Below, piece by piece: positions 1 through 59,163 of a stretch of DNA of 59,163 nucleotides. The position numbers were made by a program, and so were the translations under genes. The stretch comes from Minisyncoccota bacterium (lineage in GTDB: Bacteria > Patescibacteriota > Minisyncoccia > Phycocordibacterales > DATDWN01), in the NCBI GenBank assembly GCA_036517395.1, contig DATDWN010000001.1:1-59163 (forward strand). The letters run 5' to 3'. Within the stretch, counting starts at the first letter, position 1. Each line of letters starts with the position of its first letter. Below the pieces are notes generated by a model. The model saw nothing but the letters and a program-made list of their open reading frames with translations, did not search any database and had not been told where the DNA came from.

Positions 1-135
1 ATGGTTCGAGCCGATGTTTTTAACGGGTTCTTTTGCGGTTTTGATTCGTGCGGCTCCGCCGCCTTTCCGGATTTTCGCGGGGGGACTTCCTCGCCGCCGC
101 AGGCGGCGAAAGCGGTTCGGACTAATTCAAGTATT
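1..135 (-). ncRNA. GC-rich structured RNA fragment cut by the window edge; possibly the 5' part of RNase P RNA
   Basis: Minus strand reads hairpin CGCCGCC-TGC-GGCGGCG (108..92) directly followed by GAGGAAGTCC (92..83). This is one A short of the universal RNase P CR-I motif GAGGAAAGUCC that follows P3. No credible ORF. The rest of the molecule would lie outside the window. Confidence 0.3.
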
Positions 136-158
136 CTGCACTAGTGATCATAGGACAG

Positions 159-186
159 AAAAAAGACCTAATATTAGGTCTTTTTT
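159..186. terminator. Bidirectional intrinsic terminator hairpin
   Basis: AAAAAA-GACCTA-ATAT-TAGGTC-TTTTTT: a perfect short stem flanked by an A-run and a T-run, just downstream of the minus-strand tRNA. Confidence 0.6.
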
Positions 187-192
187 CTATTG

Positions 193-267
193 TGGTGCGC
201 CCGGCAGGAATCGAACCCACATCCACGATTCCGAAGATCGGTACTCTATCCATTGAGCTACGGGCGC
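193..267 (-). tRNA. tRNA-Arg (anticodon UCG)
   Basis: Reverse complement folds as a cloverleaf. Acceptor GCGCCCG/CGGGCGC, D arm GCTC-AATGGATA-GAGT, anticodon loop CT-TCG-GA, T arm GTGGG-TTCGATT-CCTGC, discriminator A, encoded CCA. One C-U mismatch at the top of the anticodon stem. Confidence 0.85.
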
Positions 268-276
268 CACTTAATC

Positions 277-963
277 CTATAATACATTATTTTTTCTAAA
301 TTCTCCAACTAAAAGCTGTTGCCAAAATTGCATTTTTCTAAGTAAATGCATGCCTTTTGAAATTTCAATTCTCATACATCCCTTGTACATTGGTCGCTTT
401 TTATATCCCAAACCACTTGGTTTATAGACGGTTTTTTTAAATTTAGACAATGAAATACCAGTTGTTTTTGACCAATATTCCTCAAGATTCTCACTCTCAA
501 ACAACCTATGGGTATACAATCTCAAACTTATATTATTAACTTCTTTCAACAAAAACTTCCTGCACCACGATATCATAAATACTACCATTTCAGGATCCGA
601 ATTCATAAAATGGAAGGTTGAACTTCGTTTGGACCCTTCTGCCCAGTAAAGCCCAACGCCGACAAAAAACATTGGGTCATTCTTAAATACTTCAAATTCT
701 GATTTTGCTTGTATAAAGAGCTTTTTTTCTCTATCTAGCCTATTCCTTCTTATGGCAGTAGCTGATTTTATTCGTCCTCTTGATATATTTGTATCTATCC
801 TTTCTTTTAGGAGTTTTTTCTCTTCTGAAGTAATTGATAAGTCCTTTAACCAACTTGAAATAGTGCTTTTAGATACAAAAACTTGTGATAGAATATCTTT
901 GTAACTATTGCCCATTTTTCGCAACTCAATAGCCTTTTCTTTTTCCAGAACCTTCGTTTTCAT
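277..963 (-). CDS. HTH-domain protein of unknown function (CPR-typical)
   Basis: 228-aa ORF. N-terminal HTH-like segment (SYKDILSQVFVSKSTISSWL). Motif FFVGVGLYWAEGSK is reminiscent of LAGLIDADG-type folds. Function not established. Confidence 0.6.
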   Translation of the reverse strand: MKTKVLEKEKAIELRKMGNSYKDILSQVFVSKSTISSWLKDLSITSEEKKLLKERIDTNISRGRIKSATAIRRNRLDREKKLFIQAKSEFEVFKNDPMFFVGVGLYWAEGSKRSSTFHFMNSDPEMVVFMISWCRKFLLKEVNNISLRLYTHRLFESENLEEYWSKTTGISLSKFKKTVYKPSGLGYKKRPMYKGCMRIEISKGMHLLRKMQFWQQLLVGEFRKNNVL

Positions 964-1028
964 AGTATATAACTTGATTAGTATAGTTCATATGATAACA
1001 TTATTATAATTACAAGCAAAATAATCAA

Positions 1029-2552
1029 ATGAAATATTTCCCCATCCCAAAAGAAGTTTCACGAGTAACAGAAAAGCTAGAAGAAGCTGGTTTTGAGGTT
1101 TTTCTCGTGGGTGGGTGTGTTAGAGATTTGATTTTGGGCAGGGAACCCAAAGATTGGGATGTCACAACCAATGCCAAGCCCGAGGAGATAATAGCACTAT
1201 TTGACAAGACATTTTATGAAAACGACTATGGAACGGTGGGTGTAGTCATAGCCCGCGAAGGCGAAGATGCTGAGTCAGCAGGCGAGGCATTGATTGTTGA
1301 GGTCACTCCCTACAGAATCGAATCGAAATATTCCAACAATAGACATCCGGATAGCGTCGTTTTCAGCCAGAAACTGGAAGATGATTTGAAAAGAAGGGAT
1401 TTTACAATAAACGCTTTGGCCTATTCTGTTCCTGCCTCGCCGGTAGGCAGGTCACATGGCCTGTCTGCGCAGGCAGGAACAATCACCGACCTATATAGAG
1501 GAGAGAAGGATATGAAAGACAAAATAATTCGCACGGTGGGGGATCCGGTAGATCGTTTTACAGAAGATGGCCTACGTATACTCCGAGCGGTCAGGCTTTC
1601 GTGTGAGTTGGAGTTTGAAATAAGTCCTGAAACGGAGAAAGCAATATTTGAAAATGCTCATCTTCTGAAAAACATATCAATGGAGCGTATTCGAGATGAA
1701 TTTACAAAGATAATTATGTCGAATAGGCCCATCGACGGCCTGTTGACCATGAAAAAACTTGGTATTTTGAAATATGTTGTGCCAGAACTAGAAAAAACTG
1801 TCGGGGTTGAGCAGAATCAAGCCCACGCCTATGATGTGTGGGAGCACTTGATACGTTCGGTGCAGTGTGCCGCTGATAAAAATTACCCCTTAGAAATCCG
1901 TTTGGCGGCTCTATTTCACGATATTTCCAAGCCAGAGTCGCGAAGACGAAACAATGAACAGAACACTTGGACTTTTTATGGGCATGAGGTCCTTGGCGCA
2001 CGTGTGACAAGAAAAATCCTAGAAAATTTGCGTTATCCTAGCAAAATAATTGAAAAAGTGGTCACACTGGCTCGTTGGCATATGTTTTTTTCTGACACTG
2101 AGCAAATAACGCTCTCAGCGGTCCGTAGAATGATTGTAAATGTTGGACGGGATAATATTTGGGATTTGATGAATGTACGCATATGCGACCGTATAGGCAC
2201 TGGCAGGCCTAAGGAAGACCCGTATAGGCTTCGTAAATACCACGCCATGATAGAGGAAGCGCTCCGCGACCCAGTTTCTGTCGGAATGTTGAAAATTAAT
2301 GGCAAGAGATTGATGGATGTTACTCATGAAACAGCTGGACCAAAGATTGGATATGTTTTGCACGCTTTGCTCGAGGAGGTTTTGGAGGAGCCAAAGAAAA
2401 ATACTGAGGAATACCTAGAAAATCGGGCCAAAGAGCTTGTTTTGCTTCCTGAAAATGAACTGAAAGCCCTAGGTGAGCAGGGGAAGTTGAGTAAAGAAGA
2501 GGCAGACGAGGAGGAAATCAAAAAAATACGTGGAAGGCATTATGTAAAATAA
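1029..2552 (+). CDS. cca: CCA-adding enzyme / poly(A) polymerase family tRNA nucleotidyltransferase with HD domain
   Basis: 507-aa ORF. Nucleotidyltransferase head LVGGCVRDLILGREPKDWDVTT and RRDFTINALAY. HD region LFHDISKP. Confidence 0.85.
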   Translation: MKYFPIPKEVSRVTEKLEEAGFEVFLVGGCVRDLILGREPKDWDVTTNAKPEEIIALFDKTFYENDYGTVGVVIAREGEDAESAGEALIVEVTPYRIESKYSNNRHPDSVVFSQKLEDDLKRRDFTINALAYSVPASPVGRSHGLSAQAGTITDLYRGEKDMKDKIIRTVGDPVDRFTEDGLRILRAVRLSCELEFEISPETEKAIFENAHLLKNISMERIRDEFTKIIMSNRPIDGLLTMKKLGILKYVVPELEKTVGVEQNQAHAYDVWEHLIRSVQCAADKNYPLEIRLAALFHDISKPESRRRNNEQNTWTFYGHEVLGARVTRKILENLRYPSKIIEKVVTLARWHMFFSDTEQITLSAVRRMIVNVGRDNIWDLMNVRICDRIGTGRPKEDPYRLRKYHAMIEEALRDPVSVGMLKINGKRLMDVTHETAGPKIGYVLHALLEEVLEEPKKNTEEYLENRAKELVLLPENELKALGEQGKLSKEEADEEEIKKIRGRHYVK

Positions 2553-2800
2553 GGAGCGTAGCGACTATATTTTACATAACCCCGTCTAAATTTTGCCTTA
2601 TTTTAAGCCACAAAATATTCAAACAACACCAGATTTATTCTTGAAAATAAAATCTGCGTGACCGAATAGGTCATCCCTTTTGTCCAAGCAGATTTTTTCT
2701 AAATTATCTCGCAAAATTTGGAGCGGGGCTGGGTAAAATAAGTTTCCCTCGAAAAATTTTGCCGATGGCAAGATTTTGTCTCAGGATGATTTTTGTGTGC

Positions 2801-3216
2801 AAAAATCAAAAAACCGCCCAATGAGCGAGAATCGTTACATGTGTAACAACTACCATTCATTGGGCGGTTGGGCTAAAACCGCAAATCGGTTCGCCCGATC
2901 CTAGAACTGACAAAGTCAGTTCGGATTTAGGGGAGAAGAGTCATCCAGAGTTCCTTTGTGAGGACTAGATGTTGTAACTTAATCCAAAATAAATAAGTAG
3001 ATAGTGAGAATTAGTTTGTACACCTACTTCCTGAGGATTACCAGATGGTCTTCGAGGAGGCCTGCCAGAGGCAGGCGGGGGAGTCGTACGGCTCCCTACC
3101 CAAATGCTACGCACGGCGTGGCAATGGGTTAAAAAAGAGTACTCTGACAAAGAACCAATTCCAGAATTTCCGTCCTTTTTGTTGAAAACTTTTCAAGGAC
3201 ATTCAATCTAGGTTCT
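2801..3216 (-). ncRNA. Unclassified ~400-nt structured RNA with its own promoter and terminator
   Basis: Preceded by a consensus-like promoter (see 3223..3251). GC-rich body with several local hairpins (GGGAG-CCGTACGA-CTCCC, GCCTGCC-TCT-GGCAGGC, GAACTGAC-TTT-GTCAGTTC). Ends in a 13-bp stem (AACCGCCCAATGA...TCATTGGGCGGTT) followed by a T-run. Only a TTG-start ORF without SD overlaps. No tmRNA, SRP or RNase P signature recognised. Confidence 0.5.
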
Positions 3217-3222
3217 GATGTA

Positions 3223-3251
3223 ATTGTATTTTTTCTTAAAAGACATGTCAA
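3223..3251 (-). promoter_or_regulatory. Sigma70-like promoter for the 2801..3216 RNA
   Basis: Minus strand TTGACA (3251..3246), 17-nt spacer, TACAAT (3228..3223). Confidence 0.6.
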
Positions 3252-3390
3252 GGACACATGGGGATAACTCTTTAATTTTAGAAAAATTAAAGATCCTGAG
3301 AGTATTATCGAAGGATAGGATTGAAAATAAATTTTGTTTTTAGATAAAAGTATAGTGGATTTAGAAGTTTTTTCATAGTAAAGTTTAACA

Positions 3391-3925
3391 ATGCTTACAG
3401 AAGGTCAGTCTAAATATATTGCGACTCTATCAGATGATCAAAAAATGATTGTTAAACCTTTTAATCCGAAGGGTCTAGAAGTTGCTGACCAGATAATAGC
3501 GGAGATTCATGGAGTGGAACCTGATTTGGAAATTATGCTTTTGGGTTCATTGCCTTTACGTATTTCTGGTCAAGAGGATATAGATCTGAGTGTCTGGTGT
3601 ATAAAATCGGAACAACCAAAGTATCTTGGAAGTTTTGTAAAGCTATTTGGGGAACTCACCAAAAAGGGTGAAAATACGATTCGTTGGGACTTTCATAGAG
3701 ATGGTTTTAGTGTTGGTCTGTGGCTTACTGATCCAACCATCCTAACTTCACAAACACCAAGTTAAAACTTTTAATCTATTGAAAAATAATCCTGATTTAT
3801 TGAAAGAATACGAAACAATCAAAGAAAAGGCCAAAGATTTAAATTATAAAGAATACCAAAGAGCAAAATATGAGTTTTATAATAGGATTTTAGGGATTGA
3901 GGCCGAGAAGGAGAGCGTAAAATAA
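3391..3925 (+). pseudogene. GrpB-like protein gene interrupted by a +1 frame change
   Basis: Frame 1 ORF (3391..3765) stops at TAA 3763. Frame 2 is open 3746..3925 and encodes HKHQVKTFNLLKNNPDLLKEYETIKEKAKDL...YEFYNRIL, which resembles the usual C-terminal part of GrpB/UPF0157 proteins. Confidence 0.45.
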
Positions 3926-3935
3926 AATTTATCTC

Positions 3936-3987
3936 TTGACCTTATCGTATCATTTTGATACGATAAGGCACATCAAATGATACGATA
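3936..3987 (+). promoter_or_regulatory. Promoter overlapped by a palindromic operator upstream of the Fic gene
   Basis: TTGACC (3936..3941), 17 nt, TACGAT. Perfect inverted repeat CCTTATCGTATCA-TTT-TGATACGATAAGG (3940..3968) plus a third half-site TGATACGATAA (3977..3987), ending 4 nt before the ATG. Confidence 0.55.
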
Positions 3988-3991
3988 AACT

Positions 3992-5050
3992 ATGGAGAAT
4001 TTAAGCCCCAGAGAACAGAAAATACTGGATATCTTGTCAAAGCAGGATAAAGCTCAGTCTTCAGATATTCATGCATTATTAAAACTTTTGGATGAAGATT
4101 TGTCTCTTGTGACCGTCAAAAGAGTCTTATCACGACTTCAATCATTGGGGGTTATTATTGTAAACGGTTCTGGCCGATCAACCTCATATACCATAACCAC
4201 ATACGGCAGACTAGTTTCAAATATTGATGCTCACTTATACTGTCTCAACGAGCCAGACAGGCGTCACGGTAGAAGTGGATATAATTTTTCACTTTTTGAA
4301 ACACTAAGTTTTAATCCACTTACAATAGACGAAGAAAAGGTCTTGGATATGGCCACAAAAAAATATCATGTCCGCACAAAAGATCTCTCGACTACAATAC
4401 AAGAAAAAGAGTTGGAGCGTTTTATCATTGAACTTTCGTGGAAGTCTTCAAAAATCGAAGGTAATACATATACATTACTCGACACTGAAAAACTAATTCG
4501 AGAGGGGATTGAGGCCATGGGACACAGTAAAGATGAAGCTAAAATGATTCTAAACCATAAAGAAGCTTTCAAATTTATAAGAGAAAATTCATCTGAATTC
4601 AAAACATTAACCAAGAAAAACATAGAAGAAGTCCATAAAATTCTGGTCAAAGACCTAAATGTAGACTTTGGTTTGCGTAAAAAACCTGTCGGGGTAACAG
4701 GTTCGCTATACCGTCCACTTGATAACATTTACCAGATTTCCGAAGCAATGGAACAACTATCCAAAAGTATTTCTCGTATAAAAAATCCGTACACCCAAGC
4801 GCTTGTGGCACTCGTCGGTATTAGTTACATCCAACCATTTGAAGATGGGAACAAAAGAACAGCGCGACTTATGGCAAACGCTCTACTTTTAGCTCATAAA
4901 TGCGCCCCTCTTTCTTATAGGAGTGTAGACGAAAATGCCTATCGTGAATCAATGCTCGTGTTTTATGAATTAAACTCTCTTGTGCCATTTAAAAAAATAT
5001 TTATTGAACAATATGTTTTTTCTGCTGAAAATTACTTGGTAAAATCATAA
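3992..5050 (+). CDS. Fic/DOC family protein with N-terminal winged-HTH and degenerate Fic motif
   Basis: 352-aa ORF. Core reads QPFEDGNKRTAR where the canonical motif is HxFx(D/E)GNGRxxR. N-terminal HTH-like region (LSLVTVKRVLSRLQSLGVI). Confidence 0.8.
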   Translation: MENLSPREQKILDILSKQDKAQSSDIHALLKLLDEDLSLVTVKRVLSRLQSLGVIIVNGSGRSTSYTITTYGRLVSNIDAHLYCLNEPDRRHGRSGYNFSLFETLSFNPLTIDEEKVLDMATKKYHVRTKDLSTTIQEKELERFIIELSWKSSKIEGNTYTLLDTEKLIREGIEAMGHSKDEAKMILNHKEAFKFIRENSSEFKTLTKKNIEEVHKILVKDLNVDFGLRKKPVGVTGSLYRPLDNIYQISEAMEQLSKSISRIKNPYTQALVALVGISYIQPFEDGNKRTARLMANALLLAHKCAPLSYRSVDENAYRESMLVFYELNSLVPFKKIFIEQYVFSAENYLVKS

Positions 5051-5126
5051 TCAATAATTCTGTCATTGATAATTGTGAGCCATTGAGCTATGCAGTTGCA
5101 TTTAAAAAATACAGTATAATTTATTT

Positions 5127-5585
5127 ATGATTAAGAAAATTGTTTTGAAGTTAAAGAGTATAAGTTATTCTGGAAATTCAATAGGTGATGATATTAGGCT
5201 GGAAATTAATATTTTAGGAAAACCTTTTAGTCTGAAGAAAAAAATAAAAGTAGGTACAAAACAAGAGTTCGATAAAATAATTGGTGAATTTGATACTGAT
5301 AGAAAAACATTTTTTGAGGCAGAAAAATGGAAAGTGGGTATTTACGATATTGAAATTCCTGATGCGCCACATGAGGGCGGTATAAACTATACAAAAATAG
5401 CTAAGTTTGCCAAAGTTTGGTTTAGGGTGGGCCACAAAGACGCAAAATATCTCCACACAGGTATGCATTCGCTAGGTTGTATCACAGTTTTAGAACAAGA
5501 TAAATGGGACGAAATCTTTCATCAACTTATTAAGGCTCGCAAGGGTGATGGTTTAAGTGTGGGTGTCCTAGAAGTAGTTGATTAA
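5127..5585 (+). CDS. L,D-transpeptidase-fold protein (YkuD / Tlde1-DUF2778-like)
   Basis: 152-aa ORF. C-terminal LHTGMHSLGCITV matches the His...Ser-x-Gly-Cys catalytic signature of L,D-transpeptidase-like domains. No signal peptide. Confidence 0.6.
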   Translation: MIKKIVLKLKSISYSGNSIGDDIRLEINILGKPFSLKKKIKVGTKQEFDKIIGEFDTDRKTFFEAEKWKVGIYDIEIPDAPHEGGINYTKIAKFAKVWFRVGHKDAKYLHTGMHSLGCITVLEQDKWDEIFHQLIKARKGDGLSVGVLEVVD

Positions 5586-5587
5586 AT

Positions 5588-6106
5588 ATGACCAAAAAAC
5601 AAGCCGTAAAAATAATAATTATTCTTTGTTGCATAGTTTTTTTGCTTTTGGTGTGTTTTTATTTTTTTTCTAATCCGCGTTCTGTTAAATCATTTGGCCC
5701 ATTCAAGTTGGGCGATCAAGCGCCCATTGTATCGGAGAATGTACCAGAATATGAATTTATTTATAGTTTGAAATATAAATTTTATATATATGCCATGGAA
5801 AAGAATATGAGTTATTGTGCGTTAGAAGATTGTGGGATGAGCGGAACTTTCGTTAGTTGTATGGGGGGATGGCTTTCCGCCGATGGCTTAAGTGGTGACG
5901 GTGGTGCAAACGACTATGGTTTAGTGGAAGAAGAGGTCGTGGAAGGAAAATCATCCATTATTTTAGTCGCAGATAAAGACAAGAAGATTATAGGTATATA
6001 TCCAAATTATAGAGTGCAAAATATTCCTTATATTTTAAAGAACTATCGCGATGTATTTGAAAGATTTGATTCGTGTTATGAAATGGAAATGCCAACTAAG
6101 TGGTAA
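5588..6106 (+). CDS. Membrane-anchored protein of unknown function (possible partner of 5127..5585)
   Basis: 172-aa ORF starting 3 nt after the previous stop. N-terminal TM helix IIIILCCIVFLLLVCFYFF. Confidence 0.65.
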   Translation: MTKKQAVKIIIILCCIVFLLLVCFYFFSNPRSVKSFGPFKLGDQAPIVSENVPEYEFIYSLKYKFYIYAMEKNMSYCALEDCGMSGTFVSCMGGWLSADGLSGDGGANDYGLVEEEVVEGKSSIILVADKDKKIIGIYPNYRVQNIPYILKNYRDVFERFDSCYEMEMPTKW

Positions 6107-6284
6107 GTACCAAGTTTATTAAACTGTCATTTTTTAAACAAAAGAAAACCCCTAGCGAACTTGTCGCTGGGGGTTTTGGCGCGTGGGAAACGAAGGGGAG
6201 GACAAAAGTGGCGACCGTGACAGCTCCGACGAAGCAACCGAACGCAAACGACACCATCGCCACGATGATGAACCATGGAAACAT
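6096..6284 (-). CDS. Small hydrophobic peptide downstream of the hammerhead (tentative)
   Basis: SD AAAGGAG 7 nt upstream of ATG 6284. N-terminus MFPWFIIVAMVSFAFGCFVGAVTVATFVL is a TM helix. The reading frame runs through the terminator hairpin, so the true C-terminus is uncertain. Confidence 0.35.
   Translation of the reverse strand: MFPWFIIVAMVSFAFGCFVGAVTVATFVLPFVSHAPKPPATSSLGVFFCLKNDSLINLVLTT
6141..6177. terminator. Bidirectional intrinsic terminator
   Basis: 10-bp stem CCCCTAGCGA-ACTTG-TCGCTGGGGG (6149..6173) flanked by an A-rich run (6141..6148) and TTTT (6174..6177). Confidence 0.65.
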
Positions 6285-6344
6285 TTGACACTCCTTTGTT
6301 TAGGAACTTTATCCCGTAGTGAACTTCGCTCTACTACTGGGAAT

Positions 6345-6393
6345 CTGTTTCGTTCTTTCGAACTCATCAGGCAAAGTACACACTTTGCTACAG
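6345..6393 (-). ncRNA. Hammerhead ribozyme motif, type III topology
   Basis: Minus strand: CTGT-A | GCAAAGT-GTGT-ACTTTGC | CTGATGA | GTTC-GAAA-GAAC | GAAA-CAG. Complete catalytic core, GUA cleavage triplet (bond between 6389 and 6388). Stem III is only 4 bp. Confidence 0.7.
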
Positions 6394-6629
6394 TAAGAGT
6401 TTTTGTACGGACTCTTAAACCGTAGATACATAATTCCCAGTGTTGCATCATTTCTGGGTAGGAAATGCAAAAATTTTATCTTGCATATTCCTTCAGTTTT
6501 TGCGGTCTCGCCCTGCCTTATTGTTGAACTGGTGGCTAGCCAATTCTGATTTCGTGCAGGATCCCCGCTCACACTTTGTTTAGTGGGTTTTATTGTCTAG
6601 GAGTTGTCCTTCTCCACCAAGAGTCAAGC

Positions 6630-6944
6630 TTAGTCTCGTCCGGTTGTTATCGGGCCCGAAGGTCCCCTACTTACTGCCTGTGGAAGTTTGCAAACTACTC
6701 GGCCATTATCAACCACCTTACCAATAAGACTTCGGAGATTTTCAACCGCATCTTGTGGCAGTTCACGTTCTGCGATAATCTCTGCATCTCTACAGCTACC
6801 GTCACATGTTGTGATTACGCGACGGTCTACTATTGGTGGTGCATAGATCATGTTGACATGTATTCCATCAACACAGTAGTCCATTATTGCTCCTGATGGG
6901 ACAGGAACGTCTCTCGCTACCCTGAAGAGTCTCATTGTAGGCAT
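6630..6944 (-). CDS. Small Cys-containing protein of unknown function, first gene of the hammerhead transcription unit
   Basis: Strong SD AAGGAGG 7 nt upstream of ATG 6944 (the track's GTG at 6953 lies inside the SD region). 104 aa, MPTMRLFRVARDV... No family recognised. Confidence 0.6.
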   Translation of the reverse strand: MPTMRLFRVARDVPVPSGAIMDYCVDGIHVNMIYAPPIVDRRVITTCDGSCRDAEIIAERELPQDAVENLRSLIGKVVDNGRVVCKLPQAVSRGPSGPITTGRD

Positions 6945-7023
6945 CCTTTTCACCTCCTTTTTACCCTAAGAGCCATCAAAGGGCTTTGTGTACATGTGAG
7001 AGATTATCCCTCTTTCTGACATA

Positions 7024-7052
7024 AGATTAGCATGAATTATGACTAGTGTCAA
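7024..7052 (-). promoter_or_regulatory. Sigma70-like promoter of the 6.1-7.0 kb minus-strand unit
   Basis: Minus strand TTGACA (7052..7047), 17-nt spacer, TAATCT (7029..7024). Divergent from the TrmB-like gene. Confidence 0.5.
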
Positions 7053-7173
7053 AATAAATGACATAAAATTATTAACAATATCAAAAGACTATCATACTAT
7101 ATATGGCTAGTAACAAGGATAAAACAGACTACTTGCATAGTTTTTACTATTTGCTATAATACTGTCATCTAAA

Positions 7174-7959
7174 ATGACAACAGTAAAAACATCAAAAGAT
7201 CCACAGATTTCTGACTACCTAGTGAGGGTCATGACTAATGTTGGATTATCTAAAAATCAGGCTTGTGTATACTTGGCTTGTTTGAAACTAGGGAACGCAT
7301 CTATTTGGGATATTTCTGAAACTTCTGGGGTTAAAAGAACCACCTGTTATGTGGTTATAAATGATCTGGTATCCAAAGGCATAGCTAGTGTAGGTGGAGA
7401 TAGTAAGAAAGCTATGTATTCTGTCATCAGTCCAAATGAATTTATATTTAGTTTCAAAAACAAACAAAATCAACTAGTGGAGTCAGTCAGTGAACTAAAT
7501 GCTCTAATAAGTAAAACTTATTCCAGACCTCATCTCAGAATGTTTGAAGGGATTGATGGAGTAGAACAAGCTTATAAGCTGACTCTCAATATTTCCGAGG
7601 GAAATGAAATACTAATTTATGGAAATCCTGATGTTGTTATCAATTATCAAGGCATGATTGATAATTATTTGAGACAAAGGGTGAAAGATGGAATAAAAGT
7701 CAGAGCGATTCTGCCTGATACACTACTAGCTCGAGAAGTTATAGGGAAAGACAAGGAACAATTGAGAGAAACTCGACTCCTATCGAAAAATACTTTTGAC
7801 CAACAGACAGAAATAAATATTTTACCGGATTCAATCATTTACATCGCCCATTCGGAAAATAAACCATTTGCCACGGTTATAGAAAACTCCACTTTAGCCA
7901 GAGAAGAAAAGGGAAGGTTTGAGATTTTGTGGAGTATGGCAAAACTAGAAGATGTTTGA
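7174..7959 (+). CDS. TrmB-like transcriptional regulator
   Basis: 261-aa ORF. N-terminal winged HTH (LSKNQACVYLACLKLGNASIWDISETSGVKRTTCYVVINDLVSKGI). Paralogous to 17577..18338. Confidence 0.75.
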   Translation: MTTVKTSKDPQISDYLVRVMTNVGLSKNQACVYLACLKLGNASIWDISETSGVKRTTCYVVINDLVSKGIASVGGDSKKAMYSVISPNEFIFSFKNKQNQLVESVSELNALISKTYSRPHLRMFEGIDGVEQAYKLTLNISEGNEILIYGNPDVVINYQGMIDNYLRQRVKDGIKVRAILPDTLLAREVIGKDKEQLRETRLLSKNTFDQQTEINILPDSIIYIAHSENKPFATVIENSTLAREEKGRFEILWSMAKLEDV

Positions 7960-7990
7960 CAAACATATACCCAAGTATATACTTTGGTAT

Positions 7991-8275
7991 ATGACTTCAG
8001 CAACAAACACAAAGACATTGTTAACAGTGAAAATCGATAAGAAGCTAAAATTGGCCGCGCAAAAAACCGCAAAGTACATAGGTATCCCTTTGGGTACTTT
8101 TATCAATTCCAGTTTAAAAGATTTTGTTCGTACAAAGGAAGTTAGACTTGGTGGCGAGACCCCAAATAAAAAGACCATACAAGCTATTCTACAAGCTGAA
8201 AAAGAATTTGCTCGCGGTGAATATGAAGGACCATTTACAGTTGAAGAATTGAAAAAAGAATGGAAACTAGTCTAG
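7991..8275 (+). CDS. Type II antitoxin (RelB/DinJ-like RHH)
   Basis: TVKIDKKLKLAAQKTAKYIGIPLGTFINSSLKDFV ribbon-helix-helix-like N-terminus. Directly upstream of a RelE-family toxin. Start at the internal ATG is preferred over 7952, which overlaps the TrmB gene. Confidence 0.65.
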   Translation: MTSATNTKTLLTVKIDKKLKLAAQKTAKYIGIPLGTFINSSLKDFVRTKEVRLGGETPNKKTIQAILQAEKEFARGEYEGPFTVEELKKEWKLV

Positions 8276-8287
8276 TCGTTTATTTCC

Positions 8288-8545
8288 ATGACATTTATCT
8301 ATACAAAGCAGTTTGTTAAAGATCGTAAAAAACTATCTAAACCAATACAAAATAAAATAATAGAACGCCTTGAATTATTTTTGAAAAATCCGACTCATCC
8401 TCTTCTTAATAATCATTGGCTTAATCCTCCATGGCAAGGTCACAAAAGTATAAACGTAACGGGTGATATTCGTTTGATATATAAAGATGAAGGTTTCGCC
8501 TGTCGGTTGGTGAGGGTTGGAACACATCCGCAACTTTACTCATAA
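8288..8545 (+). CDS. Type II toxin, RelE/YafQ family
   Basis: 85-aa ORF. FVKDRKKLSKPIQNKIIERLELFLKNPTHPLLNNH...GDIRLIYK...VGTH pattern is typical of RelE/YafQ mRNA interferases. Confidence 0.75.
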   Translation: MTFIYTKQFVKDRKKLSKPIQNKIIERLELFLKNPTHPLLNNHWLNPPWQGHKSINVTGDIRLIYKDEGFACRLVRVGTHPQLYS

Positions 8546-9343
8546 ATTGGAGATACCAATGTCTAACTCGATAGGACAGTGATCGGAGCCGAGGACGGAG
8601 GGGAGGATGCTGGCTGATTTGACTTTGTTTTGGAGGGTTTTACTTACGAAAATATAGTCAATTCTCCAACCAATGTTTCTCTCTCGGGCATTGGCAAAAT
8701 GACTCCACCATGTATAGTGACCGGCGCCTTTTGTGAACATGCGAAAGGTATCGAGAAAACCCGCGTCAATCATTTTCTCTATTCCTTCGCGCTCTTCCGC
8801 GGTAAACCCCTTTTTACCAATATTTTCTTTTGGCCGAGCCAGGTCGTCCTCTGTGTAAGCCACATTTAAATCGCCACAAAATATTACCGGCTTTTTATTA
8901 TCAAGCTCTTTGACATATTCTAAAAATGCAGGGTCCCAGTGTTTGTGTCGGAGGGGGATTCGAGACAGGTCCTCTTTTGCATTAGGCGTATAGACAGTGA
9001 CTAAATAAAAATCTTTGAATTCTGCTGTTATGACACGCCCCTCGCTATTTGGGTCGCCATATTTATCCTCCATTCTGTATTTTTTTGTAATATTTTCCGG
9101 CAGACCCAAAATAGCTGACAAGGGTTTGTGCTTTGTGAAAATTGCCGTGCCACTATATCCAGCTCTTGAAGCAGAGTTCCAGTACTCCTCATACTCTGGC
9201 AAATCCACCTCACTCTGCTCTTGTTGAGCCTTGGTTTCCTGTAAACAAATAATATCCGGCTTATACTTCTCCACAAAAGGCACAAAAAGCCCTTTCTTGT
9301 AAACTGCCCGTATGCCATTTACATTCCAAGAGATAATTCGCAT
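8540..9343 (-). CDS. xth: Exodeoxyribonuclease III
   Basis: 267-aa ORF. MRIISWNVNGIRA...ICLQETK...GDLNVA...SDHCPI signature of the EEP/ExoIII family. Confidence 0.9.
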   Translation of the reverse strand: MRIISWNVNGIRAVYKKGLFVPFVEKYKPDIICLQETKAQQEQSEVDLPEYEEYWNSASRAGYSGTAIFTKHKPLSAILGLPENITKKYRMEDKYGDPNSEGRVITAEFKDFYLVTVYTPNAKEDLSRIPLRHKHWDPAFLEYVKELDNKKPVIFCGDLNVAYTEDDLARPKENIGKKGFTAEEREGIEKMIDAGFLDTFRMFTKGAGHYTWWSHFANARERNIGWRIDYIFVSKTLQNKVKSASILPSVLGSDHCPIELDIGISNL

Positions 9344-9458
9344 ATGAAATAGTCTACCATAATCAAAACAACACTAGATCTCATAGAATCACTTCTCGCC
9401 CCGTACCGAGATCAGCTCTGGTACTGGGGTTCCAAGAAATGATTTTCATTACAGATTT

Positions 9459-9791
9459 TTAGTAATAAAAGACCTCGTTTAATGAATAGAAAATATCTTT
9501 CAACTGTTCGCCGGTGATTTCACCTATTTTTTTAATCATTCTTTCTTTTGATATGGTCCGGATTTGAAAAGTTATAATTTCAGAATTTTCGCTTAGTTTA
9601 TTGACTTTGTCTTTTGTTAGACTAACACAACCTGCATAATTTTTTATTTTACTTGAAATGGGACAAACAATGTAGACACCCAAGTTTTTATTCATGGCAT
9701 TTCCAGAAATAATAACCACAGGTCTTTTGCCCTTCTGCTCCTTGCCCTTTGTTGGGTTAAGATCTGCTAAATAAATATCTTTTTGAAGCAT
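9459..9791 (-). CDS. Type II toxin, MazF/PemK family
   Basis: 110-aa ORF. DIYLADLNPTKGKEQKGKRPVVIIS...CPISSK is typical of PemK/MazF. Confidence 0.8.
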   Translation of the reverse strand: MLQKDIYLADLNPTKGKEQKGKRPVVIISGNAMNKNLGVYIVCPISSKIKNYAGCVSLTKDKVNKLSENSEIITFQIRTISKERMIKKIGEITGEQLKDIFYSLNEVFYY

Positions 9792-9793
9792 AT

Positions 9794-10042
9794 TTATTTT
9801 TCGAGATAAGTAAGCTGTTTAAAATAATCTCCTAGGCCGTCTTCGGCCATTTCTTTTATATCTTTATCCATGGAAGCTCTTTTGAAAGAAGAAGTGTACT
9901 CTTTCCTACGAGCTGACTTGCGAAACTCTGTCAGAGCTGTCTCTAAAACAACCCTCATCGTCACTTTTTTTGAAGCCGAGTATTTTTCCATCCATGCCAT
10001 AAGATCAGGCGACAAATTGTTTGTGAAAGTTATAGATTTCAT
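9794..10042 (-). CDS. Cognate antitoxin (RHH/CopG-like)
   Basis: 82-aa ORF ending 2 nt before the MazF-like start. Confidence 0.6.
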   Translation of the reverse strand: MKSITFTNNLSPDLMAWMEKYSASKKVTMRVVLETALTEFRKSARRKEYTSSFKRASMDKDIKEMAEDGLGDYFKQLTYLEK

Positions 10043-10207
10043 ATGATATTTATGATTTATACTTATAGAACATATTTATTATACGCAAATATAATAAATA
10101 TGCAAACTTTATAAAGTTGCTTTTTTTGTTTTACTTTAATAAAAGAAAATCCGCCTCCGATGAGAGAGGTGAACCTCTCCCGCTCGAAAGCGGACGAATG
10201 GGGCGGG

Positions 10208-10342
10208 TCAGAAAAAGCCGAAGACCCTACCATCACGAGCCAAGAGCTTGTTCGGTCGCCAGCACGTCACATACCACTCGAGGTAACGGACTGAACACAT
10301 AAAGCTGTGAAGTCGATCTCGGGGTGTGAGAATGCTACTCAT
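10208..10342 (-). CDS. 44-aa Cys/Trp/Arg-rich small ORF in a GC-rich island (tentative)
   Basis: Not in the ORF track (<60 aa). SD GGGAGG 5 nt upstream of ATG 10342. MSSILTPRDRLHSFMCSVRYLEWYVTCWRPNKLLARDGRVFGFF. Followed by a branched GC-rich hairpin and T-run (10141..10207). Confidence 0.35.
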   Translation of the reverse strand: MSSILTPRDRLHSFMCSVRYLEWYVTCWRPNKLLARDGRVFGFF

Positions 10343-10507
10343 ACAAACCTCCCGATATATAGTAACACAAGAAAACCAGAACTAACCTTTGTTCAGAAAT
10401 CAGGAAAACTGCTTTAGATGCTAGGCGGGTGAAATTTTATTTGCGAGCCGTACTTGTCGTACGGTGAGAAAATAAAATTGAAACACAACAACGCAAATGA
10501 AGTAGTT

Positions 10508-11446
10508 TTACTGATTTCTGTTGTGAAATTTCTTGTGTATATCGCGAAGGTGCTTATCCGTCACATGAGTATAAATCTGCGTCGTTATAATACTTGAATG
10601 ACCCAAAAGGGCCTGGACAGAGCGGATGTCTGCGCCGTTTGAAAGCAAGTCTGTGGCAAAAAGATGCCTTAGGGTGTGAGGAGTTACCCTTCTCGAAATG
10701 CCAGATTTGATAGCGTGCTCTTTTACGATTCTCTCGATTGATCTTTTGTTTATTGGCCCTACTGCTGTCATAGCTTGCACCTTGTGCCCTCGGTTTTCTA
10801 TCGGGAGTCTCACAAAAAGCGCATCACTCATATCTTTACGCACAGCCAAATAATCCCTGACGGCTTTCTTGGCTTCATCGGACAGAAAAACCACCCGCAC
10901 TTTGCCACCTTTGCCACGAATAGATAGCTCATCTGATTTTAGATTTATATCTGAAGTCAAAGAACATAGCTCGGAGAGGCGTAGACCGGTGGAAAATAAA
11001 AGTTCGAGGACGGCTTTATCGCGCAGATTTTTTATATCATTGCCTTTTGGAGAGTCAAGTAGACGCTGAAGTTCTGCGGGTGTTATTAAATCAAGAGATC
11101 TTTCTCCAACTTTTGCCAGTTCTATTCGTTCTGGTTGAAGAGATTTGATTTCCTGTCTGGCTAAATATTTTAGAAAGGCTCGAAGAGCGATGAGATAATA
11201 GTTTTGAGTTTTTTTGGAAAGAGTCTCCGATTTTAATTTGTTGTGTCCCGTCGGCTGTCGGTTAAGCCAGAGTCGAAACTCACGGACGGAGTCTGGGGTG
11301 ATTTTGGAAGGGTCGTCATTTTTTAAAAAGTCCAGAAATCGGCCGAGCTGGTGATTGTAATTTTCAATCGTTTTGAAAGAGCGGCCTTTTTCTATCTCGA
11401 TGTATTCTAGAAATTGACGCTTGAGTTTTGACAGAGATTGGGACAT
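10508..11446 (-). CDS. Tyrosine recombinase XerC/XerD family
   Basis: C-terminal catalytic residues in context (RLSEL...HTLRHLFAT...LLGHSSIITTQIYTHV). Start at MSQSLSKLK (11446) avoids overlap with the upstream gene. Confidence 0.85.
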   Translation of the reverse strand: MSQSLSKLKRQFLEYIEIEKGRSFKTIENYNHQLGRFLDFLKNDDPSKITPDSVREFRLWLNRQPTGHNKLKSETLSKKTQNYYLIALRAFLKYLARQEIKSLQPERIELAKVGERSLDLITPAELQRLLDSPKGNDIKNLRDKAVLELLFSTGLRLSELCSLTSDINLKSDELSIRGKGGKVRVVFLSDEAKKAVRDYLAVRKDMSDALFVRLPIENRGHKVQAMTAVGPINKRSIERIVKEHAIKSGISRRVTPHTLRHLFATDLLSNGADIRSVQALLGHSSIITTQIYTHVTDKHLRDIHKKFHNRNQ

Positions 11447-11447
11447 G

Positions 11448-12011
11448 CTATTTTTGTGGAGCAAAACCAATTTTATTTTTTGGTTTTTCTTTTTCTGTGA
11501 TTAACTGACGAATAGCGTCAAAAACAGCGCTGAACTGATGGTCATATTTCTTCTCTAAATCGTCCAACCTACGGGCAATATCTTTGTGCGATAGCATTAA
11601 TTGACGAATCCGAACAAAAACACGCATGATAGCAATGTTCACTTCGATTGCCTTGTTGCTGTTCAAAACACTGGAAAGCATGGCCACACCTTGTTCTGTA
11701 AAAACATATGGCAAGTAGCGTCTTCCACCGTAATCCAAACTTGAGGTCGCAATTTGCGACCTCAAGTTCAAGGTCACAAATCGTGATCTTGAAGAAATAA
11801 GATCCTCAGTTTCTTTTATACTAAGTTGAAACATAAAATCTTTTGGAAATCTTTTTTTATTTCTTTTGACCGCCTCGTTTAATCTTTTGGTTGATACTCC
11901 ATACAGTTTGGCCAAATCACTATCCAACATGACTTTATGCCCACGAATAAAATATATTTTTCTTTCGATAAATTCAGTCGGAACTAGGGATTTAGAATTG
12001 TTTTTTAGCAT
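11448..12011 (-). CDS. ORF6N (KilA-N-like) domain protein
   Basis: IERKIYFIRGHKVMLDSDLAKLYGVSTKRLNEAVKRNKKRFPKDFMFQL...GGRRYLPYVFTEQGVAMLSSVL. Paralog of 33836..34408. Confidence 0.8.
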   Translation of the reverse strand: MLKNNSKSLVPTEFIERKIYFIRGHKVMLDSDLAKLYGVSTKRLNEAVKRNKKRFPKDFMFQLSIKETEDLISSRSRFVTLNLRSQIATSSLDYGGRRYLPYVFTEQGVAMLSSVLNSNKAIEVNIAIMRVFVRIRQLMLSHKDIARRLDDLEKKYDHQFSAVFDAIRQLITEKEKPKNKIGFAPQK

Positions 12012-12105
12012 ATTATCTATTATAGCAAATATTGTGCGACGTTAGTATGTTGCACAATATTTGCGACGTTGGTATTTCAGACAAACGAAAAGGCCGTCTC
12101 CTTCC

Positions 12106-12381
12106 TCATGAGAGACGACCTGTGAAATAGAGCACCGCCAGCGCGCCGGCGATAGCCCCGAGAACGAACTCGTGGTGCTCGCGCCACGCCCAGCGCATGA
12201 AGCGGGTGATCTGCCGTCGGGCGAAACCGAAACCCCGACGCAGTTCCCTCCGATACGCGCCGTGAGCCCTCGGACCCATGGCCCTCATCAAGAAGTCGAG
12301 GCCGACTAACATGATGAGGATGGTGAGTGAGAAAACCACGAGCTGGTTGGCGATCGGACTGGTTACCATGATGACCTCCAT
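12106..12381 (-). CDS. Small GC-rich two-TM membrane protein, unknown function
   Basis: Promoter TTGACT (12415..12410), 17 nt, TATCAT (12392..12387). Start is ATG 12381 (near the predicted TSS, possibly leaderless) or ATG 12369 preceded by GGAGG. Two hydrophobic helices flank an Arg-rich loop. The stop overlaps a terminator hairpin (GGTCGTCTC...GAGACGGCC TTTT). Confidence 0.6.
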   Translation of the reverse strand: MEVIMVTSPIANQLVVFSLTILIMLVGLDFLMRAMGPRAHGAYRRELRRGFGFARRQITRFMRWAWREHHEFVLGAIAGALAVLYFTGRLS

Positions 12382-12489
12382 TTATTATGATATCATATAT
12401 AAAGTATAAAGTCAAGTGCAGGATTTAGATAAAAATGGGATTAAAAAATCGTCTTGCAAAGGGAAAATTTTTGTGATATCCTTAGTCCA

Positions 12490-12756
12490 ATGTTAACCAA
12501 GACAAAAAAATCAAAAATCGTCAGGGATGTTCAGATTCACGACACAGACACGGGTTCTCCTGAGGTGCAGATTGCTATTTTGACCAAGCGAATTGACGAG
12601 CTTGCTCTTCATTTGAAAAAAAATGCCAAGGATAATCACTCACGAAGAGGACTTTTGCAAATGGTTGCCGACAGAAAAGCTCACATGAAATATCTTGAGA
12701 AGAAAAATCCTAGACGATATAATGCACTAACAAAGAAAATCGGTTTAAAGAAATAG
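12490..12756 (+). CDS. rpsO: 30S ribosomal protein S15
   Basis: MLTKTKKSKIV...DTGSPEVQIAILTKRIDELALHLKKNAKDNHSRRGLLQMV. Start at the internal ATG of ORF 12454..12756. Confidence 0.9.
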   Translation: MLTKTKKSKIVRDVQIHDTDTGSPEVQIAILTKRIDELALHLKKNAKDNHSRRGLLQMVADRKAHMKYLEKKNPRRYNALTKKIGLKK

Positions 12757-12930
12757 TTTCTCAAATTATTCTAATTGTTTTAATTGACCTAATTAACCTA
12801 AATAAACCGCAATCACCAAGCCCGAATGTTCAATTGGGTTTTTAAGTAGTATGATTAATGTATTATTGGAGTTTGTTTATTTTTAGAGTAATTAGAATAA
12901 TTAGGTTAATTAGAAATTTACATATTTTAT

Positions 12931-13473
12931 ATGTCAGTTATAAAACACAAAAATCAGAGGGTTGGTATTTTTATTGATACGCAGAATTTGTATCATTGTG
13001 CCAAAAATATTTATGGAGCAAAAGTGAACTTCGACCAAGTGGTCAAAGACGGACTGGCGGGTAGATCTCTCACTCGAGCAGTCGCCTATGTCACAACGAC
13101 AGAAAGTGGTGAGGAAAAAAACTTTTTTGATGCGCTTAGTAAAATGGGCATCGAAACAAAAACAAAAAATCTTCAGATATTTGCCGGTGGATCGAAAAAG
13201 GCAAACTGGGATATTGACCTTGCACTCGATGCGATTAAACTGGCACCAAAACTCGACTCGGTCATTCTGGTAACGGGTGATGGGGATTTTGTCCCGCTAG
13301 TTGAATATTTACAAAATGTTGGATGCCAAGTGGAGGTGATGTCATTTGGAAAAGCAACGTCAGCAAAACTTATAGAAGCTTGCGGCGACTTCATAGATCT
13401 CGACGAAAATCCACGGAAATATCTCATAGGATTTGGTGGGCCTAGGCGAAATCGCAAGCCACTGTTGCAATAA
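12931..13473 (+). CDS. NYN/LabA-like domain protein
   Basis: RVGIFIDTQNLYH...VILVTGDGDFVPLVEYLQNVGCQVEVMSF is typical of LabA/DUF88 NYN nucleases. Confidence 0.75.
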   Translation: MSVIKHKNQRVGIFIDTQNLYHCAKNIYGAKVNFDQVVKDGLAGRSLTRAVAYVTTTESGEEKNFFDALSKMGIETKTKNLQIFAGGSKKANWDIDLALDAIKLAPKLDSVILVTGDGDFVPLVEYLQNVGCQVEVMSFGKATSAKLIEACGDFIDLDENPRKYLIGFGGPRRNRKPLLQ

Positions 13474-13500
13474 GAGACCCAAGCCAACAGCACCGAGGTC

Positions 13501-13529
13501 TTGCCTTTTATAAAACATTCATATAGAAT
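13501..13529 (+). promoter_or_regulatory. Sigma70-like promoter of the 13.5 kb small RNA
   Basis: TTGCCT (13501..13506), 17-nt spacer, TAGAAT (13524..13529). Confidence 0.45.
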
Positions 13530-13536
13530 TAATTAT

Positions 13537-13751
13537 TCTTCAGGGCGACCCCAGAGAGGAAGGTGTGGTCTCATGGTGACCTCCTCACACCTTCCTCCGA
13601 GGGGTTTCCTCAGAGGCGTTCCTTGCAGTTTCGTCTACATTCGTCGTCGCTCTCCAGCGCGGGTTGTCCTATCGAGGGCGGCCCCTGTACTAGAACAAAG
13701 TTCAGTACAGGACCAGCCCTGTATCGAGCTCGCTCTGATACAGGGTTTTTT
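13537..13751 (+). ncRNA. Unclassified ~215-nt GC-rich RNA (stand-alone sRNA or 5' leader)
   Basis: 12-bp hairpin GAGGAAGGTGTG...CACACCTTCCTC, hairpin CTGTAC...GTACAG, then terminator CCCTGTATC-GAGCTCGCTCT-GATACAGGG-TTTTTT (13717..13751). The overlapping ORFs lack support. Confidence 0.45.
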
Positions 13752-13782
13752 CGTTGTGAAAATTCTGTTATAATAATTACAA

Positions 13783-14652
13783 ATGCCTGAAGATAAAATT
13801 CCAGAAACCTCGCCCAAACCTCAGTTTAAATCCCTCCGAACATATAAAGGAGATGTGGAGGAAGCTATAACAAAAAACAACTATTCTACTAGCTCTATTT
13901 TTCTGGCGGAACAGAAGAAAAAAGATTCCACCCTTATTGTTCCCCAGAAGCCGGAGAGTGGAGCCAGAAATAAGTTTTTTATTCTTGTCGGAGGAATACT
14001 TTTGTTGCTTGGAATAGTGACCCTAGCCAGTATATTTTTCTTAAAATCAAACCAGAAAGAAGTAGTCATCAAAAGTGAGGCAAAAACTATTACCACTTTC
14101 TCAAAGGAGAAAATCCTGCCTATAGTAAACGTGTCTCGTGACAATCTGATAGGCAGTATTCTCTCGGAAAAACAATCTTTTAACTTGCCAGTGAATTCAC
14201 TATTATATATCAACACCATAAATGCCTCTAGTACGCCAGCCGATGTTTCTTTTTTACTTTCCATTCTGGCGCCAAGCATGCCACCGTCCCTTGTCAGGTC
14301 TTTTGACGCGGATTACATGCTCGGAATATATTCTTTTGACACAAACGAAGTGTTTCTAATCCTGCGAACCAGTGATTACGCCTCGAGTTTTGCCGGAATG
14401 CTCAAGTGGGAGGAGAACATACCAAGCGATTTTGTTAGATTGTTCTCGATTCCTGAAAATTACTCCACCACAACTAGAGTATTCAAGGACGAATCATTAA
14501 AAAACAAGGACCTCCGAGTGCTAAAAGATGAGAGTGGCAAAAGCGTAATCTTGTACTCGTTTATAGATAGAAATACTTTATTAATCACAAAAAACGAGAG
14601 TATATTCGGGGCGATTCTGAGTAAATATTTCATTAGCAAACAGACGAGATAA
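13783..14652 (+). CDS. Single-pass membrane protein, unknown function
   Basis: 289-aa ORF with a TM helix FFILVGGILLLLGIVTLASIFFL. Confidence 0.7.
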   Translation: MPEDKIPETSPKPQFKSLRTYKGDVEEAITKNNYSTSSIFLAEQKKKDSTLIVPQKPESGARNKFFILVGGILLLLGIVTLASIFFLKSNQKEVVIKSEAKTITTFSKEKILPIVNVSRDNLIGSILSEKQSFNLPVNSLLYINTINASSTPADVSFLLSILAPSMPPSLVRSFDADYMLGIYSFDTNEVFLILRTSDYASSFAGMLKWEENIPSDFVRLFSIPENYSTTTRVFKDESLKNKDLRVLKDESGKSVILYSFIDRNTLLITKNESIFGAILSKYFISKQTR

Positions 14653-14668
14653 TTGCTATAATTGGTTC

Positions 14669-15025
14669 ATGGAAAATATACAACATTTCAAAGATTTATT
14701 GGAGGAGGAAAAACTGAAAATCGAAGGGGAGCTGCGAAGCATTGGCCGACCGAGCGATACAAATCCAGCCGACTGGGAGATTAAAGAGTCTGGTGAGGGA
14801 GAGGAAGCAGAAGAGGGAGATATTGCTGAAAACATCGAAAAACAAGAAGACGATAATGCTGTTATAAATCAACTAGAAAAACAACTAGTGGATGTGAGAA
14901 GTGCGCTCTCAAAAATAGAAAATGGAACGTATGGTGTTTGTGAAGTTGGAGGTGAAGCTATTGAATTAGACCGACTGGAAGCAAACCCCTCGGCAAAGAC
15001 TTGCAAGACGCATATGAATTCTTGA
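14669..15025 (+). CDS. DksA/TraR-type zinc-finger protein
   Basis: Acidic coiled N-terminus and C-terminal GTYGVCEVGGEAIELDRLEANPSAKTCKTH zinc-finger-like segment. Confidence 0.7.
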   Translation: MENIQHFKDLLEEEKLKIEGELRSIGRPSDTNPADWEIKESGEGEEAEEGDIAENIEKQEDDNAVINQLEKQLVDVRSALSKIENGTYGVCEVGGEAIELDRLEANPSAKTCKTHMNS

Positions 15026-15030
15026 TGGCA

Positions 15031-15152
15031 CAAAATCTCTTTCTCACCATAACCTTTTTAGAGCACGCATAATTTCTGGGCTAGAAATTTGCTCACTCTC
15101 CCGCCGCCGCGGTCCGAGAGTCTCTAAAAAGGTTATGAATGAGACGAGATTT
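15031..15152. repeat. Long imperfect intergenic hairpin element with a GC-rich core
   Basis: Arms CAAAATCTCTTTCTCACCATAACCTTTTTAGAG / CTCTAAAAAGGTTATGAATGAGACGAGATTTTA. The first 18 nt recur exactly, inverted, at 38026..38043. Confidence 0.7.
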
Positions 15153-15314
15153 TATTTGGTGGTACAATTACACATGAACTAGAACTGATATTTTTGAAGA
15201 TTTTTGTTCTAGTTCGAAGCTCGCAAGTTTTGTTTGTGACCAAGCTGTATAGAAATACTGCGCATGGAGCAAACAAAACTGAGAGCGAAGAAATCGGACA
15301 AAAAGATCAAAAAT

Positions 15315-16901
15315 ATGGCTGTATCTAAAATATACTCTGCACAAGCTACCCTACTCAACGCTCAAATCATAGATATACAAGTTGACTTGTCGAAGGGACT
15401 GCAGGCTTTTTCTGTTGTCGGACTTGCTGATAAATCTGTCGACGAAAGCAAAGACCGAGTTTCGGCGGCTATAAAAAACTCTGGCTGGAAATCGCCAAAG
15501 AATAAAAATCAAAAAGTAGTGGTCTCTCTTGCTCCGGCCGATGTTAAGAAGGAAGGACCTCTGTTTGACCTGCCCATCGCTATCGGATATTTACTTGCCC
15601 AAGAAGAAATAAAAGCCGACGTAGAAAAAAGATTATTCATCGGCGAACTTTCTCTCGATGGAAAAATCCGACCTATAAAAGGAGCACTTCCTATAACCCA
15701 GAGAGCTAAGAAAGAGGGTTTCAAAGAAATATTTCTGCCAATCGAAAATGCTGAGGAGGCGGGAAATATTGCTGGGATAAAAATTTATGGTGCAGAGTCT
15801 CTTTTGGATGTGGTTAGACATATAAATACTAAAAAAATGGACTTGGAAAAATGTATGGATGAAGGAAAAGCTTTTGTTCCTCACATAGAGATTCCTGCAT
15901 ATAAATCCAAAAAGAAAAAGGTCAAAGAGTCAGAAATAGAAGTTGATTTTGCCGACATAAAAGGCCAGGAATCGGCCAAAAGAGGCCTAGAAATAGCCGC
16001 ATCTGGTGGACACAATATACTGATGTATGGCCCTCCCGGAACGGGAAAAACCATGTTGGCTCGGGCTTTTTCACACCTTTTGCCACAGCTTTCCTTTGAC
16101 GATAAACTGGAGGTGACTTCTATTTATTCCATAGGTGGGGTCCTCTCGGGTGGACTTGTGGAAGAAGCGCCTTTTCGATCGCCACATCACACCGCTTCAT
16201 ATGTGTCCCTCGTCGGTGGTGGAGCAAATCTAAAACCTGGGGAGGTGACACTGGCTCACAAAGGCGTACTTTTTATGGACGAGTTTCCGGAGTTTGATAA
16301 AAAAGTTTTGGAAAGTCTGAGACAGCCTCTGGAAGACCGCTATGTTACTGTCTCACGAGCAAAGGGCTCTGTTCGATATCCTGCGGATTTCATTCTTGTT
16401 GCCACTATGAACCCATGTCCGTGCGGAAACTACGGAGTGAAGGGTAAAGACTGCACATGTTCTGCACAAAATATAGAAAAATATAAAAGAAAACTGTCAG
16501 GGCCGATTGTCGACCGCATTGATCTTTGGGTGGAAGTGTCGAAAGTGGAACACCAGAAACTGACGGACGCGCGAGAACTGCACGAGGGAACGAAAGCTAT
16601 GAAACCGAGAGTAGAGAAGGCGCGAAAAATACAGGAAGAAAGATACAAGAAAGCCAAACTGAAAATAAAAACCAATGGCGAGTTGACTTCGAGAGATTTA
16701 GTTAAACATATTTTGCTTTCGGATAAAGTTAAAGAGACTTTGAACAACTCCGCAAAAGCATTTGACCTCTCGGCCCGCTCGTATCATCGAATAATAAAAC
16801 TAGCGCGGACTATTGCGGATATGGAGGGAAGCAAAGACGTTGCAGAAAACCATATTTTAGAAGCGCTTCAATATAGACCAAAGAAGTACCAAAATTTTTA
16901 A
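15315..16901 (+). CDS. comM: YifB/ComM family Mg-chelatase-like ATPase
   Basis: Lon-protease-like N-domain, Walker A GPPGTGKTM, CPCG zinc motif, C-terminal SARSYHRIIKLARTIADMEG. Start could also be 15264. Confidence 0.85.
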   Translation: MAVSKIYSAQATLLNAQIIDIQVDLSKGLQAFSVVGLADKSVDESKDRVSAAIKNSGWKSPKNKNQKVVVSLAPADVKKEGPLFDLPIAIGYLLAQEEIKADVEKRLFIGELSLDGKIRPIKGALPITQRAKKEGFKEIFLPIENAEEAGNIAGIKIYGAESLLDVVRHINTKKMDLEKCMDEGKAFVPHIEIPAYKSKKKKVKESEIEVDFADIKGQESAKRGLEIAASGGHNILMYGPPGTGKTMLARAFSHLLPQLSFDDKLEVTSIYSIGGVLSGGLVEEAPFRSPHHTASYVSLVGGGANLKPGEVTLAHKGVLFMDEFPEFDKKVLESLRQPLEDRYVTVSRAKGSVRYPADFILVATMNPCPCGNYGVKGKDCTCSAQNIEKYKRKLSGPIVDRIDLWVEVSKVEHQKLTDARELHEGTKAMKPRVEKARKIQEERYKKAKLKIKTNGELTSRDLVKHILLSDKVKETLNNSAKAFDLSARSYHRIIKLARTIADMEGSKDVAENHILEALQYRPKKYQNF

Positions 16902-16927
16902 CCTGTGGATACCCTCATTGACTCTAT

Positions 16928-17209
16928 TTGTACAAAGTGTACAATATGGTTATGAATATAAAAACAATGTCGTCGACCAAAGCTAGGGCAAATATAAGCG
17001 AGATTATTGAACGGGTTAAGACCCGTGGGGAAGTTTTTGTTTTCGGCAGAAGAAACAACCCTGAGGCAGTACTAGTCAAGTTCCCAGATGTTTATAATTC
17101 AAGATTTTCAGATATTACAAATGTAAATGCTTATTCTGGTAGTTTTGATTTTCTAAAAAAAGAACCAGACCTATATAGTATAAAAGATTTAAAGAAAAAA
17201 TATGCATAG
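16928..17209 (+). CDS. Type II antitoxin, Phd/YefM family
   Basis: SSTKARANISEIIERVKTRGEVFVFGRRNNPEAVLV. Overlaps the toxin start by 8 nt. Confidence 0.75.
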   Translation: MYKVYNMVMNIKTMSSTKARANISEIIERVKTRGEVFVFGRRNNPEAVLVKFPDVYNSRFSDITNVNAYSGSFDFLKKEPDLYSIKDLKKKYA

Positions 17210-17537
17210 CGGTGTATTTAGTTTGGGGAAAATAATTCTGATACCTTTTCCGTTTACAGACTTGTCCGGAGTAAAAGTTCGTCCTGCCGTAATAATCTCA
17301 AATAAATCAATAGGAGATGATATCTTAGTAGCTTTTATTTCAACTAACACCAAGAAAAAAAGCCATTTTGAAATTGTAGTGAAAATGAACAATCAAAATG
17401 GGTTAAAATCCGACTCTACTGTTGTGGTTTCAAAGATTGCTACGCTAGAAAAGAAAACTGTTTTAGGTGAGATTGGAAAATTATCAAAAAGTGAAATCTT
17501 ACAAGTAAAGAAAAAACTCAAAGATTTGTTTTTCTGA
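17202..17537 (+). CDS. Type II toxin, MazF/PemK-like
   Basis: GKIILIPFPFTDLSGVKVRPAVIIS pattern. Confidence 0.75.
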   Translation: MHSGVFSLGKIILIPFPFTDLSGVKVRPAVIISNKSIGDDILVAFISTNTKKKSHFEIVVKMNNQNGLKSDSTVVVSKIATLEKKTVLGEIGKLSKSEILQVKKKLKDLFF

Positions 17538-17576
17538 AATAATTTTAGACCTTTAGTGTTATGATATAATACAGCC

Positions 17577-18338
17577 ATGATTGATAAATATCTAGAAGAT
17601 GCGGGGCTTTCGGATAAAGAAGTGGCCGTATATTTGCACCTAGTCCAGGTGGAACAGGCCTCTGTAGTCGAACTGGCTCAAAAAACCAAAATAAAAAGGC
17701 CGACTGTTTACACCATACTCGACTCACTTTCAAAAAAGGGTTTAGTTAGCGAAATAGAGTATGACAAAAAAACTAAATATCTAGCTGAACCACCAGAAAG
17801 GTTAAAAACATTTATTGAGAGAAAAGAAATGTCTCTAAACGAACTAAAGGATCGTTTCGTTAAAGATGTGATACCACAAATAAAAAGCCTACAGAGAGAG
17901 AGCGGAGAGAAACCAATAGTAAGATATTTCTCTGGCAAAGAGGGAATAGTTAGTTTGCAAAACAATATATACTCCGGATCCCCAGATGGTTCTCCAATTT
18001 ATATACTTTATCCAAAGGATCTTTTAGATGAATCATTCAAGGATGAAGAAACAGATAAGTACAAAAAAACAAGAACAGGTATAGGAATAAAAGCGAAAGT
18101 CCTCTATAACTGGACAAAGGGGGAGAAGCCATCAGACGAATTGGCTGAAAGAAAGAAGGTTGACGAAAAAAAATATCCATTCTTCGCCGATATAACAGTA
18201 TATAAAGACAAAGTCAGAATTAGTATTTTAGGTAAAAAATTATCTGGAATATATATTGAGAGTAAGGACTTTGCTGAAACGTTGAAAAGTCTTTTCAATC
18301 TAGCCTTTGATAATCTAAAAAATAATTCGGATAAATAA
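17577..18338 (+). CDS. TrmB-like transcriptional regulator
   Basis: LSDKEVAVYLHLVQVEQASVVELAQKTKIKRPTVYTILDSLSKKGLV winged HTH. Paralog of 7174..7959. Confidence 0.75.
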   Translation: MIDKYLEDAGLSDKEVAVYLHLVQVEQASVVELAQKTKIKRPTVYTILDSLSKKGLVSEIEYDKKTKYLAEPPERLKTFIERKEMSLNELKDRFVKDVIPQIKSLQRESGEKPIVRYFSGKEGIVSLQNNIYSGSPDGSPIYILYPKDLLDESFKDEETDKYKKTRTGIGIKAKVLYNWTKGEKPSDELAERKKVDEKKYPFFADITVYKDKVRISILGKKLSGIYIESKDFAETLKSLFNLAFDNLKNNSDK

Positions 18339-18344
18339 GTCGAG

Positions 18345-18626
18345 GCCCGACCGAGTGAGGAGAAGCGATTCCCCATCCCTCGGCCGAGCCCCTGTGTTGC
18401 GATTCACTTCCCACCCCTTCGGAAGGGAGTGAACCTACTAGTCGAGCATCTTGCTCTCTTTCTTCTGGCCCCCTCCTACGTGGGGCCAATGAGACGAAAC
18501 TACGACTCTATAGTGAACACATGACTTGTTTTGGTGGAACTTCTGTCCCGCCCCGATCTGCGCTCTCAAAGGCAGCAGTATTATCGGGGCGGTCAGGCCA
18601 CCTTAGTCATGCATGGACACCTCCTG
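18345..18626 (-). ncRNA. Unclassified GC-rich RNA convergent with the TrmB-like gene (tentative)
   Basis: Minus-strand promoter TTGACA (18660..18655), 16 nt, TATACT (18638..18633). Hairpins CCGCCCCGAT...ATCGGGGCGG and GGCCCC...GGGGCC. Only 3-5 codon ORFs follow the AGGAGG. No clear terminator. Confidence 0.35.
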
Positions 18627-18806
18627 CCGACCAGTATATACCCCTCGTTTTATTTGTCAAGTTTAAATATTAAATGTTTATAAAACTGTTTAAAGAAGTG
18701 TCAAATTTAGTATAAATCAGTCAGTCTCGATTATCAATCATAATGTATAAAATGGCTTTATTTAGAGCTATTTTTAGTGTAGTAAGAAAGAAAATGTCAG
18801 AAGTAC

Positions 18807-18835
18807 TTGACAGAAAATACGAATAGGTATATACT
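18807..18835 (+). promoter_or_regulatory. Sigma70-like promoter of the 18.8-21.0 kb hammerhead unit
   Basis: TTGACA (18807..18812), 17-nt spacer, TATACT (18830..18835). Confidence 0.6.
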
Positions 18836-19273
18836 ATCTCCAGAATCAAAACATTGAAAGTCAGGACGGTTTGACAGATGTCTCAGCTTTTGCTTCCACT
18901 TAGGCGCCTGGATCGCACAAATTAGTTGCGAGAGGCCCTAGGCGGGAGCAAAAGCTTCCAACAAGACTATGTCACAGGTACAAATCCTGATTGGCGCTGG
19001 GATTGCTGTCCACTCGTTTGTGGATGGCGCCCGAGTGTCGCGGCCGAAGCTTCGGGAAACCGAAGTGGACGCCCTCGCCCATGCCCTGTGGCTTGAAAAC
19101 CACGGTCAGCAGAAGCGAGCTCTGAAGTATCTGGAAGAATATCTCCAGAGAAACAGAGGCAATACTTGCCACTTAGGTGGCGGCCGGGGTGTTATCGCAG
19201 TCCTGGGAACAGAAAATGCGTACGCGGTTGGTTAACCGAGAAACAAAAATAACCCAGTTGGCTTGCCAACTGT

Positions 19274-19326
19274 ATCTGTCGTCCGATGTGTGTCGGGCTT
19301 GATGAGTTCAAAAGAACGAAACAGAT
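19274..19326 (+). ncRNA. Hammerhead ribozyme motif, type III, variant core
   Basis: ATCTGT-C | GTCCGA-TGTGTG-TCGGGC | TTGATGA | GTTC-AAAA-GAAC | GAAA-CAGAT. Same architecture as the other two copies, but position C3 reads U (or CUUGAUGA with an extra U). Confidence 0.55.
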
Positions 19327-20072
19327 GTTCCTTAAAATTTTGAAAAATAACTTCGTGGCCATGTTACTGAATCTCAACTTTTTAGATTCAGTAACATGGC
19401 CATGGAGAGCCAGATAGTCCAGCGATGGACGATTCGTCTCGGACAGCACGACCGAGGCGGGGTTGTATCGAAAGATATAATCCAAATCTCCACATATGTG
19501 GTTAAGAGGAGGGTCTACCAAACCCGAGGCCTCTCAGCCACATATGTTCGTAGCGTTTGGCGATGCTACGAAAGTTAGAAGACGAAACAGGCCCGAGGAA
19601 GTGACTGTCCGAAGGGTTTCTGATGAAAGTCAGAAGTGTGCCAACACCTGTTAGTTGGAAAGTCAGTGGCTAGGCTTAGGGACCGCAAGTCTCTTTGCTA
19701 AAGCCTCCCCCATTACTGACACAGTGCGGTCGCAAATTTGCAAAAATTTGCGAAGGCAAAGTTGGGGGGAAACCAAGAGCGTAGAGCCAGACCTCATCGT
19801 ACAGAGGGAGAGTGGATTAAGCCCCACTCATGCGTGAAACCCCGGCCAGGGTGAATCGCAATAAGCTCTTGGTGGATATGGTGGGCAACCGGCCGTCCCA
19901 AAAGGACACAGGTTGTGGTTAAAAGAGTAGAACCGATCGCAAATCGGTGGTTGGAGCTCGGGGTCACCTGGGCGCAATCTACTCTGGAGGCAAAATTGAC
20001 CTTGTTTGCTTCCACCTTGTTCTTTCTTCAGGCAATAAATAAATTTGTCTGAACGTCGCCAGAACGCATCTG

Positions 20073-20127
20073 GTACTGTCGTCTGATGTGTATCAGACCT
20101 GATGAGTTCGAAAGAACGAAACAGTAC
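20073..20127 (+). ncRNA. Hammerhead ribozyme motif, type III, canonical core
   Basis: GTACTGT-C | GTCTGAT-GTGT-ATCAGAC | CTGATGA | GTTC-GAAA-GAAC | GAAA-CAGTAC. 7-bp stem III, GUC triplet (cleavage after C20080), GNRA-capped stem II. Confidence 0.8.
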
Positions 20128-20220
20128 AAGGTTTGTGTTTATTAGGGATTTCCTTAAAAGTAAATTATTTTGATAGTTTTCTTTTAAGGGAAATTCTTCC
20201 CTAGTTCTTTGAGGACACAC

Positions 20221-20619
20221 ATGACCAAAGTGACGATGGTTCTTCTCTTGGCGGCGTCGGCTCTCTTCGGCGGCTGCGACAAGCTCCTCGTGGTGCCCGT
20301 CCGCGCCTACTGCGACCGAGAGGTTTCGTACACTCTCTGGAAGCAGGAGGGAAGGGCCTACCGGCTCCACCTCAACGTCGGCGCGGTGGACGAACGGGTG
20401 TGCATCGGAAATCTCGATGTCTCCCGCGAGATCAACTTGTCGCAAGATGTTTCCTCACCCGAGGAAGCGGACAAGCTCGTCGAGAAGTATCGGCGTCTTT
20501 ACGCCGAGAAACTCGCCGCTCGGCGTCCCACCATGAAGCTGGAGCTTCCCAAGCTCCCAGCCAAGAGGCCTGCGACACCCCAGTCGCAGAACCAGTGTCC
20601 AAAACCCGATCCGAAATGA
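20221..20619 (+). CDS. GC-rich putative lipoprotein
   Basis: SD GAGGA 6 nt upstream of ATG 20221. Signal peptide with lipobox MTKVTMVLLLAASALFGG-C. Lys/Pro-rich C-terminus. 93 nt downstream of the hammerhead. Confidence 0.65.
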   Translation: MTKVTMVLLLAASALFGGCDKLLVVPVRAYCDREVSYTLWKQEGRAYRLHLNVGAVDERVCIGNLDVSREINLSQDVSSPEEADKLVEKYRRLYAEKLAARRPTMKLELPKLPAKRPATPQSQNQCPKPDPK

Positions 20620-21015
20620 TCGGGTTCCCACCAGAGATTTTTTGAAAAAGAAATTTGTGGTGGGAAGGTGCGAACCTAGGAAAACCCAAGTAAGCGTCAT
20701 CGTAGAGCAACGACCTGTGCCCATGTGGCCGGATAGCCTACACACGCCGAAAGGTTAGTACTTTGTTGGAGCTCAAAGAGCAGATGCTCGCCTTCCCTTC
20801 AAATTCGTTGTCCAGGCCGGTGCAGCGGTCCGAGGACTCGAGAGGTGAAATTTGCCACCTTAGTAAGTGATGCCTCCCACTACTCCAAAAAAGTAGAAGG
20901 TGGATGGTCAGTAGAGATACTGACAATCGGGTTTAATGCGAGTGGCTTAAATCGTTTTCCAAGGAGGTGGCCACGCTCGCTAAAATAAAACCTGAACTGC
21001 ACATGTTCCTTCCCG

Positions 21016-21040
21016 AGCGCATCGACCCGATGCGCTTTTC
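21016..21040 (+). terminator. Intrinsic terminator closing the hammerhead unit
   Basis: AGCGCATC-GACCC-GATGCGCT followed by TTTT. Confidence 0.6.
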
Positions 21041-21052
21041 GTTACATAAAAA

Positions 21053-22111
21053 CTAAAATGGGTTTTTGGCGCTACGAATTTCGAAGTGTAAATGAACGCC
21101 TGTCGCTCCTTTTACAGAACCGCTGTTTCCCATTTTGCCTATGACTTGTCCCTGTCTGACGCTGTCACCTGCGGAGACCATTGTTGCACTCAAATGTCCA
21201 TATAAGGTTTGAGTACCATTGCTGTGTTTTATAACAATATAAGAACCATAACCTCCATTCCAGCCAGAGTTACGAGATATGATGACTTCACCAGAAGCTG
21301 AAGCTAAAATATTTGCCCCGTAATATGAAGCCAAGTCGACGCCATTGTGACCGTGGATGCCCTGAGTCTTTATTCCGCCGATAATTGGTCGCATGTAGTA
21401 ACCACTATAAATAGGGTACGAGGAGGATTTACTTCCTCCGCCAGAAACTACTCCAGAAACTACTCCGACTTCACCATCTGGGATAACCACAACATCCCCG
21501 ACAGCCAGTTTCGCACCAAGAGTTAAGTTGTTATATTGCAAGATTTCGTCCAAGTCGCCTTTGTAGATCTTGGCTATGCTTTGTAGTGTGTCGCCTGACT
21601 TGACCGTATGTTGGACACCGGAAATAGGCAGGATGACCAGAGTTTGGCCCACGGTTATGGTACTTCCTTTTATATCATTGCCCCAGCGTATAGTATTGAC
21701 CGAAACGCCAAACATTTTGGCGATGGCAGGTAGGGTGTCGCCTGAGTGAACAACATAGAGACTAATCTGATCTTGGTCTATGGTTTTGACATCACCTTGG
21801 ACTTGGGCGTCCGGCAAAAGAGAAGTTCCTCCAACTATAGTAGCGCTGTCTTTTGTACTCGAAGCACTCTGATCTGGAGAGATAGTCGCTTGAAGCAAAG
21901 CCATGTTTTGAGAGTTTGGTTGTATCTCTTCGGTCTCGGCGCTAACTGACGAAAAAAGGCTAGATATAAAAGAAAAAACGCTCGCATTAGCGTGAAGTGG
22001 CAATAAAAGCGTCGAGAGGAGAGTGAAAGCTAAAACCAAAGACGCCCATATGTTCACCGTATTTTCGCCTGATCCCGCGCTTCGAAAATATCCTAAACAT
22101 TTTCTCAGCAC
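21053..22111 (-). CDS. LysM-domain M23 family peptidoglycan endopeptidase
   Basis: Two LysM repeats (YVVHSGDTLPAIAKMFGVSVNTIRWGN; HTVKSGDTLQSIAKIY). M23 motifs HNGVDLA and GVHLHFEIR. Confidence 0.85.
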   Translation of the reverse strand: MLRKCLGYFRSAGSGENTVNIWASLVLAFTLLSTLLLPLHANASVFSFISSLFSSVSAETEEIQPNSQNMALLQATISPDQSASSTKDSATIVGGTSLLPDAQVQGDVKTIDQDQISLYVVHSGDTLPAIAKMFGVSVNTIRWGNDIKGSTITVGQTLVILPISGVQHTVKSGDTLQSIAKIYKGDLDEILQYNNLTLGAKLAVGDVVVIPDGEVGVVSGVVSGGGSKSSSYPIYSGYYMRPIIGGIKTQGIHGHNGVDLASYYGANILASASGEVIISRNSGWNGGYGSYIVIKHSNGTQTLYGHLSATMVSAGDSVRQGQVIGKMGNSGSVKGATGVHLHFEIRSAKNPF

Positions 22112-22296
22112 GCTTTTAAGACCTAGGTTTAAATGCGGATCTTGTTTTGACCTATCTATAAACTAAAAGTTAAGATGTATTCCGTCTCTCTGTAATATAA
22201 TACGGCTCTGCAAAGCCATATTGTTATGTGATCAGCTCAGTATCCTACCATTATATAGAGTTGGGGGCGGGGGTCAATGGGAGTTGTTCACAGGAT

Positions 22297-22424
22297 AATT
22301 TTCAATTTTCAGTTCTCAATTTTCCTGCCTACCGCAGGCAGACATTGAATTTACAGTGAACCAGTTTTCAAACATTAAAACATTGAGAATTGATTGAAAA
22401 TTGCAAAATTGATAATTGAAAATT
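22297..22424. repeat. Family A palindromic intergenic element (copy 1)
   Basis: AATTTTCAATTTTCAGTTCTCAATTTTC...GAGAATTGATTGAAAATTGCAAAATTGATAATTGAAAATT. Carries the GC hairpin CTGCCT-ACCGC-AGGCAG. Reverse complement of copy 2. Confidence 0.8.
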
Positions 22425-22447
22425 CATTAATGTGTTAATATCACATA

Positions 22448-24427
22448 ATGGATTATTTAAACTCCTTAAATGAAGAGCAGAAAAAAGCTGTTTTGGCCAC
22501 GGACGGACCGGTTTTGATAGTGGCTGGAGCGGGTGCGGGAAAAACAAAAACTCTGACTCATAGGATTTTGCATCTTATTGTAAATGGGATTCCCGCCGAG
22601 AGGATTTTGGCTATCACTTTCACAAACAAAGCGGCAAAAGAAATGAGGGATAGGGTAATGGATCTCCTGAGGTCTGACCTTGGGGACCAAGATTCCAAAG
22701 GTCAGACCTTGGACTCGGGGAGAGTTCCATTCATCAGCACATTTCATGCCCTCGGAGTGCAGATTATTAAAGAAAACGCTACGCTACTGGGACTTCCAAG
22801 ACATTTTAATATATTTGACACAACAGATTCAAAAAAGGCCATGAAAGACGCTTTTGTTTCTCTTGGACTGGATCCAAAAGAAAATCTAGATAAAGTTAGA
22901 CACATAATATCCAAAGAAAAAGGAAGGGGGGTGAGCCTTTCGGATTATTTAGAGATAGGAGCATACGATTACACAAGCGAGTTGACCAAAAAAATCTGGA
23001 CAAAATACGAGGAGACTCTTCATCGAGAACACGCTCTGGACTTTGATGATTTGCTTTTGAGAACTTTGAAACTCCTGGAAAAATATCCTGAGGTTTTGGA
23101 AAAATATCAAAACCGCTTTCTATACATACATGTAGATGAATACCAAGACACAAACAAAGTTCAGAACACCATAGTGGAGATGCTGGCAAGAAAACACCGG
23201 AATCTCTGCGTAGTGGGCGATACGGATCAGAATATTTACGGCTGGAGAGGGGCGGAAATAAAAAATATGCTTCATTTTGAAAAAGTTTATCCTGAGGTAC
23301 AAACTTTTTTTCTGGAACAGAACTATCGCTCGACCAAAAACATACTGGCTGTAGCCAATGAAATAATAGAGAAAAACAATTTTCGCATTCCCAAAAAACT
23401 TTTCACCGAAAATGTTATGGGGGAGAAAATCGGAGTTTTCGAAGCGCGTAGCGAAGTGGATGAGGCCCATTTTATCGCCTTGAGATCAAAGGATTTAATA
23501 ATAAGCGGCATTTCGCCCGATGACATTGCAGTCCTATACAGAGCCAACTTCCAGTCACGAGTACTGGAAGATGCTTTTTTGGCATATGGTGTGCCATATC
23601 AAATGCTTGGCACAAAATTTTTCGAAAGGAAGGAAGTTAAAGATGTTATGGCCTATGTCAAAGCCTCCCTGAACACTGAAAACATTGGTGATTTTATGAG
23701 AGCTATAAGTGTTCCTCCCCGAGGAGTCGGTAAAACAACAATACAAAAAATAATTTCGGGTAAAGAAAGTGAATTGCCGGAAAGTATGCAGGCCAAAATA
23801 AACAATTTCAGAAAAATGCTTTCTGATTTCAGATCCGTACTAGCCGCACAGAAACCGAGCGAGGCTTTGAAGTACATTATAAAGGTAAGTGGTATGGAGA
23901 ATTTGTACAACACAGGACTGGAAGAGGACACGGAAAGACTGGAAAACATAATGGAGCTGGTCAGTCTTGCTACATCGTATGATTATGCCGTAGGCGAGGG
24001 CGGTAAGGCCGAAGGCTACGAAGGTATTGAAAAGTTTTTGACCGATACATCTCTTGTTTCGGATCAAGATTCTCTCGATGATAAAAAAAGTGGGGTTAAA
24101 CTGATGACGGTGCACTCGTCAAAAGGACTAGAGTTTGATTTTGTTTTTGTTTCCGGATTGGAAGCCGATCTTTTTCCACATCACAAAATGGGAATGGAGA
24201 AAAAATCGGGAGAAGACAGAGAGGAGGAGAGACGACTGTTTTATGTGGCTGTCACTCGAGCTGGCAAGAAACTTTTTTTGACACACGCCCAAACTAGGAC
24301 TATATTTGGCTCTATGGAGGTAAACTCACCTTCAGAGTTTTTGGACGACATACCGGATAGGTATACTGAGAAAGAATCGTACGCTGGTGGGGGAGATCGA
24401 GTATCATTATTTAAGATAGAATTTTAA
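22448..24427 (+). CDS. pcrA: UvrD/PcrA-type ATP-dependent DNA helicase
   Basis: LNEEQKKAV...VAGAGAGKTKTLTHRI (Walker A), DEYQDTN, VGDTDQNIYGWRGA, TVHSSKGLEFD, RRLFYVAVTRA. Confidence 0.9.
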   Translation: MDYLNSLNEEQKKAVLATDGPVLIVAGAGAGKTKTLTHRILHLIVNGIPAERILAITFTNKAAKEMRDRVMDLLRSDLGDQDSKGQTLDSGRVPFISTFHALGVQIIKENATLLGLPRHFNIFDTTDSKKAMKDAFVSLGLDPKENLDKVRHIISKEKGRGVSLSDYLEIGAYDYTSELTKKIWTKYEETLHREHALDFDDLLLRTLKLLEKYPEVLEKYQNRFLYIHVDEYQDTNKVQNTIVEMLARKHRNLCVVGDTDQNIYGWRGAEIKNMLHFEKVYPEVQTFFLEQNYRSTKNILAVANEIIEKNNFRIPKKLFTENVMGEKIGVFEARSEVDEAHFIALRSKDLIISGISPDDIAVLYRANFQSRVLEDAFLAYGVPYQMLGTKFFERKEVKDVMAYVKASLNTENIGDFMRAISVPPRGVGKTTIQKIISGKESELPESMQAKINNFRKMLSDFRSVLAAQKPSEALKYIIKVSGMENLYNTGLEEDTERLENIMELVSLATSYDYAVGEGGKAEGYEGIEKFLTDTSLVSDQDSLDDKKSGVKLMTVHSSKGLEFDFVFVSGLEADLFPHHKMGMEKKSGEDREEERRLFYVAVTRAGKKLFLTHAQTRTIFGSMEVNSPSEFLDDIPDRYTEKESYAGGGDRVSLFKIEF

Positions 24428-24435
24428 GGTTAAAT

Positions 24436-24562
24436 AATTTTCAATTATCAATTTACAATTTTCAAGCAATGACCAATGTTCCAATTTTGAAAATTAATTC
24501 ATTGAAAATTCAATGCCTGCCTGCGGTAGGCAGGAAAATTGAGAACTGAAAATTGAAAATTT
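24436..24562. repeat. Family A palindromic intergenic element (copy 2)
   Basis: Near-exact reverse complement of 22297..22424, including the CCTGCC-TGCGGT-AGGCAGG hairpin. Confidence 0.8.
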
Positions 24563-24564
24563 TT

Positions 24565-25407
24565 ATGTTAAATAAAAAGTCCCTAGGCCAACATTTTCTT
24601 CGCTCAAAAAATATAATTTCCGATATTGTTAACGCTGGAAAGGTTAAAAGCGGCGATGTGGTGCTGGAAATTGGTCCCGGTGAGGGAACCTTGACCGTGG
24701 CGCTCCTGCAAACCGGAGCGCATGTAATAGCTGTAGAAAAAGATGACAGATTAATTCCTGTTTTACAAGAAAAGTTTTCAAAAGAAATAAAATCTCGTTC
24801 TCTCACACTTATACATGATGACGTATTAAAATTTAACACTAGCACCCACAACCTAGAAACTAGAACCTATAAAATTATTGCAAATATTCCATACTATATA
24901 ACAGGACAAATAATAAGAATGTTTTTGGAATCAGAGAATCAACCAGAATCAATGACTTTGCTTGTGCAAAAAGAAGTGGCGGAAAGAATTGTGGCTAAAC
25001 CGAGTTTTTCAAACTCGGTCGCCCGATCCGCCAAAGGCGGATTTAGGGTCAAAGGTGGTAAGGAGAGTTTGCTTTCTCTTTCTGTAAAAGCATACGGCCA
25101 TCCAAAATATATTCGTACTGTTGGCCGTGGGGCGTTTTCGCCACAACCAAACGTGGACTCGGCTGTGCTCTGTATAGAAAACATTTCTAGATCAAATTTC
25201 AAAAAAATCAGTGAGGAAAAGTTTTTTGAAATCTTGCACGCTGGGTTTGCCCATAAACGCAAACAGCTTCTGCCAAACTTGTCAACCTCGCAGGTCGACA
25301 AGTCTTTACTTGTAGAGGCTTTTCGTAAATGCGAAATAGATTTGAAAGCTAGAGCCGAAGATGTCCCACTTAAAACATGGCTAAAACTCTGTAGTATAAT
25401 GTCTTGA
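24565..25407 (+). CDS. rsmA: 16S rRNA dimethyladenosine transferase
   Basis: SLGQHFL, LEIGPGEGTLT SAM motif, ANIPYYIT. Start at the ATG after the repeat. Contains an extra segment relative to the usual KsgA core (see findings). Confidence 0.85.
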   Translation: MLNKKSLGQHFLRSKNIISDIVNAGKVKSGDVVLEIGPGEGTLTVALLQTGAHVIAVEKDDRLIPVLQEKFSKEIKSRSLTLIHDDVLKFNTSTHNLETRTYKIIANIPYYITGQIIRMFLESENQPESMTLLVQKEVAERIVAKPSFSNSVARSAKGGFRVKGGKESLLSLSVKAYGHPKYIRTVGRGAFSPQPNVDSAVLCIENISRSNFKKISEEKFFEILHAGFAHKRKQLLPNLSTSQVDKSLLVEAFRKCEIDLKARAEDVPLKTWLKLCSIMS

Positions 25408-27053
25408 TGATCAAAAAGATCTTAGAGGAAATAGAGAATCAGAAAATGACTATAAGTCAGTGGGTGCTTGGTTTCAGTGGTATACTTTTTGTTCGTTTTC
25501 TGTTTGAATCTCTTTCAAGTCCCACGAGTACGGGCATTATTCCTTCGGATCCTTATACATTAGTTCATTACGGACTTTTTTTCCTTTCTATTATTTTGGT
25601 TACGGCGTGTATTATTGGATTTATAACCAAAAATTACGAGGCGGGTGTGAAAGTAATTCTTTTTGGTTTGCCCGTTATTTGGCTTGCTCCTATCATTGAT
25701 ATTTTATTGAGCAGAGGTCTGGGGTACAAAATGACTTATATTTTCGATACGCATGGCAAACTGCTTTTTGATTTTCTGACATTTTTTGGCTCCAACCTAA
25801 CACACGGAGCGACATACGGTATTCGAGTAGAAATAATTCTCATTCTTGCGGGTGTTGGTTGGTATTTATGGTTGAAAACAAAAAATATATCCAAGACTTT
25901 GCTTGGGGTAATAGCCACTTATGTTTTAGGATTTGTAATGGCAAGTTTACCTGGAATTTTGTATACATTTTCTCATTTTCATGCGGGGACTACGATAGAT
26001 GTTCTAAAGTTTTTTGAGAATACAGTCAACGGGTCAAACATATTTCACAATACGCTTCATGATGGAAACCTTTCGGTATCAGCATCCAGATTTTTTGAGT
26101 TGGGATTTGATAAATTGATGTCTCAAATACTTTTTATTATTTCTTTTTTCTTTGGAGCATTACTTCTTTGGAAAATCGATAGCAAAAAATTTAGAGCTGT
26201 AATCGGGAATATTCGTTTGGAGCGCATATCTTCGTATATTGTTCTACTTCTCTGTGGGGCAGGATTCGCTTATATAAACAGACTAAGTGGTGAGTTAATT
26301 TGGGCAGATTTACTGGGACTTTTGTGCCTCATAATTTCTTGGGTTTCCCTGTGGATGCAGGCCGTGCACACAAATGACGTAAGCGATGTAAAAATAGACG
26401 AAATATCAAACACAGATAGACCCCTAATAAAAAAAGAATTAAATGAAAATGATATGCGACAGACAGGTTTTCTCTGGCTTGCTATCGCTCTTCTGGGCTC
26501 GTGGTCCGCTGGATTTTATCCATTTTTTATGGCTCTAGTTTTCGTTGCAACTTCATATATATATTCATCTTACCCACTACGCCTCCGAAGATTTCCTATA
26601 ATTCCATCATTTCTAATAGGCGTAGCCTCTCTCGCCACCATATTAGCTGGATTCTTTTTTATTTCGGCTCACAAAGAAATCGGAAATTTTCCAATGCTCC
26701 TCGCTGTGGGAATAGTGATCATGGTCACTCTTGCTATAAACGTCAAAGATATGAGAGATATAGAGGGGGATAGAGCTGATGGAATACTGACTCTGCCTGT
26801 GCTTTTTGGCCAAAACGGGGCGAAAATAGTGGGGCTATGTTTGGCTCTAAGTTTTCTTCTTGTGCCGATTTTTCTATCTTTCTATGCTTTATATATCTTT
26901 TCCATACCAGCGGCGATTATCGGCTATAAGCTAGTTACAAAAAAACCATATACAGAAAAACCTCTTTTTATTTTACGTTTTGTTTTTTTGGCTTGTGTTG
27001 CATTTTCTTACCTCGGTGTGTATTGGTTAGCACATTTGTACGGTGTGATATAA
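25404..27053 (+). CDS. Polytopic membrane protein with C-terminal UbiA-family prenyltransferase domain
   Basis: NDVSDVKIDEISNTDRP (NDxxDxxxD) and DMRDIEGDRADGILTLP motifs. Many TM helices. Confidence 0.75.
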   Translation: MMIKKILEEIENQKMTISQWVLGFSGILFVRFLFESLSSPTSTGIIPSDPYTLVHYGLFFLSIILVTACIIGFITKNYEAGVKVILFGLPVIWLAPIIDILLSRGLGYKMTYIFDTHGKLLFDFLTFFGSNLTHGATYGIRVEIILILAGVGWYLWLKTKNISKTLLGVIATYVLGFVMASLPGILYTFSHFHAGTTIDVLKFFENTVNGSNIFHNTLHDGNLSVSASRFFELGFDKLMSQILFIISFFFGALLLWKIDSKKFRAVIGNIRLERISSYIVLLLCGAGFAYINRLSGELIWADLLGLLCLIISWVSLWMQAVHTNDVSDVKIDEISNTDRPLIKKELNENDMRQTGFLWLAIALLGSWSAGFYPFFMALVFVATSYIYSSYPLRLRRFPIIPSFLIGVASLATILAGFFFISAHKEIGNFPMLLAVGIVIMVTLAINVKDMRDIEGDRADGILTLPVLFGQNGAKIVGLCLALSFLLVPIFLSFYALYIFSIPAAIIGYKLVTKKPYTEKPLFILRFVFLACVAFSYLGVYWLAHLYGVI

Positions 27054-27056
27054 TTA

Positions 27057-27192
27057 ATCCGCACACCAACTCTGGCATAGTTGCATAGTGTTTTTATTAA
27101 ATACACTACTTGATACAAAATTATCGAGATCAATGTTTTATAGAAATTCTTAACATGCAACAAAAACACAATGCCAGAGTTGGTGTACGGAT
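27057..27192 (+). repeat. Family B hairpin element ending just before a start codon (copy 1)
   Basis: Terminal inverted repeats ATCCGCACACCAACTCTGGCAT... / ...ATGCCAGAGTTGGTGTACGGAT. ATG of 27195 is 2 nt downstream. Confidence 0.75.
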
Positions 27193-27194
27193 AA

Positions 27195-28028
27195 ATGCCA
27201 AGTAATAAAATTCTAACAATACTGATCATTTGTTTTGGAATCGTAGTGGCAATTTACCTATTTGAGAAAACCCCGAAACAAATTTCTCAAAACAATACAT
27301 CTCCCTCGCAAAATATAGATGTGGGAAGTGTAAATTCTATTGAAAACACCAGCAATGATGATTGGAAAAAAATACTGGTCTCGATTGGTCAGAGCAGTAC
27401 AACTGTTTTGACAAACCAAAACCCAGAAGTTTTCGACGGCACCACCATAACATCCCAAGTGGCAAAAGATTTTTTCTCTCAATATTTGCTCGCAAAGGGA
27501 GGTGGTGGAACCGTGACGGTAGATATGGCAAATAAAATCAGTGATAGCGTCCTATCAAATACGAACTACACCCAAATAAATGGACCGATTTACATAGCGG
27601 AAAACCTCCATATAAAACAAGAGGAAAATCTAGACATAATAAAAAGTTACAAAACAACTCTCAATCTAATCTTGAAAACTAGGTCAACCCAAGTTACAGA
27701 CAGCCCTGTAACGGCTATAAACAAAGCAACCAAGGCGGGCGGACAAGATGCTCTTCTGCGACTAGACTCTACTATTTCCATAGCCAAGGGCCTAGTTTCC
27801 GATCTTTTGCAGATGAACGTTCCAAAAAGCGCCGTTTCCGCACACCTCGCCCTTCTCAACGCCACAAGTGATGTTGTCTCTGACTTGGAAGCCATGCGAG
27901 TGGCATTTACGGACCCCATCAGGGGTCTTGCTGGTATAGGTCAATACAACAGCGACATGATCAAATTTCAAAACGCACTGATTGAAGTGAATAAATACTT
28001 GGCCCAGAAAACAGGCTCAAACATATAA
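27195..28028 (+). CDS. Membrane-anchored protein, first gene of the T4SS-like cluster
   Basis: 277-aa ORF, N-terminal TM ILTILIICFGIVVAIYLF. Confidence 0.7.
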   Translation: MPSNKILTILIICFGIVVAIYLFEKTPKQISQNNTSPSQNIDVGSVNSIENTSNDDWKKILVSIGQSSTTVLTNQNPEVFDGTTITSQVAKDFFSQYLLAKGGGGTVTVDMANKISDSVLSNTNYTQINGPIYIAENLHIKQEENLDIIKSYKTTLNLILKTRSTQVTDSPVTAINKATKAGGQDALLRLDSTISIAKGLVSDLLQMNVPKSAVSAHLALLNATSDVVSDLEAMRVAFTDPIRGLAGIGQYNSDMIKFQNALIEVNKYLAQKTGSNI

Positions 28029-28101
28029 AATATTTAGCCAATAGTTTTCAACAGAAACATTAGTATAACTAGGACTTGTTGATATATAATATTAGTATAT
28101 T

Positions 28102-30483
28102 ATGTCTTTTTTACACGGCTTCAAAAAATCAGCTGGAGTTGGGATGATTGCTCTCTCACTTCTCCTACTTTTCCCACAAAAAACTTATGCCCAATATGTT
28201 GACGTCTCAAACGCAGTAAAGGAATACGTGGCAGACACTATCGTCTTCACTATAATAAACACAGTACTAAGCAAACTGACCGCTTCCACGGTGAACTGGA
28301 TTAACTCTGGATTTGAAGGAAACCCTGGGTATGTGACAGACCCAAAGCAGTTCTTTCTAGATGTTGGTGATAGAGTAGCTTCGGATGTTCTTTCCAGTAC
28401 CGCGCTAAATAACCTCTGTAGTCCCTTCAAAGCTCAAGTCCGTCTGGCTCTGGTCAAAAATTATATAAACGATAATCAAAACTATGCCTGTACCCTGAGC
28501 AAGGTTAAAGACAATTATGATCAATTTACACAGGACTTTAGCAAGGGTGGATGGGAAGGTTGGTTTGAAGTCACTCAAAATAACCAGAACAACCCCTATG
28601 GTGCATACCTCGATGCTAAAAATCAGCTGTCAATACAAGTCGGAACGGAAAAAGAAACCAAACAAAAAGAGCTGGAGCAAGGGCAGGGATTTCTGTCTGT
28701 CGAGAAATGCAAAAGCAACGCCAAAAAATGGACTCAAGCCGAAATCGATGACGCCAGAAAAAGGGAAGCGGCGGGCAGTGTTAGATTTGGCGTGGGAGTC
28801 ATACCTGATTCCCCTGGGTGTTCAAGCTCTGAAAAAGAAACTGTTACTCCTGGATCTCTTGTCCAGAGCCAACTGACAAAAGTCTTTGGTGAGGGTGTTA
28901 GTAGACTGGGAGCGGCTGATGAGGTTGATGAAATTATTGGCGCACTGTTGAATCAGCTGATAAGCAAAACTTTGAGTAGCCTAAAAGGCGCAAGTGAAAA
29001 AACCGCAGGGAGTGGCAAATCATTTGCCGACCAGCTACGAGACGAAGCGGCAAGACCGATTTCAAACCCTAACCCAGTATCGACAAACCCAACAGTTAAC
29101 TGCACCACGGACGAAAACGGAGAGATGTCTTGTAGCACAAGAGAGACGCGACCTATACGGACATGCACCAGGAATATAGACGGGGAAACAACTTGCGTTG
29201 ATACACCAACAAATGGTGGCGGGGGCGGTGATCCCGGCGGCGGTCCGAGCGACGGCTATGTGACACCTCCGGAAATCGATTTTGGTGGCGGTAATCCAAC
29301 TTACGATCCGGGAGACTATGATTTTCCTTATGTTTATACTGGTTATGGTAATGACCAGCGTGATAGTGCTGACGTTTCAAATTCTTCTATATCCTTTACT
29401 CAAGAAAGCGGCAATCATGCTCAATTTGTCTCACAGCAGGTGCCGCAGTCTGTACCCTTGAGAAAACTCTTTAACGCCAAGATCACTTTTCTGAACACAG
29501 GCACAACTACTTGGAAGGCCGGTGATAAGTACGAACTCGGTTCTCAAAACCCACTAGGCACTCAATTTTGGCGCATCGGCCTAGTACGACTCAAAACCGA
29601 TGTCCTTCCGGGCCAGCAAGTCACTTTTGGTTTCCTAAATTATCCGCCAATGGATCCGGGCACCCATAACTTTCAATGGCAAATGGTGCAGGGTGACGTG
29701 GAGTGGTTCGGAGATAATACTCCCAATATCGCTATCCGCGCGGGTGATGCCGGAGCTACTGCGATCGTTTCGGTCCGTCCGCTCCTGGTCCATGCCGGTG
29801 AAACCCAAATCACTATCGTGGGCAGAAATTTGACTAACTCTGTTCAATTAACGGACGCAAGTGGCCAGGTTCATTCCGCTACTGGGTCAGTAAATTCAGA
29901 CAAAACAGAAACTACAGCATTGGTGCCAAGCAATATGCCAAAAGGCGTAACCACAGTCAAAGTCTCCGGGAATGGCGTATCCAACGGCAGACTGATTCAA
30001 ATCACAGACAAACCCCTACCCAACCGCGGACCTTCGGATTACGGCCAAACGCTTCGAAATGGAGATACTATCGGGGCAATGGCTGGATCCTGTCGAGACA
30101 TCACCTGGCTGGACAGAAACAGCACCGTGGCTTTGGTCAATGCCAAGCCGGGATGGACCTACCATGACTTGGCGGATGTAGTCTGGCAGGGCGTGCGAGA
30201 CGAAGAAGCGTTAACAACACAATATTATTGTATATTGGCAGGCTTAAACACAACTGTTTTCACCCCAGAGACTGCTGCGAAAGTTGCCCACAATTTAGCT
30301 TTTTATCCAACGTTAAAGGAATCTTTTATCAAAGCGATTGAGAACTACGAAGCCCTGGAAATAGACAGAAAGGGAATAAGTTGCATCCCTGACCTACGGC
30401 CTGCCGTATGCGCGCCTTATAGACAATTTGTCGGCCGCTATGCGAGTAGCACCCCAAGCGGAGGGACGGTAGGCGGAAATTAA
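28102..30483 (+). CDS. Large secreted protein with Ig-like/NBR1-like and IPT-like segments
   Basis: 793-aa ORF, signal peptide ending KTYA-QY. Region ...ITFLNTGTTTWKAGDKYELGSQNP...FQWQMV resembles NBR1-type Ig-like folds. Function unknown. Confidence 0.7.
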   Translation: MSFLHGFKKSAGVGMIALSLLLLFPQKTYAQYVDVSNAVKEYVADTIVFTIINTVLSKLTASTVNWINSGFEGNPGYVTDPKQFFLDVGDRVASDVLSSTALNNLCSPFKAQVRLALVKNYINDNQNYACTLSKVKDNYDQFTQDFSKGGWEGWFEVTQNNQNNPYGAYLDAKNQLSIQVGTEKETKQKELEQGQGFLSVEKCKSNAKKWTQAEIDDARKREAAGSVRFGVGVIPDSPGCSSSEKETVTPGSLVQSQLTKVFGEGVSRLGAADEVDEIIGALLNQLISKTLSSLKGASEKTAGSGKSFADQLRDEAARPISNPNPVSTNPTVNCTTDENGEMSCSTRETRPIRTCTRNIDGETTCVDTPTNGGGGGDPGGGPSDGYVTPPEIDFGGGNPTYDPGDYDFPYVYTGYGNDQRDSADVSNSSISFTQESGNHAQFVSQQVPQSVPLRKLFNAKITFLNTGTTTWKAGDKYELGSQNPLGTQFWRIGLVRLKTDVLPGQQVTFGFLNYPPMDPGTHNFQWQMVQGDVEWFGDNTPNIAIRAGDAGATAIVSVRPLLVHAGETQITIVGRNLTNSVQLTDASGQVHSATGSVNSDKTETTALVPSNMPKGVTTVKVSGNGVSNGRLIQITDKPLPNRGPSDYGQTLRNGDTIGAMAGSCRDITWLDRNSTVALVNAKPGWTYHDLADVVWQGVRDEEALTTQYYCILAGLNTTVFTPETAAKVAHNLAFYPTLKESFIKAIENYEALEIDRKGISCIPDLRPAVCAPYRQFVGRYASSTPSGGTVGGN

Positions 30484-30569
30484 AGTAAAATGAAAAAGTT
30501 TTTATTTGACATTTTATCCCGTTATAAGCCGCGACCGCTTGATGACTAAAGTCAAATAAGCAAAATGAG

Positions 30570-33083
30570 ATGAACTTAATTAACAAAATAAACATAAGAA
30601 AAACTTTTACGGGCCGCGGTCTGCTTCTAACGGGATTAATACTGGTTGTGGTGGGGGTATTTAGTTATGCGGGTAAAGTGGATGCGGAGGCTCCGACAAC
30701 GCCTTTACCTTCGACCCCAACCACTGGCACAATGACTAATTTTCCAACGGCAACTCCGACAGGAACAACGGCCGCACCAGATCCTTGTGCTTCCGAAGGG
30801 GTAGGACTTGCTTATGATGCCTGTAGAAATGCAAAATCAGCAGAAGAAAAAGGCCAACAATCCACTGGTTTCTTTCATTGGTTAAATCCATTCGAATGGG
30901 GACCGGCTTTATTAGGCTGGTTAGCTTACATAATACTCCAAATAATGGGTTTAATTCTCGGATTGGCTGGATTAATTCTGAACTTTGTCATAAAAACAAC
31001 AATTGTGGATATGTCGGCAAACATAAACAAGATGGAGGGCATAAATATAGCCTGGAAAGTTCTCCGAGACATAATGAACATCGGCTTTATATTTCTCCTG
31101 GTCTATGAGGCCATACTCCTTATCATCGACCAAGGAAGCATCGCCAACATAAAAAAGTTTATTACGGGCATAGTCCTAGCTTCGCTTCTCATAAACTTTA
31201 GTTTGTTTTTTACAAAAGTAATTATAGACGCATCAAATGTGGCAACAGTAGGTTTGTATAACAGCATACTTTCTGACACTGGAGCAGTGGATGCCACGAG
31301 CGGACTTTCAAACGCTTACCAGCAAGCTCTGGGCCTTCAGGGATTTTTTGCTCTAGGTGGGATTAAGGCCTTTTCTTCTCTGAGTGGTGGAGGCGATAAT
31401 TATAAAATGCTTACTGTTGGGCTCATGGCTTCTGTGCTATTTCTTATTACCTCTTTCGTATTTTTTTCTGTCAGTGTAATGTTTGTAGTCCGATATATCG
31501 TGCTCATAGTCCTCATGGTTTTGTCACCAATAGCCTATATGGGCATGGCTTATCCCAGTATGGGAGGAATAAAAAAATACGCCGGTCAATGGTGGGAAAG
31601 TTTATGGGGACAAGTCCTTTTTGCTCCAGTTTTTATGCTTATGACATGGGTCGTATTAATCCTTATAACAAGCCCTGGGTTTACGGGTATTGCCCTGGAT
31701 CCCGCGAAGTGGACAGCTTTTGCTGGTGGAACAGACCCATCGAATACGGGTTCCATTAATCTATTTTTTAACTTTGCCCTTGTTATAGGGCTAGCCATCG
31801 CATCCCTAGTCATATCCAAACAGTTTGCCACCCAAGGTTCAAGTCAAATCGGCAAACTTTCGGGAGAAGCTATGTCATTTGCTGGTGGGGCGGTAATGGG
31901 AGGAACTGCAAGACTACAGAGAAACACTCTCGGCAGGTGGGGAGCTAGCCAAGCAAATAACGAGGAGTTAAAGAAGAAAGCGGCGGAAGGCAATGTTCGT
32001 GCTCGTATGACACTTGCCGCGGCAAACAAGGCGGCAACAAGCAGTTTTGATGTTCGTGCGACAAATAAATTTAGTTCATTGGCAAAAACGTCGGGGGTAG
32101 ATTTTGGCAAAGTTGATAGTAAGAAAGAAAACTACAAAGCCATACGAGAGGAGGAAGTTAAAAAAGCCGAAGCAAAAGCAAAACAATACAAACCATCTGA
32201 CGCCGCATACGCAGAGGCAAAGGAAAAAGACAGGGTGGCCAAAGAGGCAGGAGAAGCGGCGGATGTAATGGCAAAGAATCTTAATACCGACGAATGGAAG
32301 GCGAGTGCTGAAGGTAAGGCTGAGAAAGCAAAGGCCGACCTTGATAAAGCAAACGAAAAAGTTACTGAGGCTGAGGCACAGCTAGTGGAAAAAGAGAAGG
32401 AAATGGCAGAAGCTATTACCGATGAACAGAAAGCTATTGTGGAAAGAGAGATAGAAGCACTGCAAGTGAGCCTCGACAGGAAAAAGGCTGATTCTAGAAC
32501 ATTGACTGATTTGGTAGACAGAAGCCAACCAGCACTTCTCGCTGCCCAAGCAAAGAGAAAAGAACTAAAAGAGATGAGGGATGCGTCAAAGGGAGACAAT
32601 GAATCTGCTCTAAATAGTGAGTACCAGAGACGAGTTGGACTTGTAGCCGCCAGAGTTGGACACGAAGATACAGATGCAGCCAAGAAAGCAAGAGCAAGGC
32701 TGGATAGCGGAGAGGTCCTGACGGAGGAGAAGAGAGCAGAACTCACGGAAACAGTGAAAAGAGAAAGTTTTGACACAGGAGGAAATAAAGCTATGAGGGG
32801 TCTGAATCATATCGTTCGTGGAACAACGAGTACTATCTTCGGTGGTTCAATGCCAATGAGTAAAAAAGAAAGAGAAGCAGTGGCAAGAAAGATTAGAGGA
32901 GTTGCAAAAGAGAAGACAAAGAAAGAAAAGGCGCAAGATGCTGCTCTAGCGGCGTACTTGGAAGAAGAGGAGGAAAAGAAAACAGCGAGCGGGGTCTCAC
33001 CATCAGCAGCGGCAGAACCAGCTCCAACTGCACCAGCCCCACCACCTCCACCGACTCCAACTCCACCACCAGCAGGACCTTAA
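30570..33083 (+). CDS. VirB6/TrbL-like polytopic membrane protein with long charged coiled-coil tail
   Basis: 837-aa ORF. Signal/TM, then about 7 TM helices. C-terminal Lys/Glu/Ala-rich region and a Pro-rich end (PAPPPPPTPTPPPAGP). Confidence 0.6.
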   Translation: MNLINKINIRKTFTGRGLLLTGLILVVVGVFSYAGKVDAEAPTTPLPSTPTTGTMTNFPTATPTGTTAAPDPCASEGVGLAYDACRNAKSAEEKGQQSTGFFHWLNPFEWGPALLGWLAYIILQIMGLILGLAGLILNFVIKTTIVDMSANINKMEGINIAWKVLRDIMNIGFIFLLVYEAILLIIDQGSIANIKKFITGIVLASLLINFSLFFTKVIIDASNVATVGLYNSILSDTGAVDATSGLSNAYQQALGLQGFFALGGIKAFSSLSGGGDNYKMLTVGLMASVLFLITSFVFFSVSVMFVVRYIVLIVLMVLSPIAYMGMAYPSMGGIKKYAGQWWESLWGQVLFAPVFMLMTWVVLILITSPGFTGIALDPAKWTAFAGGTDPSNTGSINLFFNFALVIGLAIASLVISKQFATQGSSQIGKLSGEAMSFAGGAVMGGTARLQRNTLGRWGASQANNEELKKKAAEGNVRARMTLAAANKAATSSFDVRATNKFSSLAKTSGVDFGKVDSKKENYKAIREEEVKKAEAKAKQYKPSDAAYAEAKEKDRVAKEAGEAADVMAKNLNTDEWKASAEGKAEKAKADLDKANEKVTEAEAQLVEKEKEMAEAITDEQKAIVEREIEALQVSLDRKKADSRTLTDLVDRSQPALLAAQAKRKELKEMRDASKGDNESALNSEYQRRVGLVAARVGHEDTDAAKKARARLDSGEVLTEEKRAELTETVKRESFDTGGNKAMRGLNHIVRGTTSTIFGGSMPMSKKEREAVARKIRGVAKEKTKKEKAQDAALAAYLEEEEEKKTASGVSPSAAAEPAPTAPAPPPPPTPTPPPAGP

Positions 33084-33087
33084 AAAC

Positions 33088-33834
33088 ATGGATACAGAAA
33101 CACTAAACAAAATGCCTGATTATGTGAAGAACTTGCCGAAAGCCGTGCAGGATTTGATTTTTGATGGTGTTTGGGAGGAAAGAACAGCAGAAATTGCCAA
33201 GAAATATTCTCTTAGTGACACCCAAGCAGATTCACTAATAAATACAGTGCTTTTGGTTATGATTGGACTAGAGGATCCTGATACATTCCTAGAAACTATC
33301 ATCGCCGACCTCGGAATTTCTCGACTTCTTGCTGAACAGATAAATGAGGATTTAGAAACTAGGGTTTTTGAGTATGCGCTACGAACAGTAGAGAAGAAAG
33401 AGGAAATAATGTCAAAATCCAAACCTCAAATTTCTAATGAAGTTCATGGTTTACCTATGTCGGACATAGGGAGAAAAAAACCAGAACCCTTCCAAATTAT
33501 GGCAAGGACTCCCCTTGGCACAGAACCCAAGGTGCCTGAAATCAAACCCGAAATTTTGCCTATGATAGAGGAGGACCCGCCTTCGCAGGGCTTCAGCCCG
33601 CTACGCCAAAGCGAGAGCGAGACGAGCGAGGCAAGGGGAGAAAAAGTTCACATAAATAGACCTGAAGCAGTCCAGAGACCGGTTGAAGTTCCAAGATTTA
33701 CAGGGGCGCCAATAGAAGAAGAGAAATCAACTATTCCAGTCAATCTACCGACAGCTCCAGAGCCACTAAAACCGGAACCAGTTAAAATAGATCACAAATA
33801 TGTGGTGGATCCGTACAGGGAAAACATTGAGTAA
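33088..33834 (+). CDS. Hypothetical protein carrying an in-frame REP palindrome
   Basis: 248-aa ORF. Codons for GLPMSDIGR are the 17-bp palindrome at 33454..33470. Confidence 0.65.
   Translation: MDTETLNKMPDYVKNLPKAVQDLIFDGVWEERTAEIAKKYSLSDTQADSLINTVLLVMIGLEDPDTFLETIIADLGISRLLAEQINEDLETRVFEYALRTVEKKEEIMSKSKPQISNEVHGLPMSDIGRKKPEPFQIMARTPLGTEPKVPEIKPEILPMIEEDPPSQGFSPLRQSESETSEARGEKVHINRPEAVQRPVEVPRFTGAPIEEEKSTIPVNLPTAPEPLKPEPVKIDHKYVVDPYRENIE
33454..33470. repeat. REP-like palindrome CCTATGTC-G-GACATAGG (copy a, intragenic)
   Basis: Perfect 8+1+8 palindrome, the same as the copies flanking the RAYT-like gene. Confidence 0.85.
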
Positions 33835-33835
33835 T

Positions 33836-34408
33836 ATGAAACAGAAAAAAATGCCCACAAAAGTAGTTTCCATCCCGGTCGAAATTATAGAGCGACGAAT
33901 TTATCTAGTTCGTGGACAAAAAGTTATGCTTGATAGTGACTTGGCAGACTTGTACCAAGTTCTTACAAAAAACCTAAACAAGACAGTTCGAAGGAATCTT
34001 GATCGTTTTCCAAAAGATTTTATGTTTCAATTAAACAAGGAAGAAGTCACGAACTTGAGGTTCCAATTTGGAACCTCAAGTTCAAGGTCGCAATTTGAGA
34101 CCTTGAACAATACCTATGGTGGTCGTCGTTACTTACCCCATGTCTTCACAGAACATGGTGTCGCCATGTTATCTTCTGTGCTAAATAGCAAGCGAGCCGT
34201 GCAAATGAATATTTTAATAATTCGCGCTTTTGTAAAATTAAGAGAAATGCTAGCAAACAATAAAGAGCTGGCTGGTCGTATAGAGAAAATAGAAAATACC
34301 CAGAAAAAACATGGGTCAGTTATAAACTTACTTGCTTCAGAAATTGATAAACTAAAAATTCCACCACCATTAAAAAAGAAGGAACAAATCGGTTTTAAAC
34401 CAAAATAA
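33836..34408 (+). CDS. ORF6N (KilA-N-like) domain protein
   Basis: IERRIYLVRGQKVMLDSDLADLYQVLTKNLNKTVRRNLDRFPKDFMFQL...GGRRYLPHVFTEHGVAMLSSVL. Start at MKQKK directly after the previous stop. Confidence 0.8.
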   Translation: MKQKKMPTKVVSIPVEIIERRIYLVRGQKVMLDSDLADLYQVLTKNLNKTVRRNLDRFPKDFMFQLNKEEVTNLRFQFGTSSSRSQFETLNNTYGGRRYLPHVFTEHGVAMLSSVLNSKRAVQMNILIIRAFVKLREMLANNKELAGRIEKIENTQKKHGSVINLLASEIDKLKIPPPLKKKEQIGFKPK

Positions 34409-34420
34409 TAATAAAAGGCC

Positions 34421-34855
34421 ATGCGCTACCAAGTACCACAATTTATAGAAATAGAGGACAAGGTCATAGGGCCTTTAACCATAAAGCAGTTTATATACCT
34501 CGTTGGTGGAGCGGGAATGTCTTTCATCATGTACTCCTATCTGCCTATTTATATATCCCTAATACTGATAGTTGTTATTATTCCACTATCACTTGCTTTG
34601 GCTTTTTATAAAATAAACAATAAACCATTTATTGACTTTCTCGAATCGGCTTTTCTTTTCTATACCAAAAAAAATCTCTACATTTGGAAAAAAGAACCCA
34701 AAGAAATAGTAAAGAAAGATGTGGCGACACCGGCAAATACAGAGGTCTATGTGCCAAGACTTTCTGACAGCAAACTAAAGGAGCTGTCATGGACGCTGGA
34801 TATAAATGAGAATTTAAATCCACTGACGGGGAACGATGGAAAGAATACGAAGTAA
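34421..34855 (+). CDS. PrgI-family (VirB3-like) T4SS membrane protein
   Basis: MRYQVPQFIEIEDKVIGPLTIKQFIYLVGGAGMSFIMY followed by a second TM helix. Typical of the PrgI family in Gram-positive-type T4SS. Confidence 0.7.
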   Translation: MRYQVPQFIEIEDKVIGPLTIKQFIYLVGGAGMSFIMYSYLPIYISLILIVVIIPLSLALAFYKINNKPFIDFLESAFLFYTKKNLYIWKKEPKEIVKKDVATPANTEVYVPRLSDSKLKELSWTLDINENLNPLTGNDGKNTK

Positions 34856-34961
34856 TTTTCAGTTTTCAATTTTACAATTTTCAATCAATGTTTCAATTTA
34901 CAATTTTGAAAATTAATTCATTGTAAATTCAATGAAAATTGAGAATTGTAAATTGAAAATT
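34854..34961. repeat. Family A palindromic intergenic element (copy 3)
   Basis: AATTTTCAGTTTTCAATTTTACAATTTTCAATC...GAAAATTGAGAATTGTAAATTGAAAATT. Confidence 0.75.
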
Positions 34962-34977
34962 ATGTTATAATTATTCC

Positions 34978-35616
34978 ATGCCCGTCTCATCCAAAGCCAC
35001 ACAAGAGTTCGTTCCGATAAAAGAAGTGCGTGACGGCATTGTTGTTTTGAAAGATGGCTCTATGCGAGGTGTTGTTTTGGCATCGTCTCTTAACTTTTCT
35101 CTTAAATCCGAGGATGAACGCAACGCCATCATCCTGCAGTTTCAGGATTTTCTAAACTCTTTGGATTTTTCTATACAAATATGCATCCAGTCTAGAAGGC
35201 TAGATATACGGCCGTATATAGCCCTGCTAGAGGATAGGTATAAAGAGCAGATAAATGATCTTATGAAAATACAAACTCAGGAATACATAGAGTTCATACG
35301 CAAATTTACCGAGACAACAAACATAATGACAAAAAGTTTTTTCATTATCGTTTCCTACGATCCGGCAATGATAAACATAAAAAGCGGAGGCGTGGCTGGG
35401 TTTTTCAAAAAGAAATCAGCGGGAGAGGAGCTACAGGCAAAACAAGCGGGGTTTGAAGAAAACAGAACCCAGTTGGAACAAAGGGTTTCTGTGGTCGAGC
35501 AGGGATTGTCCAGATGCGGAATACGGGTCATACGTCTGGGAACAGAGGAGGTCATAGAGCTGTTCTACAAAATATTTAATCCTGGGGATGCTGAGAAGCC
35601 GATAAAGCTAAGTTGA
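34978..35616 (+). CDS. T4SS-associated protein resembling a stand-alone VirB4 N-terminal domain
   Basis: 212-aa ORF. VPIKEVRDGIVVLKDGSMRGVVLASSLNFSLKSEDERNAIILQFQDFLNSL parallels the N-terminal region of conjugative VirB4/TraE-type ATPases and of the next large ORF. No Walker motifs. Confidence 0.5.
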   Translation: MPVSSKATQEFVPIKEVRDGIVVLKDGSMRGVVLASSLNFSLKSEDERNAIILQFQDFLNSLDFSIQICIQSRRLDIRPYIALLEDRYKEQINDLMKIQTQEYIEFIRKFTETTNIMTKSFFIIVSYDPAMINIKSGGVAGFFKKKSAGEELQAKQAGFEENRTQLEQRVSVVEQGLSRCGIRVIRLGTEEVIELFYKIFNPGDAEKPIKLS

Positions 35617-35648
35617 AAGTGTGAAAGTAGAAAGTGTGAAAGTGAGGA
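35612..35648. repeat. Family C (GTGTGAAAGT) repeat, left arm around the four-helix-bundle gene
   Basis: GTTGAAAGTGTGAAAGTAGAAAGTGTGAAAGTGAGG. Complementary to 36027..36063. Confidence 0.75.
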
Positions 35649-35677
35649 GATAAAAATAGAAAGTTGAAAGTAATGCA

Positions 35678-36028
35678 ATGAAAATAGAAAAATTTGAAGA
35701 TATGCAAACATGGCAAAAAAGTAAGGGTTTAGCGATAGAGATATACCAGTGTTTTAAATCTTGTAGAGATTTTAGCTTCAGAGATCAAATTCAAAGAGCA
35801 ACAATAAGCATCTCCAACAACATCGCAGAAGGCTTTGAAAGATTAGGAAATAAAGAATTTAGAAAGTTTTTATACATTTCAAAAGGCTCATGTGGTGAGG
35901 TTAGATCAATGTTATACTTAAGTTTAGACTTTAAATATATCTCTCAGAAAGATTTTGACAGACTTAACTTTTCAACGACAGAAATCTCAAAGATGTTAGC
36001 TGGTTTTATTAAAAAGATGGTTATTTAA
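35678..36028 (+). CDS. Four-helix-bundle protein (23S rRNA intervening-sequence protein family)
   Basis: 116-aa ORF. W..S..L...IY......F....F..QI.RA..SI..NIAEG pattern (QIQRATISISNNIAEGFERLGNKEFRKFLYISKGSCGEV). Confidence 0.8.
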   Translation: MKIEKFEDMQTWQKSKGLAIEIYQCFKSCRDFSFRDQIQRATISISNNIAEGFERLGNKEFRKFLYISKGSCGEVRSMLYLSLDFKYISQKDFDRLNFSTTEISKMLAGFIKKMVI

Positions 36029-36063
36029 CTTTCACACTTTTAACTTTTTTCTTTCACACTACA
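36027..36063. repeat. Family C repeat, right arm
   Basis: AACTTTCACACTTTTAACTTTTTTCTTTCACACTACA, ending 1 nt before the VirB4 ATG. Confidence 0.75.
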
Positions 36064-37881
36064 ATGTCAATCTTTGATTTTTTAAAACCGAAAAAAGAGG
36101 AGGCTCAAATATCTACGATATTGCCGCAGGAGATATATGACTCTGGCACTTTGGAATTGAAAGATATTATTGCTCCAAGCGCTCTCGAGGTGACGCCGAA
36201 AGAAATAAACCTCGGCGAAAAGGTTCTCCGAAGTTTTTTCGTTATTTCCTATCCGAGATATTTGTCTGAAAACTGGTTCGGACCGATAATAAACCTCGAT
36301 AAAATATTTGATATAGCTATTTTCATACAACCGATAGAAACGGCCCAGGTTTTAAGAACATTTCAGAAAAAAGTGGCCGAGGTGCAGAGCCAAATAAATA
36401 CTCGCGAGGCAAAGGGCCTAGTCAGAAACCCAATGCTCGACACAGCATATCAAGATTTGGAAAATTTGCGTGATGAGCTACAGCAAGCACAGGAAAGACT
36501 TTTTGATGTTGGACTTTACATTACTATATATGGAGACTCAAGTTCGGAACTGGATAAAATAGAATCCGAAGTCAAATCAATTCTCGAGGCCAAACTGGTT
36601 TACGTTAAACCAGCGCTTTTCCAACAAGAACAGGCTTTCAAAACCACTATTCCTCTCGGAACTGACGGTCTGCAGGTCTATAGCAAACTAAATTCATCAC
36701 CACTGTCGTCCCTTTTTCCTTTTGTATCATTTGACCTGACTTCGGATAAAGGTATTTTGTATGGGATAAACAGGCACAACTCGTCTTTGATTCTTTTTGA
36801 CAGATTTTCTTTGGAGAATTATAACTCGATTTGCTTCGCTAAGAGCGGATCTGGTAAAAGTTTTATGACTAAACTGGAGATATTGCGAACTCTGATGTTT
36901 GACGCCGATGTCATCGTCATAGATCCAGAAAAAGAGTACGAGTACCTAGCCGAGGCGGTGGGTGGTAGATACTTCAACATTTCTCTTAACTCCGAGCACC
37001 ACATAAATCCGTTTGAACTCTCTGCGCCGAGCGAAGGGGAGTCGTTTTCAAATGTTTTGCGTTCAAACATTATAAACCTTGTTGGGCTTTTCCGAATCAT
37101 GATGGGAGGACTTTCGGCAGAGGAAGACGCTATAATCGACCGAGCTATTACGGAAACTTACGCGCTGAAAGACATCACAGCAGACTCCAACTTTGAAAAC
37201 GTTGAGCCGCCACTGATGTCTGATTTTGAGCTGGTTCTCTCTGGTATGGAAGGAGGGGACTCTCTTGCCCAGAGACTGTCGAAATACACCCGTGGCACAT
37301 GGGCTGGGTTCATAAATAGACCAAGTAATGTTGATATAAATAAGAAGTTTATCGTCTTTTCTCTGCGCGATATGGAGGATGAATTGAAACCAATCGCCAT
37401 GTATATAGTCATGCACTATATATGGAACATGATCAGGAAGAAACTGAAAAAGCGACTACTTGTCATAGACGAGGCGTGGTGGATGATGAAGTCAGAAGAC
37501 ACGGCCTCTTTCCTTCTCTCTCTGGCCAAACGCGGAAGAAAATATTTCCTTGGCCTAGCTACAATAACCCAGGACGTGGACGACTTCATGAAATCTCCAT
37601 ACGGTGTGCCTATTATTACAAACTCTTCTATTCAGATCCTTTTGAAACAATCACCAACTGCCATAGATAAACTACAAGCCACGTTTAACCTGACAGATGA
37701 GGAGAAATACCTGCTACTAGAGTCCGATGTTGGTGAAGGTATTTTCTTTGCCGGTCTCAAGCACGTGGCAATAAAAGTCATCGCTTCCTACACAGAAGAG
37801 CAAATAATTACATCTGACCCTTCACAAATTCTCTCGATAAAGAAAGCCAAGGCGGAGCTGGAGGGTAGTGCGGAAAAATAA
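36064..37881 (+). CDS. virB4: VirB4-like T4SS ATPase
   Basis: 605-aa ORF. Walker A AKSGSGKSF, Walker B LLVIDEAW, TQDVDDF. The N-terminal domain is typical of Gram-positive conjugative ATPases. Confidence 0.85.
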   Translation: MSIFDFLKPKKEEAQISTILPQEIYDSGTLELKDIIAPSALEVTPKEINLGEKVLRSFFVISYPRYLSENWFGPIINLDKIFDIAIFIQPIETAQVLRTFQKKVAEVQSQINTREAKGLVRNPMLDTAYQDLENLRDELQQAQERLFDVGLYITIYGDSSSELDKIESEVKSILEAKLVYVKPALFQQEQAFKTTIPLGTDGLQVYSKLNSSPLSSLFPFVSFDLTSDKGILYGINRHNSSLILFDRFSLENYNSICFAKSGSGKSFMTKLEILRTLMFDADVIVIDPEKEYEYLAEAVGGRYFNISLNSEHHINPFELSAPSEGESFSNVLRSNIINLVGLFRIMMGGLSAEEDAIIDRAITETYALKDITADSNFENVEPPLMSDFELVLSGMEGGDSLAQRLSKYTRGTWAGFINRPSNVDINKKFIVFSLRDMEDELKPIAMYIVMHYIWNMIRKKLKKRLLVIDEAWWMMKSEDTASFLLSLAKRGRKYFLGLATITQDVDDFMKSPYGVPIITNSSIQILLKQSPTAIDKLQATFNLTDEEKYLLLESDVGEGIFFAGLKHVAIKVIASYTEEQIITSDPSQILSIKKAKAELEGSAEK

Positions 37882-37884
37882 CAA

Positions 37885-38045
37885 AACCTCGTCGAGGCAA
37901 AATCTTTTCAGAGACTCCACAGGCCTGAAGCTTGGCTCTGTCAAGGTACCCTACCTTGACAGATTCAGGCCGAGGACTAAGTGAGCTCGACGCAGGAGAG
38001 AGCGAACGGTCTCTGAAAAGTTTTTGGTGAGAAAGAGATTTTGTT
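37885..38045. repeat. Long branched intergenic hairpin element
   Basis: CAAAATCTTTTCAGAGAC / GTCTCTGAAAAGTTTTT arms. Inner hairpins GCCTGAA...TTCAGGC and TGTCAAGGTA-CCC-TACCTTGACA. Ends with GGTGAGAAAGAGATTTTG, the exact reverse complement of 15031..15048. Confidence 0.7.
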
Positions 38046-38066
38046 ATTTTTTGTTATACTAAAGTT

Positions 38067-39254
38067 ATGGAAAATGATGCCGAAAATCCTCAGGAGAAGA
38101 CTATTCCTCCTCAACTCCAAAACAAATTGGGGCAAATCGGAAGACAAATGGCCGAGTCAGCGGCCAGATTTGAAAAAAGAAACCGATGTACAAATACAAC
38201 TGTCTTTTTAATGCTTTCTGTTGCTCTTTTTTATGACTTACTACAATTTGGCTTAGATTGGATACCTTTTATTGGCTGGATAGGCTCTATGCTTGTTGGG
38301 GTTTATGCTTGGTTAACATTTTACACATGGACTTCTATACTGGGCTGGAACAAGGCTGATACAGCCGTAAAATATCTTGTAACCTCGGAAAGAGGAGTGA
38401 AATTTTTTGCTAGATATGTTTTTCCCTTCATCGGCATAGTACCTGTAGTAAATGCCATACCAGAAATAACTGCGGGGGTTTTGATTAGTATATTGCTGAT
38501 CAAGGCACAGGATACTCTTTACAATAGATCACAAGGTAAGATAGACGAGAATGTAATAATGGAAGGTATCGCTTTCTTTGACATGTTTAGAAATGTTTAT
38601 AGTGACAAATGGACGGATAAGCCGAGATATCAGTCAAAAAATAAAGAGAAAACTCGTCCAACAAAACGACTAGACAAAAATAAGCCTTATGGCGGTCTTC
38701 ATATGGGTAATGAAGCTACTGATGCACTACGCAAACAGGCGGTCATAGGCGGTGGACCTACTGATTCTATTATTGATGTTAGTAGGGGTACACAAGAAAG
38801 GCGAAACCTAGAAGCAACAAAAAGAAAGAACAGAAATGATATGCTCCCACCTGGTCAAGAAGGAAGGGGGATTCCATCAGGAAATCAGTCAAATATCCCA
38901 TCAGATAGTAGTAAAAATAATGGTAAAACTGACTCCATGTCAATCCATGACGAACTATGGGAACTTAATGCTAAACCAGACCTCAGCAAAGAAGATAAGG
39001 AAAGATTGTTAAAAGCTCACTGGATTATGGAACATAATCATATTGAAGACAAAGAAAAAGATGACCCCGTTTTGCTACGAGCTTTCGAAAGAGCTAATCG
39101 TGGGGAGGTTATTTTTGATGGCTCTCCAGAAAAAAGACATGGTTTCAAATTTAGTAATGTTCAAATCGTCAACGCCACCAATACAATAGCGGGTCGTGAT
39201 TTTGACTCATTAAATCCTCAATATGGTAACAACGGAAAGAGTAGTTCAAAGTGA
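38067..39254 (+). CDS. Membrane protein with Lys/Asn-rich C-terminal domain, unknown function
   Basis: 395-aa ORF with 3-4 TM helices in the first 170 aa. Confidence 0.65.
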   Translation: MENDAENPQEKTIPPQLQNKLGQIGRQMAESAARFEKRNRCTNTTVFLMLSVALFYDLLQFGLDWIPFIGWIGSMLVGVYAWLTFYTWTSILGWNKADTAVKYLVTSERGVKFFARYVFPFIGIVPVVNAIPEITAGVLISILLIKAQDTLYNRSQGKIDENVIMEGIAFFDMFRNVYSDKWTDKPRYQSKNKEKTRPTKRLDKNKPYGGLHMGNEATDALRKQAVIGGGPTDSIIDVSRGTQERRNLEATKRKNRNDMLPPGQEGRGIPSGNQSNIPSDSSKNNGKTDSMSIHDELWELNAKPDLSKEDKERLLKAHWIMEHNHIEDKEKDDPVLLRAFERANRGEVIFDGSPEKRHGFKFSNVQIVNATNTIAGRDFDSLNPQYGNNGKSSSK

Positions 39255-39319
39255 CGAATGGTTAACCCAAAATACCAAGACATACCTTATGAAAAAAGAG
39301 ATTTAAGTACTATCCTATA

Positions 39320-40042
39320 CTATCCTATGTCCGACATAGGGAGATTATAACTTAACCAATCAAAAATTTCTTGATCAAAAACTTTCACATCTGAAAAATA
39401 CTCCGGAAAATCGTTTGGGTTAATTATTTTATTTTCAGGCCTTTTAACCTCTCTAAAATCTGAATAACTGCTCCATCTGTACCCATCGAGAAAATCAAGG
39501 ACTTTCTTCTGATCCCGAATCCCATTTTCTTTCCAATTCGGATCTATTATTTTTACAGGATTAAGGTGATTGTATGAAAATAAATATTTGGCTTGATTAT
39601 CATCAGTTATGTGCACCGACTTGAATTTACCCTCAAATAATCCACCAGTCCTTTCATATTTTTTGTTAAAATACTTTACATACGATGTTAGTAATTTTCT
39701 CATAAACATGGATATACCATTATCACCTATGTCATCACCTATGTCCGACATAGGGGACTCAGAATTATCTAGACATTTTACATACAAATGAAAATGATTT
39801 GACATCATAACCCATGCTCCGATTGATAAAATTCTCCCGCCGCGATCAAAATCCCATGCATCAATATTTTCATTTACTATATCATCTCTAAAATTTATAT
39901 TCTTAGTTGAATTGCAAAGATATAGTAATTTCGTAAAACGCTCCCTATCATGATTATCGAGAAAAATATCCTGCTTACTATTTCCTCTAGAATATAAATG
40001 GTAATATTCTCCAGTTTCAAAAATGTTTTGTCTATTTTTCAC
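39320..40042 (-). CDS. REP-associated tyrosine transposase-like (IS200/Y1 HUH family) protein
   Basis: YHLYSRGN, HUH motif MSNHFHLYV, catalytic-Tyr region YLFSYNHLNPVK...YRWSSY. The gene is bracketed by, and contains, the CCTATGTC(G/C)GACATAGG palindrome. Confidence 0.75.
   Translation of the reverse strand: MKNRQNIFETGEYYHLYSRGNSKQDIFLDNHDRERFTKLLYLCNSTKNINFRDDIVNENIDAWDFDRGGRILSIGAWVMMSNHFHLYVKCLDNSESPMSDIGDDIGDNGISMFMRKLLTSYVKYFNKKYERTGGLFEGKFKSVHITDDNQAKYLFSYNHLNPVKIIDPNWKENGIRDQKKVLDFLDGYRWSSYSDFREVKRPENKIINPNDFPEYFSDVKVFDQEIFDWLSYNLPMSDIG
39324..39340. repeat. REP-like palindrome (copy b, forms the 3' end of the RAYT-like CDS)
   Basis: CCTATGTC-C-GACATAGG. Encodes the C-terminal LPMSDIG. 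Confidence 0.85.
39738..39754. repeat. REP-like palindrome (copy c, inside the RAYT-like CDS)
   Basis: CCTATGTC-C-GACATAGG preceded by a partial duplicate CACCTATGTC. Encodes SPMSDIGDDIG. Confidence 0.85.
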
Positions 40043-40058
40043 AATATTATTATATCAC

Positions 40059-40077
40059 CCCTATGTCGGACTTAGGG
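40059..40077. repeat. REP-like palindrome (copy d, upstream of the RAYT-like gene)
   Basis: CCCTATGTC-G-GACTTAGGG, with one arm mismatch. Confidence 0.75.
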
Positions 40078-40137
40078 AATAAAAGGATAAGAGTGTGTAT
40101 AAATGTATGCCTATAGATAGGTGGTGTGGTACAATTA

Positions 40138-40275
40138 ATCCGAACACTAAATTTGGCATCGTTGCATCGTGTTTTCACAAAAATCCCTGATTACTAAAAT
40201 TTGATCAGAAAATCATATCTTGTGACTAATATATAACAAGCAACAAAAACACAATGCCAAAATTAGTGTGCGGAT
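40138..40275 (+). repeat. Family B hairpin element (copy 2)
   Basis: ATCCGAACACTAAATTTGGCAT... / ...ATGCCAAAATTAGTGTGCGGAT. ATG of 40278 is 2 nt downstream. Confidence 0.75.
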
Positions 40276-40277
40276 AA

Positions 40278-41273
40278 ATGCGTTACTCTATTTTTCTACT
40301 ACTCATCGTCTTCAGTTTTGGGCTTTTTAATATGGCAGTGGCTCAAGTCGGGACAGACCTAAATAAGACAGTTGTGGACGTCACTTTGACTCCAGAAAAC
40401 CCTAAACCGCTTGGTCAGGCCTACCTATCTCTCACCAGTTACGGGACGGACTTAAATTCAGCAAATATTACGTGGAATATAAATGGTAAAACTCTAAAAA
40501 CAGGAGTAGGAGAGAAGAATTTCAGCTTTACGGTCGGTGATATAAATACCACAACCGTAGTAGATATAATTATAAAAACAAAAGAGGGAGAGATTGTGAA
40601 TAAAACTCTCAATATAAAACCAAGTGCGGTTGATTTGATCTGGCAAGCGGAGGCTTTTGTACCTCCTTTTTATAAAGGCAAGACGCTTTTCAGCCATCAG
40701 GACTATATAACCTTCATCGCTATACCCCATATTATTTCACCCTCTGGTTCTGAATTTCCAACCAACAGTCTTATATATAAATGGAAAAAGAATGGCACTG
40801 TAATCGATTATACCTCCGGTTTTGGCAAAAATACATATTCATTTACCGGACCTCTTATATCAAGACCGTTCACTATAGAGGTGGAGGTTACCACACAAAA
40901 CACGGATGATGTTGGTTATGCTAGTACTTCAGTCCAGCCTGTTGATCCGTCAATCCTATTTTACGCCAAAAACCCTATATATGGCATACAATTCCAAAAA
41001 GCTCTGCAAGGAAGTGTAAATCTCAATCCAGCCAAAGAGATAAACGTGGTAGCTATGCCTTATTTCTTTGGGTCACTCGATCCGACCTCTTCAGCCTTGA
41101 CTTATAAATGGGCCATAAACGGCGCGCCAATAAACAACGGAAATCTGATGGAGCAAGTTTTCCGGCATGTAGAGGGGACTTCTGGCACATCAAATATCTC
41201 ACTTTCGATAGAAAACAGTAGTAAAATACTTCAGTATGCGTCCCAAAGTTTTGCTTTGAGTTTTGGAAAATAA
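40278..41273 (+). CDS. Secreted protein, unknown function
   Basis: 331-aa ORF, signal peptide MRYSIFLLLIVFSFGLFNMAVA-Q. Confidence 0.7.
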   Translation: MRYSIFLLLIVFSFGLFNMAVAQVGTDLNKTVVDVTLTPENPKPLGQAYLSLTSYGTDLNSANITWNINGKTLKTGVGEKNFSFTVGDINTTTVVDIIIKTKEGEIVNKTLNIKPSAVDLIWQAEAFVPPFYKGKTLFSHQDYITFIAIPHIISPSGSEFPTNSLIYKWKKNGTVIDYTSGFGKNTYSFTGPLISRPFTIEVEVTTQNTDDVGYASTSVQPVDPSILFYAKNPIYGIQFQKALQGSVNLNPAKEINVVAMPYFFGSLDPTSSALTYKWAINGAPINNGNLMEQVFRHVEGTSGTSNISLSIENSSKILQYASQSFALSFGK

Positions 41274-41274
41274 A

Positions 41275-42144
41275 ATGAAAACAAAGACCCAAAAAATAAT
41301 TTTCTTCTCGATATTGGTGATGATGTTGTCTTTGTCCACCGTGACTTATGCGCTTAATGACTATACAGTCTTAGCTCCACTGCCCGGCATTGGAGATGCC
41401 ACAGGAAAAACCGACTTAACAACATATATCCCCGCCGCTTTCAAATTTGGCATAGGTTTAGCGGCTGTCATGGCCTTTGTCATGATTACATTTGGAGGAA
41501 TCATGTATGCAACATCGGATGCTATCACTGGTAAGTCACAGGGACGAGAATACATTGAACACGCCTTGTGGGGACTAATTTTAGTTATTGGAGCCTATGT
41601 TCTTTTATACACCATAAATCCGAAAATTTTGTCGTTTGATCTCACGCTTCAAAAGCCGAATATAGCGAAAGGAGTACCCACAGCGACCACTACCTCTCCT
41701 GGAGGAGTAGGAACTCCACCAACAGCAGAGCAAATTGCAGCTGATGCGGCTGTAAGAGCAAGACTTGCGGGAATAAATGTAAACCATCCTAACCCATGTG
41801 GTAGTGGACAAACTAGGGGATGCACGAGCTTAGACGGATTGCACGAATCGGCGATTCAAGGATTGCTGACTCTAAAATCAAGCTCGGGCTGTGGTTGCGC
41901 GATAACTATAACAGGTGGAACTGAGGATGGACATTTGTCTCATGGTGTTGGCATAGCAACAGTTGACCTGTCGAAGGGTTCTGGTTTAGATGCCTTTGTA
42001 GCAAAAAATAAAACAGGAACTGAGCTAACAAGATTTGGTCCTGTTTATACGGTTCACTTAAGTAGTGGCCGAATCGTTAAATTTTTAGATGAAAGTGGTA
42101 GTGAACCCGGATCAACTGGTAACCACTGGCATGTGGTATTTTAA
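41275..42144 (+). CDS. T4SS pilin-like protein fused to a putative LAS-type (M15-like) zinc peptidase domain
   Basis: Signal peptide. Two-TM pilin-like core (FKFGIGLAAVMAFVMITFGGIMY...ALWGLILVIGAYVLLYTINP). C-terminal SHGVGIATVD and GNHWHVVF motifs resemble the H/D and HxH zinc ligands of LAS peptidases. Confidence 0.6.
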   Translation: MKTKTQKIIFFSILVMMLSLSTVTYALNDYTVLAPLPGIGDATGKTDLTTYIPAAFKFGIGLAAVMAFVMITFGGIMYATSDAITGKSQGREYIEHALWGLILVIGAYVLLYTINPKILSFDLTLQKPNIAKGVPTATTTSPGGVGTPPTAEQIAADAAVRARLAGINVNHPNPCGSGQTRGCTSLDGLHESAIQGLLTLKSSSGCGCAITITGGTEDGHLSHGVGIATVDLSKGSGLDAFVAKNKTGTELTRFGPVYTVHLSSGRIVKFLDESGSEPGSTGNHWHVVF

Positions 42145-42153
42145 TAAAAAGTT

Positions 42154-43392
42154 ATGTCAAAAAAACTATTTATATTTATTCTTTCTCTGGCTCTGGTACT
42201 GATTTTCGTAGGTTTGATTGGTTATTACTTTTTAATTCAAAACAACAACGGCACAACAAACGGAACAACCATTGGATTCAGAAGTTTTTTTCCTTTTGGT
42301 GGAACAGACAACCCAGTGAGAACGGCAACCACAACGCAAAACGAACCAACAGTACCGCCTCCCACAGACTATACAAAAAAGCTGAGACTGCTTTCCATTG
42401 AACCCGTGGCTGGAGCGGGAGTTTTGGATATTAAGAGCGCCACAAGTACTGGAGTGGGCACTCTGGTACGCTATATAGAAAAAGCCACCGGACACATATT
42501 TGAAGTGGAACTATTCTCGCCGGACCAGAACCGCATATCAAACACCACTATCCCTCTTGTCTACAATGCATTATGGGGTAGTAAAAATGCTTATCTTGTC
42601 GCCCAATACTTGAAGGACGATGACCAAACAATCGATACTTATTCACTGGCTATTAAAAGTGGAGCAGCGACGACCTCAGAACAAAACGTCTCGGCTACTC
42701 TCTTTTCTCAAAAAATAAACGAGGTCTCTGTTTTGGGGGATAGCGTCTTTTATCTTGAGCAAAACGACGCGGGCTCTCAAGGCTACGTTTCAAACTTTGC
42801 TGGTACAAAAAGAGCACAGATATGGAATTCTCCGATAAAGGAACTTCTTTCACAGTTTGTAAACAATAAAACAGTAGCCCTAACTACAAAACCAGCCCAG
42901 GGTATAAGTGGTTTTCTTTATTTTGTTGATACCGGATCGGGCCAAGTCAAAAAGATTCTTGGAGACATCTCTGGACTTTCTACTCTAACAAATTCTGCCG
43001 CCACACAAATTTTGTATCTTGAAGGGGTTGGGCAAAGCAATCTTTTTTTATTTGATACAAAGTCCAAGTCGACATCGCAGATCACCCCAACAACTTTCCC
43101 TGAAAAATGTGCGTGGAGCAAGTTGGATAAAAACATTATCTACTGTGCCGTACCAAGAGAGAGCCTAGATGGTAGCGGTCTAACAAACTGGTATAAAGGC
43201 CTCATCTCCTTGACTGATGATATTTGGAAATATGATCTAAAAAACAATACTTCCTCACTTATTGAAAACTTGAGCGACGAGTCAGGCAGAAATATAGATG
43301 TCATAAAACCGATACTATCTGAAAACGAGCAGTATTTAGTTTTTATAAACAAGATTGATGACAGCTTGTGGAGTCTAGATTTAACTAAATAA
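42154..43392 (+). CDS. Membrane-anchored protein, unknown function
   Basis: 412-aa ORF, N-terminal TM LFIFILSLALVLIFVGLIGYYFL. Confidence 0.7.
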   Translation: MSKKLFIFILSLALVLIFVGLIGYYFLIQNNNGTTNGTTIGFRSFFPFGGTDNPVRTATTTQNEPTVPPPTDYTKKLRLLSIEPVAGAGVLDIKSATSTGVGTLVRYIEKATGHIFEVELFSPDQNRISNTTIPLVYNALWGSKNAYLVAQYLKDDDQTIDTYSLAIKSGAATTSEQNVSATLFSQKINEVSVLGDSVFYLEQNDAGSQGYVSNFAGTKRAQIWNSPIKELLSQFVNNKTVALTTKPAQGISGFLYFVDTGSGQVKKILGDISGLSTLTNSAATQILYLEGVGQSNLFLFDTKSKSTSQITPTTFPEKCAWSKLDKNIIYCAVPRESLDGSGLTNWYKGLISLTDDIWKYDLKNNTSSLIENLSDESGRNIDVIKPILSENEQYLVFINKIDDSLWSLDLTK

Positions 43393-43505
43393 TTTTCAAT
43401 TTTCAGTTCTCAATTTTCATTGAATTTACAATGAATTAATTTTCAAATTGAATCAATTGAACATTGAGAATTGATTGGAAATTGCAAAATTGAAAATTGA
43501 AAATT
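43391..43505. repeat. Family A palindromic intergenic element (copy 4)
   Basis: Nearly identical to copy 5 (44594..44708). Confidence 0.8.
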
Positions 43506-44230
43506 TAGACAACTATTGTTGTCTTATGGTATTTTTTCTTTATATAAAGCTCCTGACCAATAGCAAATAAGTTACTGGTGATAAGGTACAGAGCCACGGC
43601 TCCAGAAATAATATAAGAAATATAAGCCATAAAGACGGGCAATATATATTTCATTTGCACAGCCATAGCCTTGGCCAAATCACCTTGTTTGGAAGTATTG
43701 CCTTTTGTCTGGAGTGGTGAGGCAAAACTAGCCTGAAAATAGGTCGTGATGCCGGCCAATAGGGCCAAGACTAGGCTTTTGTGAGATATGTCTATGAGGT
43801 TAAGAAAAAGCATGTTTACCACGAGAGGAGCCGACACGAACGAATACAAAAGTGCAGTGTTTATAGCGGGCAGACCTGATTTGATAAAAACTTGATAAAC
43901 CCCGATAAGAATAGGCAGTTGGATGAGCAGTATGAAAATGCTGGAAAAAGGATTGATGCCGTGCTCTTTGTAATATTCTAGTTGTTTCCTGCCATACTCC
44001 TCTTTATTGTCTTTGTGCTTTTCCTTTATATCATTGAGATTTTTCTCATGGCTCTTCATTTCCATCTGAGCAATAGAGGCCTTGATCGACAGTGGTAGCA
44101 GTACTAGTTTAGTTATAATTGTGAAAATTATAATGATTACTCCAGCATCGAGAAAAGGCAGTGAACCAATAAGAAAAATGAAGGCGTTGTAAAAAGGCTG
44201 ATATATTGTTGCGTTGAAAAAAGCGGACAT
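43505..44230 (-). CDS. yidC: YidC/Oxa1 family membrane insertase
   Basis: 241-aa ORF. Short YidC typical of Gram-positive/CPR. Conserved position downstream of rnpA. Confidence 0.85.
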   Translation of the reverse strand: MSAFFNATIYQPFYNAFIFLIGSLPFLDAGVIIIIFTIITKLVLLPLSIKASIAQMEMKSHEKNLNDIKEKHKDNKEEYGRKQLEYYKEHGINPFSSIFILLIQLPILIGVYQVFIKSGLPAINTALLYSFVSAPLVVNMLFLNLIDISHKSLVLALLAGITTYFQASFASPLQTKGNTSKQGDLAKAMAVQMKYILPVFMAYISYIISGAVALYLITSNLFAIGQELYIKKKYHKTTIVV

Positions 44231-44237
44231 CTGGGGA

Positions 44238-44585
44238 TTATAACACAGAAGAAGTCTCGAGTAACTCTTTTATCTCTCCGTGTAAAACATCAAAAGTTGG
44301 TTTTGTTTTAGATTTCTTGAAAGAGAAAAAGCAAAAAAATCCGCCTTTGGTTTGTTTTAGGTATTTGGAAACAACAGAATAGCCTCGTCTGCGATATTTG
44401 TTTCTGTCAGAGGCCAGAGGAGAAACTTTTTTGGAGAGTGAAAAGGAGAACCTGCTTTGTTTACTCTTTATAATAGAATCAATCGGACAAATATAAAGGA
44501 TCAAGTGCTCCGAATTATATCTTTTGGCGTTTTTTAGAATATAGGGAAAGTACTGTTTTGGAATTCTTTTGTTTTTGGGAAGCAT
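44238..44585 (-). CDS. rnpA: Ribonuclease P protein component
   Basis: 115-aa basic ORF between rpmH and yidC. N-terminal LPKNKRI motif. Confidence 0.8.
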   Translation of the reverse strand: MLPKNKRIPKQYFPYILKNAKRYNSEHLILYICPIDSIIKSKQSRFSFSLSKKVSPLASDRNKYRRRGYSVVSKYLKQTKGGFFCFFSFKKSKTKPTFDVLHGEIKELLETSSVL

Positions 44586-44593
44586 AATATAAA

Positions 44594-44708
44594 AATTTTC
44601 AATTTTCAGTTCTCAATTTTCATTGAATTTACAATGAATTAATTTTCAAATTGAATCAATTGAACATTAAGAATTGGTTGGAAATTGTAAATTGCAAAAT
44701 TGAAAATT
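44594..44708. repeat. Family A palindromic intergenic element (copy 5)
   Basis: AATTTTCAATTTTCAGTTCTCAATTTTCATTGAATTTACAATGAATTAATTTTCAAATTGAATCAATTGAACATTAAGAATTGG... Confidence 0.8.
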
Positions 44709-44844
44709 AGACTGTAGACAGTCGTTCTCGGCCTTTTCTCCTGCGTCGCAAGATGGTATTCCTGCCTGTTTTTGATTTGCTTCGAACTAGAAAGCCGTGG
44801 GCTTTTGCTCTTTTTCTCTTTTTTGGTTGATATGTTTGAGACAT
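44707..44844 (-). CDS. rpmH: 50S ribosomal protein L34
   Basis: [45 protein letters not shown]. Internal start of ORF 44707..44901. Confidence 0.9.
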
Positions 44845-44853
44845 GATGTTTAA

Positions 44854-44946
44854 GTTAAAAGTAACAAGTTTAAAGTGTGAAAGTATGAAAGGAGAAAACA
44901 TGAAAAAGGGTTGACACTTTTAACTTTCTACTTTCACACTTTTTAC
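44854..44946. repeat. Family C (GTGTGAAAGT) hairpin without cargo
   Basis: GTTAAAAGTAACAAGTTTAAAGTGTGAAAGTATGAAAGG ... CACTTTTAACTTTCTACTTTCACACTTTTTAC. Same arm motifs as the arms enclosing the four-helix-bundle gene. Confidence 0.7.
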
Positions 44947-45034
44947 TATCCACTTCTTATCCCCATATTACTAACATATCCGTGGTCTTTTAACAAGTAT
45001 GATATTTTTTTATTCACTATATAATGTAGCCACT

Positions 45035-46372
45035 ATGGATAGTAAAAAACTTTGGGATAGCGTTTTGGTAGAGATGGAACTTTCTCTCTCTAAACCAAAT
45101 TTCAACACATGGTTTAAAGACACGTCTATAATAAAGCAGGAAGAGAGTGCTGTAACACTGGCTGTTCCAAACACCTTTGTCCAGGACTGGCTAGGAAGCA
45201 AGTTTCACAACCTTATTCTAAAGGCCCTGCGCAACAACTCTCCAAGCATCCAATCCCTACACTATACCATCTCAAAAGAGCCTATGGTCGACAAGCAGGT
45301 GGTGGAAAAGGTACTACAAACCAACAAAGAGCTTCCCATCGCTGACATATACATAAACAAAGACGACAACCTAAATCCACGCTATACATTTGAGACTTTT
45401 GTTGTTGGACCATTCAACGAGTTCGCTCACGCGGCCAGCCAAGCTATTATCAAAAAACCTGGAATTGTTTACAACCCGCTTTTTATTTATGGAGGAACGG
45501 GACATGGAAAAACTCACCTAATCCAAGCCGTTGGCAACCACATAAAAAACACCAGTAATAGAAAAGTCTTCTACACCACCTCGGAAAAATTTTCTCAAGA
45601 GTTTGTTAACGCTCTAACCACAAACAAACCGAACTTCTTTAAGGAAAAATACAGAAAATACGATGTTTTGATCATGGATGATATTCAGTTTTTCTCCGGC
45701 AAAATGAAAATCCAAGAAGAGCTGTTTCATCTCTTTAACCATCTCTATGACAACAACAGGCAAATTATTTTTTCCTCAGACAAACACCCTGGATTAATTC
45801 AAGACCTGGAAGACAGGCTAAAATCAAGGTTTAGCGCGGGAATGATCGTTGATATACCCACTCCAGACAACGAGTCACGAGCGGCTATTATTAGATCAAA
45901 ATCGAGTGGTAGTCATTACTCCTTGTCCAAGGAAGTGGTGGACTATTTGGCTTTTTCTGTTGTTGGAAACATAAGAGAGCTTGAGGGTATAATCAACTCA
46001 ATAACCTGCCAAGCCCAGCTCAAAAATCGAGAAGTGACCCTGTCTGAAGTAAAAAATCTTGTAAAAAACAATACTAAACCCAAAAAGCTCGTCTCAACAA
46101 AAGAGGTTATTAAAACCGTGGCTGAGTTTTATAATATAGAGGAACAATTAATCTATGACAAAACTCGCAAAAAGGAGATTATTAAACCTAGACAAATAAT
46201 TATGTATATTCTGCGTGAAGACTTTAATATCTCTTATCCGGCTATAGGAGAAAAACTGGGTGGTCGAGATCACACCACCGTAATGCATTCCTGTGAGAAG
46301 ATAAAAAACGATATGGCTAGAGATGATGTTCTGGTGCAAGAAATAAATCAGTTGAGGTCTATATTTGTTTAG
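45035..46372 (+). CDS. dnaA: Chromosomal replication initiator DnaA
   Basis: Walker A GGTGHGKTHL, box VII/sensor motifs, C-terminal DNA-binding GGRDHTTVMHSCEKI. Start at MDSKKLW. Confidence 0.9.
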   Translation: MDSKKLWDSVLVEMELSLSKPNFNTWFKDTSIIKQEESAVTLAVPNTFVQDWLGSKFHNLILKALRNNSPSIQSLHYTISKEPMVDKQVVEKVLQTNKELPIADIYINKDDNLNPRYTFETFVVGPFNEFAHAASQAIIKKPGIVYNPLFIYGGTGHGKTHLIQAVGNHIKNTSNRKVFYTTSEKFSQEFVNALTTNKPNFFKEKYRKYDVLIMDDIQFFSGKMKIQEELFHLFNHLYDNNRQIIFSSDKHPGLIQDLEDRLKSRFSAGMIVDIPTPDNESRAAIIRSKSSGSHYSLSKEVVDYLAFSVVGNIRELEGIINSITCQAQLKNREVTLSEVKNLVKNNTKPKKLVSTKEVIKTVAEFYNIEEQLIYDKTRKKEIIKPRQIIMYILREDFNISYPAIGEKLGGRDHTTVMHSCEKIKNDMARDDVLVQEINQLRSIFV

Positions 46373-46585
46373 ACTTCTCATAATCATAATACTGTGTATA
46401 GTATGTTAATAACCAATACAAAACTCACACAAAAGTTGTTGAAAACACAAAACTATACACACCCAAATCAGGGTTATCCACACACTTAATCATAAAATAT
46501 GGCTTATAATATAAAGAAAATGAGGTATTCCACACAAAAAGCTCTGTATAGTAATAAAATTTTAAAAATGAAATAAAATACTACT
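46373..46585. other. Putative oriC segment between dnaA and dnaN
   Basis: Perfect DnaA box TTATCCACA (46474..46482), TATTCCACA (46526..46534), CTATACACA-type variants, AT-rich context. Confidence 0.6.
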
Positions 46586-47686
46586 ATGAACATCGAATGT
46601 ATAAAAGAAAAGTTAGTCTATGCCATTGGCAAAGCCGAAAGGATCACGGGAAAAAATATAACACTTCCTGTTTTGAGTTGTGTTTTGTTGGAGGCTCATA
46701 ACTCCACCCTAACCATAAAAGCCACAAACCTTGATATTGGTATTGAAATCAGTATCCCCGTGAAGGTTAATCAAGAGGGCAAGATTGCGGTTTCTGGATC
46801 GGTTTTGTACAACTTTATATCAAACATAACAAACGACAAAAATATAGTTTTAGAGGAGGTTTCCGGAAATCTAAAAATATCAACCAAACACTCGGAGTCT
46901 CTCATTAAAACTTTTCCAATCGATGATTTCCCAAACATCCCAAAAGTTTCAAAAGACAAACCGTTTACATTTAATGTTCCACTTCTAATAAAAGGCTTCA
47001 AATCGGTAATGTACAGCTCTTCAGTTTCTACCATAAGACCAGTTTTATCCAGCGTTCTTCTGGCATCCGATGACGATAGTGTGGTTTTTGCCGCAACGGA
47101 TTCATTCAGGCTTTCGGAAAAAATAGTCGGAGTAAAAAAACACAAAGACTTTAGTCAAATTCTAATTCCATTCAAAAATGTCGGGGAAATAATAAGAACA
47201 CTAGAGGATATAAAAGATGATGTAAATGTCTATCTAAATGAAAACCAGATTGCTTTCTCATACAATGATATATATATAACTTCACGGGTCATAGATGGCA
47301 CCTTTCCTGATTATAAACAGATCATTCCAAAGGAAATAAAAACTGAAGTTATTGTTTTGAAGCAGGATTTCATAAGCGCCCTACGCATTTCCAATATTTT
47401 TTCCGATAAATTTAGTCAGGTCACTTTCCACATAGAACCGAAAAACAAGGTATTCAAGATAACCACAAAAAACATAGATGTTGGCGAAAATGTGAACAAC
47501 ATAGACGCGGTTATAAAAGGTGATGATTTGACCATAAGTTTCAATTACAAATACATCATCGACTGCTTCCAGTCGGTCGATTCGGATAGCATATCACTGT
47601 CTTTTTCTGATACAAACAAGCCCATGATAATTCGGGGCGTTGGAGACAAATCATTTTTATATTTGGTTATGCCTATGAATAAATAA
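46586..47686 (+). CDS. dnaN: DNA polymerase III beta sliding clamp
   Basis: 366-aa ORF directly after dnaA. Three-domain length and ATDSFRLSE / MPM C-terminus are typical of DnaN. Confidence 0.9.
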   Translation: MNIECIKEKLVYAIGKAERITGKNITLPVLSCVLLEAHNSTLTIKATNLDIGIEISIPVKVNQEGKIAVSGSVLYNFISNITNDKNIVLEEVSGNLKISTKHSESLIKTFPIDDFPNIPKVSKDKPFTFNVPLLIKGFKSVMYSSSVSTIRPVLSSVLLASDDDSVVFAATDSFRLSEKIVGVKKHKDFSQILIPFKNVGEIIRTLEDIKDDVNVYLNENQIAFSYNDIYITSRVIDGTFPDYKQIIPKEIKTEVIVLKQDFISALRISNIFSDKFSQVTFHIEPKNKVFKITTKNIDVGENVNNIDAVIKGDDLTISFNYKYIIDCFQSVDSDSISLSFSDTNKPMIIRGVGDKSFLYLVMPMNK

Positions 47687-47829
47687 ATGAAAATTAATGA
47701 ACGAAGTGTCTATAATTTTCTTTACCCTGTGAAATAACTTTTACAAAGTAAAAGTTAAAATCTGAAAGATTTTATTTCACAAGGTGGTGATTTTCAAGGA
47801 CTCACTATCGTTCGTTAAGAAAATCAACC

Positions 47830-48084
47830 ATGTTCAACATCTCTTCATTCCTAGACAAGTTTTCAAAAAACGTAGCTGATACAGAATTTCATAAAAAACA
47901 AGTAATAGAAATCATAGAAAAGAATACACAACTAAACATTTCTCCCAAAGATATAGAAATAAAAGATTGTGTTGTTTACATAAAATCCTCTCCTGCAGTA
48001 AAAAACAAAATTTTTATTTTCAAAAATAAAATTTTAGAAAACATTATCAACTCGACTTCCATAAAAATAGTAGATATAAAATAG
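47830..48084 (+). CDS. Small hypothetical protein downstream of dnaN
   Basis: 84-aa ORF. No motif recognised with confidence. Confidence 0.5.
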   Translation: MFNISSFLDKFSKNVADTEFHKKQVIEIIEKNTQLNISPKDIEIKDCVVYIKSSPAVKNKIFIFKNKILENIINSTSIKIVDIK

Positions 48085-48099
48085 CATAAAATACTAACA

Positions 48100-48948
48100 A
48101 TGAAAGCAAGTAAAGTAATTGGTTTTATTGGTCAAGGGTATATTGGTAAAAATTATGCCAATGATTTTGAAGCCCGTGGATATAAAGTTATTCGATATGC
48201 CAAGGAAAAACCATACGACCAAAACAAAGAGGCAATTAAAAAGTGTGATGTTGTTTTTATTGCAGTACCAACACCCACGAGTCCAGATGGATATGATGCA
48301 AGTATTATATACTCCGTACTACCTTTGACAGGAAGGAATAAAATTGTAGTTTTAAAGTCAACTGTATTTCCTGGGCTAACCAGAGAAATACAAAAGGAAT
48401 TTCCAGATAGAATAATCATGCATTCACCAGAATTTTTAAGTGAAGCAACCGCAAGTTATGATGCCTCTCACCCATTTGTAAATATTGTTGGGATAACCAA
48501 GGAAACACCAAAACATAAAAAAGCGGCAAAACTGGTTCATTCTATGTTGGCCAAAGCACCGAAAAGTCTTACCGTAAGAAGCATCGAAGCAGAAATAATA
48601 AAATACTCGCATAACTGCGCTGGCTATACTCAGATAATATTTTTCAATCTCGTATATGATCTTGCACAGAAGATGGGGGCCAATTGGAAAAATATAGAAC
48701 CAGCACTGGTTGCAGACCCGTTTATTCCAAACAGGTATGCCTCACCTATCCATAAAAGTGGCAGAGGTGCTGGAGGACATTGTTTTATAAAAGATTTTGC
48801 CGCTTTTAGAGAAATATATGAAGATATGGTGGGGGACAAGGCGGGTATGAATGTAATAAAAAGTTTGGAAGAGAAAAATAAAACTTTGCTTATTAAAACA
48901 CATAAAGACCTTGAATTGCTAAAAGGAGTCCATGGAAGTTTGATGTAA
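48100..48948 (+). CDS. Nucleotide-sugar dehydrogenase family protein (short form)
   Basis: Rossmann start VIGFIGQGYIGKNYA and catalytic-Cys context GGHCFIKD (compare GGxCxxKD of UDP-glucose dehydrogenases). Lacks the usual C-terminal domain. Confidence 0.65.
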   Translation: MKASKVIGFIGQGYIGKNYANDFEARGYKVIRYAKEKPYDQNKEAIKKCDVVFIAVPTPTSPDGYDASIIYSVLPLTGRNKIVVLKSTVFPGLTREIQKEFPDRIIMHSPEFLSEATASYDASHPFVNIVGITKETPKHKKAAKLVHSMLAKAPKSLTVRSIEAEIIKYSHNCAGYTQIIFFNLVYDLAQKMGANWKNIEPALVADPFIPNRYASPIHKSGRGAGGHCFIKDFAAFREIYEDMVGDKAGMNVIKSLEEKNKTLLIKTHKDLELLKGVHGSLM

Positions 48949-48966
48949 TCTCGTTTGAGTAGGATT

Positions 48967-51120
48967 TTACTGATATCCATTTTGAGCTGCCCATACACGA
49001 ATAGGGTATTCCCAGTTAGTGAATTGAGAATCGCTAGTTACAGGCATTGTGATTGGCCCTCGAGGGTCGTTTTTATTTAACCAGTATAGTATAGTGTGAA
49101 CACCGCCAGAAAGCATCTCTGTTCCCGTGTTGGATGGGGCTAGGGGATCTATTACTCCCGGGATAACTGTCGATGTACCACCTTCCCATTTACCACGAAG
49201 GACAGGTTTAAGATCATAAGAGTCCTCTACCAGAGGTTTGTTGAAGCTTTCTATTGGTACTGTTTTCAGCGCCTCATCCATGAAGGCTCGCCACATAGGA
49301 GCCACAATAAGACCAGAGACTTTTTTGGCCATTGGTGTGTTGTTATTATTTCCAGCCCATGTTCCGACAACAACACTCGGCGTGTATCCTATTGTCCACG
49401 CATCTTTGTAGTCATTTGTGGTACCTGTTTTGACAGCCACATCACGGTCGCCAAAATAAATGACAGAATTTGCTCCGTATAGAGGAGTGCGAGCAATGTT
49501 ATCGTTTAAAATATCAGAAATTTTTCTGGCTATTTCCGGCTCCATGACATGACTTGACTTGGGTGTCAGCTCCTCCAATATTTTTCCGTCCTTGTCCTCA
49601 ACTTTTAATATTCCTGTATACGGATTGCGAACTCCTTCTGTTGCGAAAACACCATAAGCCGACGTCATATCCAAAAGAGAAACCTCACCACCTCCAAGAA
49701 CCAAGGTCAGACCGTATTGATTCGGGTTGCCCAAGCTTTTTATACCCATATTTTCTGCCAGATCGATAGAATCTTGTATGCCGGCTAAATAGAGAACTTT
49801 TACAGACGGTACGTTTATTGATTGAGCCAGAGCGTTGCGGAGAGTCATGGACCCCCTGAATTTGTCGTCATAGTTTTGTGGGGAGTAGCATCCGTTATCG
49901 TTTGTCAGATTATCGGGCTGGCATTTGGCGGAAAATTGTGTTGGTAGGTCAAACAAAACAGTTTCTGGTGTGTAGCCTTTTATAAAAGCCTCGGCATAGA
50001 CGAAGGGTTTGAAAGTTGATCCAGGTTGTCTGTGGGCTGTAGTCACATTAAACTGGCCGTCTATTTTTGTATCAAAGTAGTCGCGGGAGCCGACCATTGT
50101 CAGTATGCCACCAGTTTTCGGATCTATAGCCACGAAGGCGTCGTTTGAGCCGTTGAAGTTCACCTCGTTTGTTTTGGCGTATTTTTCGGCTATGGCTTCT
50201 CCCTTGGCTTGAAGTTCGTAGTTTAGCGTGGTTGTTATCTTGAGGCCTCCTTGCTCCAAGACATCGGTACCGTATTTGTTTTCCAAATAATCTTTTATAA
50301 ACATGACAAAGTGCGGAGCTTTTATGTTACCGCTGGATTTTGGAAGGAACACAACTTTTTCTTTGAGGGCGTCATCATATTCGCTCTGGTTTATTTTTCC
50401 ATCACTAAGCATTTCTCGGAGGACTAGGTTTTTTCTTTGGTCCAGAGCGTCTCTGTGCAGTCCGTAAGGAGAATAGTATGTCGGAGCCTGAGGAAGGGCT
50501 GCCAAATACGCAGCTTGGGCAATGTTCACAGCGCTAGAGGTTGTGGCAAAAAAAGTCTGGGAGGCTTCTTCTACTCCATAAACACTACCACCATAAGGAA
50601 TCTCGTTTAGGTACATGCTAAATATCTGGTCCTTGGTTAAAACTTTTTCGAGCTTCAAGGCCAAAACAATTTCCTTCAATTTTCTTGTTGGTGTTTTGTC
50701 TCCGGTTAAAATAGAGTTTTTAACCACTTGCTGGGTTATGGTTGATGCCCCTTGGGTAAACTTTAATGAGATGATATCTATGGCTATGGCTCGAAGCATA
50801 GATGTTGGTTTTATACCATGATGTGTGTAAAAGCCTTTGTCTTCAATGGACATGGTAGCGTCTTTTATGTTTTTGGATATATCTTCAAATGGTACGATCT
50901 GGCGTTTTGTGTTTTTATAAACATCATAGAGCAGGATTTTGCCAGTACTGTCGTAGATTTTGGTAGATTGGCTTACTTTTCTTTGCTCTATGGTGTCGAG
51001 TGATGGAATTTGAAAAGTTGAGACCCAGATTAGCATAATACCCACAAGCAATACCCCGCAAGAGAATAGAAATATGACGATATTTCGAATACCATGTTTC
51101 TTGAAAAAGCCTTTAATCAT
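48967..51120 (-). CDS. Class A penicillin-binding protein (glycosyltransferase + transpeptidase)
   Basis: GT51 motifs EDKGFYTHHG, GASTITQQ, RKLKE. Transpeptidase SxxK (GSTFKP), SxN, KTGT. Confidence 0.9.
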   Translation of the reverse strand: MIKGFFKKHGIRNIVIFLFSCGVLLVGIMLIWVSTFQIPSLDTIEQRKVSQSTKIYDSTGKILLYDVYKNTKRQIVPFEDISKNIKDATMSIEDKGFYTHHGIKPTSMLRAIAIDIISLKFTQGASTITQQVVKNSILTGDKTPTRKLKEIVLALKLEKVLTKDQIFSMYLNEIPYGGSVYGVEEASQTFFATTSSAVNIAQAAYLAALPQAPTYYSPYGLHRDALDQRKNLVLREMLSDGKINQSEYDDALKEKVVFLPKSSGNIKAPHFVMFIKDYLENKYGTDVLEQGGLKITTTLNYELQAKGEAIAEKYAKTNEVNFNGSNDAFVAIDPKTGGILTMVGSRDYFDTKIDGQFNVTTAHRQPGSTFKPFVYAEAFIKGYTPETVLFDLPTQFSAKCQPDNLTNDNGCYSPQNYDDKFRGSMTLRNALAQSINVPSVKVLYLAGIQDSIDLAENMGIKSLGNPNQYGLTLVLGGGEVSLLDMTSAYGVFATEGVRNPYTGILKVEDKDGKILEELTPKSSHVMEPEIARKISDILNDNIARTPLYGANSVIYFGDRDVAVKTGTTNDYKDAWTIGYTPSVVVGTWAGNNNNTPMAKKVSGLIVAPMWRAFMDEALKTVPIESFNKPLVEDSYDLKPVLRGKWEGGTSTVIPGVIDPLAPSNTGTEMLSGGVHTILYWLNKNDPRGPITMPVTSDSQFTNWEYPIRVWAAQNGYQ

Positions 51121-51160
51121 AAGCTTTCTAATTTTAGCACATTTATGATAAAGTAATTAT

Positions 51161-52375
51161 ATGTTTAATTTTTCCAAACAAAAAGTTATAACCGACGAAA
51201 ACAAGATTGAGCACCTTCTTCTTCGCGGAGTGGATAAAATTTACCCTTCAAAGGAGACCTTGAAAAAAGTTTTGCTTTCGGGAAAGAGACTTCGGCTATA
51301 TCAAGGCTTTGATCCTACAGGAGACAAACTTCATTTAGGTCATATGGTTGGTTTTCGTAAGCATCGAGAATGGCAGGATCTTGGACATGAAGTCATTTTT
51401 CTTATTGGTGATGGAACAGGACAAGCTGGTGATCCATCTGGAAAGAAAAAAACAAGAGAAAAGTTTTTTACCAATGATGAACTGCGAGCAAATGCTAAAG
51501 GTTACCTTGCTCAAGCATCAAAAATTGTTCGTTTCAATGGTCCAAATCCTATAAAAATTCTTTACAATGGTGATTGGCTGAATAAGTTGACCTTGATAGA
51601 TATTCTCGACATTGCTCAAAATTTTTCCGTCCAACAGCTGATAGAAAGAGATATGTTCCAAGACCGTATAAAGGCAGGAGAGTCCATAAACCTCCGTGAA
51701 TTTTTATACCCCCTCCTTCAGGGTTATGACTCAGTTGCTATGGATGTGGATTTGGAATTGGGTGGTTCTGATCAGACATTTAATATGTTAGCGGGACGCA
51801 CACTAATGAAAACCATGAAAGGTAAGGAAAAGTTTGTAATGACCACCCCCCTACTTTCAGACTCAAAGGGAGTAAAAATCGGCAAAAGTGAAGGTAACGT
51901 TATCGGCCTGACTGACGAGCCTGCAGATTTATTTGGCAAGATTATGTCTTTGGGGGACGACGCCATTGTCCCTATGTTTAAGCTTCTGACTGACTTACCT
52001 CTGGAAGAGATTGATTTGTTTGACGTGGGAAAAGATCCTCTAGTTCTGAAGAAAAGAATTGCTCATATTTTAGTGGCACAACTTAATTCGGAAGAGGAGG
52101 CCAAAGCCGCCCAAGAGAATTTCGAAAACACTTTCGGTAAGGGTGGTGTGCCGGATGATATAGCTGAGGTTAGTGTAGAAAAAGACACCTCACTCATAGA
52201 TGTTCTGGTGGAACAAAAAATAGTGTCTTCCAAAACAGAGTTCCGTAGGCTTATTTCCGAGGGAGCTATAAGCAATATGAACATGGGAGAAAAAATCGCA
52301 GACCCAGAAATCAAAGTAGTTTCTGGCACTTACAAAATAGGCAAGAGAAGATTTATAAAAATCAACACATTATAA
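51161..52375 (+). CDS. tyrS: Tyrosyl-tRNA synthetase
   Basis: GFDPTGDKLHLGHMV (HIGH), KIGKSEG (KMSKS-like), C-terminal S4-like domain. Confidence 0.85.
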   Translation: MFNFSKQKVITDENKIEHLLLRGVDKIYPSKETLKKVLLSGKRLRLYQGFDPTGDKLHLGHMVGFRKHREWQDLGHEVIFLIGDGTGQAGDPSGKKKTREKFFTNDELRANAKGYLAQASKIVRFNGPNPIKILYNGDWLNKLTLIDILDIAQNFSVQQLIERDMFQDRIKAGESINLREFLYPLLQGYDSVAMDVDLELGGSDQTFNMLAGRTLMKTMKGKEKFVMTTPLLSDSKGVKIGKSEGNVIGLTDEPADLFGKIMSLGDDAIVPMFKLLTDLPLEEIDLFDVGKDPLVLKKRIAHILVAQLNSEEEAKAAQENFENTFGKGGVPDDIAEVSVEKDTSLIDVLVEQKIVSSKTEFRRLISEGAISNMNMGEKIADPEIKVVSGTYKIGKRRFIKINTL

Positions 52376-52404
52376 TTTTTCAAATCTGAGACAAGGTCGC
52401 ATTA

Positions 52405-52526
52405 TAAACTTCCAAATTTGGGTGAAATCCGACGTGAGAAATTAAAAAGGCGAGGAGCCTTACTCGTTGTAAGGTGACGAGAATTTTTAATTTGGGAACG
52501 AGGAGTTCGCCAAATTTGGAAGTTTA
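52405..52526. repeat. Long hairpin between convergent genes (likely bidirectional terminator)
   Basis: Perfect 17-bp arms TAAACTTCCAAATTTGG / CCAAATTTGGAAGTTTA enclosing a GC-rich branched core. Confidence 0.7.
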
Positions 52527-52527
52527 C

Positions 52528-52722
52528 TTACCAAAGATCTTTGTCGTCAAACTCATCTTCGGGTAGTATCGCATCCTCTTCCTCAGCCAACTCATCGAGA
52601 GAGTCGTCTCCATCCAAACCTTTTGATTTTTTCTTGCCAGGAGTCAGTGAATCATCATCATCCACACTCAAGTCGACATCATCCTCAACTTCTGCATCAT
52701 CTTTTATCTCATCGTCATTCAT
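52528..52722 (-). CDS. Small highly acidic protein
   Basis: 64 aa, MNDDEIKDDAEVEDDVDLSVDDDD... Start at the ATG 11 nt downstream of the Family B element end. Confidence 0.55.
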   Translation of the reverse strand: MNDDEIKDDAEVEDDVDLSVDDDDSLTPGKKKSKGLDGDDSLDELAEEEDAILPEDEFDDKDLW

Positions 52723-52732
52723 TTTATTTTTT

Positions 52733-52866
52733 ATCCGCACACCAACTTCTGTCTCGTTGCCCTGTCTCAGAGTTTAGTTGTACATCTCTATTTTAGAGAT
52801 AAAAACTAACTTCGCAAAGCTTTCAATGTCGCAACACAGAGACAAGACAGAAGTTAGTGTGCGGAT
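52733..52866 (-). repeat. Family B hairpin element (copy 3)
   Basis: ATCCGCACACCAACTTCTGTCT... / ...AGACAGAAGTTAGTGTGCGGAT. On the minus strand it ends GTGTGCGGATAAAAAATAAA-ATG. Confidence 0.75.
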
Positions 52867-53090
52867 GAATATTTTATTAATCATTACTCGGCATATTTGT
52901 ATCAAATTGTATATTTTTTGCAAACATCTTATCCAACTCAATTTGTGGATAACTTTTTATCTGCGACGAGAGAGGAGCGCGTGAATGTGTAATCACATTC
53001 ACAGCGTCCGAACGAGGAGTAGCAATGGTAAAAACCCCGCCCCTCTGGGGCGGAACAGGGGTCCAGGACTTGCCCTGGGGTTTCATACCA

Positions 53091-53125
53091 TTGATTGAAA
53101 ATTGCAAAATTGATAATTGAAAATT
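53091..53125. repeat. Family A element, right half only
   Basis: TTGATTGAAAATTGCAAAATTGATAATTGAAAATT, identical to the right end of copy 1. Confidence 0.65.
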
Positions 53126-53143
53126 ATGTGATAACATGAGCTC

Positions 53144-54109
53144 ATGTTTATTGATGAACTCACGGTTAATATTTGGTCAGGATGTGGTGGAGACGGTATT
53201 GTTTCTTGGATGCACGAAAAAGGTAGAGATCATGCCGGGCCGGGCGGTGGTGACGGAGGCAAGGGTGGTAGCGTCTATCTCAAAGGCGTTCAAGATATAG
53301 GCCGTCTTTCTGAATATCGTTTCATAAAAGACTTCAAAGCCGAAGATGGCGGTAGGGGCCAGAACAACCGTATGCATGGAAGGGCCGGTAAGGATATCAC
53401 TATTGAGTTACCCATAGGTAGTGTGGTTACAAACACAGAAACAGGAGAGTTTTTGGAGATTTTAAACACGGAATTAGTATTTTTTCTGAAAGGTGGCTGG
53501 GGTGGTTTTGGAAACGATCACTTTAAGGGCCCTAAAAATATAAGACCAAAAGAAAAAACCTTGGGAAAAGATGCGGTGGGTGGGGAGTTTTTTATTGAAT
53601 TAAAATTGGTTGTAGATCTCGGGTTGGTTGGACTTCCAAATGCTGGCAAATCAAGTCTTCTAAATGCCGTAACAGCCGCAAAAGCAAAAGTAGGAAGTTA
53701 TCAGTTTACAACTCTTGCACCAAATCTCGGTGAGTTGTATGGGTTTGTCATCGCAGATATTCCCGGACTTATAGAGGGCGCTGGAGAAGGCAAAGGTCTT
53801 GGGCACAAGTTTCTGCGCCACATATCTCGCACAAAAGTTTTACTTCATTGTATTTCTTGTGAGCACGAAAATCCGAAAAAGGCGTACAATATTATTCGAG
53901 ATGAGTTAAAAAAATATGACCCAGATCTTTTGGATAAAACCGAAATAATTTTATTTACAAAAACAGATTTGATAGATGAAAAAAAGCTGAAATCATGGAC
54001 CAAACTATTTAGTAAGTCTCATAAACACATCCTGAATGTTTCCATTGTTGATGATGTTTCTATAAAGGTGTTGGGAGATGAATTGGTAAAGATTATGCGA
54101 GGGTTGTAA
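53144..54109 (+). CDS. obg: GTPase Obg/CgtA
   Basis: Gly-rich Obg fold (GGDGGKGGSVYL, GGWGGFGN) and G1 motif GLPNAGKSSLL. Confidence 0.9.
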   Translation: MFIDELTVNIWSGCGGDGIVSWMHEKGRDHAGPGGGDGGKGGSVYLKGVQDIGRLSEYRFIKDFKAEDGGRGQNNRMHGRAGKDITIELPIGSVVTNTETGEFLEILNTELVFFLKGGWGGFGNDHFKGPKNIRPKEKTLGKDAVGGEFFIELKLVVDLGLVGLPNAGKSSLLNAVTAAKAKVGSYQFTTLAPNLGELYGFVIADIPGLIEGAGEGKGLGHKFLRHISRTKVLLHCISCEHENPKKAYNIIRDELKKYDPDLLDKTEIILFTKTDLIDEKKLKSWTKLFSKSHKHILNVSIVDDVSIKVLGDELVKIMRGL

Positions 54110-54119
54110 TATATAAGAC

Positions 54120-55604
54120 ATGAAGGATAACTACAAGATGACGGTTGGGCTTGAGATACACGCCGAGCTAAAGACTCAAAGTAAGATGTTTTGTGGTTGT
54201 CTAAACCAATCTGGAGGATTGGTCGACCGAACAGCTGAAGCTGTTTTAGGTGCAAATTCGGAAGAAAGTAACAAATCACCAAATATTCATATTTGCCCTG
54301 TTTGTATGGGATATCCCGGGACATTGCCCACAATAAACAAAGAAGCGATAAAAAAAGTGCTCTTGGTTGGTTTGGCTCTTGGTGGAAAGATTGCTGATTT
54401 TACCGAATTTGACCGCAAGAGCTACTTTTACCCAGATATTCCCAAGGGCTATCAGATAAGTCAGTATAAACACCCTCTAGTACAAGGTGGAACCTTGAAC
54501 GGTATTGAACTAACCCGCATCCATCTGGAAGAAGACACAGCTCGTTCGACCCACGACATCGCAGACGCCAGTTTAGTTGACTATAACAGAGCCGGGGTGC
54601 CTCTGATGGAGCTTGTAACAGAACCTGTAATACATAGCAGCGAAGAGGCGACAAAGTTTGCCAAAGAACTCCAACTAGTTTTGCAGTATTTAGGTGTGTC
54701 AGATGCAAACATGGAGAAGGGTGAGATGAGGGTGGAGGTTAATATGTCAGTGTCAAAAACAGAAACGCTTGGCACGAAAGTTGAAGTAAAAAATATAAAC
54801 TCGTTTCGGGCCGTGGGAAAAGCTATTGACTTTGAATTTGAGAGACAGACCGCTTTACTGGAGAAAGGAGAGAGTGTGGTTCAAGAGACGAGAGGTTGGG
54901 ATGAAAACAAAGAAAAAACATTTTCACAAAGATCGAAGGAGTCGGCCCATGATTACAGATATTTCGGAGAGCCAGATCTTCCAAAACTAAAACTTTCCGA
55001 AGTGGAAGAATTTTCCAAAGAAGAATTAAAAAAATCTCTCTTGGAATTACCCTCGGAAAAAAGATTACGTTTCAAAAAAGATTTCGATTTAAAATCAGAA
55101 GATATCGAAACATATATAAACAACAAAGAGGCTGATAAATTTTTTACAGAAGTCGTGGAGAGGTTTGTGGCAGGAAAAGAAGTGAGTCTTAAAACTGCAT
55201 CAAACTACATCACATCTGACGTGATGGGACTTTCCAAATCTGTTGGCAGTTTTTTTTCATTGGGACAAATTACTCCAGATAATTTTGCAAAACTTATAAC
55301 CATGATTAGCGGGGGAGAGCTGTCTTCTCGTGGAGCTAAGGATATATTGAAGATAATGTTTGAAGAAGGTGGAGATCCAACGGTCATTGCAAACGAAAAA
55401 GGACTGATTCAAAAAAACAACAGAGCGGAAATTCAAAAAATAATGGAGGAAATTATTTCAAGCAATCAAGAAAGTGTTGTCTTGTATAAAAATGGCAAAG
55501 AATCAATACTACAGTTTTTTGTGGGCCTTGGTATGAAGGCCATGAAGGGAAGCGGTAACCCAGAAATGATAAAAACTGTCGTTCTTGAACTGTTGACAAA
55601 ATGA
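54120..55604 (+). CDS. gatB: Asp/Glu-tRNA amidotransferase subunit B
   Basis: VGLEIHAELKTQSKMFCGC...CPVCMGYPGTLP, RIHLEEDTA, C-terminal YqeY-like tail. Confidence 0.9.
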   Translation: MKDNYKMTVGLEIHAELKTQSKMFCGCLNQSGGLVDRTAEAVLGANSEESNKSPNIHICPVCMGYPGTLPTINKEAIKKVLLVGLALGGKIADFTEFDRKSYFYPDIPKGYQISQYKHPLVQGGTLNGIELTRIHLEEDTARSTHDIADASLVDYNRAGVPLMELVTEPVIHSSEEATKFAKELQLVLQYLGVSDANMEKGEMRVEVNMSVSKTETLGTKVEVKNINSFRAVGKAIDFEFERQTALLEKGESVVQETRGWDENKEKTFSQRSKESAHDYRYFGEPDLPKLKLSEVEEFSKEELKKSLLELPSEKRLRFKKDFDLKSEDIETYINNKEADKFFTEVVERFVAGKEVSLKTASNYITSDVMGLSKSVGSFFSLGQITPDNFAKLITMISGGELSSRGAKDILKIMFEEGGDPTVIANEKGLIQKNNRAEIQKIMEEIISSNQESVVLYKNGKESILQFFVGLGMKAMKGSGNPEMIKTVVLELLTK

Positions 55605-55621
55605 TTTTTTGTTTTCCGTTA

Positions 55622-55864
55622 CTATTCTTCTAAGTGCTTCACAATAAGCTTTCTAACCTCCTTTTTGCTACTTTTTCTCTGTCCCGTTCCGGTTTCTATC
55701 TCTGAAATAACGCTCTCCAAATCTTCAATTCTGTAGACTCTATAGTTGTTCATGGGATGACGGTGTGCTCTCAGTTTGCCGTCATTATCCCAGTTACGAA
55801 GAGTCATAGCTGAGACCCCCAATATTTTAGACGCCTGCTTAATTGTTATGTATTGATTAGCCAT
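55622..55864 (-). CDS. MerR/excisionase-type HTH DNA-binding protein
   Basis: ITIKQASKILGVSAMTLRNWDNDGKLRAHRHPMNNYRVY. Confidence 0.7.
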   Translation of the reverse strand: MANQYITIKQASKILGVSAMTLRNWDNDGKLRAHRHPMNNYRVYRIEDLESVISEIETGTGQRKSSKKEVRKLIVKHLEE

Positions 55865-56233
55865 ACATTTATAAACATTACTAAAGATTAATAATTATTT
55901 TACAAAGTTTATAAAAACTTATCAAGCTCTGGTGTTGATAAGTTTTTAATGTGACCAGTTTGATTTTTGACATAGATTGACATAGATTTGGTTTTTATAT
56001 TCTCCAAATTTATTAAAGTATCATTTATCATTCATTTACTCTATCTCGGATGGAATATTTTCATATAAATTAACCTTCAAATTTTTACTTTCTTATCTCT
56101 TTTTAGAGATTATAAATTTAAAAATTATAGATTATTTTATTATCATCTTGTCTAGCCGAGATTGCCCGAGAAATCTTTTGTTATCCACACATTTTTTCAC
56201 TTCTGTACTCTTTCAAATCGTATAATTTTGTTA

Positions 56234-59163
56234 ATGAATTCTGGTCTAGTTTTTGATAACAAGAAGTATATCTCGGCGAAGGAAGCAGCCTCTCTTACAG
56301 GCTATACTCAAGATTACATAGGACAACTGTCTCGTGGTGGTAAAGTTGACTGTAAAAGAATTGGTCGTGTTTGGTATGTTACGGAAGAATCGGTCTTGAG
56401 TCATAAAAATCTTTCTCTAATACCGGAAGATTCAAATCAGCAACAATATAAGAATCAGAGGGAGGTAGGAAGTTCTCTAGGGACAGAACAAGTAAAAACG
56501 CCAGTCATTCAAAAAAGATCCAAGTTGACATATGGTAAGGATCTTCTGAGATCATTCAGTTCTTCTGGGTCTGAACACATCTCATCTTCATTTCGAAAGG
56601 TTGAGCCCATCATAAAGTTTTTGGACAAAGTCATTTTCAGCTCGTGTTGGTCTTTCTCCAAAACACTATTACCACTTGCCTTAGGTTTAGCACTTACAGT
56701 CGGTGCCATTTCTCTAAAGGACATCAACCTATCACAAGTTTCAAGGACCATTTCTTCAGCACCAATGGATTTATACAATTCACTAGACACTGTAAGTGCT
56801 TTGTATAGCACACAACTAAAGGACGAATATAAAAATTTAGGGACAGCAGTTTTAAACAGTCGAACCTCTATTGTCCAAGAAGGAATTCTTCTTTCAAAAA
56901 ACCCAGCACTTTATATCGTAGACAACTTGAAGAGATTTTCAAAAATAGAAGTGAATCTAGTAGACAGTGGAGCTAGAGAAACAGTGATCGCAATTTCCAA
57001 CACTCATCAAAAAGTTTTTTCTTTTATTTCTGAATCGGTTGATGGTTTTTATCAAACTTCAGAAAGTATAGGAAATACTTTTGACAAAACAAAAACATTT
57101 ACCGCCCTTGCGATAAATACTGTTTCTGAAAGCGCTCTCAACCCTTTTGATAAAAGTAGTGTCGTTGTCTATGACACAGTTAACAGTTTCTTTTATCGTT
57201 TTGTTTTTTCTCCAACATCAAAACTCTTTAAATCTAATCCAACAATAGTTAACACTGTTTATGTAGTAAAAAATAACCCCCTTCCCAAGAGTACTGGTGG
57301 AACACAGACGGGTATAGCTGCTCCATCGCAAATCGTGCAGAGGGTAATAGAAAGGGTTGTAGTAGAGCCACAGGCAAATGCTGTTACGGCGGATTATTTA
57401 GAAAAGAGATTGCAGGAAACAAACAACAGCATAACGGCCAAGTTTTATGCTCTATCATCTGGATCTGGTGGTTCTGTCACAAACATATATCAACAAATAG
57501 CCCAAAGCCAGAGAATAGATAACCTCTACAACACATCTATTTCAAACCCGACTATCACAGGGGGTTCTATTTCTAACACATCTATCTCTGCAACGACATT
57601 TTCAGCAAATTCTATCTCTTCACCATCTATTACTCTTTCTGGCCTAGCAATCAATTCTCTTCTTGCCACTGATGCATCAGGAGTTGTCTCGGCAACATCA
57701 ACTCCAACATTTCTATCTTTCAACGCAACATCAACAACGGCTACTTCTACCATCGCCGGCAGTCTCTCCGTCACGGGCAATGTTGGTGTTGGCACAACGA
57801 CTCCATCGGCTCGACTTGCGGTTAATCCTGTCGCAGGAAACTCGGTTGGTTTCGTTGTTGGCTCATCAACCTCGACACAACTTTCGGTTTCATCCCTGGG
57901 TTTTGGAACAACCACACTTTCTGGATTAAATATTTCAGGCTCGGCCACATCCACATCAAACGTTGGTCTTAACATCACCACTGGGTGTTACTCAATCAGC
58001 GGAGTTTGCGTTGGAGGAGATTCTACAATCAATGCTTTCATCCACGGCTCATCAACAATAGCAAAAACATACACAGCCAATACTTTCACAAACACAAACA
58101 GTTTCTCCGGGGCTCTAACATACACAGCTACGGCACCAAACTCGATTCTCTCAACAAATTCTTCAGGAATTCTAACGGCAACATCAGCTCCGACATTTGG
58201 AAACTTCAACGCTACATCAACAAACGCAACCTCAACTATCTCTGGGGGATTTGCGATTAAGACATCTGGTTTTGTTTACGATTTCTCAACAAATAACATC
58301 GGCATTGGGACGACTAGTCCAACTACTAATCTGGAGATTTATCAAAACAGCAACTCGACCGTGCCTCAACTCAAGATTCAGCAAGATGGAACAGGAGACG
58401 CGGCACTCAGCTTTGATACTCAATTTGATGCTGGTGGGCGTATCTGGTCAATCGGTGGACAGCGATCATCCTTTGATTTCATAATTGCTCGCTCAGCAGC
58501 GCTCGAGACTACACCTTACTTTGTCATTGACGATAACAATGGCAACGTCGGCATTGGGACGACCACACCAACATCAAAATTTGAAGTCATGGGTAACGGT
58601 TACTTCTCCAGCTCTCTCTTCGTAGGTGGAGCAATCACTGGAACATCAACCCTTGCAATAAATGGCAACTCTACTTTTGGTGATGCCACAACGACCGACA
58701 TAATAAATATAAATTCAAGAATCAGCTCATCTCTCATTCCAACGACAGACAACCTTCTTGACTTTGGTGATCCAACAAACTGGTTACGATGGAGAACAGG
58801 TTACTTTGGAACAAGTATCGGTATTGGTGGAACAGCAACCTCAACAGGAACAGATTTTCTAACATCAGGTGCTTACACCTTTGATACCAAAGGTACACTC
58901 TCCATCAACACCACAAACAATCAAGCAATTAATTTTGGAACAGGTAAATTATCTTTCACATACGCCTCCACCACAGCTATCTCTTCTTCATATGCATCAT
59001 CGACCAATGCTTTCTTTGGAACACTAACTCTTGGTGCTCCACTTGCAGTAACTTCAGGTGGCACAGGAGCCACATCTCTAAACAACCTCATTACACTAGG
59101 TGATCACACAACAGGAAACTACCTAGCCACTCTAGCTAATGCAGTAAGTGGAGGATTAACGGT
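56234..59163 (+). CDS. Large surface/fibre-like protein, 3'-truncated by the window edge (absent from the ORF track)
   Basis: Reading frame 2 is open from ATG 56234 to the last base (976 codons by my manual translation). N-terminal excisionase-like HTH (ISAKEAASLTGYTQDYIGQLSRGGKVDCKRIGRVWYV), one TM helix (LLPLALGLALTVGAISL). Then a Ser/Thr/Gly/Asn-rich region with recurring N(V/I)GIGTT(S/T)P motifs. The listed ORFs here are shadow frames. Confidence 0.7.
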   Translation, partial: MNSGLVFDNKKYISAKEAASLTGYTQDYIGQLSRGGKVDCKRIGRVWYVTEESVLSHKNLSLIPEDSNQQQYKNQREVGSSLGTEQVKTPVIQKRSKLTYGKDLLRSFSSSGSEHISSSFRKVEPIIKFLDKVIFSSCWSFSKTLLPLALGLALTVGAISLKDINLSQVSRTISSAPMDLYNSLDTVSALYSTQLKDEYKNLGTAVLNSRTSIVQEGILLSKNPALYIVDNLKRFSKIEVNLVDSGARETVIAISNTHQKVFSFISESVDGFYQTSESIGNTFDKTKTFTALAINTVSESALNPFDKSSVVVYDTVNSFFYRFVFSPTSKLFKSNPTIVNTVYVVKNNPLPKSTGGTQTGIAAPSQIVQRVIERVVVEPQANAVTADYLEKRLQETNNSITAKFYALSSGSGGSVTNIYQQIAQSQRIDNLYNTSISNPTITGGSISNTSISATTFSANSISSPSITLSGLAINSLLATDASGVVSATSTPTFLSFNATSTTATSTIAGSLSVTGNVGVGTTTPSARLAVNPVAGNSVGFVVGSSTSTQLSVSSLGFGTTTLSGLNISGSATSTSNVGLNITTGCYSISGVCVGGDSTINAFIHGSSTIAKTYTANTFTNTNSFSGALTYTATAPNSILSTNSSGILTATSAPTFGNFNATSTNATSTISGGFAIKTSGFVYDFSTNNIGIGTTSPTTNLEIYQNSNSTVPQLKIQQDGTGDAALSFDTQFDAGGRIWSIGGQRSSFDFIIARSAALETTPYFVIDDNNGNVGIGTTTPTSKFEVMGNGYFSSSLFVGGAITGTSTLAINGNSTFGDATTTDIININSRISSSLIPTTDNLLDFGDPTNWLRWRTGYFGTSIGIGGTATSTGTDFLTSGAYTFDTKGTLSINTTNNQAINFGTGKLSFTYASTTAISSSYASSTNAFFGTLTLGAPLAVTSGGTGATSLNNLITLGDHTTGNYLATLANAVSGGLT

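Follow-up and report, generated by a model that had tools for sequence, protein, structure and literature searches.

The chromosome of a groundwater bacterium of the candidate phyla radiation (Patescibacteria-type) carries a hammerhead ribozyme in a cassette of small open reading frames and RNA-like modules that is divergent from a gene for a TrmB-family regulator (Table 1). Judged from its sequence and from covariation among its relatives, the motif is a genuine hammerhead of type III and a member of a large uniform family. In the reading that we favour, with slightly better than even confidence, the ribozyme would cut a read-through transcript of the TrmB-divergent small-gene cassette and uncouple the fates of both halves. 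We call the cassette locus 1 of the window, that is, of the whole 59,163-nt stretch of DNA that was analysed; a second locus lies at 20.1 kb.

Table 1. Features at locus 1, with their positions in the window
Feature	Position	Strand	Basis or remark
TrmB-family regulator gene	7174..7959	plus	Pfam TrmB, E 4e-12; divergent from the cassette
Promoter-like site	TTGACA 7052-7047, 17-nt spacer, TAATCT 7029-7024	minus	read from the sequence
Shine-Dalgarno AGGAGG	6958-6953	minus	8 nt before ATG 6944; read from the sequence
104-aa protein gene	6944-6630	minus	homologues and conserved residues
Element B, ~86-nt recurrent module	6581..6666	minus	contig matches from four other metagenomes
Element A, ~74-nt recurrent module	6498..6572	minus	matches in runs X8, X9, X12 and X15
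Stretch apparently absent from one related contig	6096..6502	minus	comparison with a run X9 contig
Hairpin right after element A, without a U-tract	6460..6492	minus	minimum-free-energy fold
Extended ribozyme domain	6336..6441	minus	fold of 6450-6335, z -5.1
Outer 9-bp helix	ACUGGGAAU (6441-6433) / AUUCCCAGU (6344-6336)	minus	encloses the upstream hairpin and the hammerhead
Hairpin just upstream of the hammerhead	6416-6395	minus	within the extended domain
Type III hammerhead	6393-6345	minus	custom covariance model match, family covariation
Hammerhead helix III	CUGU 6393-6390 with ACAG 6348-6345	minus	4 pairs
Hammerhead cleavage site	A6389/G6388 (cut after A6389)	minus	GUA triplet 6391-6389
Hammerhead helix I hairpin	6388-6371	minus	perfect in this copy
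Hammerhead core CUGAUGA	6370-6364	minus	
Hammerhead helix II hairpin	6363-6352	minus	
Hammerhead GAAA	6351-6348	minus	
Shine-Dalgarno AAGGAG	6296-6291	minus	6 nt before ATG 6284; read from the sequence
62-aa hydrophobic ORF, coding status doubtful	6284-6096	minus	no homologue; frame passes through the terminator
Bidirectional intrinsic terminator	6133..6177	both	hairpin 6177-6145, U-tracts on each strand

The catalytic core of the hammerhead is complete: C3-U4-G5-A6-N7-G8-A9 and G12-A13-A14 are all present, and A6348 opposite U6390 forms the A15.1-U16.1 pair. The cleavage triplet, GUA, conforms to N-U-H and is shared by 16 of 95 relatives, most of the others (75/95) having GUC. A custom covariance model made from 14 relatives gives the motif 70.5 bits (E 8.6e-21). 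When run unfiltered, this model finds one match within 5800-7400, out of three in the whole 59-kb window, and no second, degenerate hammerhead upstream in locus 1. Against the Rfam RF00008 type III model the motif reaches 24 bits (E 0.029) and the relatives scored with that model 35.7-45.6 bits, all below the gathering score of 48.5, and an Rfam scan of the window at the gathering score found tRNA alone. The helices are short and the loop set differs, which accounts for the shortfall; the core is unbroken. A large uniform family of type III hammerheads is thus missed by routine annotation, since it lies under the Rfam gathering score.

Across 124 distinct relatives, 88.8% of the cells in the family pairing are paired, against 62% in shuffles, and the covariation score is 0.668 against 0.166 in shuffled alignments, a value reached by none of 500 shuffles. 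In the family alignment helix I is 99.5% paired with covariation in all six of its pairs; in helix III the A15.1-U16.1 pair is invariant, the second pair nearly so, and the outward pairs covary. Helix II is variable among the extra family matches, and helix III is 3-6 bp long in 88 of 95 relatives. Covariation supports the three-helix type III topology, in which helices I and II are loop-closed and helix III is open. The 40 nt upstream of the relatives fold with a median of -10.5 kcal/mol, compared with -4.2 in controls (p 6e-18). The original prediction of a hammerhead at this position is therefore borne out by the full core, the triplet, the model score and the strong family covariation. The relatives form same-strand clusters between small genes (L011, L012, L015, L016, L084 and others). 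The family is found mostly on phage-like contigs.

How readily this copy would cut is a matter of its folding in context. Constrained to the active fold, the domain has a predicted energy of -28.5 kcal/mol, compared with -36.5 kcal/mol for the unconstrained minimum, in which ACUGUA pairs with the upstream UACGGU and the cleavage-site strand is buried in an alternative helix. Because the active fold is 8 kcal/mol less stable than this alternative, the copy may be slow or conditional in its native context. A further point against the favoured reading is that helix III proper is limited to 4 pairs.

On the upstream side, a promoter is plausible from the sequence but does not stand out above chance. 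The elements proposed for it originally are present at the proposed spacing. The second hexamer is weak, however, fitting the consensus at three of six positions, and the pair is absent from the output of a consensus scan of the region, which recovered 10 promoter-like sites where 5.7 ± 2.5 were expected, about the chance rate. The strong Shine-Dalgarno and the cysteine-containing 104-aa ORF predicted behind it have held up well, and the conservation of the ORF marks it as a real gene. An exhaustive phmmer search recovered nine relatives (E 2e-10 to 5e-4), a small family, overturning the orphan status suggested by a word-indexed search that had returned the self-match alone. In the alignment of the ten members C24, H29, C47 and C51 are invariant, and the motifs YC.DG.H and T.C[DN]G.C are conserved. 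An AlphaFold model made with the family alignment has a pLDDT of 86 and a pTM of 0.71, with the tail below 60, while the single-sequence prediction (pLDDT 38) was unusable. The protein has no match in Pfam, PHROG or PADLOC, and its model has no fold match in PDB or BFVD; it is probably a small metal-binding domain, putatively zinc-finger-like. No hammerhead was found in the loci of the 104-aa relatives, so promoter, protein, ribozyme and peptide do not form a conserved unit.

The region between this gene and the ribozyme had been described as a structured spacer of about 240 nt. It is structured: nucleotides 6629-6398 (232 nt) fold with a z-score of -3.4 relative to shuffles, and -4.9 with the ribozyme included. 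It is not a spacer, however, but a modular region made of two recurrent RNA-like modules, and about 170 nt of it (6666-6498) recurs in unrelated metagenomes at 85-100% identity with compensatory changes. Element B overlaps the final ~12 codons of the 104-aa gene; its matches are sharply bounded at 6666, differ in their flanks and often, though not always, lie beside element A. The matches to element A, at 85-100% identity, likewise have sharp edges and differing flanks. Element A is predicted to fold into a hairpin whose 9+9 internal loop (ACGAAAUCA / AACAAUAAG) is conserved and whose apical stem varies; changes in the element are concentrated in the arms 6546-6540 and 6532-6526, where two pairs are doubly changed in one contig. 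An Rfam search of both elements at E<=10 returned no meaningful family, and neither was found in IMG/VR, phage or plasmid collections. We also ruled out that the spacer descends from a decayed duplicate of the 104-aa gene, as the protein profile matches nothing there in any frame.

The position of these conserved modules just upstream of the ribozyme raises the question of which product the cut serves. The hammerhead could trim the 3' end of the upstream RNA, releasing the 104-aa mRNA with the B and A modules, hairpins and a defined, protected end, while the ~250-nt remainder, ending at the shared terminator, would be a non-coding by-product. A contig from run X15 in which element A lies beside a hammerhead, and the absence of coverage of the 104-aa gene in that run, fit such a role, as do the lack of gene support for the 62-aa ORF and its crossing of the terminator. 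Elsewhere, however, element A is followed in other genomes by a G+C-rich hairpin of its own and no ribozyme, so it needs none. The family-wide tight spacing to a downstream start codon argues for a role of the downstream RNA, and at locus 1 a good ribosome-binding site and an ATG stand 60 nt after the ribozyme. On balance we consider 3' trimming unlikely.

The second locus bears on the same question. There, a conserved ~750-nt RNA (z -14.4), with relatives present in metatranscriptomes, is flanked by two hammerheads of the same family, which shows that excising non-coding RNA is within the repertoire of the family in this genome and speaks for the trimming role. No Rfam support was found for this RNA as RNase P RNA, tmRNA or an intron. 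The original prediction had treated the two loci as parallel. Both do have a ribozyme of this family, a strong -35 box and an adjacent TrmB paralogue, and in both the N-terminus of the downstream ORF is hydrophobic; the parallel fails for the small protein, as the 88-aa ORF of the second locus lacks conservation in an orthologous locus, and for the spacer, which there is the ~750-nt RNA. Outside the ribozyme we found no likeness between the sequences of the two loci. Hammerheads are clustered at the second locus and in relatives such as L011. The hammerhead at 19299 carries a U3 core variant.

Downstream of the ribozyme, the predicted Shine-Dalgarno and hydrophobic ORF running into a terminator are all there, but the ORF is doubtful as a gene. 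It has no relatives among 5.8 billion proteins, forms a single-member cluster and is uncalled in most assemblies, including L001-L004; of the two small ORFs of the cassette, the 104-aa one is conserved and the 62-aa one is without relatives. The length of the latter carries no statistical weight, as all but one of the six frames are open across 6150-6290, and since its frame crosses the terminator, a terminated transcript would lack its stop codon. The terminator hairpin (-18.5 kcal/mol, z -3.4 on the minus strand; -23.5 kcal/mol, z -4.3 on the plus strand) is common to the cassette and the convergent gene at 5588-6106. The placement of a ribozyme just upstream of a small ORF is nevertheless family-wide: an ATG-ORF begins within 200 nt downstream in 96 of 107 non-redundant relatives, at a median distance of 27 nt and with a median length of 78 aa, compared with the 60 nt that separate the ribozyme from ATG 6284. 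Membrane targeting, the other half of that claim, is not a defining trait, since 28% of the family's downstream ORFs look transmembrane, compared with 13% in a crude background.

The suggestion of a toxin-like membrane peptide gained nothing from our searches, which returned neither a homologue nor an antisense promoter-like site. In its fullest form it would make the downstream RNA the mRNA of such a peptide under RNA control, with the ribosome-binding site masked by the 3' tail and translation turned on, type I style, by cleavage or by later 3' trimming. The ORF has 32 hydrophobic residues at its N-terminus (maximum Kyte-Doolittle 19-residue mean 2.42), the 3' fragment is structured (z -4.05), and in its fold UAAACAAAGG of the ribosome-binding region can pair with CUUUUGUUUA in the U-rich tail past the terminator; the RelB/YafQ, PemK and Fic genes of the neighbourhood also suit this idea. 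An A-rich leader and a U-rich tail would, however, be expected to pair fairly often through composition alone, and most of the tail would be lost on normal termination. Given also that the ORF is not conserved, that transmembrane ORFs do not define the family, and that the consensus scan found no antisense RNA or promoter-like site for one, we regard a toxin as very improbable.

A related genome appears to lack the stretch 6096-6502, which contains the post-A hairpin, the hammerhead, the 62-aa ORF and the terminator. This is suggested by one contig of 493 nt from run X9. Its match to the neighbouring gene's 3' end (5945-6095, ~80% identity) and its match to element A (72 of 72 positions identical over 6503-6574) are 85 nt of unseen sequence apart, compared with 407 nt in the window. 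Together with the absence of hammerheads beside the 104-aa relatives, this indicates that the module is dispensable. The missing stretch would also suit a view of the ribozyme as a decaying or idle relic, misfolded in context and with nothing expressed downstream, and of 6096-6502 as a phage-derived or mobile cassette fragment between host genes. The G+C content of the stretch (~47%, above its neighbours), the more stable alternative fold, the phage-like contigs that carry most of the rest of the family and the 62-aa ORF without relatives all agree with this. Decay would, however, be expected to bring core changes such as that at 19299, whereas here the core has kept all its nucleotides, helix I is free of defects and the domain lies within a 9-bp helix. 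In a strain comparison the assemblies were 99.8-100% identical and the locus 100% identical across several samples, which is neutral and not supportive. We hold a relic to be quite improbable.

TrmB genes are recurrently found next to such cassettes and are the customary neighbours of the 104-aa family. Homologues adjoin relatives of the 104-aa gene in L140, L144, L145 and L148, and TrmB-like fragments lie next to one in L147; they also adjoin hammerhead cassettes in L011, L012, L014 and L082 and at the second locus of the window. Searches of the cassette proteins against PHROG and PADLOC returned nothing except generic helix-turn-helix matches (of the second TrmB), and the neighbouring proteins at locus 1 have no PHROG match. 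Genes for a tyrosine recombinase and an ORF6N/Rha-like protein are found 3.5-5 kb from the locus. Toxin-antitoxin genes (RelB/YafQ, PemK, Fic) are abundant nearby.

For the favoured reading, in which the ribozyme divides a read-through transcript, we infer a promoter, co-transcription, cleavage and an effect on stability or translation, as follows. A single transcript would probably start near 7020 and run through the 104-aa coding part, elements B and A and the post-A hairpin into the hammerhead. Read-through is plausible because that hairpin lacks a U-tract, and the consensus scan found no promoter-like site on the minus strand at 6500-6400. The short helix III would be propped by the adjacent hairpin, with the enclosing 9-bp helix as a further prop in this copy, and the RNA would cut itself between A6389 and G6388. 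Hammerhead self-cleavage leaves a 2',3'-cyclic phosphate and a 5'-OH, so the 5'-OH end foreseen for the downstream RNA follows from established chemistry. The upstream product would be ~630 nt long, with a hairpin end and the cyclic phosphate; the downstream product, of ~250 nt, would begin with the 5'-OH and the folded ribozyme body and continue with a 104-nt leader, the ribosome-binding site, the hydrophobic ORF and the terminator. Cleavage would probably free the stability and translation of the downstream RNA from its upstream context. Such a role has been proposed for prophage hammerheads beside small genes and has been engineered into ribozyme insulators.

The locus adds modestly to what is known: its arrangement belongs to a known kind, and the idea of a membrane peptide or toxin is unsupported. 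It does place active-looking hammerheads in candidate-phyla bacterial chromosomes, and it provides a putative new family of small metal-binding-type proteins without a known fold match, as well as a recurrent RNA module outside known classes. The fixed geometry of the family, with an upstream hairpin, a short helix III and a start ~27 nt downstream, offers a testable model for bacterial and phage hammerheads. More speculatively, and on a generalization that we would not expect to hold, the TrmB-linked cassettes of candidate phyla might be sets of orphan genes and non-coding RNAs built from reusable RNA modules, with hammerheads releasing the parts. Locus 1 would be a minimal version and element A a new class of structured RNA; the modules would include the phage-type type III hammerhead, elements A and B, and the ~750-nt RNA of the second locus.

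Several known systems resemble parts of this arrangement. RiboJ insulators place an engineered type III hammerhead with an accessory hairpin between the upstream sequence and the ribosome-binding site, and on cleavage the upstream context is stripped away and a structured leader with a 5'-OH end remains. The hairpin of RiboJ is downstream of the ribozyme, whereas the conserved hairpin of locus 1 is upstream, on the released 5' product. Type I toxin-antitoxin mRNAs of the hok/sok kind combine a small hydrophobic ORF, a structured mRNA, an antisense RNA and processing by host nucleases. Locus 1 is like them in its hydrophobic ORF, its structured mRNA and a possible 5'-3' pairing that would hide the ribosome-binding site, but differs in that a ribozyme would do the processing and in having neither a conserved peptide family nor a cis antisense RNA, no promoter-like site for which was found at the locus.

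Among natural ribozymes, the hammerhead of haloviruses HF1 and HF2 precedes the start codon of a helicase gene by 13 nt, and a mapped 5' end falls within 3 nt of its cleavage site (PMC3088659). As at locus 1 the ribozyme stands just before a start codon, and in HF1/HF2 it makes the mRNA 5' end; that hammerhead, however, is structurally unusual, salt-dependent and from an archaeal virus, whereas the spacing at locus 1 is 60 nt and the gene is doubtful. The leader ribozymes of eukaryotic RNA genomes described in a preprint also place a self-cleaving ribozyme before an ORF and tie cleavage to ORF expression, but there translation is cap-independent and the ribozymes are mostly type I. According to the preprint, type III hammerheads typify circular RNA agents, and DNA-encoded hammerheads of bacteria and phages are usually type I.

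The closest counterparts are the clustered hammerheads of bacteria and prophages, which flank small non-conserved ORFs and cut polycistronic constructs in vitro, as well as in vivo in Agrobacterium (Perreault et al. 2011, PMC3088659; PMC6155905). The purpose of bacterial and phage hammerheads is still listed as an open question (PMC6155905), and a full-text literature search found no papers linking hammerheads with Saccharibacteria. For the prophage clusters the proposed role is to turn a multi-gene transcript into single-gene RNAs (PMC3088659), the function that the original idea of a processing switch at locus 1 matches. Like those clusters (PMC3088659), locus 1 is DNA-encoded, intergenic and on the same strand as small, poorly conserved ORFs. 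It differs in being a single copy where they have several same-strand ribozymes, in its candidate-phyla host with no PHROG match nearby, in its type III variant that falls under the Rfam gathering score, and in adjoining a TrmB-type regulator and conserved RNA-like modules. The arrangement is thus one already known from prophages, of which locus 1 is a solid, fairly ordinary case.

All the elements claimed for locus 1, the minus-strand cassette at 6096-7052, were found on that strand. The hammerhead claim in the original prediction is solid: with its full core, the ribozyme scores 70.5 bits (E 8.6e-21) against a covariance model trained on 14 hammerhead relatives, and 24 bits against the Rfam type III model, whose gathering score is 48.5. 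Run with filters off, the covariance model reports three copies in the window and no more. The 24-nt core plus helix II occurs there in two exact copies (6370-6348 and 20099-20121) and one variant at 19299. The same core is present in 5 Saccharibacteria genome loci, 5 IMG/VR contigs and more than 119 metagenome loci. Among reference genomes, the nearest relatives of the hammerhead come exclusively from Candidatus Saccharibacteria assemblies; from this context the host is probably a candidate-phyla-radiation bacterium.

Features of the two hammerhead loci
Feature	Position	Strand	Remark
Promoter-like site (locus 1)	TTGACA 7052-7047, 17 nt, TAATCT 7029-7024	minus	sequence reading
Shine-Dalgarno AGGAGG	8 nt ahead of ATG 6944	minus	
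104-aa ORF	ATG 6944 to 6630	minus	
Element B	6581-6666	minus	recurrence in other metagenomes
Element A	6498-6572	minus	recurrence in other metagenomes
Hammerhead (locus 1)	cleavage A6389/G6388 (predicted)	minus	full core, GUA triplet
Shine-Dalgarno AAGGAG	6 nt ahead of ATG 6284	minus	
62-aa ORF	ATG 6284 to 6096	minus	reads straight through terminator hairpin
Terminator hairpin	6177-6145		U-tracts on both strands
Ribozyme-flanked stretch (locus 2)	window 19272-20130; related locus L082 824-1687	plus (window); minus (L082)	

Members of this type III hammerhead family differ remarkably little: helix I forms an 18-nt hairpin whose loop is rich in U-G-N-G-U, helix II has 4 bp and a GAAA or AAAA loop, and helix III has only 3-6 bp. 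Among the 124 distinct relatives compared, pairing in helix I reaches 99.5%, with two-sided changes in 6/6 pairs; in helix III the pair nearest the core is invariant, the next nearly invariant, and the outer pairs covary. The covariation score of 0.668 is unmatched by any shuffle, and slid controls score about 0.1. On three IMG/VR and marine contigs (L017 270-332, L018 4584-4646, L041 1337-1399) the 24-nt core is in a type I arrangement, in which helix III is closed and helix I is the open one; core and helix II are thus reused in circularly permuted forms. The core also lies on contigs of 1.1-2.0 kb (L042, L083, L026, L120 and L133, also L023, L093, L037 and L051). The first five have terminal repeats, with a repeat period of 1158 nt in L042; several of the contigs have additional, weaker hammerhead matches on the other strand, and an arginine-rich, capsid-like ORF is found in some. 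Their appearance is that of small circular replicons rather than of phage DNA.

A word-indexed search with the 104-aa protein of locus 1 returned no match except itself. The homology search proposed as a check was carried out exhaustively with phmmer over 1.8 billion representatives, and recovered nine relatives, 73-123 aa long, with E from 2e-10 to 5e-4. Their alignment has invariant C24, H29, C47 and C51, inside the motifs YC.DG.H and T.C[DN]G.C. AlphaFold, given the alignment, produces a confident beta-rich model (pLDDT 86, pTM 0.71) with the C-terminal 15-20 residues disordered; no similar fold was found in PDB or BFVD (top TM-score 0.42). The standing of the 104-aa ORF as a real gene is solid. 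Its relatives in other genomes often occur as two tandem paralogues and, as in the window, adjoin a divergently transcribed TrmB-family regulator. No hammerhead was found in those loci; therefore the proposed promoter-protein-ribozyme-peptide unit is not a conserved architecture. Gene and ribozyme module are separable. The promoter itself is a matter of reading: the TTGACA-17-TAATCT pair exists, but not with above-chance standing, as its second hexamer is weak and the pair is not reported by the consensus scan for promoters, in which promoter-like sites occur at about the chance rate.

The window contains exactly two TrmB paralogues (7174-7959 and 17577-18338), each adjoining a hammerhead cassette, as is also the case in the loci L011, L012, L014 and L082. 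This suggests that TrmB regulator and cassette may form a recurrent module. Counting L140, L144, L145 and L148 together with these four, TrmB genes adjoin hammerhead cassettes or Cys/His/Cys/Cys small-protein genes in at least eight candidate-phyla loci besides the window. The window further encodes a CCA-adding enzyme, UvrD helicase, KsgA, a ComM-like ATPase, an M23/LysM peptidase, a tyrosine recombinase and several toxin-antitoxin pairs. Toxin-antitoxin and related genes crowd the cassettes (3992-5050, 7952-8545, 9459-9791, 17202-17537), among them a Fic/DOC protein with an N-terminal winged helix, a RelB-like/YafQ pair and two PemK/MazF toxins. Two long hairpins of about 143 nt (27053-27196 and 52729-52870) have common terminal inverted repeats of about 19 nt (TTATCCGYACACCAAC...) and look like miniature inverted-repeat elements; Rfam matches of these hairpins to microRNAs are spurious.

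The 232-nt spacer after the 104-aa ORF is structured, as predicted, folding better than shuffles (z -3.4), but it is not a plain spacer. In a comparison of locus 1 with contigs of four further metagenomes, from groundwater, freshwater and hot spring, two sharply bounded stretches besides the ribozyme, elements A and B, recurred at 85-100% identity, unlike their flanks. Element A is predicted to fold into a hairpin whose 9+9 internal loop is conserved and whose apical stem varies; two pairs of this stem are changed on both sides in one contig, and a U-G pair speaks for the minus strand. A hairpin follows 3' of element A in the window and elsewhere. The final 12 codons of the 104-aa ORF fall within element B, and this overlap coincides with the protein's tail, which is unconserved and modelled at low confidence. 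Neither element matches an Rfam family or was found in phage, plasmid or IMG/VR collections. The spacer is thus modular and more interesting than originally thought. Identical copies of locus 1 occur in groundwater and soil metagenomes, including samples from an aquifer study.

Downstream of the ribozyme, the predicted hydrophobic ORF is present, with a good ribosome-binding site, a 32-residue hydrophobic start and a stop codon past the terminator, whose hairpin the convergent gene 5588-6106 uses as well. Its reading as a real membrane peptide fares less well: the homology search found no relatives, gene callers report it in only one record, and 5/6 frames are open across the stretch. Neither the membrane peptide nor the toxin idea is supported. 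Family-wide, transmembrane-looking downstream ORFs are mildly enriched (28% vs 13% in a crude background, p 2e-4), not a rule. When the 3' fragment is folded, the U-rich tail of the terminator pairs with the ribosome-binding region; A/U pairing of this sort counts for little as evidence. A 493-nt contig from the metagenome run X9 joins the 3' end of the neighbouring gene (~80%), 85 unseen nt and element A (72/72). Because of this order, the related genome behind it appears to lack 6096-6502; the ribozyme/62-aa ORF module may be dispensable.

The parallel drawn with the locus at 20.1 kb (locus 2) holds only in part and, taken strictly, is not supported. Both loci have TrmB, a strong -35 box, the ribozyme family, raised G+C and a downstream ORF whose N-terminus is hydrophobic; at locus 2 this ORF encodes a lipoprotein, and its position is kept in L082, the ortholog of this locus (TrmB proteins 81% identical). 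The small protein and the spacer have no such counterpart. The 88-aa ORF of locus 2 (18969-19235), upstream of the ribozyme-flanked RNA, is not conserved in L082. The ~750 nt that separate the two ribozymes are well above 90% identical in their central part, fold with a z of -14.4 and contain a long hairpin (19356-19402) with compensatory changes. Thus locus 2 is a ribozyme-flanked conserved non-coding RNA, not a small protein plus spacer. This RNA has no Rfam match; relatives of ~90% identity occur in many metatranscriptomes (soil, sediment, ice, groundwater), and a 585-nt metatranscriptome contig matches 19403-19989. In the first locus-2 hammerhead, U replaces core C3 (19299-19306, UUGAUGAG) and G8 shows no matching change; this copy may be weakened. 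The L082 equivalent keeps the canonical C, and helix II is longer there. L082 also carries, from its second hammerhead to the lipoprotein ORF, an extra G+C-rich insert of ~400 nt (~440-800, minus strand) that is absent from the window.

In the family, a stable hairpin abuts the ribozyme: the 40 nt 5' of helix III have a median of -10.5 kcal/mol, vs -4.2 in control windows (p 6e-18). An ATG-ORF of at least 30 aa lies within 200 nt downstream in 96 of 107 non-redundant copies, at a median distance of 27 nt (quartiles 25-45); these ORFs are small (median 78 aa). Copies cluster on the same strand between small genes, for instance four in L011, 400-570 nt apart. Within that array, in a Saccharibacteria genome, a 65-nt tmRNA-family match (5922-5986; 60 bits, above the gathering score) that covers only the tRNA-like ends lies ~15 nt 3' of a hammerhead. 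Locus 1 matches the family pattern: a hairpin (6416-6395) lies directly upstream, helix III has 4 bp, and a start codon follows 60 nt past the ribozyme; a 9-bp helix (6441-6433 with 6344-6336) encloses hairpin and ribozyme. However, the active fold is 8 kcal/mol less stable than the unconstrained one, in which the cleavage-site strand ACUGUA pairs with the upstream UACGGU, so this hammerhead could be slow or conditional.

Most likely, the ribozyme would split a read-through transcript in two, an upstream RNA that ends in a hairpin and a downstream RNA with a 5'-OH; we rate this only somewhat better than an even bet, partly because of the competing fold of the locus-1 copy. The host group is one for which a full-text literature search found no paper making the link, here between hammerheads and Saccharibacteria, yet the arrangement is of a kind already known. 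Bacterial and prophage hammerheads flank small non-conserved genes, and they cut polycistronic constructs, in one case in vivo as well as in vitro; a halovirus hammerhead lies 13 nt ahead of a start codon (PMC3088659; PMC6155905). The family described here is alike in its same-strand clusters and small genes.

Follow-up and report, generated by a model that had tools for sequence, protein, structure and literature searches.

The window (the whole 59,163-nucleotide stretch of DNA that was analysed) carries chromosomal housekeeping genes. It also contains a short operon on the minus strand, divergent from a TrmB-type regulator gene, in which a gene for a small Cys/His protein is followed, 5' to 3', by a 3'-UTR element, a hammerhead ribozyme motif (HH3), a doubtful hydrophobic ORF and a terminator. 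The features of this locus are:

7174..7959, plus strand: TrmB-family regulator gene (Pfam PF01978, E 4e-12)
7036..7064, minus strand: weak promoter-like site in the AT-rich divergent region common with the TrmB gene
6944..6630, minus strand: Cys/His small protein gene (ORF107), with homologues found by phmmer
6666..6497, minus strand: conserved 3'-UTR RNA element, with its core (R2) at 6573..6497
6666..6574, minus strand: further conserved 3' element, seen at the nucleotide level and including GGGACC-UUCG-GGCCC
6573..6497, minus strand: R2 hairpin motif, from an 11-copy model
6491..6461, minus strand: hairpin GGAAUAUGCAA...UUGCAUUUCC between R2 and HH3, in the minimum free energy (MFE) fold of 6640..6285
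6417..6394, minus strand: 7-bp hairpin UAAGAGU-N10-ACUCUUA, in the fold with hammerhead helices enforced
6393..6345, minus strand: HH3, a type III hammerhead, from its sequence, the R1 family model and shuffles
6341..6313, minus strand: leader hairpin CCCAGUAGU...ACUACGGG, 3' of HH3, in the fold of 6640..6285
6284..6096, minus strand: 62-aa hydrophobic ORF (ORF62) from the ORF list, of doubtful coding status
6177..6136, minus strand: terminator-like hairpin AAAACCCCCAGCGA-CAAGU-UCGCUAGGGGUUUU, then CUUUUGUUU

The original prediction had placed HH3 on a separate GC-rich locus, and GC is indeed 0.44 over positions 6001-7000 versus 0.33-0.34 in the kilobase on each side. Neighbouring genes include those for TrmB, Fic, toxin-antitoxin proteins and exonuclease III, and no prophage or integrase neighbourhood was found at HH3. 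Four ORFs of the island had no match in Pfam or PHROG, a BLAST search of 50,697 phage records with the island sequence found no match, and a search for the flanking direct repeats that mark inserted elements returned only short, AT-rich, chance-like ones. Of eight public contigs with the locus, seven match it at 100% over the island and the eighth, 900 nt long, has one mismatch; JGI 3300025317 and the ENA ERZ272547xx assemblies are examples of where identical contigs occur; because these copies are near-identical, they offer no local evidence of selection. A promoter consensus scan found 4 sites versus 3.3 expected from shuffles, and is therefore not enriched. The terminator-like hairpin corresponds to an inverted repeat (I2) with 14-nt arms that are 93% complementary; a simple terminator scan did not list it.

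We examined the two small ORFs that flank HH3. ORF107 encodes 104 aa from an ATG at 6944, with an alternative GTG start at 6953, and is preceded by AAAGGAGGUG. A word-indexed protein search found no homologue of ORF107 or ORF62, and only an exhaustive phmmer search against 1.8 billion representatives revealed the ORF107 family, with nine homologues (E 2e-10 to 5e-4); because these remote homologues exist, we consider ORF107 a real gene. Members of the family are about 75-100 aa long, share invariant Cys24, His29, Cys47 and Cys51, and are always located beside TrmB; the conserved core ends near residue 77. ORF107 had no match in Pfam or PHROG, and its AlphaFold2 model (pLDDT 86) had no match to the PDB in Foldseek at E <= 0.001. 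The TrmB-divergent arrangement with the Cys/His gene also occurs in L158, L159, L281, L282 and L283/L284. Hammerheads of the same family lie between the genes of the homologous operons in L282 and L283/L284, and some homologous operons have the ribozyme in a different position or lack it.

ORF62 begins with an ATG at 6284, 60 nt past HH3, behind an AAGGAG Shine-Dalgarno sequence (6296..6291). It runs through the terminator hairpin to a stop codon about 40 nt beyond the terminator, is represented in the sequence collection only by its own sequence (one gene call on one contig), and does not appear among the gene calls listed for eight identical public contigs. ORF62 is thus doubtful as a gene. 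HH3 lies between ORF107 and this ORF, on the strand of both, with the terminator after them; of the surroundings described originally, the small protein gene and the structured spacer (236 nt, 6629..6394) stand, but the hydrophobic ORF does not stand with the same confidence. As ORF62 may not be a gene, 'intercistronic' may here mean '3'-UTR trimming'.

The minus strand at HH3 reads CUGU-A / GCAAAGU-GUGU-ACUUUGC / CUGAUGA / GUUC-GAAA-GAAC / GAAA-CAG, in position and letters exactly as originally reported. Its parts are:

6393..6390 with 6348..6345, minus strand: stem III, 4 bp, A15.1-U16.1 included
6388..6382 with 6377..6371, minus strand: stem I, 7 bp
6381..6378, minus strand: loop 1 (GUGU)
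6370..6364, minus strand: core CUGAUGA
6363..6360 with 6355..6352, minus strand: stem II, 4 bp, GUUC-GAAA-GAAC
6359..6356, minus strand: loop 2 (GAAA)
6351..6348, minus strand: GAAA after stem II, then CAG at 6347..6345

All core positions (C3 U4 G5 A6 N7 G8 A9 and G12 A13 A14) are present, U 6390 pairs with A 6348 (A15.1-U16.1), stems I and II end in loops, and stem III is left open. H17, at 6389, is A and not G, giving a GUA triplet and a predicted cut at 6389|6388. The perfect core, the triplet and this cut, all proposed beforehand, stood up to each computational test that could be applied. In the window there are two matches to the sub-pattern CTGATGAG-N8-14-CGAAAC (at HH3 and at 20099), against 0 in 100 dinucleotide-preserving shuffles. 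Judged by its letters, HH3 is a well-formed member of the type III hammerheads, a ribozyme class long known, and is predicted to cleave itself.

We built a family model, R1, from 107 relatives on other contigs, excluding the window sequences. R1 matched HH3 at 6398..6340 (minus strand) with 71.8 bits (E ~6e-21), and its only other matches in the window were HH2 (20071..20129, 74.2 bits) and HH1 (19271..19329, 65.8 bits), which bears out the earlier assignment of HH3 to one family with the hammerheads at 19.3 and 20.1 kb. The Rfam model Hammerhead_3 (RF00008, clan CL00010) scored HH3 at only 24.0 bits, where the gathering score is 48.5; in E-value mode, E was 1.1 for the window as a whole and 0.021 for the 1.15-kb island. 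HH2 reached 44.9 bits with RF00008, and all three copies fall under the gathering score, at which Rfam returned tRNA only and no hammerhead. When the islands were searched in E-value mode, the hammerhead was the sole ribozyme class at E <= 10. The low score of HH3 reflects its compact stems and, as a partial cause, misalignment, the Rfam alignment skipping stem I.

The family to which HH3 belongs ranges over Saccharibacteria genomes, metagenomes, viral contigs and two viroid-sized records. We retrieved 131 relatives with a pattern that left the 5' strand of stem I, U16.1/H17 and stem III unspecified. A perfect 7-bp stem I was present in 129 of these 131 (versus 0 in the slid control), U16.1 with a non-G H17 in 127, and a stem III of at least 4 bp in 121. 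Covariation among the 107 relatives is heavy in all three stems, with both-side changes in 14 of 17 pairs, and 94% of the cells in the family alignment are paired, where slid controls do not exceed 48%. Most family copies are intergenic, and for 174 of 190 an ORF starts on the same strand within 250 nt (median 29 nt); where a locus has several copies, all are on one strand in 34 of 36 cases. The GUA triplet is found in 27 of 190 copies. A hairpin abutting the 5' side is a family-wide trait, with a median of -10.5 kcal/mol for the 36 nt upstream versus -5.45 kcal/mol in controls (p = 2e-13), and the 36 nt downstream are unusually free of structure. Our literature searches found no paper pairing hammerhead ribozymes with Saccharibacteria, and the two papers in which 'hammerhead' and the Candidate Phyla Radiation (CPR) occurred together concerned RNA polymerase domains.

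Loop 1 (U-GUGU-A) and loop 2 (RAAA) are constant in the family while the stems covary, although the retrieval pattern partly fixed both loops. In natural fast-cleaving hammerheads, elements of stems I and II touch in a tertiary contact, and the constancy of the two loops, as a property of the sequences, fits such a loop-loop contact. HH3 and HH2 are identical in stem II and loop 1, as had been noted in support of their common descent. The exact stem II string GUUC-GAAA-GAAC occurs in only five Saccharibacteria MAGs among 185,579 species genomes, and this variant argues for relatedness of lineage. The GUGU loop, in contrast, is kept throughout the family, viral contigs included, and by itself is therefore no argument for recent common descent.

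Stem III of HH3 has the predicted length of 4 bp, but the weakness ascribed to it is not peculiar to this copy, as 60 of 190 family members have 4 bp and 80 of 190 have 5 bp. For HH3 alone, the hammerhead fold (-11.2 kcal/mol) lies 1.6 kcal/mol above the MFE fold (-12.8 kcal/mol), similar to the median of 1.9 for family members with 4 bp; the competing nearest-neighbour fold joins the core CUG to the stem III CAG. In the 356-nt context of 6640..6285 (spacer, HH3 and downstream leader), which folds with z = -4.5, the MFE is -104.8 kcal/mol versus -98.2 kcal/mol with the hammerhead enforced, a cost of 6.6. The hairpin at 6417..6394 abuts the 5' strand of stem III and would be 5 nt from the new 3' end after the predicted cut; in the modelled fold it could stack on this short stem. 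The double-hammerhead arrangement raised in the original prediction is not called for, because a stem III of 4-5 bp is normal in the family, the gap between folds is typical, and a hairpin abuts the stem.

The spacer upstream of HH3 is structured, as stated previously, and we add that part of it is itself a conserved RNA element. The portion at 6666..6574 overlaps the last 12 codons of ORF107, and the 3'-UTR element shares 84% identity over 171 nt with positions 9055-9224 of L069. Two unrelated ORFs use different frames to read the bases in common, which places the conservation at the level of RNA or DNA and not of protein. The R2 core was found in 11 copies in 8 contigs (25-78 bits), and has the consensus GUGAG[C/U]GG-GGAU-[covarying stem +/- CUAGCCA-loop arm]-G-CGAGA-CC[G/A]C with a purine-rich asymmetric internal loop. 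Both-side changes occur in 6 of 10 R2 pairs, in an alignment that was fitted to the model. The gap from R2 to HH3 is 103-107 nt, according to whether the 77-nt model match or the shorter regex core is used, and the hairpin within it (6491..6461) is not followed by a U-tract. Rfam at E <= 10 contained no family matching R2 or the 3'-UTR element. We rejected a canonical kink-turn, since the R2 loop, with strands read by hand, has the G-A / A-G signature but one extra G in a register fixed by a covarying C-G/U-A pair; as a sequence, the loop appears kink-turn-like only. The R2 pattern GGGGAT-N17-47-GCGAGACCRC also matched at least 119 loci in viral contigs, but these look like chance, because none of those listed had the P1 and P2 pairings.

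Compared with type III hammerheads of RF00008, HH3 has the same CUGAUGA ... GAAA core, A15.1-U16.1 pair, H17 = A and open stem III, but differs in a stem I of 7 bp (about 5 in the model), a loop 2 of 4 nt (about 8) and a stem III of 4 bp (7). The same architecture is seen in two records of 366 and 377 nt (L014 and L018), which score 67-68 bits on the family model and are putatively, by record length and not by annotation, the velvet tobacco mottle and Solanum nodiflorum mottle virusoids. Their build is as compact as that of HH3: UGUGUA closes a stem I of 6-7 bp, stem II has the form GUCC-RAAA-GGAC and stem III is short. Virusoids are replicating circular RNAs in which the ribozyme cuts multimers into units, whereas HH3 is a single chromosomal copy between bacterial genes. 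Clustered hammerheads of bacteria and prophages cleave polycistronic transcripts of about 2 kb in vitro and in E. coli (PMC3088659), and processing into single-gene mRNAs has been proposed (PMC3088659; review PMC6765202). These are intergenic, on the gene strand, often several per locus and located by variable small genes, a setting that HH3 may share, but most belong to type II or are stabilised by a pseudoknot, and they lie close to integrase or phage genes (PMC3088659); HH3 is instead type III, has a predicted loop-loop architecture, and lies in a chromosomal TrmB-divergent operon of a probable Saccharibacteria genome with no adjacent phage genes. Retrozymes, non-autonomous retroelements of plants and animals with type III hammerheads (PMC4918200), share the short stem III and the occurrence as repeated units in genomic DNA. 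Unlike HH3, which is alone in its island, they need two direct-repeat hammerheads and yield circular RNAs.

What we observe is the motif and its place in the family, the covariation, the tendency of family members to lie between genes and ahead of start codons, and the conservation of the operon. Beside these we place the reading that HH3 is probably a functional hammerhead whose co-transcriptional cleavage splits the operon transcript into two parts. We infer transcription across the site, cleavage and an effect on expression, and adopt the chemistry of the ends from the known hammerhead mechanism. The transcript, about 900 nt in length, would start in the AT-rich region at ~7040-7060 and end at the terminator at ~6140 (minus strand). 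During transcription, stems I and II of HH3 would fold and the four-pair stem III would close, probably aided by stacking on the 7-bp hairpin and by the contact of loop 1 with loop 2. The RNA would then cut itself after A6389, downstream of the Cys/His gene. The upstream product would comprise the mRNA for the Cys/His protein with the conserved 3'-UTR element and hairpins, ending in a 2',3'-cyclic phosphate. The downstream product, of about 250 nt, would have a 5'-hydroxyl, start directly with stem I of the ribozyme, and carry the leader hairpin, Shine-Dalgarno sequence, short hydrophobic ORF and terminator. With a stem III this short, the 5' product would leave and the cut would not be reversed, and the two halves would be free to differ in stability and translation. 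Some features speak against this role or depart from the norm: the Rfam score stays under the curated threshold, nearest-neighbour energies prefer the competing fold, the public copies give no sign of local selection, HH1 shows that copies can decay, the promoter-like matches are not above chance, and the start codon of ORF62 is 60 nt away with a hairpin between, where the family has about 29 unstructured nt.

It is conceivable, although we hold it only tentatively, that R2, the spacer hairpin and the hammerhead form a recurrent intercistronic 'punctuation' module that bounds small-gene cassettes in Saccharibacteria-like genomes, with R2 as a functional partner (for example protein-binding or 3'-end-protecting) and the ribozyme setting a defined 3' end shortly after it. 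R2 lies 5-73 nt past the stop codons of unrelated small ORFs, and a same-strand hammerhead follows 24-107 nt downstream in 8 of 11 copies, but a terminator takes its place in 2 copies and neither was seen in 1 (L283, 130 nt inspected). L146 repeats the whole R2-hairpin-hammerhead block 691 nt apart and L058 holds three identical hammerhead-plus-leader units; against this, R2 is known from just those 11 copies in 8 contigs, and its distance from HH3 in the window is longer than in other copies. The conservation across two frames and the R2 covariation also point to an RNA-level role, although the pair count comes from the fitted alignment and a protein partner of R2 is hypothetical. Most of the ~190 family hammerheads lack R2, which is thus not required by the ribozyme. 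It is more speculative to claim that HH3 and R2 together belong to an RNA 'punctuation' system, so far undescribed, in Saccharibacteria-like (CPR) bacteria.

HH3 could also be a decaying or silent copy from horizontally acquired GC-rich DNA, with no present role and either not transcribed or misfolded. The elevated GC and the competing fold are consistent with this, and family copies can decay, given that the core of HH1 has a C3-to-U change; a relative in L158 also has A in place of G5 in its core, and a larger stem II. We nevertheless think it unlikely for HH3, whose core, 7 + 4 + 4 bp and both conserved loops are intact, whose R1 score is within the range of intact members, whose energy gap equals that of other 4-bp members, and which lies on the coding strand of its operon, in keeping with the strand uniformity of multi-copy loci. 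A regulated ribozyme is less probable still: alternative pairing of ACUGUA with UACGGU (6425..6420), or a bound factor, would turn HH3 off, so that the ratio of full-length to cut RNA is controlled, perhaps jointly with the TrmB regulator. The 356-nt MFE fold does contain this helix, which breaks stem III, the enforcement cost above agrees with it, and regulated cleavage has been raised as a possibility for bacteriophage hammerheads (Perreault et al., PMC3088659). The helix is, however, without comparative support, because no diverged orthologue of the HH3 spacer was found; folding during transcription favours the local helices of the hammerhead, and across the family the flanking hairpins abut the ribozyme without competing with it. 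Most improbable is a retrozyme- or viroid-like element that yields circular RNA by double cleavage and ligation, as might be suggested by the two viroid-sized records and by HH1 and HH2, which flank a conserved 740-nt non-coding RNA that matches no Rfam family. Positions 6000..7150 contain one hammerhead and no other Rfam ribozyme (E <= 10), so no unit-length RNA can be excised, and no circular RNA was found from clustered bacterial hammerheads when sought (Perreault et al., PMC3088659). With no second ribozyme in the island, we rejected this reading for HH3.

A review (PMC6765202) describes the function of bacterial hammerheads as still largely unknown. With probable cleavage between two parts as our preferred reading, the HH3 locus represents a clean test case, having a single ribozyme in a ~900-nt two-part transcript beside a regulator, homologous operons in which the ribozyme is moved or missing, and a 3'-UTR hairpin that travels along. 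Should the punctuation system exist, cassettes in GC-rich, often TrmB-linked operons would end in a conserved 3'-UTR structure and be cut apart by compact type III hammerheads, so that each small protein has a separate mRNA, capped by a ribozyme at the 5' end and by R2 at the 3' end; the repeats in L146 and L058 and the presence of the element on unrelated ORFs would then point to cassette shuffling. At its gathering score, the Rfam type III model overlooks a compact subfamily that is large and well supported. The three copies in the window all score below that threshold, and annotation pipelines will therefore under-report hammerheads in CPR bacteria and viral contigs.

Judged from its sequence, HH3 has all the parts of a type III hammerhead. 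On the minus strand, positions 6393..6345 are CUGUA GCAAAGU GUGU ACUUUGC CUGAUGA GUUC GAAA GAAC GAAA CAG, and both the sequence and the 6389/6388 cut of the original prediction match this reading. Its parts are as follows.

Parts of HH3
Stem III, 5' strand: CUGU, its last base being U16.1
H17: A6389
Stem I: 7 bp, with a GUGU loop
Core: CUGAUGA
Stem II: 4 bp, with a GAAA loop
GAAA after stem II: final A paired with U16.1
Stem III, 3' strand: CAG, closing the 4-bp stem III

The core-plus-stem II string CTGATGAG-N8-14-CGAAAC matched twice in the window (HH3 and 20099) and in 0 of 100 dinucleotide-preserving shuffles. Every sequence and structural feature of type III hammerheads that is testable here is present in HH3, except for a score above the Rfam cut-off. 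At gathering scores, Rfam reported a tRNA alone in the window and no hammerhead. The Hammerhead_3 cut-off is 48.5 bits, and in E-value mode all three copies in the window score lower: HH2 (20073-20127) at 44.9 bits, HH1 (19274-19326) at 24.9 bits with a UUGAUGA core, and HH3 (6342-6384, minus strand) at 24.0 bits. HH3 falls below the cut-off because of the alignment, which omits stem I. We built a covariance model, R1, from 107 non-redundant copies, all outside the window. R1 picked out only HH2 (74.2 bits), HH3 (71.8 bits, E about 6e-21) and HH1 (65.8 bits) in the window; the next best score was 11 bits. HH3 is almost certainly a member of this hammerhead family. The HH1 core on the plus strand carries a C3 to U change and lacks the compensating G8 to A, and HH1 may be impaired; its orthologue in contig L061 retains CUGAUGA and has a stem II of 22 nt.

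An exact scan for the 24-nt core-plus-stem II string in one genome per species (185,579 species) found five loci, all in Candidatus Saccharibacteria MAGs. All matches share CUGU-H and a GUGU or GCGU loop, with a 7-bp stem I whose sequence differs. These exclusive genome matches, along with synteny between the window and L061, suggest a Saccharibacteria-like source organism. A looser pattern matched at least 119 contigs from metagenomes and 25 viral ones; its constraints were confined to loop 1, the core and, in stem II, AAA and the outer pairs, leaving the stem I 5' strand, U16.1/H17 and stem III free. Among the 131 distinct matches listed, stem I is a perfect 7 bp in 129 (in none with the strand slid by 3 nt), U16.1 with a non-G H17 is found in 127, and stem III has at least 4 bp in 121. 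In the 107 copies outside the window, 94% of cells are paired, partly by construction since this set was pre-filtered for minimal stems, against at most 48% in slid controls; both-sided changes occur in 14 of 17 pairs. The stem test on the 131 matches is unaffected by this bias. The same build, at 67-68 bits, is present in L014 and L018, two records 366 and 377 nt long whose lengths agree with those of two sobemovirus virusoids. If they are these virusoids, the family architecture is that of the classical compact type III hammerhead and is not itself new.

The original prediction gave stem III of HH3 as 4 bp, which is borne out, and suggested that efficient cleavage might need extra context or a double-hammerhead arrangement; the latter appears unnecessary. 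Counting A15.1-U16.1, stem III is 4 bp long in 60 of 190 family copies and 5 bp long in 80 (the GUA triplet occurs in 27). In an energy model that gives no credit for the non-canonical pairs of the core, the HH3 hammerhead structure lies 1.6 kcal/mol above the minimum free energy, close to the median of 1.9 for 4-bp members; in the competing fold the core CUG pairs with CAG. When the ribozyme helices are enforced, a 7-bp hairpin (6417..6394) adjoins stem III. Such upstream structure is family-wide: the 36 nt directly upstream have a median of -10.5 kcal/mol versus -5.45 in control windows (p = 2e-13), whereas the 36 nt downstream are less structured than controls (-1.8 versus -5.0 kcal/mol, p = 1e-14). 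We infer that the 5' product should also leave faster when stem III is short.

The window is chromosomal, encoding a CCA-adding enzyme, ComM, UvrD, PBP1, GatB and a VirB4-like ATPase. The GC content of 6001-7000 is 0.44, and that of the kilobase on each side is 0.33-0.34. The locus is arranged as follows.

Features of the HH3 locus
7174..7959 (+): TrmB-family regulator, divergent, sharing an AT-rich region with the HH3 operon
6944..6630 (-): ORF107, small protein gene of 104 aa, with a strong Shine-Dalgarno
236 nt (-): spacer from ORF107 to HH3
Between HH3 and ORF62 (-): leader hairpin
6284..6096 (-): ORF62, hydrophobic, 62 aa, with AAGGAG ahead
6177..6136 (-): terminator-like hairpin and U-tract

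Promoter-like matches in the AT-rich region between the TrmB gene and ORF107 are no more frequent than by chance. A word-indexed protein search found no homologue of the ORF107 protein, whereas exhaustive phmmer found nine (73-123 aa). This unannotated family has invariant Cys24, His29, Cys47 and Cys51, and its conserved core stops near residue 77. AlphaFold2 predicts a beta-rich structure with confidence (pLDDT 86), and no PDB fold matches it. In all six loci of the five homologues looked up (L158, L159 and L281-L284), the gene belongs to a short operon that runs divergently from a TrmB regulator. Hammerheads of the HH3 family lie 50 nt upstream of the homologue in L282 (68.9 bits) and between operon genes in L283/L284 (59-65 bits). 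L158 carries, between two operon genes (2363-2434, plus strand), a degenerate hammerhead-like copy whose core reads CUAACGA (G5 to A) and whose stem II spans 37 nt; it has either decayed or represents a variant. The operons of L159 and L281 have no hammerhead. The operon type is thus conserved, and the ribozyme frequent but movable.

The small hydrophobic ORF predicted downstream of HH3 is present, but its status as a gene is doubtful. ORF62 has no homologue. A single contig carries it as a gene call, and the calls viewed for eight identical contigs lack it. It reads through the terminator-like hairpin at 6136-6177 to a stop codon about 40 nt beyond the U-tract, so a terminated transcript would lack the stop codon. 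Public copies of the locus are identical save for a single mismatch in one short contig.

The spacer, originally predicted to be structured and of about 240 nt, does hold part of a conserved RNA element, with the core of a hairpin motif that we call R2. Window positions 6666..6499 (minus strand) are 84% identical to L069 9055-9224, and their core is 89% identical to L069 8407-8480, directly upstream of a hammerhead. The nucleotides common to window 6630-6666 (minus strand) and L069 9062-9102 (plus strand), GGGACCUUCGGGCCCGA.AACAACCG.ACGAG, are read in different frames as the C-terminal codons of two ORFs that are unrelated, and a 1-nt indel brings both to the same stop codon. Since the same bases are read in different frames, conservation is at the RNA or DNA level, and these ORF tails look like read-through into the RNA element.

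Parts of R2
Outer helix: 4 bp, G[C/U]GG with CC[G/A]C, showing a C-G to U-A swap
Internal loop: asymmetric, purine-rich, GGA(U) opposite (G)CGAGA
Inner helix: covarying
Arm: in some copies only, with a conserved CUAGCCA loop

The R2 model covers 11 copies on 8 contigs (25-78 bits), with both-sided changes in 6 of 10 pairs in an alignment that was fitted to the model. Copies lie 5-73 nt past stop codons of small ORFs; a same-strand hammerhead follows after 24-107 nt in 8 of 11, and an intrinsic terminator in 2 of 11 (L069b and L282). The L283 copy has neither within the 130 nt inspected. R2 has no Rfam counterpart, and all the matches listed from a search of viral contigs look like chance. Inspected by hand, the internal loop is kink-turn-like, but we do not class it as a kink-turn because its register leaves an extra G.

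Across the family, an ORF starts within 250 nt on the same strand for 174 of 190 copies (median 29 nt), and 19 of 190 lie inside a same-strand ORF of at least 100 aa. The downstream genes are highly varied, about one-sixth starting with a hydrophobic segment. Of 36 multi-copy loci, 34 carry every copy on a single strand, mostly at spacings of 250-1200 nt. Published accounts of clustered hammerheads in bacteria and prophages agree with this placement: the ribozymes there flank single genes, cut transcripts of about 2 kb in vitro and in E. coli, and were proposed to make single-gene mRNAs (PMC3088659); a 2019 review considered the bacterial role still largely elusive (PMC6765202). HH3 differs from the prophage clusters in type, in loop-loop build and in its chromosomal, TrmB-linked setting without phage genes.

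Other arrangements were observed elsewhere. L058 (937-2217, plus strand) has three identical hammerhead-plus-leader units, each before a successive small gene, beside gatA, and L146 (45-854, plus strand) has an R2-hairpin-hammerhead block twice, 691 nt apart; both look like tandem cassette arrays. Downstream of HH2, a 136-aa lipoprotein-like ORF (20209-20619, plus strand) has a 38%-identical relative at L085 7573-7797, between two hammerheads on an unrelated metagenome contig. The roughly 740 nt between HH1 and HH2 (19330-20070, plus strand) are conserved at the nucleotide level with syntenic L061 6540..5820 (minus strand), likewise flanked by two hammerheads (89% mean column identity over a 900-nt alignment; 84% over 790 nt by BLAST). 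This interval contains no long ORF and matches no Rfam family at E <= 10. It gives tblastn matches in each of the three frames, and its differences compensate within hairpins, both of which point towards a structured non-coding RNA; it is a candidate for excision by ribozymes. A GC-rich, hairpin-dense region without an Rfam match (18340-18660) directly follows a second TrmB gene (17577..18338) and precedes a promoter-like TTGACA-17-TATACT at about 18808-18836. Two long near-perfect hairpins of about 140 nt (27053-27196 and 52729-52870), with common ends UUAUCCG[U/C]ACACCAAC, could represent copies of one small repeat element; sub-threshold matches to mir-5014, their only Rfam report, were dismissed as spurious.

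We consider it likely that the HH3 transcript is cut co-transcriptionally after A6389, the predicted site, to give two RNAs with ends that follow from the established hammerhead mechanism. The upstream RNA would comprise the small-protein mRNA, R2 and hairpins, with a 2',3'-cyclic phosphate five nt past the adjoining hairpin. The downstream RNA, of about 250 nt, would begin with a 5'-OH directly at stem I and keep the folded ribozyme as a cap-like 5' structure. That the R2-hammerhead pair serves as a cassette punctuation module is a tentative reading, which overlaps with this one. HH1 and the L158 copy demonstrate that decay occurs, but every constrained position of HH3 is intact and it is unlikely to be a silent relic. 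Cleavage that is conditional through a competing helix is improbable and has no comparative support. A circular-RNA element is highly improbable, as one ribozyme alone is present.

Co-transcriptional cleavage of the HH3 transcript would thus leave two RNAs whose ends and structures may alter stability or translation, in line with earlier proposals (PMC3088659, PMC6765202). What may be new here is the R2 motif, together with the cassette-like organisation.

Follow-up and report, generated by a model that had tools for sequence, protein, structure and literature searches.

INTRODUCTION

In polycistronic RNAs of bacteria and prophages, hammerhead ribozymes occur in clusters that flank genes. Self-cleavage of such clusters has been demonstrated in vitro for three tandem arrangements and in vivo for one, and mutations at most positions of the hammerhead core cause a drastic loss of activity (PMC3088659). 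New large bacterial RNAs supported by covariation are uncommon, and the earlier ones, OLE, GOLLD, and ROOL, were each structurally surprising. RiboJ-type synthetic insulators place a hammerhead and a hairpin upstream of a ribosome-binding site.

Here, we analyze a locus on a 59,163-nt stretch of DNA from a Minisyncoccota bacterium (GenBank accession no. DATDWN010000001.1, positions 1 to 59,163), the whole of which we refer to as the window. Genomes of the candidate phyla radiation are small, and for them, conserved structured RNA of ~2 kb represents a large investment. The unit at 18807 to 21040 is a single promoter-to-terminator block dominated by structured RNA, in which two hammerheads (HH1 and HH2) bracket an 800-nt cassette; all parts of the unit are on the forward strand. 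A literature search returned no description of the cassette RNA or of hammerheads in Parcubacteria.

RESULTS AND DISCUSSION

A GC-rich operon with shuffled modules occupies a conserved chromosomal site

A composition profile placed the unit at 51% GC versus 40% across the window, with a rise at ~18.34 kb and a fall at ~21.05 kb. The window also holds comM, uvrD, and dnaA, and the surroundings of the unit are thus chromosomal and housekeeping in character. In several Paceibacteria species, the same GC-rich operon lies at the same chromosomal place as a mosaic of the same modules; hammerheads and cassette are present in five and absent from three equally related genomes. The cassette occurs once per contig, invariably in the ComM-TrmB neighborhood, and the gene downstream of it varies by species (lipoprotein gene, module X, or a Gly/Pro-rich open reading frame [ORF]). 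Loci L013 and L018 have orthologous lipoprotein genes behind the same promoter without a cassette, and in L015, the cassette runs directly into a leader and coding sequence without an intervening hammerhead. Horizontal transfer of the cassette, hinted at by an L023 TrmB only 47% identical to that of the window, was rejected on the basis of ComM (85%) and PhdYeFM (87%), which show L023 to be a close relative with a swapped regulator.

The preliminary description of this DNA, made from the sequence alone, correctly noted the raised GC content relative to the flanks and suggested foreign origin as one of two explanations, with acquisition from a high-GC organism as a speculative form of it. Foreign DNA or an assembly chimera would fit the two composition steps and the lipoprotein gene, whose third-codon-position GC content (GC3) is 0.75, but identical junctions are found in independent assemblies from other samples (both are spanned in L003, L010, and L004); the unit is therefore not chimeric. 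The operon is moreover syntenic and GC rich in several Paceibacteria species, and its protein families are restricted to contigs of this kind, with named records from Patescibacteria. BLAST searches of the cassette against phage and plasmid collections gave no match, nor did two cassette patterns searched in viral contigs. We consider an import or a chimera very improbable; judged from these comparisons, high GC is a standing feature of the operon across related Paceibacteria and not evidence of recent import.

Two type III hammerheads bracket the cassette

HH1 (19274 to 19326; predicted cut C19280/G19281) and HH2 (20073 to 20127; predicted cut C20080/G20081) matched the type III hammerhead model RF00008 with 24.9 bits and 44.9 bits (E = 6.5e-8), respectively. 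Both miss its gathering score of 48.5 bits, as do copies in relatives (28 to 46.4 bits); E values across window and relatives range from 6.5e-8 to 0.07. We attribute the low scores to stem II, which is short (4 bp) and capped by a tetraloop, and to the 4-nt loop of stem I. The minimum-free-energy fold of each window copy is the canonical three-way junction, with stems I and II loop closed and stem III open, and the earlier claim of two hammerheads around an 800-nt cassette was borne out by these folds and the model matches.

The HH2 core is canonical (CUGAUGA...GAAA), and its cleavage triplet is GUC. HH1 reads UUGAUGA, in which U3 replaces the invariant C3 and the remaining core positions are as expected. 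Among 14 hammerhead copies from the window and its relatives, CUGAUGA and GAAA are shared and U3 occurs solely in the window HH1, where it is identical in L001 to L003 and L010. Stem III is CUGU/ACAG in 13 of the 14, and the upstream hammerhead of L007 has CUUUU/AAAAG. The 7-bp stem I covaries, with seven different sequences among the 14 copies, and copies within one genome share it (GUCYGAU in the window, GCAAAGU elsewhere). A canonical hammerhead separates cassette and next module at four of five loci. In this unit, at 6393 to 6345 of the window, and in L017, hammerheads lie 45 to 95 nt upstream of small-ORF start codons. With U3 at a core position, HH1 is probably slow, and the 5' cut may be inefficient in the window organism. 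Full excision is not universal, since L015 lacks the downstream hammerhead.

The cassette is a large structured noncoding RNA

The cassette RNA (19327 to 20072) consists of an AU-rich linker (19327 to 19350), a 26-bp hairpin (19351 to 19407), a conserved core of ~28 helices (19408 to 19975), and a variable tail with a terminal hairpin, CCAGA..UCUGG (20059 to 20073). The predicted excised product would span 19281 to 20080 (800 nt). Five distinct homologs have ~30 helices in common. Both sides changed in 64 of 214 pairs, compared with 23.4 ± 3.6 in shuffled alignments (0 of 500 reached 64) and 4 to 12 in slid controls; these counts rest on few independent events because there are only five distinct sequences, all from closely related genomes (ComM 79 to 85% identical). 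In the alignment, 94.8% of cells are paired, and the minimum free energy of 19282 to 20080 (799 nt) is -329 kcal/mol (z = -11). Core identity is 71 to 88% across the five homologs and 76 to 88% to the window, while the adjoining lipoprotein falls to 46% at the protein level; invariant columns make up 59% of the unpaired and 59% of the paired core.

Coding by the cassette was ruled out: it lacks 3-nt periodicity, its indels measure 1, 2, and 4 nt, and stops interrupt each of the six frames. The preliminary description had proposed selection on RNA structure, against which protein-like conservation would have spoken; no codon periodicity was found, and such selection is shown directly by covariation, here and in the 5' hairpin and 3' domain described below.

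Rfam scans at gathering and permissive thresholds (cmscan of 18200 to 21200 at E values up to 10 and of relatives at E values up to 0.1 to 1) detected only tRNA and the subthreshold hammerheads, with no family for the cassette, for modules A, B, and D, or for a minus-strand RNA. Across the same region and relatives, there was no covariance-model match to GOLLD, ROOL, OLE, HEARO, other large Rfam RNAs, RNase P, or group I or II introns, and ARAGORN found no tmRNA. An RNase P-like reading of GGAAAGUC was dismissed both for lack of a covariance-model match and because its partner ACUGAC is merely ~45 nt away; the two form a local helix that covaries from A-U to G-C in both L007 and L023. No domain V-like hairpin of a group II intron was visible by eye in the cassette, and a retron or diversity-generating retroelement (DGR) was set aside given the absence of a reverse transcriptase among neighboring genes. 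A pattern scan of metagenomes returned four true matches (two distinct sequences) and one chance match, L021, which falls within an ORF-dense AT-rich stretch (read as a ketoacyl-synthase-like gene) without a BLAST match to any module. We conclude that the cassette is a real, unclassified structured noncoding RNA and represents a new family of large RNAs.

The 5' part combines structured RNA with a conserved small ORF

The near-consensus promoter (-35 TTGACA at 18807 to 18812, 17-nt spacer, -10 TATACT at 18830 to 18835; 11 of 12 matches) is exactly where it had been placed. A palindrome, TGTCA-N7-TTGACA (18795 to 18812), overlaps the -35 element and may be an operator. The promoter is kept in every orthologous locus, and promoter and palindrome occur together in L007, L015, L018, L022, L023, L028, and L017.

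Module A (18857 to 18956), at the 5' terminus, comprises a small hairpin (18860 to 18875) and an irregular hairpin of ~70 nt (18887 to 18955). Ten of its 31 pairs show compensatory changes (six species), and the long-range pairing AGCUUUUGCU...AGCAAAAGCU noted earlier is thereby real. Module A would be expected to stabilize the 5' end of the transcript.

The first ~430 nt had been described as noncoding RNA rich in hairpins. The structured hairpins are there, but so is a conserved small ORF (18969 to 19235, 88 amino acids in the window, with a conserved core of 68 codons at 18969 to 19172), and "mostly noncoding" therefore needs amending. In the window, TTA stands in place of the usual stop TAG, and the ORF extends into module B. 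Seven homologs were found, of which the six nonidentical ones are 67 to 76 amino acids long and 61 to 71% identical; compared with L015, the frame is kept with zero indels, and third codon positions are not favored among the substitutions. In Pfam, no family reached its cutoff. Module B (19183 to 19272), between the small ORF and HH1, consists of a highly conserved block, GTTATCGCAGYCCTGGGAACAGAAAATGC.TAC.CGG, and a hairpin after it, with 88 to 93% BLAST identity in L026 and L028, both without hammerhead and cassette. The recurrent motif GAAAGTCAG does occur three times, but its repetition is mostly chance (0.76 expected; 3 of 100 shuffles reach 3), and the sole copy within a conserved block is at 19658.

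A conserved leader and 3' domain frame an orphan lipoprotein gene

The leader (20128 to 20220) carries an invariant palindrome, UUCCUUAAAAG...CUUUUAAGGGAA, an overlapping second small hairpin, AGGGAAAUUCUUCCCU, and a Shine-Dalgarno sequence, GAGGA (20211 to 20215). The palindromic motif (CCTTAAAAG..CTTTTAAGG) is kept in nine copies at seven loci. The leader folds at -30.1 kcal/mol (z = -4.1), and the second hairpin was flagged as terminator-like.

The lipoprotein gene (20221 to 20619, 132 amino acids) had been recognized from the sequence, and its lipobox and five homologs (46 to 99% identity) agree with that assignment. A signal peptide is followed by the lipobox LFGGC, which conforms to [LVI][ASTVI][GAS]C (MTKVTMVLLLAASALFGG-C); its Cys is invariant in the five homologs, and two further Cys residues are conserved. 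The protein is thus a predicted Lgt/Lsp substrate. The gene is 60% GC, with a GC3 above the background of 0.31 to 0.45, and by eye (no count of synonymous and nonsynonymous changes), the conserved tract of its nucleotide alignment to L007 changes at third codon positions. The family was found solely on contigs that share this low-GC syntenic context, and its only named source is a Patescibacteria record. It is an orphan in that no Pfam family scored above threshold and no PDB sequence matched. An AlphaFold model of moderate confidence (pLDDT 68) has four strands and a helix, and a Foldseek search of it against PDB gave no match with an E value below 0.49.

The 3' untranslated RNA (20620 to 21015) begins with a leader-like hairpin, UUCCCACCA...UGGUGGGAA (20626 to 20666), continues with a species-specific stretch, and ends in module D (20800 to 21015; internal AAGGAGGUGGCC). 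Structured RNA had been claimed throughout this region, and the claim stands for module D, where 16 of 36 pairs show compensatory changes (six species). Conservation is limited to these last ~200 nt, and the pairing cited earlier, GGGAAGG.GCGA...TCGCCTTCCC, lies at 20664 to 20798, in a stretch without a BLAST match in relatives. The intrinsic terminator (21015 to 21045), also as first proposed, is a hairpin (21015 to 21037) with a 10-bp GC-rich stem followed by UUUUCGUU (-15.3 kcal/mol, z = -4.3). Every ortholog has a terminator of its own at this position.

Proposed processing and alternative readings

From sequence comparison, we think it probable that ribozymes punctuate this operon, which lies on the chromosome of a member of the Paceibacteria (candidate phyla radiation), and that self-cleavage frees a large RNA and a lipoprotein mRNA with a defined folded 5' end. 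The promoter, probably regulated, would give one transcript of ~2.2 kb, from which self-cleavage at C19280/G19281 and C20080/G20081 would yield three RNAs. RNA 1 would start with the covarying stabilizer hairpin and encode a protein of ~68 amino acids. RNA 2 (800 nt) would consist of the HH1 body and a conserved fold of ~650 nt and ~30 helices, most likely acting in trans as a folded RNA or an RNA-protein particle. RNA 3, the lipoprotein mRNA, would carry a 5'-hydroxyl and have the folded HH2 at its start, followed by the Shine-Dalgarno sequence in its conserved leader; the conserved structured domain and the terminator would form its 3' end. The 5'-hydroxyl and 2',3'-cyclic-phosphate ends left by cleavage should resist end-dependent RNases. 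In this scheme, the hammerheads would be natural insulators that detach the lipoprotein mRNA from the large fold upstream of it. The locus thus suggests a natural role for bacterial chromosomal hammerheads, that of insulating and punctuating mixed noncoding and coding small-protein operons, and the cassette would be the first large RNA of the OLE, GOLLD, and ROOL kind with ends set by self-cleaving ribozymes.

The same direct-repeat hammerheads could instead excise the 800-nt RNA for sealing into a stable, structured circle, as in a retrozyme-like element. The 3' end CUGUC, with its cyclic phosphate, would pair with ACAG of the HH1 body, and hammerhead self-ligation or RtcB would seal a back-junction joining ...CAUCUGGUACUGUC to GUCCGAUGUGUGUCGGGC...; hammerhead and cassette would then have spread or been lost as a selfish or domesticated module. 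The layout is that of hammerhead circular RNA producers, in which direct-repeat hammerheads flank 600 to 1,000 nt of noncoding RNA (PMC4918200 and PMC5680766). The shared stem III (CUGU/ACAG in 13 of 14 copies) would usually allow a hybrid hammerhead to form again over the junction, the stem I shared within each genome fits duplication or recombination at the hammerhead, and the distribution of the cassette among equally related genomes is patchy. Against this, there is one copy per contig in the same ComM-TrmB neighborhood every time, stem III of the upstream hammerhead in L007 is unable to pair with CUGUC of the downstream copy, the downstream hammerhead is missing from L015, a reverse transcriptase is absent from the neighboring genes, viral collections gave no matches, and Perreault et al. 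detected no circles from bacterial tandem hammerheads (PMC3088659). RtcB was not found among the ten large window ORFs scanned with Pfam or the annotated neighboring genes, which for a window of 59 kb carries no weight either way. We regard circularization as unlikely. If it did occur, this would be the first DNA-encoded hammerhead circular RNA system in a bacterium. Similarly doubtful is the stronger version, in which an abundant circular RNA of ornate fold is a domesticated viroid- or retrozyme-like module, gained and lost as hammerhead plus cassette, with its own cellular function in an episymbiotic lineage of the candidate phyla radiation (e.g., an RNA-only assembly or RNA-protein particle).

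A cis-acting role would make the cassette part of the lipoprotein mRNA itself, as a giant 5' leader, sensor, or decay barrier, with regulatory or decaying hammerheads and no separate RNA. The cassette does always lie upstream of small-ORF modules in the same predicted transcript, it joins leader and coding sequence directly in L015, the window HH1 is a core variant, and the two overlapping leader hairpins, one of them terminator-like, could act as a switch. Yet the downstream gene changes from lipoprotein to module X to Gly/Pro-rich ORF while the cassette stays 71 to 88% identical, the two are still separated by a canonical hammerhead at four of five loci, and the lipoprotein genes of L013 and L018 follow the same promoter with no cassette at all. 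We find this role improbable, and the ribozyme-punctuated operon remains our preferred reading.

Comparison with known systems

As in the clustered hammerheads of bacteria and prophages (PMC3088659), several hammerheads per transcript flank genes or short blocks, the flanked genes are not constant, and the hammerheads are proposed to cut transcripts into RNAs of unit length. Unlike those clusters, the window's flanked segment is a conserved noncoding fold of ~650 nt and not a gene, and it lies in a chromosomal housekeeping neighborhood of a candidate phyla radiation member and not in a prophage. Viral contigs in IMG/VR contain the same hammerhead subtype, with stem I GCAAAGUG...CUUUGC, and one of them, L025, has two copies flanking a small ORF.

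With retrozymes and viroid-like hammerhead circular RNAs of eukaryotes (PMC4918200 and PMC5680766), the locus shares direct-repeat type III hammerheads around a structured noncoding RNA of 600 to 1,000 nt and predicted excised ends that suit ligation. It differs in being bacterial, syntenic, and single copy (one per contig, without dispersed copies), in having repeats of ~65 nt (hammerhead plus AU-rich spacer) in place of LTRs, in the missing second hammerhead of one homolog, and in showing no reverse transcriptase partner among neighboring genes.

The likeness to RiboJ is in the order of HH2, hairpin, and Shine-Dalgarno sequence, where cleavage would strip the upstream RNA and leave a structured 5'-OH end; here, however, the element is natural and the leader is a conserved palindrome. 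The cassette resembles OLE, GOLLD, and ROOL (PMC12286853) in its size class of 600 to 800 nt, dozens of helices, strongly conserved unpaired nucleotides, and many GNRA-type loops (the window cassette has five copies of CGCAA). It is set apart from them by having no Rfam match, by a different phylum with five sequences only, and by its predicted ribozyme-defined ends.

Genomic setting of the GC-rich unit

The preliminary description proved mostly accurate, and the unit that it reported is real. A near-consensus promoter (TTGACA-17-TATACT; 18807 to 18835, plus strand), two hammerheads, a 132-aa lipoprotein open reading frame (ORF) with a signal peptide and lipobox (20221 to 20619, plus strand), and a strong terminator hairpin followed by UUUUCGUU (21015 to 21037, plus strand) were all found where they had been placed, and GC content is raised (51% in 18842 to 21040 versus 40% for the window). 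An assembly chimera, which had been considered, is contradicted by two independent contigs, L010 and L003, whose sequences run across the left and right changes in composition and match the window exactly there. The lipoprotein sequence is encoded by 11 contigs from several samples and assemblers. The unit lies among housekeeping genes: upstream are comM, a PhdYeFM/PemK toxin-antitoxin pair, and a TrmB-family regulator; downstream are an M23 peptidase gene and uvrD/pcrA; and the window also carries dnaA, dnaN, tyrS, gatB, and obg at other positions. Retrieval with the TrmB protein returned syntenic loci from "Candidatus Zambryskibacteria," Paceibacterota, Azambacteria, and other Patescibacteria, and in the five relatives that yielded a ComM, it is 79 to 85% identical to that of the window. 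The source organism is accordingly placed in the Paceibacteria (Parcubacteria), within the candidate phyla radiation.

A foreign origin had also been suggested. Third-position GC (GC3) of the lipoprotein gene is indeed high (0.75 versus 0.31 to 0.45 for background genes), but its orthologs in loci L007 and L009, although in AT-rich genomes, have GC3 values of 0.61 to 0.66. Searches with two small-protein families (the lipoprotein and sORF68, the ∼68-aa product of the 5′ region) found them solely on such contigs, and all named records are Patescibacteria. High GC is thus a long-standing property of the operon rather than the sign of a recent import. For the RNA modules, selection acting on the RNA presumably accounts for it.

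The comM-to-M23-peptidase region is a rearrangement hotspot. When the whole L023 locus is compared with window positions 15264 to 18338, identity is 85% for ComM and 87% for the PhdYeFM antitoxin but falls to 47% for the TrmB regulator, and in L023 the toxin-antitoxin pair flanks the operon on the opposite side. Within 18650 to 18812, a palindrome, TGTCA-N7-TTGACA, overlaps the −35 element of the unit promoter and is conserved in the orthologs inspected, and further TGTCAA boxes lie in the AT-rich region between this promoter and a divergent one; the adjacent TrmB-family regulator may use this as its operator. The divergent promoter, also near consensus (TTGACA from 18660, TATACT to 18633), serves a separate GC-rich (57.5%) minus-strand transcript (18339 to 18660) without a match in Rfam. 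At its start are a strong Shine-Dalgarno sequence and a 3- to 4-codon mini-ORF, M-x-D(-E)-stop (AGGAGGUGUCC AUG CAU GAC UAA), kept in seven aligned loci (four codons in L007); then come ∼250 nt of poorly conserved GC-rich RNA and a terminator that also serves the convergent TrmB gene.

The cassette is a new family of large structured RNA

Five distinct homologs of the cassette between the hammerheads, recovered through lipoprotein neighbors, by scanning for synteny around TrmB, and by a single pattern scan of metagenomes, were compared: those of the window, L022 (identical to L020), L023 (L019), L007 (L014), and L015. RNAalifold returned 214 pairs in 30 helices, with 94.8% of cells pairing. 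Both sides changed in 64 pairs, compared with 23.4 ± 3.6 in column shuffles (0 of 500 reached 64) and 4 to 12 in a slid-partner control, and the first hairpin is retained in L015 although its sequence is wholly different. No 3-nt periodicity of substitutions was detected, indels are 1, 2, or 4 nt long, and stops interrupt every frame on both strands, indicating that the cassette is noncoding. The proposed selection for RNA structure is supported. The 799 nt from 19282 to 20080 fold at −329 kcal/mol (shuffles, −240 ± 8; z = −11).

Core identity is 71 to 88% among the five homologs and 76 to 88% relative to the window, whereas protein identity of the adjoining lipoprotein has fallen to 46%. Invariant columns make up 59% of unpaired and 59% of paired core positions; RNAs that make tertiary contacts or bind ligands typically show such equality. 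Rfam yielded no match up to an E value of 10, and searches of phage, plasmid, and viral collections found nothing similar. We conclude that the cassette is genuine and defines a new RNA family, large, structured, and of very narrow distribution.

The motif GAAAGTCAG, singled out earlier as recurrent, does occur three times (0.76 expected), a count matched by 3 of 100 shuffles, but only the copy at 19658 lies within an invariant block. Its GUCAGU (19662 to 19667) can pair with ACUGAC (19715 to 19720), and this pair covaries from A-U to G-C in L007 and L023.

The operon is a mosaic of modules

The 5′ stretch had been taken as noncoding. Its structured part was confirmed as module A: two hairpins, one small and one of ∼70 nt, the latter containing the long-range AGCUUUUGCU/AGCAAAAGCU pairing noted previously. 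Across six species, compensatory changes affect 10 of the 31 pairs. The stretch also holds a conserved small ORF (18969 to 19235, plus strand; 88 aa in the window) with seven database homologs, six of them 67 to 76 aa long and 61 to 71% identical. The L015 stop codon aligns with TTA in the window, so the greater length reflects a lost stop. Because third-position bias is weak, the coding call rests mainly on conserved frame and length. Other species instead carry a different conserved 42-aa ORF (sORF42, MRDLLKALRGS...) with clear synonymous bias, even against Azambacteria. Highly conserved module B (19183 to 19272) comes after the small ORF, also in cassette-less loci.

Downstream of the second hammerhead, the leader contains an invariant palindrome, CCUUAAAAG...CUUUUAAGGG, overlapped by a second, terminator-like hairpin. 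The motif, (Y)UCCUUAAAAG-N(17-30)-CUUUUAAGGGRA, precedes coding sequences or module D, occurs once or twice per operon in relatives, and is conserved by sequence rather than covariation (window 20145 to 20205 and 20626 to 20666; L007 9925 to 9975 and 10830 to 10875; also L023, L018, L022, L011, and L028). It could be a protein-binding, RNase III, or recombination (module-shuffling) site. Past the lipoprotein gene, 20670 to 20800 is species specific, and module D, the last ∼215 nt of the 3′ region, is conserved, with 16 of 36 pairs compensatory.

Module order in the window is A, sORF68, B, hammerhead, cassette, hammerhead, leader, lipoprotein, D. L022 has A, sORF42, B, hammerhead, cassette, hammerhead, X, leader, a lipoprotein-like gene, and D. 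L023 resembles it, with a different module replacing B and additional small ORFs replacing the lipoprotein-like gene; L007 adds a third hammerhead, an AT-rich insert, and an extra leader and small membrane ORF past the lipoprotein. L015 has sORF68, B, hammerhead, cassette, leader, and a Gly/Pro-rich ORF, lacking the second hammerhead. L018 has A, lipoprotein, hammerhead, X, leader, and D, and L013 and L028 have neither hammerhead nor cassette. This comparison indicates that hammerheads and cassette form an optional unit of an older, rapidly rearranging small-protein operon.

Module X, absent from the window, is a conserved, structured-looking RNA of ∼340 nt directly 3′ of a hammerhead (L007 9575 to 9910; L018 8905 to 9250; L022 4620 to 4990; L023 2125 to 1790, minus strand), without a match in Rfam. 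Some variants encode a small ORF (MCKVHLCE...HLTRCEECTGKL; L028 825 to 1049; L023 1101 to 922, minus strand) whose H-x3-C-x2-C motif presumably resembles the zinc-binding motif of anti-sigma factors. A more distant relative, L017 ("Candidatus Azambacteria" GW2011_GWA2_42_9, 4250 to 7500), repeats the design at larger scale without a cassette: a promoter, a conserved 39- to 42-aa ORF, three GC-rich small ORFs, repeated ∼200-nt RNA modules, one canonical hammerhead (7165 to 7219; 46.4 bits), and, by eye, hammerhead-like motifs with an odd stem II near 5165 and 5715.

Hammerheads and predicted processing

The upstream (HH1, 19274 to 19326) and downstream (HH2, 20073 to 20127) hammerheads match Rfam Hammerhead_3 at 24.9 bits and 44.9 bits (E = 6.5e-8), respectively, both below the gathering score of 48.5; each adopts the three-way junction as its minimum-free-energy structure. 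The HH1 core, UUGAUGA, has U in place of the otherwise invariant C3, identically in four independent assemblies; this variant probably slows the upstream cut. All 14 copies in the window and relatives belong to one subtype, with a 7-bp stem I closed by a 3- to 4-nt loop (usually GUGU), a 4- to 5-bp stem II, and stem III CUGU/ACAG in every copy except the middle one of L007. Stem I covaries, with seven different sequences, and is common to copies within one genome, suggestive of duplication or gene conversion.

A third type III hammerhead (6393 to 6345, minus strand; canonical core, stem I GCAAAGU/ACUUUGC) lies in a second small operon (6096 to 7130, minus strand), divergent from a second TrmB-family regulator (7174 to 7959). 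In order, this operon comprises a promoter near 7050, a 107-aa ORF (6953 to 6630), a structured spacer, the hammerhead, a Shine-Dalgarno sequence, a 62-aa membrane ORF (6284 to 6096), and a terminator. Hammerhead-punctuated small-protein operons beside TrmB-like regulators thus recur in this genome.

From this entirely computational evidence, we infer that the transcript would cleave itself cotranscriptionally after C19280 and C20080. The stabilizer hairpin and the small ORF would remain on the 5′ product; an 800-nt folded RNA (19281 to 20080) would be released from the middle; and the 3′ product would be a lipoprotein mRNA with a folded 5′-OH end, leader, Shine-Dalgarno sequence, domain D, and terminator. 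Such processing would follow a ribozyme-insulator logic. The cassette might instead act in cis as a leader, but it is far better conserved than its neighbors and the downstream gene varies between species; an independent function in trans is therefore favored. Circularization of the excised RNA is plausible in three loci (the window, L022, and L023) whose strands could pair into a hybrid stem III of 4 to 5 bp. As a conserved requirement it is excluded by the mismatched stem III strands of L007 and the single hammerhead of L015.

The same hammerhead subtype, with stem I GCAAAGUG...CUUUGC, is carried by two IMG/VR viral contigs, L024 (3548 to 3596) and L025 (1433 to 1677). In L025, two copies flank a small ORF of ∼30 codons with larger genes on either side, an arrangement like that of the clustered prophage hammerheads whose cleavage is documented in vitro and, for a single arrangement, also in vivo (Perreault et al. 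2011, PMC3088659). The window hammerheads add new members to a known class, and their arrangement too is of a known kind.

Follow-up and report, generated by a model that had tools for sequence, protein, structure and literature searches.

A 59,163-nt stretch of chromosomal DNA (hereafter, the window) encodes a genuine, conserved structured non-coding RNA of about 745 nt and about 30 helices, RNA B (19327..20072, plus strand), which is flanked by type III hammerhead ribozymes both here and in several related lineages. In our judgement these hammerheads are likely to punctuate one transcript, freeing RNA B as a discrete, mainly linear and stable RNA that would act in trans. Type III hammerheads, their intercistronic place in bacteria and phages, and large ornate bacterial RNAs are all already known; the RNA B family appears to be new, as do its position between self-cleaving ribozymes on a bacterial chromosome and the repeated occurrence of TrmB-family genes beside hammerhead arrays in the candidate phyla radiation (CPR). 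Full-text literature searches for hammerheads in Saccharibacteria, Patescibacteria or the candidate phyla radiation returned nothing on hammerheads in these groups, on the system or on the RNA, searches pairing hammerheads with GOLLD or ROOL returned nothing describing the system, and the TrmB-hammerhead association in CPR was not found in the literature searched, in agreement with the first-pass annotation of this DNA, which knew of no such system in these bacteria. For most genome-encoded bacterial hammerheads the current proposal goes no further than a possible processing of polycistronic transcripts (PMC6765202), and the locus offers a concrete, testable case: since the hammerheads bracket a conserved folded RNA, cleavage would have a clear purpose, i.e. 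freeing a functional RNA from its neighbours.

The window belongs to a cellular chromosome and not to a phage, and encodes DnaA, DnaN, ComM, UvrD and KsgA, a class A penicillin-binding protein (with transglycosylase and transpeptidase domains), TyrRS, YidC, a CCA-adding enzyme, toxin-antitoxin pairs and a single tRNA (ARAGORN). Identical copies of its DNA, with the same flanks, were assembled independently from several Rifle aquifer samples, and the loci of its relatives carry the label Patescibacteria. Directly upstream of the RNA locus lies the gene of a 253-aa winged-helix regulator of the TrmB family (17577..18338, plus strand; Pfam TrmB match, E=1.9e-14), whose orthologs, with 73-87% identity, sit before the corresponding locus in L020, L024, L030 and L038; this protein is a likely candidate for the regulator of the RNA locus. 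A putative sigma-70-type promoter follows (TTGACA-17-TATACT, 18807..18835, plus strand, 11 of 12 consensus matches), the region around which aligns with L020, L024, L037 and L038.

The predicted transcript runs from this promoter through a leader, a small ORF, the first hammerhead (HH1), a 24-bp hairpin, RNA B, the second hammerhead (HH2) and a UTR to a lipoprotein gene. The small ORF (18969..19235, plus strand), in the first transcript segment upstream of HH1, encodes 88 aa with a conserved core of about 68 aa; it shows 69% amino acid identity in L030 and 64% in L038 (tblastn), with conservative substitutions, and its 3' part overlaps an element conserved at the RNA level, which L020 and L024 have as well. 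Beyond HH2 comes a 5' UTR (20129..20220, plus strand) that contains two hairpins and the ribosome-binding site GAGGA; it is 82-89% identical to the UTRs of L020, L023 and L024 and precedes the predicted lipoprotein cistron (20221..20619, plus strand). Its product of 132 aa, with a signal peptide ending in LFGGC, has homologs of 46-57% identity in L020, L022, L023 and L041 and no Pfam match.

Three hammerheads of one family were found in the window: HH1 (19272..19328, plus strand), HH2 (20072..20128, plus strand) and HH3 (6341..6397, minus strand). A family-specific covariance model, R1, retrieves exactly these three copies, with 72.5, 77.8 and 73.3 bits, respectively. HH2 is a canonical type III hammerhead, with the core CUGAUGA...GAAA and a GUC triplet at 20078-20080, and is matched by Rfam Hammerhead_3 at 20073-20127 with 44.9 bits (E=1.3e-6 over the whole window), while HH1 is matched at 19274-19326 with 24.9 bits, both below the gathering score of this model (RF00008, 48.5 bits). 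The scores fall below the threshold owing to stem II, which is short, and to its loop; in HH1 there is additionally a U at core position C3 (UUGAUGA), which accounts for its low value. Apart from this position the core of HH1 is intact, and the cores of HH2 and HH3 are complete; the cleavage triplets are GUC in HH1 and HH2 and GUA in HH3. As a third copy with a 4-bp stem III, HH3 proves to be a real member of the family, as had been noted before, but it lies on the opposite strand.

Several lines of evidence support the family. The 24-mer CTGATGAGTTCRAAAGAACGAAAC occurs three times in the window (allowing at most one mismatch) and not once in 100 shuffles; the repeat shared by HH1 and HH2 spans 49 nt with 88% identity, and no other repeat was found within the window. 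An alignment of 30 distinct members, gathered at related loci and in the window, shows 100% pairing in stem I, where six of six pairs covary, and 99% in stem II; the innermost four pairs of stem III are formed in every member, with little variation. Two-sided changes are seen in 15 of the 17 hammerhead pairs, compared to 4-7 when the partners are slid. The local minimum-energy fold is the hammerhead three-way junction for both HH1 and HH2, with a stem III of 7 bp in HH1. Hence Rfam matches, 24-mer, family covariation, model search and local folds together indicate that the hammerheads are real and evolutionarily maintained, which bears out the earlier proposal of two plus-strand hammerheads flanking the interior. 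Their predicted cleavage sites, read from the sequence, fall after C19280 and after C20080, exactly 800 nt apart as first described, and if both hammerheads cleave, an RNA of 800 nt (19281..20080, plus strand) would be excised. Hammerhead cleavage leaves 5'-OH and 2',3'-cyclic phosphate ends.

How the 5' end of RNA B would arise depends on the activity of HH1. U3 is fixed in all independent assemblies of the population that cover HH1 (L010-L013 and L015), while a C occupies this position in the orthologous 5' hammerheads of L038, L024, L031, L030 and L020, the L038 ortholog of HH1 having the canonical CUGAUGA. Published mutagenesis leads to the expectation that a C3-to-U core change slows hammerhead cleavage markedly; a U3-G8 wobble may retain some activity in a tertiary-stabilised natural hammerhead. 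Judged by its core, HH1 in the window is probably impaired by this change, and because U3 is expected to lower activity, HH1 may not be what generates the 5' end of RNA B in the window lineage. The first-pass description of HH1 as a hammerhead is right as to its stems and family membership, and it is non-canonical at C3. A possible, though rather unlikely, consequence is that HH2 alone works, RNA B staying fused to the small-ORF mRNA within an RNA of about 1.24 kb that extends from the promoter to C20080; RNA B would then be the giant structured 3' region of that mRNA. The fixed U3, against the C of the relatives, speaks for this reading, and so does the intact pairing of the HH1 stems, from which it follows that the C3U change is recent or tolerated. 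Against it, the remainder of HH1 is perfectly maintained, conserved loops included, and cellular RNases could still trim such a transcript back to the structured 5' hairpin.

The interior between HH1 and HH2 is GC-rich and dense in hairpins, as the first-pass annotation had remarked: its GC content is 0.49-0.51 compared to about 0.39 for the whole window (about 0.51 for 19001-21000), and its fold z-scores are between -14 and -17. The 800-nt stretch reaches a minimum free energy of -330 kcal/mol on the plus strand (z=-14.4) versus -277 kcal/mol on the minus strand, the plus-strand fold being favoured by 53 kcal/mol, and the z-score of the core, 19327-20072, is -16.9. RNAalifold, applied to an alignment of the five distinct sequences on which the structure of RNA B rests, yields 214 pairs in about 30 helices, several of the long-range ones being invariant and hence without covariation support. 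Standard pairs fill 94.8% of the alignment cells, compared to 34-46% with the partners slid, and two-sided (compensatory) changes occur in 64 of the 214 pairs, compared to 4-12 in the slid controls; none of 500 shuffles reached the observed pairing and covariation values. Several invariant G-U pairs are, besides, compatible with the plus strand alone. RNA B thereby adds a new large structured RNA family to the candidate phyla radiation, with strong covariation from just five sequences.

A protein-coding interior was rejected, since stop-free stretches vary between homologs and no ORF is conserved among them, which agrees with the earlier statement that the interior holds no ORF with a recognisable product. 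Rfam gave no match for the interior at gathering thresholds over the whole window, no match to a large non-coding RNA family on 19000-20400 at E values up to 10 with permissive filters, and none on the homologous L020 region at E values up to 5. The covariance models of GOLLD, ROOL, OLE, HEARO, raiA, RNase P, tmRNA and group I/II introns do not match RNA B, so that the Infernal check formerly suggested for the interior returned neither GOLLD, ROOL, HEARO or raiA nor any other Rfam family. Rfam scans at gathering and permissive thresholds, run on the window, on the 1.4-kb region and an upstream stretch of 1 kb, and also on five related loci and the homolog in L020, retrieved hammerheads and tRNAs, the rest being chance miRNA-like matches to long hairpins. 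The motif GGAAAGUC had raised an RNase P-like reading, which was rejected: Rfam gives no match to RNase P, RNA B has roughly double the size, and close relatives lack it at the locus.

The loci of the relatives were reached by following the flanking genes, the TrmB-family gene being followed there by 1-2.5 kb without called genes. Syntenic homologs of RNA B are present in four other Patescibacteria lineages with 71-86% identity, namely L031/L037 (85.6%), L024 (83.8%; also L025, L026, L032 and L036), L020 (80.6%) and L030 (70.9%), so that the search for homologous cassettes in other Patescibacteria proposed by the first-pass annotation was fruitful. Nucleotide identity amounts to 74-84% for RNA B versus mostly 66-76% for the surrounding protein genes; RNA B is more conserved than its protein-coding neighbours and therefore under strong purifying selection. 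When metagenomes were scanned with a motif conserved in RNA B, four true loci were obtained, corresponding to two lineages, one of them new. Three further motif matches, L033-L035, in GC-rich coding DNA, were rejected as chance. The motif was absent from viral contigs, and collections of phages and plasmids contained no BLASTN match to 19250-20150.

A hammerhead lies directly 5' of RNA B in all five lineages and directly 3' in four of them (the window and L024, L031 and L020, which have orthologs of HH2); in L030 neither a 3' hammerhead nor any other known ribozyme was found. The cleavage sites are 800 nt apart in the window and 806, 789 and 780 nt apart in the other three lineages with both hammerheads, and with homologous distances of 780-806 nt the roundness of 800 is a coincidence, to which no significance should be attached.

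These flanks bear directly on the suggestion, made when the locus was first annotated, that the excised RNA becomes a circle. We regard it as unlikely that cleavage by both hammerheads is followed by ligation of the 800-nt product into a stable circle, whether through RtcB or through a reversal of the hammerhead reaction at a junction hammerhead with a weak stem III of 4 bp. In its favour, RtcB and hammerhead self-ligation use 5'-OH and 2',3'-cyclic phosphate ends, which is established chemistry; CUGUC at the 3' end is able to base-pair with the ACAG of the HH1 remnant, in a cross stem of 4 bp in the window and L024 and of 5 bp in L031; and all four lineages with a 3' hammerhead share an identical 3' tail, CUGGUACUGUC, a conservation beyond the needs of its own stem III partners. 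However, the rebuilt junction, whose 4-bp stem III is correct for the window, has just 1 bp in L020, and because it measures 4-5 bp in three lineages and 1 bp in the fourth, the junction hammerhead is not a conserved feature. Moreover, RNA B is kept in L030 without any 3' ribozyme, HH1 of the window carries the C3U change, RtcB is not among the proteins encoded in the 59-kb window, and hammerheads of the same family are mostly found beside ordinary ORFs, for which becoming circular would be senseless. The circle is weakened by all of this. Improbable for us as well is its most far-reaching form, with RNA B as the founding member of a new class of Patescibacteria ornate RNAs, matured by hammerheads and joined end to end where both ribozymes exist; if true, it would be a chromosomally encoded circular structured RNA and, for bacteria, the first description of a circular non-coding RNA made by ribozymes.

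For the mainly linear RNA that we favour, the ends are of interest. Each hammerhead has a short hairpin before and a stable hairpin after it, and with such hairpins the cleavage fragments would have structured ends, which may be protective. The most prominent of them is the 24-bp hairpin directly 3' of HH1 (19351..19408, plus strand; -39.5 kcal/mol, z=-12.3). It shows compensatory changes in L020 and L024, and in L030 its sequence is wholly different yet pairing. The same long hairpin is found in L038, there ahead of a protein ORF instead of RNA B; being common to a locus that lacks RNA B, it is probably part of the hammerhead module, and it would probably serve as a 5' protective stem. A 7-bp helix between 20066-20072 and 19321-19327, a possible closure of the excised RNA, was discarded, as it is specific to the window and not conserved in the homologs.

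The composition of the locus varies among relatives. A structured module of about 350 nt, C, which covaries in 29 of 78 pairs, is present in L020, L023, L024, L031, L027 and L041, and the window lacks it; in L020, an additional ORF-poor segment, X, lies between two hammerheads. L038, the closest relative by TrmB identity (87%), has a canonical hammerhead and the long hairpin, then a protein ORF and no RNA B, and L027 and L041 are likewise without RNA B at the same locus. RNA B is accessory cargo, since these close relatives lack it at the same locus, and the hammerhead with its hairpin looks like a unit where cargoes are exchanged. In CPR operons under TrmB control, such units may delimit cassettes that can be swapped (RNAs B, C and X, or small protein genes), an idea that we rate as less radical than the circle.

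The same comparison bears on whether RNA B acts in cis, as a leader or sensor (a giant riboswitch-like element or attenuator) of the lipoprotein gene, rather than in trans, which we hold to be very unlikely. RNA B does stand upstream of that gene on the same transcript, and in L030 it is found directly before an ORF, with no ribozyme between. Nevertheless, a hammerhead separates RNA B from the downstream gene in four lineages, module C is inserted between the two in L020, L024 and L031, the downstream gene itself varies between lineages, and 745 nt with about 30 helices far exceed the known cis regulators.

An integrated mobile RNA element, retrozyme-like or viroid-like and bounded by its own hammerheads, is the least credible origin and in our view highly improbable. 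Hammerhead-bounded non-coding units are the organisation of retrozymes and viroid-like RNAs (PMC6765202), the GC content is above the genome average, and modules B, C and X have been gained or lost at the locus between relatives. RNA B, like the eukaryotic elements, is a non-coding unit between same-strand type III hammerheads, whose ends would be ligatable. Unlike retrozymes, however, it is chromosomal, single-copy (the interior has no second copy within the window) and syntenic, its 3' hammerhead being dispensable in one lineage. It occupies the same position in five lineages, with a divergence that follows that of the neighbouring genes, and is absent from the phage, plasmid and viral collections searched. 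The comparison with retrozymes covered long terminal repeats, copies and reverse transcriptase: the repeats measure just 49 nt, neither long terminal repeats nor further copies came to light, and no reverse transcriptase is present among the window ORFs scanned with Pfam. Given a single syntenic copy, 49-nt repeats and no reverse transcriptase, a retrozyme-like or viroid-like origin is unlikely and the parallel once drawn with these elements is weakened. Unlike viroid, satellite or Obelisk-type replicons, the locus is chromosomal DNA with the same flanks in many samples, and the hammerheads bracketing RNA B are confined to one strand.

The wider distribution of the family points to a more ordinary use. 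A 26-mer pattern recovered 34 IMG/VR contigs and nine loci in CPR genomes (with the label Saccharibacteria or Paceibacteria in eight cases), and at these places the hammerheads form same-strand arrays. The longest ORF covers at least half of the segment in 31 of 45 inter-hammerhead segments, and most segments are filled by one or more ORFs, phage-type auxiliary genes among them. ORF-poor segments (longest ORF below 30%) include those with RNA B, X of L020 and one segment of L006. The hammerheads of the window likewise lie between co-oriented cistrons, as do the arrays at other loci; HH3, for example, has a 104-aa ORF on one side and a 62-aa membrane ORF on the other, and is oriented divergently to a second TrmB paralog (7174-7959). 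The usual position of the family is thus intercistronic, and because it mostly separates protein cistrons, the hammerheads look like general transcript punctuation and not like a dedicated circularisation device.

Intercistronic type III hammerheads of bacteria and phages (RF00008) have been reviewed, and bacterial hammerheads have been proposed to process polycistronic transcripts, a role not yet established (PMC6765202). The present ones share with them the canonical core, the three helices with an open helix III and the GUC or GUA site, as well as a location between cistrons on one strand, often with several per operon, and the same hammerhead sequence family also occurs in phage contigs beside phage auxiliary genes. 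They differ in that the unit between the pair is a structured RNA of about 745 nt and not a protein gene, RNA B being an unusual non-coding cargo for this family. The interior has no homology (nhmmer and blastn) to the first nine hammerhead loci from Saccharibacteria and Paceibacteria, and RNA B is therefore not a general companion of the hammerheads.

Considering these data together, we infer the following course for the punctuated transcript. Transcription from the strong promoter at about 18807-18835, of which the adjacent TrmB-family protein would be the likely regulator, would give a single plus-strand RNA comprising small ORF, HH1, RNA B, HH2 and lipoprotein mRNA. This precursor would be cut co-transcriptionally by HH2 and, to the extent that a core with U3 still functions, by HH1. 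RNA B would thereby come free of the mRNAs on either side as a discrete and mainly linear molecule, whose 5' end would consist of a hammerhead remnant and the 24-bp hairpin, and whose 3' end would have a small hairpin together with a 2',3'-cyclic phosphate. As a stable and elaborately folded RNA it would then act in trans, most likely as a protein-binding or self-assembling scaffold, or as a catalytic RNA, in line with other large ornate bacterial RNAs. RNAs of comparable size and conservation have repeatedly proved unusual in architecture or activity.

RNA B resembles GOLLD, ROOL, OLE, HEARO and raiA in its several hundred nucleotides, dozens of helices and many GNRA-type loops, and also in its long invariant stretches, strong covariation and accessory distribution. 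Unlike them, it does not lie beside tRNAs, phage genes or IscB, is limited to a narrow group of groundwater Patescibacteria, and is bracketed by self-cleaving ribozymes. In the minimal HDV-like 'theta' ribozymes of phages, which adjoin tRNAs, the ribozyme defines the end of a structured RNA; here too the end of a structured RNA, itself part of a longer transcript, would be set by a self-cleaving ribozyme, with the differences that the ribozyme is of another class, the cargo measures 745 nt instead of being a tRNA, and the locus is on a chromosome and not in a phage.

Concerning the neighbourhood of the arrays, a TrmB-family gene is found just upstream of or divergent from them at both window loci and at L005, L006, L007, L009, L020, L024, L030, L037 and L038. 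At one locus a hammerhead is placed directly ahead of a Ro60/TROVE gene. The arrays beside TrmB-family regulators in Saccharibacteria and Paceibacteria and this Ro60/TROVE locus hint at a wider RNA-processing theme in reduced genomes.

Same-strand hammerhead arrays recur beside the gene for a TrmB-family regulator (~250 aa), which lies 0.5-1.5 kb upstream on the same strand or is divergent from the array. This arrangement is found at hammerhead loci of other CPR genomes (L005, L006, L007 and L009), in the RNA B-carrying relatives L020, L024, L030 and L037, in L038, where a protein ORF takes the place of RNA B, and at both loci of the window, and it is seen in Saccharibacteria and Paceibacteria alike. 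In the window (1029-2552), L007, L009 and L024, a gene for an HD-domain CCA-adding enzyme likewise lies nearby.

The second hammerhead operon of the window occupies 6096-7050 on the minus strand, where a promoter is followed by a 104-aa ORF (6944-6630), the third hammerhead, HH3 (6397-6341), a 62-aa membrane ORF (6284-6096) and a terminator. Divergent from it, on the plus strand, is a second TrmB-family paralog (7174-7959).

Between the other TrmB gene and the hammerhead operon that carries RNA B, the minus strand holds a GC-rich stretch without ORF (18338-18626), with its own sigma-70-like promoter (TTGACA-16-TATACT, 18660-18633) and a terminator-like hairpin (18352-18338). It has no match in Rfam, and a counterpart is conserved in L038 at 3270-3630. 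The stretch is a candidate small RNA of ~285 nt, whose transcription would diverge from that of the hammerhead operon.

The RNA B locus also hosts, in relatives, a second conserved structured RNA of ~350 nt, labeled module C (L020, 9570-9920), which is present in L020, L023, L024, L027, L031 and L041, missing from the window, and, across the sampled relatives, more widely distributed than RNA B. Compensatory changes occur in 29 of its 78 predicted pairs, and the L020 copy yields no Rfam match.

Concerning the Saccharibacteria locus of L007 (4718-7668), a hammerhead (5890-5946) sits immediately 5' of the gene (6013-7668) encoding a Ro60/TROVE plus vWA protein, and ahead of this hammerhead runs a strongly structured, ORF-poor RNA of ~650 nt with an internal repeat, which possibly represents Y-RNA-like partners. 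The entire inter-hammerhead segment gives z=-11.4.

The hammerhead 26-mer recurs unchanged in 34 contigs predicted to be viral (IMG/VR, L043-L076), and the hammerhead family is therefore common to CPR chromosomes and phages. The viral hammerheads form same-strand arrays of at most four, with cargo ORFs that include gamma-glutamyl cyclotransferase-like and Kyanoviridae Gp96-like proteins.

Elsewhere in the window, a tyrosine recombinase gene (10508-11470) adjoins those of MazF and an endo/exonuclease-phosphatase family protein, and the segment 33800-37881 encodes a 23S rRNA intervening-sequence protein and an ORF6N-domain protein, along with PrgI-like and TraG/VirB4-like ATPases of the kind used in type IV secretion or conjugation. 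Two long, imperfect hairpins, each ~140 nt (27053-27196, minus; 52729-52870, plus), were reported solely as chance matches to miRNA models. They share nearly identical termini (UUUAUCCGYACACCAAC...GUGUGCGGAU) and may represent a small MITE-like element with inverted repeats, present in two copies.
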